A stretch of 24,844 nucleotides of DNA, taken from an uncultured delta proteobacterium. Lineage in GTDB: Bacteria > Desulfobacterota > WTBG01 > CAIYCZ01 > CAIRTM01. The stretch's first letter is position 1. Each line of letters begins with the position of its first letter. The translations under genes were made by a program, and so were the position numbers. Location: contig CAWDSQ010000003.1 in NCBI GenBank assembly GCA_963804955.1, positions 1 through 24,844 on the forward strand. Reading direction: 5' to 3'. Below the pieces are notes generated by a model. The model worked only from the letters and a program-made list of their open reading frames with translations. It did not search any database and was not told the origin of the DNA. Positions 1 to 24,844 of this stretch are shown here, piece after piece.

Positions 1-29
1 TTTCTGAAAAGCAGCCCAATGCTGATACA

Positions 30-1862
30 ATGTCTGCCATGGAAAAGAAGATAGAACTGCTGGCGCCCGCGGGCGACTGCGATACCGGCATAGCAGCGAT
101 CAACTGCGGCGCCGATGCCGTCTATATCGGCGCTCAGCGCTTCGGCGCGCGCGAGGCCGCGGGCAACGCCCTGGCGGATATTGAAAAACTCTGCGCCCAT
201 GCCCACCGATACTGGGCTCGCGTGTATGCCGCCGTCAACACGATTCTGACCGATGAAGAGCTTGCCGCTGCGCAGGGTCTCATCCGGCAGCTGTATGAAA
301 CCGGCATTGATGCTCTCATCATACAGGACACGGGCCTGCTTGAGGTCGATCTTCCGCCCCTGCCACTGTTTGCCAGCACGCAGATGCACAATGCAACAGC
401 CGAGAAAGTCGCCTTCCTGGAAAAGGTCGGCTTCTCCCGCGTAATCCTTGCCCGCGAGCTGAGCCTGCAGGATATTCGCGCCATACGGGCAGGCACGCGG
501 GTTGAACTCGAATGCTTCGTGCACGGGTCGCTGTGCGTGGGCTACAGCGGCCGGTGCTTTATGAGCTATGCCATCGGCGGCCGCAGCGGCAACCGCGGCC
601 AGTGCGCTCAGCCCTGCCGCAGGCGCTACCGCCTGCAGGACGCTGCCGGCAGAACCGTGCGCGAGCCAGCCCATTTTTTGTGCCTGAAGGATTTGAACCT
701 TTCAGAAAATTTGGGCGCCCTTATTGATGCAGGCATCACCTCATTCAAGATTGAAGGCAGGCTCAAGGACATGGCCTATGTGATTAACACCGTGAGCAGC
801 TACCGCCGCCGGCTGGACGCGCTGCTGGACGGCAAAAATCTGCGGGCAAGCTCCTCGGGGACTGCAGCGCCCGGCTTTGAGCCCGATCTTCATAAAACAT
901 TCAACCGCGGCTATACCCGGTACTTTCTTTCCGGCCCGGCACAAGACTGTTCGTCTATGGAAACACCGGCATTCCGGGGCGAACTGCTTGGACCCGTCAG
1001 CCGCATTGCCCCGAATCATATCGAAATAAAAACAAACAGAGAGCTTCACAACGGCGACGGCATGTGCTTTTTCGATGCACAGGGGCAGCTGCAGGGCACC
1101 AATATAAACACGGTGCAGGGCCGCATAATTGTTCCGGAAAAGCTGTCGGGCATTAATACGGGCATGCCTGTCTACAGAAACTATGACCATCCCTTCATGC
1201 AGCAGCTTAAAAAGCGCCCCGCGCGGCGCCATATAAGCGTTCGGCTTTGCCTTGGGGACAGCCCTGACGGCTTTGTGCTCAGTGCCTGCGACGAGGACGG
1301 CATCACCGCCCGGGCGGAACTTGCCGGGCGGAAGCAGCCGGCTGAGAAGCCGCAGCAGGCTGCCGCAACGATTGAAAAACAGCTCTCAAAGCTGGGGGAT
1401 ACCGGTTTTACCTGCTCTCAGGTGTCTATTGATATGCAGCAGATGTGTTTTCTGCCGGTGTCGGCGCTTAATGAGCTTCGGCGGGAGGTGATCGGGCTGC
1501 TTGCGGTTGCCCGTGAGCAGTCGCGGCCCGTTATGCGCGGCGGCGCGATGAGAAATGATGTCCCCTATCCTGAAAAGCATCTTCCCTATGAAGGCAATGT
1601 CCTCAATCAAATGGCGGCAAATTTTTACCGCCGCCATGGTGTTGAGAAGATTGAGCCTGCTGCCGAGTCGGGCCTTGACCTGCATGGCTGCTGTGTCATG
1701 ACCTCGAAATACTGCATCAGGCGGGAGCTGGGCTGCTGCCCCGGGAAAGAAGCGGGGCGCGCTTTGCCGGAGGATCTTTTTCTGGTCGATCATGAAGGTC
1801 GCAGATTTGAGCTGCGCTTTGACTGCGGGCTCTGCGTGATGGAAATCTATTATGCCGGCTGA
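30..1862 (+). CDS. rlhA: U32 family Fe-S protein with C-terminal DUF3656-like extension; RlhA-like 23S rRNA 5-hydroxycytidine synthase
   Basis: Starts ELLAPAG...GADAVYIG. Contains ASTQM, RVILARELS, the U32 Cys motif ECFVHGSLCVGYSGRCFMS...RSGNRGQCAQPCR, and KIEGRLK. Length (610 aa) fits the long RlhA type. Start may be ATG 39. Confidence 0.85.
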   Translation: MSAMEKKIELLAPAGDCDTGIAAINCGADAVYIGAQRFGAREAAGNALADIEKLCAHAHRYWARVYAAVNTILTDEELAAAQGLIRQLYETGIDALIIQDTGLLEVDLPPLPLFASTQMHNATAEKVAFLEKVGFSRVILARELSLQDIRAIRAGTRVELECFVHGSLCVGYSGRCFMSYAIGGRSGNRGQCAQPCRRRYRLQDAAGRTVREPAHFLCLKDLNLSENLGALIDAGITSFKIEGRLKDMAYVINTVSSYRRRLDALLDGKNLRASSSGTAAPGFEPDLHKTFNRGYTRYFLSGPAQDCSSMETPAFRGELLGPVSRIAPNHIEIKTNRELHNGDGMCFFDAQGQLQGTNINTVQGRIIVPEKLSGINTGMPVYRNYDHPFMQQLKKRPARRHISVRLCLGDSPDGFVLSACDEDGITARAELAGRKQPAEKPQQAAATIEKQLSKLGDTGFTCSQVSIDMQQMCFLPVSALNELRREVIGLLAVAREQSRPVMRGGAMRNDVPYPEKHLPYEGNVLNQMAANFYRRHGVEKIEPAAESGLDLHGCCVMTSKYCIRRELGCCPGKEAGRALPEDLFLVDHEGRRFELRFDCGLCVMEIYYAG

Positions 1863-2076
1863 CCCGTTGTGCTTTCCGCCTTTAAAAAAGGGCGCGTTGA
1901 TTCCTTCCTGTTTGTAAAGGAGGTTGAGGGTGAATTTTTTGCCGCCTTTCTTATGAACAGCTGTACAACGGGATGCTTTTTGGGAGTGTTTTTTTAGCTG
2001 TTTGGGTGTAAAATTTTAATTAAAAAGCCGCGCTGCGCACTCGTGCCGCATAACGGCGTCAGGAACGGTATCAAAA

Positions 2077-3045
2077 ATGCTGAAAAATTTCCCCCGTCTC
2101 CCCCTTGAAGGGAATTTTGATCTGACCTATCGACGCTATTTTAAAATAGCCGGCATAACCGTCTGCGTGGAAAGCGATCTGGATTTTCACACCGTCCCGT
2201 TCAAGAAAGAATTCGAGCCTTTTGCGGTAAAGGGCCCGGGAGAGGATACTGTTACTTTTCGCCACTATTTTGAATTGCCCAGCCTGAAAGGTAAAGACCT
2301 CGGTGTTGAGGTGTACCGCAAGGCGCCCTGGGCGATTTCGCACAAAAACGGCACCTGGTTCTATCTGGGCATTGCGACGCAACCGGATGATGACTCTCTA
2401 CACCGCGTGGCGGTTTTTGAGCAGGACTATACGCGCGCAACTATTTACAGCCCGCCGGGTGATGAAGACACTATACGCGCCGACGGCTGGCCTTCTCTCT
2501 CTCTCTTTCCGACCGACCAGATATGGCTCGGCCCGCTGCTGGCCGCGCGCAGAGCGGTGCTGCTTCATTCCGCAGGGGTGATACTGCAGGGGCGGGGGCT
2601 GCTTTTTGTCGGGCATTCAACCGCGGGCAAGTCGACGACCATGACCCTGCTGAAGAACGCCACCGCAGGGGCGACCGGCGGGCCGCCCCTGCAATTCGAA
2701 ATCCTCTGCGACGACCGCAATATCGTGCGGCGTTATGATGAGGGCTGGAGGGTGCACGGCACATGGAGCCACGGCGATGTTCCGGATGTATCCTCCGCTT
2801 CTGCGCCGCTGCGCGCGATACTGTTTCTCAAGAAAGACACAGTCAACAAAATTGTGCCGCTGACCGACCGCAAGGAAATCTGGAAGCGGTTGCTTGCAAC
2901 CCTCATCAGGCCGATGATGACAGCGCAGTGGTGGCAGAAGGAGCTGGATGTGCTGGAGGGCATTGTCGGCGACGTGCCCTGCTACATCATGCATTTTAAC
3001 AAAAGCGGCGCTATTGTGGCGGAACTGGAGCGCCTCACCCGATGA
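2077..3045 (+). CDS. HprK-related P-loop kinase-like protein (ScmC-like / RiPP-associated kinase)
   Basis: LLHSAGV...GLLFVGHSTAGKSTT (His motif plus Walker A), ILCDDRNIV (DD motif) and VHGTWSHG match the HPr kinase C-terminal fold. Stop overlaps the next start (ATGA). Confidence 0.75.
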   Translation: MLKNFPRLPLEGNFDLTYRRYFKIAGITVCVESDLDFHTVPFKKEFEPFAVKGPGEDTVTFRHYFELPSLKGKDLGVEVYRKAPWAISHKNGTWFYLGIATQPDDDSLHRVAVFEQDYTRATIYSPPGDEDTIRADGWPSLSLFPTDQIWLGPLLAARRAVLLHSAGVILQGRGLLFVGHSTAGKSTTMTLLKNATAGATGGPPLQFEILCDDRNIVRRYDEGWRVHGTWSHGDVPDVSSASAPLRAILFLKKDTVNKIVPLTDRKEIWKRLLATLIRPMMTAQWWQKELDVLEGIVGDVPCYIMHFNKSGAIVAELERLTR

Positions 3046-4166
3046 GCGGCTATGTCCGGCATATCAAGCAGCCAGAAAAAAATATCGCCTCGCGTTTGGA
3101 GTGCCTCGATATAGAACTGACTGAGCGCTGCAACAACGACTGCATACACTGCTGCATCAATCTGCCTGCCGGCGATGCTGAAGCGCGGGCGCGCGAGATG
3201 ACCTCTGCCCAGGTCATGGATATTCTCAGCCAGGCTGCCGGCCTGGGCTGCATGCTGGTGCGCTTTACCGGAGGTGAGCCCCTTGTACGGCCCGACTTTG
3301 AGGAGCTGTACCTCGGCGCGCGCCGCCTGGGGATGAAGGTGCTGCTGTTTACCAATGCATGCCTGGTTACACCGCGCCTGGCTGATCTTTTTGCTCGCAT
3401 CCCGCCGCTGGAGCAGATCGAGATAACGGTGTACGGCATGTGCCGGGATTCATATGAGGCTGTCACGCGCACGCCGGGTTCATTTATTCAATTCCGGCGC
3501 GGAGTGAACCTGCTGCTGGAGCGCAGTGTGCCGTTTATCGTTAAGTCTGCGCTGCTGCCGCCGAACCGTCACGAGATGGAAGCATTTGAGGTCTGGGCGC
3601 AGACGATTCCGTGGATGACGGGGCTGCCCGGCTATTCCATGCTGTTTGACCTGCGCAACCGCCGTGACAATGCGGATAAAAACCGCCTCATCGAGTCTCT
3701 GCGCCCGTCGCCGCAGGAGGCGCTGGCCGTGCTCACGCGCGACGAGCCGGCATACCGCAGGGAGATGACAGAGTTTGCCGCCAAATTTATGGGACCCTCC
3801 GGAGCCAAGCTGTTTGCCTGCGGCGCGGGACACGGCATATGCATCGATGCGTATGGGCGCGCCCAGCCGTGCATGGGCATTCGCGCGCCTGAGCTGACCT
3901 GCGATGTGGCCGGGTCCGGGGGCCATGGGTCTCTAAGGGATGCACTCGACTCTTTTGCCCGCCTCGCGGAACTGCATGCGGTCAACCCCGACTATCTGCG
4001 GCGCTGTGCTGCCTGCATCCTTAAAGGTTTGTGCGAGCAATGCCCTGCAAAATCCTGGGCCGAGCATGGCAATCTCGATACACCGGTTGAATATCTGTGT
4101 GAGGTGGCGCATGCTCAGGCGCGGTACCTGGGCTTGCTGGATGGAACAAACGGGGTGGGAAGTTGA
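3042..4166 (+). CDS. Radical SAM/SPASM domain peptide maturase 1
   Basis: CNNDCIHC (CxxxCxxC) and FTGGEP. SPASM cysteines: CGAGHGICIDAYGRAQPC...CAACILKGLCEQCPA...YLC. Confidence 0.92.
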   Translation: MSGYVRHIKQPEKNIASRLECLDIELTERCNNDCIHCCINLPAGDAEARAREMTSAQVMDILSQAAGLGCMLVRFTGGEPLVRPDFEELYLGARRLGMKVLLFTNACLVTPRLADLFARIPPLEQIEITVYGMCRDSYEAVTRTPGSFIQFRRGVNLLLERSVPFIVKSALLPPNRHEMEAFEVWAQTIPWMTGLPGYSMLFDLRNRRDNADKNRLIESLRPSPQEALAVLTRDEPAYRREMTEFAAKFMGPSGAKLFACGAGHGICIDAYGRAQPCMGIRAPELTCDVAGSGGHGSLRDALDSFARLAELHAVNPDYLRRCAACILKGLCEQCPAKSWAEHGNLDTPVEYLCEVAHAQARYLGLLDGTNGVGS

Positions 4167-4391
4167 TGATCTTTGATGGTCTTTTTTCAATCCACACGCC
4201 CAGGGCCTTTAAACTTTTTTACAGTTAACATGCTTGAAAAAAAACATTTTTTATGTTATTTTATTTATAGGATATAATTTATCTATGCATTTCGTAATAT
4301 GAAAACGTAATTAAATTATAGTGGCAATTATTTGAACCGATATATAGTACATTAATTAGTTAAATTTTTTCCATAAAAGGCTAAATTTTAT

Positions 4392-4420
4392 TGGACAAAT
4401 TTACTATTAGGAATTATTCT
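4392..4420 (+). promoter_or_regulatory. Candidate sigma70 promoter upstream of the precursor genes
   Basis: TGGACA-17 nt-TATTCT inside a very AT-rich tract (~4210-4445). Chance matches are common in AT-rich DNA. Confidence 0.35.
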
Positions 4421-4578
4421 TAAAAAGAAAAGTTGGAAAATTTTATGCTGCACAGCTCCTTATGCAGAACGGCTACTGAGTAAAACAGGCTTTGAAGAGG
4501 AGTTCAGTTGTTTTACATATAATTTTTGCTGGCAGGTAATGCGCAAATATCTCCTGATCCATTAAAGGAAATATAATA

Positions 4579-4783
4579 ATGGGAGGGAAAGAGATAGACA
4601 GGCATAGCAGGCCTCTAAAGCACGTGTGGCAGAAGCCGGAGCTGGTTGTGCTGGTGCGAAACAAGCCGGAGAGACAACTGAGGGCCTGCAAGGTCAAGTA
4701 GGGCCCTGTGGCCGGTCATATTGAACAGAGCTTGTAACGGATCAGGATGCGGAGGCTTTTGCAGCACGGGTGGTAAAACCTAA
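4579..4783 (+). pseudogene. RiPP precursor peptide copy 1, frameshifted (Cys/Gly-rich core out of frame with the leader)
   Basis: RBS AAAGGAA 8 nt before ATG 4579. Reads MGGKEIDRHSRPLKHVWQKPELVVLVRNKPERQLRACKVK* (TAG 4699-4701). The +1 frame continues ...LNRACNGSGCGGFCSTGGKT* (TAA 4781-4783). Leader and tail match copy 2. Confidence 0.7.
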
Positions 4784-4895
4784 CAGCCTTTCTGTGTGTG
4801 ATGGGTTTTGGCAGAGTCGATATAAGGGGCTGGGTATGCGCTGCGGGAATATAATATATTTTATACCTGCGTGATGCCCGCGCAGGAGACTTTTT

Positions 4896-5141
4896 ATGAG
4901 ATGTGGAAGAAAAAAGACCATATGGATGCCAAACAACAACCGGAACAAACAGCCCTGGCATAAAAAAAGAGCATGCATGCTGCCGGACAAAAAACCATGG
5001 CAGAGGCCGGAACTGATTGTGCTCGTGCGCAGCAAACCGGAGGAGGCTGTTCTAGGTATTTGCAAAAATCCAAGCTGCAGGCCTCTTAAGGTTCAAAATG
5101 CAACGAGGGCCGGTCGGTGCAGTCTTATCTCCGCTTCCTAA
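4896..5141 (+). CDS. RiPP precursor peptide copy 2
   Basis: RBS AGGAG 7 nt before ATG 4896 (alternative start ATG 4977). Reads ...KKPWQRPELIVLVRSKPEEAVLGICKNPSCRPLKVQNATRAGRCSLISAS*. The WxxPxL resembles the RRE-binding leader motif of PqqD-dependent RiPPs. Confidence 0.75.
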   Translation: MRCGRKKTIWMPNNNRNKQPWHKKRACMLPDKKPWQRPELIVLVRSKPEEAVLGICKNPSCRPLKVQNATRAGRCSLISAS

Positions 5142-5561
5142 CCCCCCAACGGGGATCTTTGTGGTTTTAACCAACTGGCTATATGTGAGGCAGAAAAGGG
5201 GTATATTCGCAGGTAACGTTTTTACCAACTTCCTTATGGACAACGGAGAGAATTTTTTTGTAATGAGGGCTAAAAGGGGAGGCTGTGCTGCCCTCTTATT
5301 TTTTTCTGAAACTGCACGGAGGGGCTTCATGAGAAATTATCATACCACAGTACGTGTCATGTGAAAAGAGCAGGTGGCTGAAAATCTGTGGCGCAGGTAA
5401 TCCCCCGGGATGCGTTTCCTGCGGCTGCAATGATACGTAACTCCAAATGGAAAATTTCTTCAGACATCAATGCCCCCCTACTGCAAACCAAACAGTCATA
5501 CTTCTCCGACACATGCGGCCGGATTTGATAAGACACAATCTGACGAGGAGGGCTTGTTGCC

Positions 5562-5873
5562 ATGCAATCACCTGTTACGCTGGAGACCGTCTGCGAACCA
5601 TCGGAAGACGTGGTGGCCCGCGAGATTGAGGGAGATATTGTCATTGTTCCTCTGGTGGCGGGAATATGTGATGCGGAGGATGAACTGTATACGCTGAACC
5701 CGACCGCAAAAGCCGTTTGGGACATGCTGGATGGACAGCGGACTCTGGGCCAGGTGTCTGCAGCCCTGACGCGGGAGTTCGACGCCCCGCAGTCTGAGAT
5801 TGAGGCCGACGTGCTCGGCTTTGCTGCAGAAATGGCGCGGCGGGGCATTCTTGCTGCAAAGTCTCTTTCATGA
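5562..5873 (+). CDS. PqqD family RiPP recognition element (stand-alone RRE)
   Basis: 103 aa; VVAREIEGDIVIVP...LYTLNPTAKAVWDMLDGQRTLGQV...IEADVLGFAAEM...GIL. RBS GAGGAGG upstream. Confidence 0.92.
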   Translation: MQSPVTLETVCEPSEDVVAREIEGDIVIVPLVAGICDAEDELYTLNPTAKAVWDMLDGQRTLGQVSAALTREFDAPQSEIEADVLGFAAEMARRGILAAKSLS

Positions 5874-6892
5874 GCATGCGAAACGGTTCTGAGCCTTCTG
5901 TGTTCGTATCGCAAGGCGGCCAGCTGCGTCTGTCCAATTGCGGGCAATTGCAATTATTGCGCGGCGCGGCGGAACGAGGCGTGCCCCTGCGCATGATGGT
6001 GCGTGGCTTCAGCATGACACCCTGTATCTGCGACGAAGACGTGGTGACCATTGTGCCCATAACCGGCAGCGGGCCCCGCGTGGGCGAGGTAGCTGCATGT
6101 GTTGTTCCGGACACGGGACGCCTGGCCATACATCGTGTCATCGCCCGGTTGGGGGAGGGCTGTATCATGCGCGGCGATAATGCCTCTGAGTCCGATGGCA
6201 TCATTGCCCGCGAAAATATTATCGGCAGGGTGACCTGCGTAACACGCCGGGGTCGGGCAGTGCGCTTCGGCCTGGGGGCGGAAGGTGCATTGATTGCCGT
6301 GCTGAACCGGGGGGACGCGCTGATGCGCTTAAAAATGCTGCTGCGTTTGCCCCGCCGCGCTGCCGGGATTGCTGTACGCTGGCTGCAGTCCCGTGCCGTG
6401 TACCGTGCAATCGGCAAACGCTCTGTGCAGCGCATTGATATTGTGGCGGCAGGTCCCGATGATGTGATGGCTGTGCATCGCTATCTCAATCCAGGCGAGC
6501 AATATAGCATGGATGATAATCAGCCGAACGTGACGGACTGGGTGGCCAAAGCGGGCGCGAAGGTTATTGGCTTTGTGCAGTGCGTGTACCATCCTGAGAG
6601 CCATTCCCCCTGGGCAGGGTACTGGCTTTTTTCCCTGATAGTCTGGAGATGGTATCGCGGCCTTGGTATCGGTGAGGCTTTGACCATGCGCGTTATCGAA
6701 CATGCCAGGGCTCAAGGCGCCCCAGCGCTGTTTCTTGTTGTTTATGACGACAACGGCAGCGCGATTTGCACGTATCGTAAACTGGGCTTTGAGCATATTA
6801 TTCTGCCGGCGCTTGAGCCGGACCTTGCAGCTGAGGCGCAACAGTTCGGGCGGCGGCGCATCATTATGTGCAGGCGCCTGGGCGTTTGCTGA
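5870..6892 (+). CDS. S24/S26 family peptidase domain fused to a C-terminal GNAT N-acetyltransferase
   Basis: N-half: VRGFSMTP (GxSMxP catalytic Ser), AIHRVI, MRGDN, IIGRV. C-half: YRGLGIGEAL (acetyl-CoA motif A) and LVVYDDNGSAICTYRKLGF. ATGA overlap with the PqqD gene. Confidence 0.8.
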   Translation: MSMRNGSEPSVFVSQGGQLRLSNCGQLQLLRGAAERGVPLRMMVRGFSMTPCICDEDVVTIVPITGSGPRVGEVAACVVPDTGRLAIHRVIARLGEGCIMRGDNASESDGIIARENIIGRVTCVTRRGRAVRFGLGAEGALIAVLNRGDALMRLKMLLRLPRRAAGIAVRWLQSRAVYRAIGKRSVQRIDIVAAGPDDVMAVHRYLNPGEQYSMDDNQPNVTDWVAKAGAKVIGFVQCVYHPESHSPWAGYWLFSLIVWRWYRGLGIGEALTMRVIEHARAQGAPALFLVVYDDNGSAICTYRKLGFEHIILPALEPDLAAEAQQFGRRRIIMCRRLGVC

Positions 6893-6912
6893 TGAGCGAC
6901 ACAAGGTGACGC

Positions 6913-8028
6913 ATGTCCACAACCATAGAAATTCAGCAATTTAAACTCTGGGACAGGCTGCAGGCCAAGCGGGCCCCGGTTTCTTTCGATCTTGAAATAA
7001 CGGCGCGCTGCAACAACGACTGCCGGCACTGCTACATTAACCTGCCGGCCGGTGATCCTGCTGCGCAGGCCTCCGAGCTCACCGTAGCTGAGATTCTAGC
7101 CATAGCCCGCGATGCTGCCGGCATGGGCGCCATATGGTGCCTGCTGACCGGCGGCGAACCCCTGCTGCGCGAAGACTTTGCCGAGCTGTATCTCGGCCTC
7201 AAGCGCCTCGGCCTGCTGGTTTCGGTGTTCACGAATGCCTGCCTGATCACCTCTGCACATGTGGATTTATTTCAGAAATACCCGCCGCGCGATATCGAGG
7301 TGACGGCCTACGGGGTAACGCGCGAAACCTATGAGCATGTCACCCGTCGACCAGGTTCGTTCAAAGCTTTTCTTCACGGCCTTGACCTGCTGCTGCGCAG
7401 CGGGCTCAAGGTGCGCCTCAAGGCCATGGCGATGCAATCCAACCTGCACGAGCATAGCGCCATTGCTGACTTCTGCCGCGCACGGACAAAAGATTTTTTT
7501 CGCTTCGATCCCCAGCTGCACCTGCGCTTTGACGGCGACCCGGCGCGCAATGCTGAAATAAGCGCGGAGCGGTTAACGCCGGAACAAATTGCCGCCCTCG
7601 AATATGCTGATGAAAAGCGGTTTGGCGCATTGCAGAAAACCTGCGAGACCCTTATTAAAAAAGAGTTCGCCTGCGCGGGCTGCAATCATCTTTTCCTTTG
7701 CGGGGCGGGCGAAGGCAGCTTCACTGTCAGCTATGACGGCAGGTTCAGGCTTTGCTCCTCGCTGTGGGCACCAGGGACGACCTGTGATCTGCGTGCCGGC
7801 ACGCTGAGAGAGGCCTGGGAGCGGTTCGTGCCGCAGGTGCGTGACCTGCGCAGCGCCAACCCTCAGTTCCTGGAGACATGCAGCCGCTGCGAGCTTGTCG
7901 ACATTTGCCTCTGGTGCCCGGCCCATGCCCATCTCGAGACCGGCATGATGGACGGTGCAACGCCCTACTTTTGCGCTGTAGCCCATGCCCGCGCCGCCCT
8001 GCTGAAGGTGGCAGGGAGGAATCCGTGA
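6913..8028 (+). CDS. Radical SAM/SPASM domain peptide maturase 2
   Basis: CNNDCRHC and LTGGEP. SPASM: CGAGEGSFTVSYDGRFRLC...CSRCELVDICLWCPA...YFC. Confidence 0.92.
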   Translation: MSTTIEIQQFKLWDRLQAKRAPVSFDLEITARCNNDCRHCYINLPAGDPAAQASELTVAEILAIARDAAGMGAIWCLLTGGEPLLREDFAELYLGLKRLGLLVSVFTNACLITSAHVDLFQKYPPRDIEVTAYGVTRETYEHVTRRPGSFKAFLHGLDLLLRSGLKVRLKAMAMQSNLHEHSAIADFCRARTKDFFRFDPQLHLRFDGDPARNAEISAERLTPEQIAALEYADEKRFGALQKTCETLIKKEFACAGCNHLFLCGAGEGSFTVSYDGRFRLCSSLWAPGTTCDLRAGTLREAWERFVPQVRDLRSANPQFLETCSRCELVDICLWCPAHAHLETGMMDGATPYFCAVAHARAALLKVAGRNP

Positions 8029-9836
8029 GAGCAGACATTGCCCGTAAGCTGCGCGGCATAATGAAGCTGCATCGCGCTTTGCGTTTAGTCTGGCAGAGCG
8101 TTCCCGGCTGGACATGTGCAAGCATTGTGCTGATTGTTTTTCAGGGGATCCTGCCGCTGATCTCGTTATATCTCATGAAACTGATCGTTGACGGCGTGAC
8201 CGGCAGTATCGGATCTGCCGGCAGCGCCAGGGCCTTCGCGGAGATCGGCCTGCTTATTTTTTGTGCAGGAGCCGTCGGCCTTGCGACTGTTCTGTGCAGG
8301 TCTCTGGCGGAAATAGTCAAAGAGACGCAGGGCAGGGTGGTAACAGATCATGTGGCCGATATGATCCATGCTAAATCGGTTGAAGTGGATCTTGAGTATT
8401 ACGATAATCCGGACTATCACGATACACTTCACCTTGCTCAGCAGGAAGCCCCGTATCGGCCTATACATATTGTCAACAGCCTCACCCAGCTGTTCCAGGG
8501 CGGCATTTCCCTGTGTGCCGTCGCAGGGCTGCTCATCTATTTCCATTGGGCCATTGCGCTTATTCTTTTTGTGGCACTGGTGCCGGGTATTTTTGTCCGG
8601 CTCAAATATGCCGACCAAATGTACAAGTGGCATAAGGACAGGACAAAGACCGAGAGAAAAGCCGATTATTTTCACTGGATGCTCATTGACGGCTCCCACG
8701 CAAAGGAGATACGGCTGTTCAGCCTTGGCCCCTTGTTTATGGACTGGTACCGCACTCTCAGCGCCCGTCTGAGAAGGGAAAAGCTGTCTATCAGCACGCG
8801 GCGCGCTTTGTTTGAACTGATAACCCAGACATGCGGCATTCTTGCCCTTTTCGGCTCATTTGCCTTTATTGCGCACAGGGCGCTTGCGGGAGCGATGACC
8901 TTAGGCGATATGGTGATGTACTACCAGGCTTTTCAGCGGGCACAGGGCTGCCTGCAGGAGGTTCTCACGAGCCTGGCGGGTCTCTATGAAGACAGTCTCT
9001 TTCTTTCGCACTTCTATGAATTTCTTGATTTGAAACCAAAGGTTGCAGATCCCCTGTCGCCGGCGGCATTTCCGGAGACCATGGAGAAAGGCATTGTGTT
9101 CAGCAGGGTGTGCTTTCGCTATCCGGGAAATCCGAAACCCGTCCTCAAGGACATAGACCTTCGCATAGAGCCCGGGCAGGTTATTGCCCTGGTTGGTGCA
9201 AACGGCTCCGGGAAAACGACGCTGGTAAAGCTGCTATGCCGGCTCTACGATCCGGCAAGCGGCACTATCGCGCTGGATGGTATCGATCTCAGGCAGTTTG
9301 ATGTGCGTGCTTTAAGGAAGCATTTCAGCGTTATTTTTCAGGACTACATTCATTACCATCTTACGGCCCGCGAAAATATCTGGCTCGGCAACATCGATGG
9401 TGACCCGGGTGATGAAGCGATTCGTGCCGCGGCTGAACAGACAGGAGTCATGCCGGCTGTCAGCAGGCTTCAAAAGGGCTTTGATACGCAACTGGGCTGC
9501 CTTTTTGAAGACGGCGAAGAGCTCAGTATCGGCGAGTGGCAGAAGATTGCCCTGGCACGGGCTTTTTACAGCAATGCCGGCCTGATTATCCTGGATGAGC
9601 CGACAAGTTCAATGGATGCAAAGGCGGAGCATGAGGTGTTCAATGCCTTCCGCAAGCTTCTTCACGGACGAACGGCGGTGCTTATCAGCCACCGGTTCTC
9701 AACCGTAAGGATGGCCGATTATATTTATGTGCTGGATCATGGAAGCATACTTGAGCACGGCACCCATGACGGACTGATCGGCAGGGGGGGCAAATACGCG
9801 CGCCTTTTTGACATGCAGGCGCAGCATTACCGGTAA
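8025..9836 (+). CDS. ABC exporter, fused permease + ATPase (no C39 peptidase domain)
   Basis: N-terminal TM helices, Walker A GANGSGKTT, signature LSIGEWQK, Walker B IILDEPT, H-loop SHR. Start reassigned to GTG 8025 (GTGA overlap with the rSAM stop, RBS GGGAGG). Confidence 0.92.
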   Translation: MRADIARKLRGIMKLHRALRLVWQSVPGWTCASIVLIVFQGILPLISLYLMKLIVDGVTGSIGSAGSARAFAEIGLLIFCAGAVGLATVLCRSLAEIVKETQGRVVTDHVADMIHAKSVEVDLEYYDNPDYHDTLHLAQQEAPYRPIHIVNSLTQLFQGGISLCAVAGLLIYFHWAIALILFVALVPGIFVRLKYADQMYKWHKDRTKTERKADYFHWMLIDGSHAKEIRLFSLGPLFMDWYRTLSARLRREKLSISTRRALFELITQTCGILALFGSFAFIAHRALAGAMTLGDMVMYYQAFQRAQGCLQEVLTSLAGLYEDSLFLSHFYEFLDLKPKVADPLSPAAFPETMEKGIVFSRVCFRYPGNPKPVLKDIDLRIEPGQVIALVGANGSGKTTLVKLLCRLYDPASGTIALDGIDLRQFDVRALRKHFSVIFQDYIHYHLTARENIWLGNIDGDPGDEAIRAAAEQTGVMPAVSRLQKGFDTQLGCLFEDGEELSIGEWQKIALARAFYSNAGLIILDEPTSSMDAKAEHEVFNAFRKLLHGRTAVLISHRFSTVRMADYIYVLDHGSILEHGTHDGLIGRGGKYARLFDMQAQHYR

Positions 9837-9867
9837 CCATGATGACCATGATGGTGGTGCAGAGGGT

Positions 9868-11133
9868 ATGGATCCTGCGCTGAGCTTATTACTGAGCTTT
9901 TTCAGACAAGATACGGCCGAAGGGGCGATCCGGGAATTGAGCGGACTCACGGATAGCACCTGGGACAGGCTCCTTGCTGCTTCGCTGCACCATGGCCTCA
10001 CCCCGCTGCTGTATCACAGGATCAAGCCGTTTTTTGCCGCAGGCTGCGTGCCGTCGCAGGTGCAGCAGCGGCTGAAAGAAATATACTTTCAGGCCGCCGC
10101 ACGGAACATGCGGCTGTATAGAGAATTAGCACAGGTAGTGCGCGCCTGTAACGCCGCAGGCCTTCCCGTCATCCTGCTGAAGGGCGCGCACCTTGCCGAG
10201 GCCGTGTACGGCAATATTGCGCTTCGGCCGATGGCCGATGTCGACCTGCTGGTGAAGCAGGCCGACCTGATGCGGGTCCATGATATACTGATTGGACAGG
10301 GCTATGCCCTTGCTGCAAAAAGTGACGCGGCATGCTCTGTGGTGAGGCATATGCCCCCCTTTAAGAAGGATGGGGTTCCGCGTATCGAGCTTCATTACAC
10401 TATTGCCGGCCGGCCGTTTTCCGGCAGGCTCGATCCTGGAGAGTTGTGGGAGCGGGCCCGCAAGGTCTCGCTGCAGGGGGCCGAAGCATGGGCATTATGC
10501 CCCGAGGATTTGCTTCTCCATCTCTGCCTGCATACCTGCATGTCCCATGGCCTGGATAATGGGATCATGGCATTGCTGGATGTTTCCCATGTCATTTCCC
10601 ATTACGAAAAAGAGCTTGACTGGGAGCAACTGATACGAAGAGCAGGCACCTGGGGCGCGGACAAGTGCGTTTATCTTGTTGCACATCTGGCCGGGAGGCT
10701 CCTTGGCGTATCTATCCCCGAGCACATACGCCGCGGCATGGAGGCTTACCCTGACAGCACTCAAGCTGCGCTGCTTGCCGAGGAGCTCCTGCTGGGTGAA
10801 AGCACACCGATAGCATCAAGCGTGGCAAGGTTGTTCAGCGGCGACAGGCTGTTGGATAACCTCCTGTATGGCATCCGGCAGGCTTTTCCACCAAGGGAAA
10901 CGATAGCGTCAATGTATCCGCGGGCCGGCCATCCATTCCGGCTGTATGCCCAGTATGTTTTTCGCATTGCAGGGATATTGAAAAGACATGCGAGAACCGT
11001 ATGGTTTTTGTTGCTGCGTAATAAAGAGATGCGGGGGTTCGTCCACATTGAAAATAAGAAGAATGCGCTTAAAGACTGGTTTCTTATGAATGACACAAAC
11101 CATTTCAAAAAGAACCTGCGGCCGCATTTATAA
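9868..11133 (+). CDS. Uncharacterised nucleotidyltransferase family protein (NTP_transf_5-like)
   Basis: ILLKGAHL...YGNIALRPMADVDLLV (DxD), IELHY, PEDLLLHLCLH, LLDV, LDWEQL. Start ATG 9868 preferred over TTG 9808. Confidence 0.85.
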   Translation: MDPALSLLLSFFRQDTAEGAIRELSGLTDSTWDRLLAASLHHGLTPLLYHRIKPFFAAGCVPSQVQQRLKEIYFQAAARNMRLYRELAQVVRACNAAGLPVILLKGAHLAEAVYGNIALRPMADVDLLVKQADLMRVHDILIGQGYALAAKSDAACSVVRHMPPFKKDGVPRIELHYTIAGRPFSGRLDPGELWERARKVSLQGAEAWALCPEDLLLHLCLHTCMSHGLDNGIMALLDVSHVISHYEKELDWEQLIRRAGTWGADKCVYLVAHLAGRLLGVSIPEHIRRGMEAYPDSTQAALLAEELLLGESTPIASSVARLFSGDRLLDNLLYGIRQAFPPRETIASMYPRAGHPFRLYAQYVFRIAGILKRHARTVWFLLLRNKEMRGFVHIENKKNALKDWFLMNDTNHFKKNLRPHL

Positions 11134-11461
11134 AAAGCATTCAATTTACATCAACTGCAATACATGGTATGCATATATGCAAAGAACATACTGGATATCC
11201 AGGCGGCATGCACTGGATGCATCGATTGTACCGGAGGAAACCACGGTCTTTTTATCATTGATCAGGCGGCTGCGCAAGGTCTTTTGAGCAGTGCTCGTCT
11301 TAAACCGTACGACAGGATACCAGTATAGTACAATGGCCGGGAACACTACACCCAGCACAGTTTGATACCAGTGCCGGTGGGGGACAAAAAACGGGATTTT
11401 TATACAGGCAGACTGTAGCATCAGTGTGCCGGAGAGCTTTTTAAGGAGGTTTTTTTATACC

Positions 11462-13654
11462 ATGGAAAATGTTGATCAGGCTTGGGATATCGGCAGTGTT
11501 TTACGGGTAATTATAAAACGACGATGGGTTATTATCGGAGTTTTTATTTTTGTCGGGGCCCTGCGAATCATGTCGTCATACGGGGAAAATCCTGTATATC
11601 AAGCAACGGCAACCATAACAATTGAAAAGGAAAATGCCAATATTGTAACGCTTCAGGATTTTTTCAACTCGGATGCATACAGCGGCGAGTATTATCAGAC
11701 CCAGTATAAGGTGCTGGGAAGCCTGACAATGGCACGGAAGGTTCTGGCAAAACTAAGGGCTGATAAGAACGACAGGTTTTTTCAAAAGGACGATATAAAA
11801 AACACAGGCAAGGAGGGTGTGGCAGAACAAGCTGTTTCCGACGATGTTCTCGCTCTGACTGTACAGGGTGGCTTAAAGGTATCGCCTGACAAGAACAGCC
11901 GCGTTGTCTATATCCAGTATGAGTCAGAAGACCCTGTCGGCGCAGCCACACTGGCTAACACATACGTTGAGACCTATATTGATTATGCGTATGAGACCAA
12001 GCTTGAGGCTGTGCAGAATGCGGTCAAATGGCTTAATGACAATTTGGAAGCCGAGAGGAAAAAAGTTGAGGCAGCGGAGCTGTCCCGGTTGACCTATAAG
12101 CAGGAGTACGGCATCGTTGCAGATGCCTTAACCGATCCGGAGCCGATAGCAGTGCCGAAATTGTCTGAGCTCACTGCACAGGTTGCTGCAGCCGAAAAAG
12201 CCAGGGTTGAGGCCGAAACCCGCTACAAACAAGCCGCAGCATTTGCAGACAACCCCGCTATGCGCGCCCCTGTTCCCGAAGCGTTTAAAAATGATCTGTT
12301 TCAGAAGCTCAGGAGCATGGAGGACGGGCTTGCGCAGCGCAAGGCTGAGCAGTCAAAAAAATATGATGCGGATCACCCGAAAAGGCTGGACATAGAAGCC
12401 CAATTGGCAGACCTTCAGGCCAAAAAAGAGCAGGAAATAAATCGTGTCGTTACTGCCCTGAAAGATGCATACGAGAGCGCCCTTGCGAAAGAGCATTCTT
12501 TACAGGAAGAACTTGCCGCACAAAAGAAGACGGCTCTGGAATTCAATCAAAAAGCTGTCGAGTACATGGGGCTGCGTCGTGATGCGCTGAGCGCCCAGGA
12601 CATGTACAGCATTCTGCTCAAAAGGTTTAAAGAAATATCTGTCGCGGAAAATATAAAAATGGACAATATCCGTTTTATAGACAAAGCAGAAGTGCCGTTC
12701 TTTCCGATCAGACCCAAAAGGGGGCGTGATATATTTCTTGCATGCCTGTTAGGGTTTCTCTGTGCTTTCTCCGTGGCGTTTCTTCTGGAGTATTTAGATC
12801 AGAACATCAATCTGCCTGAGGATATTAAAAACCACTTACACATTCCCTCCCTCGGCATAATTCCTCTGTGCGCAGAACCATCGGCAGAGGGGACCGAACA
12901 CTACCTGGAAACGATAAATGCCCCGCGGTCGCAAAGCAGTGAGAGCTACAGGGGCATACGGACAAATATCCTTTTTTCCTTAGCGGAAAAAGAGCCCCAG
13001 TCGATTCTTGTTACAAGCGCTCTGGCTCAGGAGGGGAAGACTACAACTGCAGCCAATCTTGCGATTGTCATGGCGCAATACGGCTATAAAGTTGTTTTGA
13101 TTGACAGCGATTTTCACCGGCCTCGAGTGCGCAAGCTCTTTAGTGTCCCGCAAGAAGAGGGCTTGTCGAATCTTCTGGTCGGCAATAAGGAAATAAAAGA
13201 AGCATTGTTTGAAACCTATGTCAAAAATCTGTATGTTATTCCATCCGGGCCTATTCCTCCAAATCCTTCCGAAATACTTGGCAGTAAAAGAATGCAGGTT
13301 TTGGTGTCGCAGCTTAAATTGCGTTTCAATAAGATTATTATTGACTCCTCGCCTATTGTCCCCTTGTCGGATTCTTTAGTGATGGCAAAGTCGGTTGATG
13401 GCGTTGTGCTGGTTGTGCGAGCAGGCAAAACTCCCCGAAAAGTTGTCAGGACTGCGGTGGAAAAATTTGATGGCATAAACGCCCCGATACTTGGCGCCGT
13501 TCTGAATAGCGTTGATATTAAAAATGCCGGATACTATTACTCTCGTCAGTACTATGGCTATTCATATGGGGTTGATGGCCAGAACGAGAAGGGTGGAAAA
13601 TCATTAATAAAAAAGCTAAAAAAAATGGTCCCCTTTTTTAGCAGGAAGGTGTAA
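11462..13654 (+). CDS. Wzc/GumC-type polysaccharide co-polymerase with BY tyrosine autokinase domain
   Basis: Two TM segments flank a coiled-coil periplasmic region. Walker A SALAQEGKTT, A' LIDSDFHRP, B IIIDSSP, and Tyr cluster YYYSRQYYGYSYG. RBS AAGGAGGT before ATG 11462. Confidence 0.92.
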   Translation: MENVDQAWDIGSVLRVIIKRRWVIIGVFIFVGALRIMSSYGENPVYQATATITIEKENANIVTLQDFFNSDAYSGEYYQTQYKVLGSLTMARKVLAKLRADKNDRFFQKDDIKNTGKEGVAEQAVSDDVLALTVQGGLKVSPDKNSRVVYIQYESEDPVGAATLANTYVETYIDYAYETKLEAVQNAVKWLNDNLEAERKKVEAAELSRLTYKQEYGIVADALTDPEPIAVPKLSELTAQVAAAEKARVEAETRYKQAAAFADNPAMRAPVPEAFKNDLFQKLRSMEDGLAQRKAEQSKKYDADHPKRLDIEAQLADLQAKKEQEINRVVTALKDAYESALAKEHSLQEELAAQKKTALEFNQKAVEYMGLRRDALSAQDMYSILLKRFKEISVAENIKMDNIRFIDKAEVPFFPIRPKRGRDIFLACLLGFLCAFSVAFLLEYLDQNINLPEDIKNHLHIPSLGIIPLCAEPSAEGTEHYLETINAPRSQSSESYRGIRTNILFSLAEKEPQSILVTSALAQEGKTTTAANLAIVMAQYGYKVVLIDSDFHRPRVRKLFSVPQEEGLSNLLVGNKEIKEALFETYVKNLYVIPSGPIPPNPSEILGSKRMQVLVSQLKLRFNKIIIDSSPIVPLSDSLVMAKSVDGVVLVVRAGKTPRKVVRTAVEKFDGINAPILGAVLNSVDIKNAGYYYSRQYYGYSYGVDGQNEKGGKSLIKKLKKMVPFFSRKV

Positions 13655-13780
13655 AAAGCCCCGGCAGCCTCGATTAGCCGCATGGCTTCAGCATCCGTAT
13701 GAGAACCGGGGCCATCCTGAGTCGCGATATCTTCAGGCGGCACTGCAGGTGCAAGCCTATGGCGGACCTGTCGCATACCG

Positions 13781-15580
13781 CTACGTCCGCTTGAACCGCC
13801 GTTCAAGCTCCTGCCGGGTAATGATAAAAAAGGTAGGCCTGCCATGGGGGCAGACATGGGGGTTCTCAGCGGCGCCGAGCCGCTTTACCAGATGCTCCAT
13901 TTCGGGCACACACAAAGCCTTGCCTGCCTTCACCGCGTAGGTTTTGCAGGCAAGAATGGCTGCAAGCTCCTGCAGGCGGCCCTCGAATGCTTTTGCCGCA
14001 TGGCTCTCCATCAACTCATGGAGCGTATCCCGCACCACAACCGCCGGATCAATGTCCGTCATGCAGGCAGGCACGGCATCGATTGAATAGCTGCCGCCCC
14101 CGAGGGTATTTATGCCGAAGCCGAGCTGCTGAAAGTAGCCAACGGCGCCCTCCATGATAGGCCCTTCCTGTATGCCCAGATGCAGCGTGACCGGGAAAAT
14201 CATTTTCTGTGCCGCACCCGTACTCTGCTTCAGAGAGGCCAGCAGCTCTTCGTACAAAATCCGCTCATGTGCCGCATGCTGGTCAAACACGGCAATCTCT
14301 CCGTCTTTTTCAGCAATAATATACATGCCCAGCACCTGGCCGGTCACCCTGACCGAGTCGAACGGATGAGCGTCGGCGCGCTGACGGCTGATGGCCTCTT
14401 CGAGCAGGATGGCAGCCGGGGGTCTGCTGCTCCAGGCGCCTTCTCCTGCGGGAACAGTTGTTTTTTCCTGTGTCAGCCAGGTCGTCGAGTCCTCCCGCAG
14501 CAAGTTGAAACGTAAAGGAGGGCTACTGTCGACTGCGTGTTCGCGCAGCAAATCCTGGGGCATGCGGCTGGAGGGTACTTCAAGAAAAAAACCTTTGCCA
14601 TGCAGCTCCTTTTTTATTGCCTGCACAATAAGGTCCTGAAAATAGCTTTCCGTCCGCAGCCGCACCTCGCGCTTGGCAGGATGCACATTCACATCGACAA
14701 AATCGTGCGGGATGCCGAGAAAGAGAAAGGCAACAGGAAAACGGCCCCGGGGCAGAAACTCGCTATAGGAGCGGGTAAGGGCCATGCTGAGACCCGCAGA
14801 CTGCACCGGTCTGCCATTGATGAAGAACTTCTGCCCGGTGCGGTTTACGCGCGTGGTGTCGGGGGCGCTTACATAGCCATCAAGTTTGAAATCGGTTTTG
14901 TCGATGGTGACGCGGTACAGCTTTTCGAAAACGTCGGGCGAATACAGCTGGCCGATGCGCTCAAGAAGGCCCGGGCATGCCGGGTAGTCGGCAACAATGT
15001 CATTGTTGCGGCGCAGGGTAAAGGAGACGTCGCTGCGGGAAAGGCAGATGGTCATGAATATCTCGGCAATGGCATTGTATTCTGCCGGGTCGGATTTCAA
15101 AAATTTCCGGCGGGCAGGCGTATTGAAAAAAAGATCCGCAACCTCCAGTGTCGTGCCGGGCTCCGCCACGCACTGGCTTACAGACTCGACAACGCCGCCT
15201 GGGCTTTTAATAATGGTTGCGGCGTCATCGCAGGGCCTGCGGGTGATGAGCGTGAGGCGCGATACCGATGCGATGCTCGGCAGGGCTTCGCCCCGGAAGC
15301 CCAGTGTGGCGATGCGCTCAATATCATCGGCATCGGTGATTTTGCTGGTGGCATGCCGCAGCAGGCAGGTTCGGGCATCGTCGGCGTCCATGCCGCAACC
15401 GTCATCTTTTATCCGGATAAGCCCCTTGCCGCCATAGCCCACCCATACAGCGATGGTCCGCGCTCCGGCGTCAAGCGAGTTTTCAACCAGTTCCTTCACT
15501 ATGGACGCGGGGCGCTCGACAACTTCGCCCGCGGCAATTTTATTGGCAACAATTTCTGAGAGGACCTGTATAGTTCCCAT
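13781..15580 (-). CDS. mutL: DNA mismatch repair endonuclease MutL
   Basis: NKIAAGEVVERPASIVKELVENSLDAG, GFRGEALPSI, VDVNVHPAKREVR, DQHAAHERILYE, ACK, CPHGRP. Confidence 0.97.
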   Translation of the reverse strand: MGTIQVLSEIVANKIAAGEVVERPASIVKELVENSLDAGARTIAVWVGYGGKGLIRIKDDGCGMDADDARTCLLRHATSKITDADDIERIATLGFRGEALPSIASVSRLTLITRRPCDDAATIIKSPGGVVESVSQCVAEPGTTLEVADLFFNTPARRKFLKSDPAEYNAIAEIFMTICLSRSDVSFTLRRNNDIVADYPACPGLLERIGQLYSPDVFEKLYRVTIDKTDFKLDGYVSAPDTTRVNRTGQKFFINGRPVQSAGLSMALTRSYSEFLPRGRFPVAFLFLGIPHDFVDVNVHPAKREVRLRTESYFQDLIVQAIKKELHGKGFFLEVPSSRMPQDLLREHAVDSSPPLRFNLLREDSTTWLTQEKTTVPAGEGAWSSRPPAAILLEEAISRQRADAHPFDSVRVTGQVLGMYIIAEKDGEIAVFDQHAAHERILYEELLASLKQSTGAAQKMIFPVTLHLGIQEGPIMEGAVGYFQQLGFGINTLGGGSYSIDAVPACMTDIDPAVVVRDTLHELMESHAAKAFEGRLQELAAILACKTYAVKAGKALCVPEMEHLVKRLGAAENPHVCPHGRPTFFIITRQELERRFKRT

Positions 15581-15583
15581 AAT

Positions 15584-16432
15584 TTATTCGCCCAATACTT
15601 TCCAAAAATTTTTGCGAACAGAAACGCTGCGCAACAGCTGCTCCCTGCAGGTCTGCACAAACTGCCCGTCGTCGCGATAGGCGCGCAGGAACAGTTGAGT
15701 ATCTTCTTCATACACGGGCACACCCTTGCCTGCAAGCTTTATCATGGACCTGCCGAAGCGAACTATGTTTGCCATGCGCAGGGCATCGCTCAGCAGGTCA
15801 AGGCGCTGCGACTTGTCCCAGTCGATGATGTAGAGGCTTTCCGGCCTGGCGGCATCGACGAGAATGTTTTTCATGTTCAGATCAGCATGAAAAAATCCAT
15901 GGTCGTGCATGAGCCTGACGGCAGCAGCTGCGCGTTCAAGCACGGCCTTTTTATCCTCCGCAAAACCGTCTGCTGCTGCGCGGCCCCGCAGATAGGCTGG
16001 CAGATCAATGCAGCCGGGCAGCTCTCTGGTAAAAAGAAAGCAGCGGTAGAGCGGGACTGCCGCTTTGATGCTGACCGCGGCAAGAACCTCCACCGTGGGG
16101 ATGCCGCTGCGCGCGGCCTCAGCGGTTATGGCAAGTTCATCAAAGGACCGCTCCCCGTCAAGATACAGGTCGCGGTTGATGAACCGTAGAAGCCCGCCGC
16201 GCAGATACCGCCGTGCCATCATGCGCTCACCCGGGAACCCGTTTACGGGCAGTGAAGGTACGGCTCCCCTGCCGGAGGGCCACTGCTGCGGATCGGCAGA
16301 GCGCAGCAGTTTTTCAGGATCGTCAATTCCCTGGCCGAGCAGGCAGTCGCGGTAGCGCTCGTGCAGGGCAATGGACGTGCGGCCTTTCGTTATCAGCTCG
16401 TATCCTGGAGGCAGGACAAACATTGCATGCAT
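15584..16432 (-). CDS. Lipopolysaccharide kinase, Kdo/WaaP family (KdkA-like)
   Basis: SGRGAV, RRYLRGGL, HADLNMKNIL (catalytic loop), IIDWDKS. Separated from its neighbours by only 2-3 nt. Confidence 0.8.
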   Translation of the reverse strand: MHAMFVLPPGYELITKGRTSIALHERYRDCLLGQGIDDPEKLLRSADPQQWPSGRGAVPSLPVNGFPGERMMARRYLRGGLLRFINRDLYLDGERSFDELAITAEAARSGIPTVEVLAAVSIKAAVPLYRCFLFTRELPGCIDLPAYLRGRAAADGFAEDKKAVLERAAAAVRLMHDHGFFHADLNMKNILVDAARPESLYIIDWDKSQRLDLLSDALRMANIVRFGRSMIKLAGKGVPVYEEDTQLFLRAYRDDGQFVQTCREQLLRSVSVRKNFWKVLGE

Positions 16433-16434
16433 CC

Positions 16435-17563
16435 TTACAGTTCAATCATATCAGCCACCATGTTTCCGATGGCAAGGCATGAAGTGAGGCCCGGCGACTC
16501 GATGCCGATGAGGTTAATGAAGCCCGGCAGCCCCTTATCAGCCTCATGGCGGATGACAAAGTCCCTGGCCGGAGTGCCGGGCGCCTGCAGCTTGGGCCGT
16601 ATGCCAGCGGTATCCGGCTGCAGGTCGTCACGCGAGAGAAACGGCAGATAGTCCTTTACGCCGTCGTAAAATTCCCGGGCATGGCCCGGATCGACATCAT
16701 AGTCAAGCCCGTCAACATAGAAGGCATTGGGCCCGAGCTTTGTCATGCCGTCAAGTGATTTTGTCACATGAATGCCAAGGCCCAGCAGATCCTTGTACGG
16801 CGGCGGGTAGACAAGATGGCTGACAAGCTGCCCCTTTGACGGCGGTATGCGAAAATATTCACCTTTGCAGTAATAGAGCCGGTAGCCTGCCGCAGCACTA
16901 TCAATGCCGGCAGATGCGGCAATGCGCTCGGCGCCGAGGCCTGCGCAGTTGACAACCCAGGAGCAGCGCAGGATGTCCTGCGCCGAATCGGGGCAGAGAA
17001 AATATACGTCATACCCATCGGCTGCCTTGTCGATGCCGATAACCTCATGGCGGCAGGCAACAGTCGCGCCCTGCTCAGCAGCGCGCCAGGCAAGCCTGGC
17101 CGTAAGGCCGTGGGAGTCGATAATGCCGGTTGAGGGCGACCAGAGAGCGCTTATGGCCTCCACATGGGGCTCCAGGGCCTGCACCTGTCGTGCGGTCAAG
17201 AAGCTCCAGATCGTCAACGCCATTGAGCATGCCGCAGTTCATCAGGTCATCGAGTGTAGCGGCTTCTTCAGGGCTTTTGGCGACAATCAGCTTGCCGATA
17301 CGGCGGTGGGGAACATTCCAGCGCCGGCAGAAATGATAGAGCAGGTTTTTGCCCTCCACGCAGAGCCGCGCCCTGAGAGAGCCGCGGGCATAGTAGATGC
17401 CGGCATGGATTACTTCGCTGGAACGGCTTGAGGTTTCCTGCCCGCATGCGGTATTGCGCTCAAGCAGCGCAACTGACCGGCCAGGAAACCTCCGGGCCAG
17501 TTCAGCGGCAACGGCTAGCCCTACGACGCCGCCGCCGATAATAACGCTGTCTACGGTCTGCAT
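16435..17563 (-). pseudogene. FAD-dependent oxidoreductase, L-2-hydroxyglutarate oxidase (LhgO)-like; split by a 1-nt frameshift near 17194
   Basis: N-part: IIGGGVVG, ETSSRSSEVIHAGIYY. C-part in another frame: SPSTGIIDSH, KGEYF, GLGIH, GIRPKL, GIESPGLTSCLAIG. Removing one C from GACCGCA (minus strand) gives a 375-aa ORF. Confidence 0.85.
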
Positions 17564-17683
17564 GATTTTAACCCCTGCCTCGGAAACACCGGCAACGAGG
17601 CTATCACAGAAGCCTGCTGCGGGGCAACAGGAAGATAGAAAGGGCGCTGCAGGACAATAGCTGCCGGTCTTTTGTTAAAAGGC

Positions 17684-17712
17684 TTGAATGATTATTTTTT
17701 GTTATATATACT
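17684..17712 (+). promoter_or_regulatory. Candidate sigma70 promoter for the DUF2333 gene
   Basis: TTGAAT-17 nt-TATACT, 42 nt upstream of ATG 17755. Confidence 0.5.
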
Positions 17713-17754
17713 TACTCCAGGTAAATCGCAATAAACCCATTCAGGGAGCCAGGC

Positions 17755-18687
17755 ATGCTGGAGAAAAAAACCATTATTGCTCTGAGTGTGGGCACAGCCA
17801 TTGTGCTTCTGTATATCCTCAATATGCTCTACTTTTCGCTGCTGCCCGATTATTTTACTGTTGATAAAAAGACCGGTTCGCCGCCGGGTATAGCTTTTAT
17901 CAATACGACGATAAGCCTGATGGACAATGAGCTCACCATCAGCAGCGGCGGCTGGCTGCCCAATGATACGGCCCTGTCGCCCACCTGGCTGCTTGACAAT
18001 AAGCAGAATTTTCAGCTCGGCGTGCTTGAAGTGGTGCGCTACAATACCCGCGTGCTGCGCGACGGCCTGTCGCGCCAGCGCAGCACCGACTCAATCGATG
18101 CCGATTGCGACAAGGCCTTCACCAGCTTCAGCAATGATCCTTTGAAATGGATATTCCCCAGCGCCGAGGGCAAATATCAGGAGGGCATCGATCGCCTTGA
18201 AAACTACCGACTGCATCTTGAATCCGGCAGCGCATATTTTTATCCCCGCAGCGACAATCTCATTCAGCTGCTGGAGCAGTATGCCTCGCTGCTGGGCGGG
18301 GTGAATACGCGCCTGCTGAATGCCTCGCGCACGCGATCGACCACCCCTGACAATGCCTCTGAGACTTCAGGTATGCCCCGGTATACCCGGGTGCCGTGGC
18401 TGAAAATCGACGATAATTTTTACTTTGCCCGCGGCGTGGGTTATGGCTTATATCAGATGTTTAAAGCCGTCCGGGTTGATTTTGCGCAGGTTCTGAAAGA
18501 CAAAAACGCCGATATCATCATAGCTGAAATTATTGCCTCCCTTGAGGAAACCGCCTTTGACCCGCTGGTGGTCACCAATGGGGGCAAAAGCGGCATATTT
18601 GCCAGCCACAGCAGCAACCTGCGCGTTTTTCTGGATGATGCGCGGCAGAAGATCAATTCTCTTGTCAACATCCTTGCTCAGGGCTGA
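17755..18687 (+). CDS. DUF2333 family protein with N-terminal membrane anchor
   Basis: N-terminal TM helix; GGWLPND..P..LLDN..NFQLGVL, WIFPSAEGKY..GI, RSDNL, PWLKIDDNFYFARG, DPLVVTNG...ASHS. Confidence 0.75.
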   Translation: MLEKKTIIALSVGTAIVLLYILNMLYFSLLPDYFTVDKKTGSPPGIAFINTTISLMDNELTISSGGWLPNDTALSPTWLLDNKQNFQLGVLEVVRYNTRVLRDGLSRQRSTDSIDADCDKAFTSFSNDPLKWIFPSAEGKYQEGIDRLENYRLHLESGSAYFYPRSDNLIQLLEQYASLLGGVNTRLLNASRTRSTTPDNASETSGMPRYTRVPWLKIDDNFYFARGVGYGLYQMFKAVRVDFAQVLKDKNADIIIAEIIASLEETAFDPLVVTNGGKSGIFASHSSNLRVFLDDARQKINSLVNILAQG

Positions 18688-18707
18688 CGGCCCGCGAGGC
18701 ATTTCCG

Positions 18708-18737
18708 TTGACACCCGGGCCGTTCTTCGCCTATACT
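18708..18737 (+). promoter_or_regulatory. Near-consensus sigma70 promoter upstream of the MITE and the HK-CoADR gene
   Basis: TTGACA-18 nt-TATACT in GC-rich surroundings. Confidence 0.6.
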
Positions 18738-18750
18738 TTAGCCCTACTTA

Positions 18751-18912
18751 GTGTCTGAACGAAAAGTCATTTTTTTGTTGGATTAAGCCCGAAAGAACCC
18801 GTTGGGTTTCGTACCTCAACCCAACCTTGCGCAAAAAACAAATGCTTACGAAAAAGCACTGTCATAAGGGCGAACCCAACAAATGTATGGTTCGGGGTTT
18901 TCGTTCAGGCAC
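18751..18912. mobile_element. 162-bp MITE-like non-autonomous element
   Basis: 15-bp terminal inverted repeats GTGTCTGAACGAAAA / TTTTCGTTCAGGCAC (1 mismatch). Flanked by the 6-bp direct repeat TACTTA (18745-18750, 18913-18918). No transposase inside. Confidence 0.75.
18801..18827 (-). repeat. REP-like palindrome inside the MITE
   Basis: GTTGGGTT-TCGTACCTC-AACCCAAC forms a perfect 8-bp stem. The minus strand reads AGGTTGGGTTGAGGTACGAAACCCAAC. Confidence 0.55.
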
Positions 18913-18946
18913 TACTTACAACCCCGACGTGTAGCAGCATGCAGCC

Positions 18947-21379
18947 ATGACTGAAAAAAAAGGACATGAAGACCCCCTGCAATTTGCCGCTCTGGTTGCC
19001 CACCAGCTGCGCTCGCCTGTCGGCGCGGCTGCATCGCTGCTCAAAACGATACTGGGCGAGTATGCAGGCCGCCTCAATTCAAAGCAGAAAGATCTGGTAT
19101 CACGGGCGGACAGGCGCATCGAGGAGGCGCTTGATGCCGTAACCAGGATGCTGGCCATTGTGCGGCCGGAAACAAGCGGCGGCGACGGCAACTCCATATG
19201 CGAAGCCGCAGCCGTGGTGCGCCGCGTGCAGCAGCAGCTGACTGAGGAAGCCCGGGCCGCCATATAGCCCTGAGTCTCGATATTCTGATCGAGCCCGCCT
19301 ATATACGCATAGCCGAATCCGGTTTTGCCGAGGTGCTCAATGCCCTGGTGAACAATGCACTGAAATACACCCCCGATAATGGTAAGGTTCGCCTGACACT
19401 CGCTTGCCTCGTGCCAGAATGACTCCATTTGTATTTCCGTGGCTGATTCGGGCATCGGCGTGCCCGATGACCAGCGCGAAAGGATATTCGAGCCCTTCTA
19501 CCGTTCGGCAAGCGCTCAGAACACGACCCTGCCGGGCGTGGGCCTCGGGCTTGCCTTTGTTAAGGCTGTGGTTGATGCCGCCGGCGGCAGAATCTCGGTG
19601 CAGAAGGCCGATCTCGGCGGGGCTGAGTTTTCCATGGTGCTGCCCCGCATTGCCGACGACCAGGTCCCCCGGGAGTCGGAGCTGTTTGACCAGGACCGCA
19701 TGAAGGTGGTCATCATCGGCGGCGTTGCTGCGGGTCCCAAGGTTGCATCAAAGGTCATTCGCCTCCAGCCTGAAACCGCCGTTACCATCATTGAGCGGGG
19801 CGAGTTTCTCTCCTATGCCGGCTGCGGCCTTCCCTACTATGTTTCGGGCATCGTGAAGGACCAGAAGGAGCTCATGAGCACGCCTCTCGGGTGCGTGCGC
19901 GACCCTGTTTTTTTTCAAAATCTGAAAAATGTGAATGTTTTGAACCGAACCGAGGCCCTTGAAATCGACCGCGCGGCCAAGCGCGTGCGCATCAAAAATC
20001 TTATTTCATCCAGGGAAAGCTGGATCAGCTATGACAAGCTTGTGCTGGCTACCGGCGCCACACCCATCATACCGCCTCTGCCCGGCGCGTATTTGAACAA
20101 TATCTATACCCTGCACGGCGTGCGCGATGCCGAAGGCGTGCGCACCCATCTTGCAAGCCGAAAGGCGCGCGATGTAGTTATCGTCGGCGGCGGCCTCATC
20201 GGCGTTGAAATGACTGAAGCGCTGGTGGCCCGCGGCTGCCGCGTGACTATCGTTGAGGCCCTGAATCAGATCATGCGCACCCTTGACTGGGAAATGGCGC
20301 AGCTGCTGGAGCTGCACATGGAGGCAAATGGCGTGCGCGTCATGACCGATACCCGCGTCATGTCATTTGCCGGCTCTGAGTTTGTTGAGGGCGTGGTGAC
20401 CGACAAGGCTACGCTGCCGGCCGATATGGTGATACTCGGGGTGGGCGTAAGCCCCCAGGTGGAGCTTGCCCGCAATGCAGGCCTTGAAATCGGCCCCACG
20501 CAGGCCATCAGGGTCGACAACCGCATGCTCACCTCCGATCCCGACATATTTGCCGCAGGCGACTGCGTGGAAAATATCGACATCATTACCGGGCAGCCCA
20601 TATACGTGCCCATGGGCTCAACGGCCAATAAACAGGGCCGCATTGCGGCCGTCAATATTTGCGGCGGTAACGATACCTTTCCCGGTGTGCTCGGCACCGT
20701 GGTCTGCAAGGTGTTTGAGTACTGTATCGCCCGGACAGGGCTTACCGAGGCCGATGCCCGCGATGCAGGCTTTGATGTGGTGACGGTGCTTACCGGCGCG
20801 TCCGACCGCGAGCATTTTATGCCCAATGCCAAACCACTGATGCTGAAATTGATTGTCGACGCGCCGTCGCGGCGGCTTCTGGGTGTGCAGGCGGCAGGGC
20901 CGGGGCAGGGCGACAAGCGTATCGATGTGGCAACGACCGCTATCACTGCAGGCATGACGGTGGATCAGATCGCCAATCTCGATCTCTGCTATGCTCCGCC
21001 GTATTCCCTTGCTATGGACAATCTCATCACCGGCGCCAATATTGCCAAGAACAAGCTTGACGGCGTTTTTGAGAGCATCAGCCCCATGGAGGTGCATGCC
21101 AAGATGCAGCGCCATGAGGATTTCGTGATGCTGGACGTGAGCTCGCCGCAGGAGTACGAAGAAGTGCGTCTGCCCGGCTCGATGCATATTCCCTCGGGCG
21201 CCCTGCGCTCCCGGCTTTCGGAAATCCCGAAAGACAAAGACATAGTGGCGTTTTGCCGCTTGTCGATCCGCGGCTATGAGGCCGCACTTATTCTTAAGGC
21301 CGCAGGGTTTTCAAGGGTGCGCGTCATGGACGGCGGCATTGTGATGTGGCCCTATGAGAGGGTTCATGGGATGAAGTAA
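18947..21379 (+). CDS. Histidine kinase core (HisKA+HATPase; two compensating frameshifts) fused to a CoA-disulfide reductase/persulfide reductase-like flavoprotein with C-terminal rhodanese
   Basis: H-box AHQLRSP (18947-19264), N-box NALVNNALKYT (other frame, 19261-19419), then G1/F/G2 boxes DSGIG, IFEPF, GVGLGL. These run in frame with MKVVIIGGVAAG (ATG 19700), SYAGCGLPYY (redox Cys), VGGGLIGVE, FAAGD, YAPPY and the rhodanese loop FCRLSIRG. Confidence 0.8.
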
Positions 21380-21410
21380 AAAGGGCAGTCTCCTTGTCTG
21401 TTTTTGGTAT

Positions 21411-21453
21411 AAAAAAAGCCTGTCGTGATTCATGGCAGGCTTTTTGTTTTTTC
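21411..21453. terminator. Rho-independent terminator, probably bidirectional
   Basis: AAAAAAA-GCCTGTCGTGA-T-TCATGGCAGGC-TTTTTGTTTT, about 30 nt after the stop at 21379. Confidence 0.75.
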
Positions 21454-21507
21454 TTTGATGGAGCATTTTTCATTATTTTGTAGCCGCAGTTTATGTGCAG
21501 GGCAGGC

Positions 21508-21588
21508 CCGTTCGTGGTGAGCACGTAGAACCATGAACGGAAAGTCACCTTTCGACCCTTCGCCAAGCTCAGGGCTTAGGGCGAACGT
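21508..21588. repeat. Degenerate palindromic intergenic repeat (CCCTTCGACAAGCTCAGGG type)
   Basis: Hairpin CCGTTCGTGGT...ACCATGAACGG followed by CCCTTCGCCAAGCTCAGGG...GCGAACG. Family resemblance is recalled from memory. Confidence 0.5.
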
Positions 21589-21936
21589 AGAGGGTTTTCA
21601 GAAGAGAGTTTTTTATGAAGGCTACACTATTTAGAAAAATGCTCCGGCACCAGCTGCAAGATGACGACACATGACTTGCACAGGGACATGCCGCAAAGGG
21701 AATCCGTGATGAGCGGCTCAGTAAAAAATTGACAACAGGTCCAATGTTTACTACTAAGAAATACGCATTATCCAGAAGGGAAATGCCGGCTGTGCAGAAA
21801 AGCCCCTATCCTGCATGTGCTCAAAGGAAAAAGTCTGCGTTTTTACAGCCGTTGATTCATCCCCCTGCGAACCATGCTTTCACAGGGTTAAGGGCACTGA
21901 AACAATTGAACAGTAACTGAAAAGGAGGGTTTTAAT

Positions 21937-22629
21937 ATGAAAATCATATTGAGTTTATGTGTTCTCATTGCCGGGCTATGCGTGTTTTCCATGCCTGCTG
22001 CCGCCCATATGCCAAATGTTGAACGCCGGGATTTGACAGAAAAATGGCCTTTTAGAATCAAGGGGACTATAGAAAAGGGTCAGGCCGTTTACGCCTATCT
22101 CAATTCAGGCAGCGATATCGATGTGTACCGGTTTACCGTTCCCCAAAAGGAGATCAGCGAAAAAGGCAGCGTGACCCTGCGCGTCAGGGTGAATGTCCCT
22201 GCCTGTGAGGGTGGGCCGGAATTTTTACCATGGCTGGCCATTGTCGGTCAGGGGCTGCCGGCGCCAACAGAAGATATCCCCTTTACATTGCCTGAAGGCT
22301 ATGGGGCAATTGTCATAAAAAATACGGAGCCGGGAGCGGAAAGAAACTTTTTCTATGAGCAGTACAGTAAAAAGTCCTATTACATTACGGATTACTATGA
22401 CTATACGATAACCGCGCCCGGAACCTGGTATTTATATTACTGGGACCCTTATAACGTTGGCGGCGATTATCTGGCCCTCTGGGGCGTGAAAGATTCTTTT
22501 GATCCCGGGGACGGGCTTAAAATGCTCATCAACCTGCCGGGAATCTTGAGTGACCGCGTTATGCATGCTGAATGCGAATGGATCATCCCGGACAATGCCA
22601 CCGCGGCAGCAAGCAGCTGTCTGAACTAG
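21937..22629 (+). CDS. Secreted hypothetical protein
   Basis: RBS AAGGAGG. Sec signal MKIILSLCVLIAGLCVFSMPAAA followed by HMPN. Tyr/Trp-rich, probably beta-rich body. Confidence 0.8.
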   Translation: MKIILSLCVLIAGLCVFSMPAAAHMPNVERRDLTEKWPFRIKGTIEKGQAVYAYLNSGSDIDVYRFTVPQKEISEKGSVTLRVRVNVPACEGGPEFLPWLAIVGQGLPAPTEDIPFTLPEGYGAIVIKNTEPGAERNFFYEQYSKKSYYITDYYDYTITAPGTWYLYYWDPYNVGGDYLALWGVKDSFDPGDGLKMLINLPGILSDRVMHAECEWIIPDNATAAASSCLN

Positions 22630-22689
22630 CTGTTTTGAGCTTAAGAGTCTTATCTGCTGCAGGAACGCCTGTACTAAAGGTCTTTTTTT

Positions 22690-22722
22690 TAGGTTGGGTT
22701 CATCCGCTCCGGCGGAAAACCC
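22690..22722 (+). repeat. REP-like hairpin related to the one at 18801
   Basis: TAGGTTGGGTT-CATCCGCTCCGGCGGA-AAACCC; it shares AGGTTGGGTT...AAACCC with the MITE-internal copy. Confidence 0.45.
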
Positions 22723-22796
22723 TGTAAATAATATGGTTCAAATTTTTCATTCAGCCGCTTATTAACTGCTGGATGGGAAAAAGATCGGAGCATCTC

Positions 22797-23558
22797 ATGC
22801 TGGAACTGCTCACAAACCCAGAAGCCTGGATAGCGCTCGGAACGTTGACAGCCCTGGAGATTGTACTGGGCATAGACAATATTATTTTTATTTCTATTCT
22901 TGTAGGCCGCCTTCCCGAGAATCAGCGTGCTTTCGCAAGGCGCATGGGGCTCGGGCTGGCCATGATCAGCCGTCTGGCTCTGCTGTTTTCCATTGCCTGG
23001 GTTTTGAAGCTGACCGAGCCGTGGTTTGTAATCTTCAATCAGGAAATTTCAGGCCGCGATATTATTCTTATCGGGGGCGGGCTGTTTCTTCTTGCCAAGG
23101 CGACGCATGAAATACACAACAGCCTGGAAGGCATAGAGGATACGGCCGGCATTGCTGTCGCCGCAAGCATAGGCATGGTGCTGGTGCAGATCACGGTGCT
23201 GGATATTGTTTTTTCGCTGGATTCAGTGATAACGGCTGTCGGCCTTGGCGGGCATTTTGCCGTTATGGCGACAGCCATCATCCTGGCGGTAGGGGTCATG
23301 CTGTTTGCCGCAAAATCCATAGGGGATTTCGTTGATGAGCATCCGACGGTTAAGGTTCTGGCTCTTTCGTTTCTTATTTTAGTGGGCGTCACGCTGATGG
23401 TGGAAGGATTTGATGTGCATGTACCTAAGGGCTATATCTATTTTGCCATGGCGTTTTCAGTGGTCGTGGAGATGCTCAATATCCGCATGCGGAATAAACG
23501 GGCTGAGCCGGTCAGGCTGCACAAGCAGCTGCACGATAGTGAAGAGGGAAAAATTTAA
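22797..23558 (+). CDS. TerC family membrane protein
   Basis: LEIVLGIDNIIFI, LDIVFSLDSVITAVG, HPTVKVLALSFL, VPKGYIYFAMAFS. Start ATG 22797 has RBS GGAG. Confidence 0.92.
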   Translation: MLELLTNPEAWIALGTLTALEIVLGIDNIIFISILVGRLPENQRAFARRMGLGLAMISRLALLFSIAWVLKLTEPWFVIFNQEISGRDIILIGGGLFLLAKATHEIHNSLEGIEDTAGIAVAASIGMVLVQITVLDIVFSLDSVITAVGLGGHFAVMATAIILAVGVMLFAAKSIGDFVDEHPTVKVLALSFLILVGVTLMVEGFDVHVPKGYIYFAMAFSVVVEMLNIRMRNKRAEPVRLHKQLHDSEEGKI

Positions 23559-23656
23559 TCCGGCCAGCCAGATGGCTGACAGTGCCGCCGGGCGATCGCA
23601 ATGATCTCACGGCTGTACTGCGCGGAGCAGAGGATTTTTCAACGACCGCGTCCGTG

Positions 23657-24520
23657 TTATTTGTTTTTCCAGTCATCAAGGTAATAATTTGACAGCACTG
23701 TCTTCAGTTTTCCTGAAGCCCGTAATTCATCAAGGCCCTGCGAAAAAACAGCTGCCTCAGCTTTGCAGTCAGGGCAGAACCCAATATACAGTTTTGCCGG
23801 CTCTTCCGCAATGCCCGCACTTTGTAACTTGCGGGCGCACTTCATGCTGTAAGCTTTGTACGTAACGACATTTCGATCATCGATCAGTGCCTTAATTTTA
23901 CCTTCAAGCAGCATGACCATCAATTCTTTCAGCGGACTCGTGCCGCCGATTTCCACAAGCATGTTTTTTTTTAAAAGCGTATCGCGCAGGTCAAAGGCAT
24001 ACCCCTGGGCAATTCCGACTTTGCCGCCGAGGGCGGCAAGGGATTTATCGGGATTTTCAGGATCAAATTGCCATTTGTTCTCCGTCAGTACAAAGAAGCA
24101 ACTCGTGTTGACGGTGATTTCATTCTGCGGGTATTGAAATTTCTTTTTCCCCGACGGGTCATCTTTTTTTTCTGTTTCTTCCCCTTCTTCTTTATCCATG
24201 CCGATAGCGCCGGACATTTTGCCCTGCAGGGCATCGGACTTTGCCTGTTCCCAGGGCATCATTTTGTAGTCAACTTCGTAACCCTTTTTTTCAAAAATGA
24301 TTTTTGCCAGCTCAATCACATAGCCGGGCTTAGCGGAGCCGGGTTCGCAGTTATACGGGCACCATTCGTCAGCCGCGAGAACAACCTTCTTTTTTACCTG
24401 AGCGGTCTTGTTGTCTTGAGCACAGGCGGTGTTCGGCGGGAGGATGATTGAACAGGCAAAAATGATGACTGCCGCAAGAAACAAGTTTGGTGCCGTGAGA
24501 CAAGAAAACCCTTTTTTCAT
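23657..24520 (-). CDS. Periplasmic substrate-binding protein (family 3 / PBP2-like)
   Basis: Signal-like N-terminus; AADEWCPYNC...GYVIEL, MPWEQA, GIAQGY, LYIGF, GLDELRASGKLKTVLSNY. Confidence 0.8.
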   Translation of the reverse strand: MKKGFSCLTAPNLFLAAVIIFACSIILPPNTACAQDNKTAQVKKKVVLAADEWCPYNCEPGSAKPGYVIELAKIIFEKKGYEVDYKMMPWEQAKSDALQGKMSGAIGMDKEEGEETEKKDDPSGKKKFQYPQNEITVNTSCFFVLTENKWQFDPENPDKSLAALGGKVGIAQGYAFDLRDTLLKKNMLVEIGGTSPLKELMVMLLEGKIKALIDDRNVVTYKAYSMKCARKLQSAGIAEEPAKLYIGFCPDCKAEAAVFSQGLDELRASGKLKTVLSNYYLDDWKNK

Positions 24521-24596
24521 TATCGCGCCTCTATGCTGGTCGGGTTTGAATCGTTATTGTATTTTCGGCATAAAAATGACAAAACATGACCATATT

Positions 24597-24844
24597 TTAG
24601 AACATCTTCACAGAAAGTTCTCCCGAGCAATTGTCAACGGTCACGTCGTAGATATCCCCCACCTCCTGATTGCTGCCGTTAACCAGCACCAGGGCGATGA
24701 TGAGTCTTTTGTTTAAAGCCGCCCTTATAAGTGTTTCTACGCTCGGGGTGCCCCAGTCGATGTCGGTTGCCTTTGAAAAAGAAGAGTTTGCATCTCCCCG
24801 GATGATAAAAGCCTGCAGCTGCATGACAGTATTCATCACCTTGC
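24597..24844 (-). CDS. 3' end of a hypothetical protein running off the window
   Basis: The frame is open to the window edge and ends 76 nt before the SBP start on the same strand. No recognisable motif. Confidence 0.4.
   Translation of the reverse strand, partial: KVMNTVMQLQAFIIRGDANSSFSKATDIDWGTPSVETLIRAALNKRLIIALVLVNGSNQEVGDIYDVTVDNCSGELSVKMF

Follow-up and report, generated by a model that had tools for sequence, protein, structure and literature searches.

A tandem pair of putative RiPP precursor genes, one of them interrupted, in a radical SAM and kinase gene cassette of an uncultured delta proteobacterium

Two short genes with a common N-terminal segment lie between two radical SAM genes in the 24,844-nt stretch of DNA from an uncultured delta proteobacterium that was analyzed here (hereafter the window), and they raise the question of whether they encode the substrates of the neighboring enzymes. 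The first-pass annotation had taken both as substrates of the cluster. As such, copy 2 is credible, whereas copy 1 is broken by a TAG codon, a 1-nt shift and a damaged PEE motif. We consider it likely that both genes belong to this cassette as true RiPP precursors and that copy 1 is defective. The features of the locus are listed in Table 1.

Table 1. Features of the precursor locus and the enzyme cassette in the window.
Feature	Position	Strand	Details
HprK-like P-loop kinase (assigned), 322 aa	2077-3045	+	ScmC E 3.2e-5, HprK-related kinase B E 1.3e-3 (NCBIfam, below cut-off)
Radical SAM enzyme A, 374 aa	3042-4166	+	Pfam Radical_SAM 63.1 bits
Copy 1, leader part	4579-4701	+	40-aa ORF, in-frame TAG 4699-4701; family HMM 37.8 bits
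Copy 1, core remnant	4703-4783	+	+1 frame, ALWPVILNRACNGSGCGGFCSTGGKT-stop, stop 4781-4783
Terminator-like hairpin and T run between the copies	4866-4895	+	Hairpin 4866-4886, 8 pairs, 6 G-C
Copy 2, intact precursor (putative)	4977-5141	+	54 aa from ATG 4977; family HMM 64.8 bits
Discrete PqqD-type RiPP recognition element, 103 aa	5562-5873	+	Pfam PqqD PF05402 60.9 bits
Signal-peptidase-like (S24/S26) and GNAT acetyltransferase fusion, 340 aa	5870-6892	+	Pfam GNAT 52.3 bits
Radical SAM/SPASM enzyme B, 371 aa	6913-8028	+	Pfam Radical_SAM 68.1 bits; SPASM E 0.01, below cut-off
MsbA-like ABC exporter	7878-9836	+	ORF overlaps enzyme B; MsbA model E 1e-83, below cut-off
PF14907 (NTP_transf_5) nucleotidyltransferase, 441 aa	9808-11133	+	Pfam 212.1 bits

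The shared leader and the peptide family

The leader segments are WQKPELVVLVRNKPE in copy 1 (4624-4668, + strand) and WQRPELIVLVRSKPE in copy 2 (4998-5042, + strand). Residue-by-residue comparison of WQKPELVVLVRNKPE with WQRPELIVLVRSKPE bore out the 12 of 15 identities claimed for them, and in both copies the segment is followed by L-x-x-C-K, as had also been described. The reported spacing of about 320 nt agrees with the 317 nt from ATG 4579 to ATG 4896. Across three genomes of the genus, which supplied nine copies, third positions of the 15 leader codons hold 91 of the 121 pairwise nucleotide differences, which shows the shared segment to be coding. Between copy 1 and copy 2, the leader codons show four synonymous differences and three conservative non-synonymous ones. 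The earlier proposal of a recognition motif in the leader also held, since [Y/W]xxPx[L/V/I] is present in the leader of the family to which both copies belong. According to the accessible part of the article on linear polyphosphorylated peptides (LPP), this is the motif bound by the discrete recognition elements of lasso and LPP pathways (PMC13381572).

A family profile was made from 10 copies of the genus and searched against 1.84 billion representatives of clusters at 50% identity. At E<=1e-3 the search returned 2577 representatives, and at E<=1e-10 it returned 171; nearly all were 50-75 aa long. For closer examination, the best 150 of the profile matches and one cluster member were taken, minus three with tails longer than 75 aa (n=148). 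The consensus leader of the family is KKxWQKPELIVLVRSKPEEAVLxxCK, followed by a variable core. In the 148 peptides examined, conservation is 97-100% at both the W and the P of WxxP, in the PEE motif and at the first Cys, and CK stands at W+21 in 145. The core is hypervariable and carries two or three further Cys, so that the total is three or four Cys in 134 of the 148. The Cys of CK is conserved in 100%, a further Cys in 95% and a Cys at position -7 in 84% of the same set, with the last Cys placed at exactly -7 in 123. At the C-terminus, 121 of the peptides have Ser and 15 have Thr (136 of 148 for either). A C-x5-[ST] ending precedes only 0.58% of the stops in the organism's own genome (1194/206627). 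The C-S-x4-[ST]-stop tail noted at first is a real hallmark of the family, although in a slightly over-specified form of C-x5-[ST]-COOH.

Neither Pfam (34 family peptides) nor NCBIfam (40 peptides) gave a match at or near the cut-off. In 22 of the 40 peptides, KKxWQKPELIV matched positions 1-11/12 of NF033524, the paeninodin family model, with 9.7-14.2 bits, below the cut-off of 27; copy 2 had no match to this model. Only 'hypothetical protein' clusters without Pfam assignment were found for the family in the ESM Atlas, and the cluster members of 10 representatives were named 'hypothetical protein' or left unnamed. In the literature searched by motif, no paper was found to print the family leader, and the WxxPxL string was found only in the LPP paper, as far as its text was accessible (PMC13381572). 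No paper describing this cassette was found, as judged from titles or listings and abstracts.

These data, all at the level of sequence, point to a widespread, uncurated family of RiPP precursor peptides, of which the two genes would be tandem members. The opposite reading, which treats the shared segment as a repeat without coding function or as an ORF arisen by chance, could appeal to the shortness of both ORFs and to the fact that neither matches a Pfam or NCBIfam family. It is refuted by the number of homologous short proteins (2577) and by the codon-position bias of the leader, and the synteny kept in several phyla also argues against it; we give it practically no weight.

State of the two precursor genes

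Copy 1 had been described as a single gene, but that reading joined two frames: the leader frame ends in ...LRACKVK and is then closed by TAG. The ribosome-binding site noted for it is plausible (AAGGA, 9 nt 5' of ATG 4579). The leader of copy 1 reads PERQ-L..CK, while the relatives and the family have PEE.VL..CK. To this region, contigs of relatives from two studies (X1 and X3) were aligned at 80% likeness to the window; X1 is represented by record 1 (4615-5076) and X3 by record 11 (4653-4801). Their depth was 4.6-5, at which single differences can be errors. Both X1 and X3 are without one G of the GGG at 4701-4703, so that the leader frame continues into what is the +1 frame of the window, and the joined frame runs on to C-x5-T-stop. 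Both also have three more nucleotides at 4669-4676 (one after 4669 and two after 4675/4676), which gives the canonical PEE.VL..CK. At position 4699, X3 has G (GAG, gene intact) and X1 has T (TAG in frame). When copy 1 of the window was read through with X at the break, it had four Cys, a Cys at -7 and a C-terminal Thr, and it scored 44.3 bits over HMM positions 6-60, compared with 37.8 for the truncated ORF. Of the two C-S tails described at first, CSLISAS-stop does end copy 2 (5141), but CSTGGKT (to 4783) belongs to the +1 frame of copy 1.

Copy 1 was thus found in three states: intact in X3, with the nonsense codon only in X1, and with the nonsense codon, a frameshift and a damaged leader in the window. 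These states can be read as progressive decay, and the copy 1 of the window would then be a decaying paralogue. The extra G may be an assembly error, since a frameshift also divides a DAO-family gene elsewhere in the window (16438-17563) over two frames. In the event of such an error, the TAG and the damaged leader would be the sole breaks. A search of sequencing runs for the window turned up no RNA run; three DNA runs shared 0.06-0.07 of the words of the window, and none was shown to be the source sample. A pyrrolysine reading of the TAG was rejected, as neither a PylS above the cut-off nor PylD was found in the organism's own genome (87% complete). A programmed +1 frameshift at AAG-TAG-G was also rejected, by inference, with no slippery codon present and the relatives without the extra base.

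Two other accounts of copy 1 were weighed against decay. One holds that copy 1 is functional, either because the 40-aa leader with its CKVK end competes for or regulates the recognition protein, or because the TAG is read through. The TAG is common to the window and X1, the leader of X1 is canonical with the core in frame behind the TAG, and the AAGGA upstream is a plausible ribosome-binding site. However, in the window the frame is shifted behind the TAG and the near-invariant PEE.VL is damaged, the pyrrolysine genes sought were not found, AAG-TAG-G does not appear to be a slippery +1 site, and fewer than 19 residues follow CK in only 3 of the 148 representatives examined. We regard a functional copy 1 as very improbable. 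The other account is that copy 1 is intact in the organism and that the extra G and the TAG are both errors of assembly. X3 with its GAG and GG, the second frameshift-split gene in the window and the position of the extra base within a GGGCCC run all fit this account. On the other hand, the X1 contig, which is independent, has T at 4699 too, and the net loss of 3 nt together with substitutions at 4669-4677 is not a simple homopolymer error, which makes an intact copy 1 unlikely.

The ORF of copy 2 is open from ATG 4896 (81 aa) to the stop at 5139-5141, and its C-terminal end is CSLISAS. As for the ribosome-binding site that had been assigned to it, the AGGAG before ATG 4896 is the 3' arm of the terminator-like hairpin at 4866-4886, which a T run follows. 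The hairpin itself is not significant alone, with 1 site found in the scan and 1.7 expected in shuffles. Indels of 1-2 nt occur in the contigs of the relatives at 4906, 4930/4932 and 4973/4974, and none in the copy 2 leader. Members of the family have 8-16 residues N-terminal to the W. Because the indels of the relatives fall in 4906-4974 and because of this usual length before the W, ATG 4977 is more likely than ATG 4896 to be the true start of copy 2. A terminator after copy 2 (5130-5185) was considered and rejected, as the fold was no better than in shuffles (z -0.07).

The statement that a conserved leader is joined to a variable core was borne out for copy 2 by the contigs of the relatives, which keep the leader and swap the core. 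The leader differs at 4988 and 4997, both times synonymously; after codon 33 (CKNPS), the segment 5077-5144 is exchanged in X1 and X3 for 72 unlike letters. Copy 2 is atypical for the family in that the usual GP is missing and the second Cys comes unusually early.

The enzyme cassette, its distribution and a proposed pathway

The kinase, nucleotidyltransferase and signal-peptidase-like genes of the cassette had been overlooked in the first-pass annotation. In an alignment of the kinase with its counterparts from eight loci, GHSxxGKST and CDDR are invariant in the 8 homologues. Its AlphaFold model has a pLDDT of 80.7, and Foldseek matched the model to PEP carboxykinases and to HprK/P (1ko7, 1kkl, 2qmh) with E values of 5e-6 to 3e-5; PEP carboxykinases and HprK/P share a fold. 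A sequence search of the kinase against the PDB gave nothing significant. The assignment as an HprK-like kinase is based on the motifs, the predicted model and its fold matches.

The nearest solved relatives of enzyme A are BlsE (2.8e-12) and PqqE (7.2e-10), a SPASM domain is absent according to Pfam, and no NCBIfam maturase model reached the cut-off. For enzyme B, the nearest solved relative is SkfB (1.4e-10), which we take to be a thioether synthase. The S24/S26 domain of the fusion protein matched the archaeal signal peptidase I model TIGR02228 with E 1.2e-6 and 28.4 bits, below the cut-off of 51.85, a Ni-SOD maturation protease model with E 3.7e-7, also below the cut-off, and Pfam S24 with E 0.008. 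The motifs GFSM, IHRV and GDN are present in it. The true start of the exporter is probably near 8025, because its orthologue in a locus of the same genus (L030) begins where the radical SAM gene stops. Beside the cassette lie polysaccharide-type genes (Wzz/tyrosine kinase at 11426-13654).

The profile of the recognition element matched 9x90_B (PbaB1, 3.6e-7) and 9x8z_B (LppB, 7.3e-6) in the PDB, and also PqqD and TbiB1. A complex model of the PqqD protein with copy 2 scored 0.45, compared with 0.00 for the best control; the runs shared at least 80% of contacts, and the pLDDT of the partner was at least 48. In the benchmark, 116 of 157 solved complexes came up to the mark, as did 2 of 215 mismatched pairs, and the range up to 0.60 held only 18 of the 157 together with both mismatches. 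The predicted complex lends weak support to binding, and its score may reflect the solved look-alikes 9x8z and 9x90.

A check set beforehand was whether homologues of the peptides lie near PqqD and radical SAM genes, and such homologues were found in several phyla. In the genus itself, the enzyme set is carried by the window and two further loci (L030 and L033). The gene set, including radical SAM, PqqD and S24, is present in a Pseudomonadota MAG (L050); a Desulfatiglandales MAG (L051) has a partial set with radical SAM, PqqD and S24, and a Chloroflexota MAG (L048) has radical SAM only. The order that often recurs is transferase, kinase, radical SAM, PqqD, S24, radical SAM and precursor(s). 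In a survey of the phylum, the family was present in 12 of 401 genomes. Of the phylum's 11 other genomes with the family, 10 contributed 11 loci to a Pfam scan (L080 left out), which found radical SAM in 9 loci, PqqD in 6, S24 in 5 and PF14907 in 4. The stand-alone S24 protein of relatives passes the Pfam cut-off (34.2 bits in L081 and 30.4 bits in L051). No maturation gene was found in the flank examined at the family loci L026-L029, L031, L032, L052, L053, L083 and L084; L083 and L084 are two loci of one genome, and both are without radical SAM, PqqD, S24 and PF14907. At L054 (Bacteroidales, E 7e-4) and L088, no peptide matched the motif pattern.

Tandem precursor copies are common in the family loci. 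Extra precursor genes sit behind sensor-kinase genes and beside polysaccharide genes; in L050, L079 and L090, the clusters are accompanied by Bac_transf and glycosyltransferase genes. The organism's own genome has two further precursor genes, canonical and intact, on contigs 11 and 32, and two sister genomes have three copies each. Since the searches of the own genome found a single PqqD and a single kinase of this type, the cassette of the window presumably serves the two remote precursors too.

A pathway can be proposed from these genes. The discrete PqqD protein would bind the WQKPEL leader and present the peptide to the two radical SAM enzymes, which would cross-link the core, most likely via Cys. 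The HprK-like kinase would place a phosphate on the conserved Ser/Thr at the C-terminus, as happens in paeninodin-type lasso peptides, and the PF14907 transferase may extend that phosphate. The signal-peptidase-like domain would then remove the leader, and by analogy with LPP the cut would fall near the PEE/AVL junction, 16 residues after the aromatic residue. Acetylation of the N-terminus so exposed may be the task of the fused GNAT domain, and the ABC pump would export the product. We put the C-terminal phosphorylation at about an even chance. It is argued by analogy to paeninodin only, because the LPP kinase targets Ser3 of the core and rejects Thr, the residue in which 15 of the 148 family members end.

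For Cys thioethers in the core, suggested in the first-pass annotation as sactionine or ranthionine links, we see an even to slightly better chance. The alternative concerns the chemistry only and is compatible with the main precursor reading: no thioethers would be formed, the radical SAM enzymes would make C-C or ether links, epimerize or methylate, and the cysteines would form disulfides or bind metal after export. It is in keeping with the lack of any curated thioether-maturase model at the cut-off, with BlsE and PqqE (not a thioether synthase) as the nearest relatives of enzyme A, and with the weak SPASM signal of enzyme B. Against it stand the Cys positions, which are the most conserved features of the core (CK, the further Cys and the Cys at -7), and the SkfB relationship of enzyme B. 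We consider a product free of thioethers the less probable outcome, with a modest chance of being correct.

A wider reading would make the family an undescribed RiPP class spanning phyla, radical-SAM cross-linked and phosphorylated or glycosylated on the invariant C-terminal Ser, with one cassette serving scattered precursors and the product acting as a secreted signal. This is speculative and on present evidence rather doubtful. If it were true, the product would be a secreted signal for exopolysaccharide or biofilm control rather than an antibiotic. The precursors in question lie directly behind hybrid sensor kinase/response-regulator-Hpt and PilZ/PAS-LuxR genes.

Comparison with known systems

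The interest of the locus lies in the joining of predicted radical SAM cross-linking with the phosphorylated LPP and paeninodin pathways, and in the apparent use of the LPP/paeninodin tailoring set far beyond Bacillota, on another scaffold. Although its 2577 representative clusters at 50% identity make it a very large family, neither Pfam nor NCBIfam has a model for it. For annotation, the lesson is that the likely substrate of an 'orphan' radical SAM cluster is a 54-aa gene that had gone unannotated. The strict C-x5-Ser/Thr end and the invariant CK offer concrete sites for chemistry, and the placement of precursors behind sensor kinases or beside polysaccharide genes bears on the role of LPP-type peptides.

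The cluster resembles those of sactipeptides and ranthipeptides in that radical SAM/SPASM-type enzymes lie beside short Cys-bearing precursors and a recognition element. It differs in that the recognition element is a separate protein and not fused to the enzyme, and the maturase models are far below their cut-offs (StsB 66/625 bits and PapB 35-38/340 bits, likewise SkfB and AlbA). To our knowledge, kinase, transferase and signal-peptidase-like genes are not part of sactipeptide or ranthipeptide pathways. With SynChlorMet, the cluster shares an HprK-like protein, a PqqD relative and two radical SAM/SPASM proteins, and the ScmC/D/E/F models are among the best NCBIfam matches for four genes of the window. 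However, all of these are below the cut-off (ScmC 23.4/125, ScmD 28.3/100, ScmE 82.1/400 and ScmF 66.1/400 bits). No mention of SynChlorMet was found in the literature searched.

The LPP pathway was described for Paenibacillus alginolyticus (lppA-K-B-S-D-N; Popov et al., Nat Commun 2026, PMC13381572). In the accessible part of that article, the defining set consists of a SpI-like peptidase, an RRE, a kinase of HprK-like type, an uncharacterized NTP transferase together with an MsbA-like pump; the clusters lie in capsule loci, and the precursors carry YxxPxVLxHQxIxFETxxS (PMC13381572). The same part states that the kinase polyphosphorylated Ser3 of the core and rejected Thr, that, aided by the RRE, the peptidase cleaves 16 residues after the Tyr, and that LPP and paeninodins are restricted to Bacillota; the words 'radical' and 'rSAM' are absent from the article text, so far as it was accessible (PMC13381572). 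All five LPP enzymes (peptidase, RRE, kinase, transferase and exporter) have counterparts in the window. The leader is likewise of the [Y/W]xxP type, one to three precursor genes occur per locus, their N-termini conserved and their C-termini variable, and the clusters lie in or beside polysaccharide loci. Unlike LPP clusters, the window adds two radical SAM enzymes, and this genus also has the fused GNAT domain. The term 'linear' does not fit, with two radical SAM genes inside the operon and radical SAM in 9 of the 11 loci scanned. The LPP precursor motif was not found in the family, which has a W-type leader and no conserved Ser at core position 3. In addition, the family has the invariant Cys and the C-x5-Ser/Thr end, and it occurs outside Bacillota.

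In paeninodin and pseudomycoidin, according to the portion of the report that was available, the C-terminal Ser is the target of phosphorylation by an HprK-type kinase, with hexoses added by PsmN (PMC6993621). The features shared with this type are a W-type leader, a conserved C-terminal Ser, an HprK-type kinase bearing a DD metal motif, a transferase of the PF14907 type, a PqqD encoded as a discrete protein, and an ABC pump, and the recognition-element profile of the window fits PbaB1 (9x90) slightly better than LppB (9x8z). In contrast, a lasso cyclase and a B2 cysteine protease were not found among the 14 ORFs of the window by Pfam and NCBIfam, and radical SAM enzymes and a serine peptidase are present in place of the cyclase and B2. 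The scores of the family peptides with the paeninodin model NF033524 stay well under its cut-off, as given above. Since kinase, nucleotidyltransferase and signal-peptidase-like genes are present, we place the cluster next to LPP and paeninodin, as what would be a radical-SAM-bearing, W-leader variant beside these pathways and outside Bacillota.

Precursor paralogues outside the maturation locus

Two orphan paralogues of the precursor are encoded on other contigs of the same genome (table; L-numbers denote loci of the precursor family). The first lies directly 3' of a hybrid histidine kinase gene and a response-regulator-Hpt gene and is followed by trpD. This order, kinase, response-regulator-Hpt, precursor paralogue and trpD, is kept in three genomes of the genus (L027, L029 and L032), and a similar kinase-then-peptide order was observed at L084, from a different taxonomic family. 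The second paralogue is preceded by PilZ and PAS-LuxR genes at both L026 and L028, and at L026 a gene similar to Wzz/ParA-type chain-length determinants and tyrosine kinases directly follows the peptide gene.

Coordinates of the features discussed
Feature	Locus	Positions	Strand	Remarks
Orphan precursor paralogue	L027	8459-8635	-	own genome, contig 32; counterparts L029, L032
Second orphan precursor paralogue	L026	8057-8236	+	own genome, contig 11; counterpart L028
Precursor-family member	L083	9669-9887		neighbours: outer-membrane factor, HlyD-type protein, C39-peptidase ABC exporter
Two precursor-family copies	L053	76-264; 1833-2033		Actinomycetes MAG; transposases on flanks
DAO-family oxidoreductase, similar to L-2-hydroxyglutarate oxidase, split	window	16438-17563	-	two overlapping frames
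Radical SAM A orthologue, apparently split	L030	6715-7808		sister genome; ORFs of 114 aa and 254 aa
Wzz-type chain-length determinant/tyrosine autokinase	window	11426-13654		after maturation cassette

Variant loci and precursor forms

At L083, no radical SAM gene was found near the precursor gene within the flank scanned, and the gene setting suggests that this family member is processed and exported by another route. No maturation gene was present within 10 kb of the two copies at L053, which are close to a dimethylamine methyltransferase gene. In five loci from one taxonomic family of the phylum (L079, L081, L082, L085 and L087), three extra genes separate two precursor genes: one for a DUF5838 protein, one for an FAD-binding monooxygenase-like protein and one for a third radical SAM/SPASM enzyme. 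In some representatives (P0004, P0013) a single ORF contains a pair of leader-core units, seen as two matched stretches in the profile search, and these are fused or tandem-duplicated precursors.

Split genes

The halves of the DAO-family gene cover Pfam positions 1-122 and 118-353, and their overlapping frames indicate a frameshift near 17080-17220, which hints at either indel errors in the assembly or a second pseudogene in the window. At L030, the second ORF corresponds in alignment to the Cys-rich C-terminal region of radical SAM A of the window, and no HprK-like gene was found upstream of this orthologue.

Polysaccharide-type surroundings

Among the precursor-family loci L050, L079 and L090 there were genes for Bac_transf and for GT4 glycosyltransferases, as well as for a PEP-CTERM protein and a BBP2_2 porin. 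The polysaccharide-type surroundings of these loci and of the window resemble the capsule-locus setting described for the linear polyphosphorylated peptides (PMC13381572).
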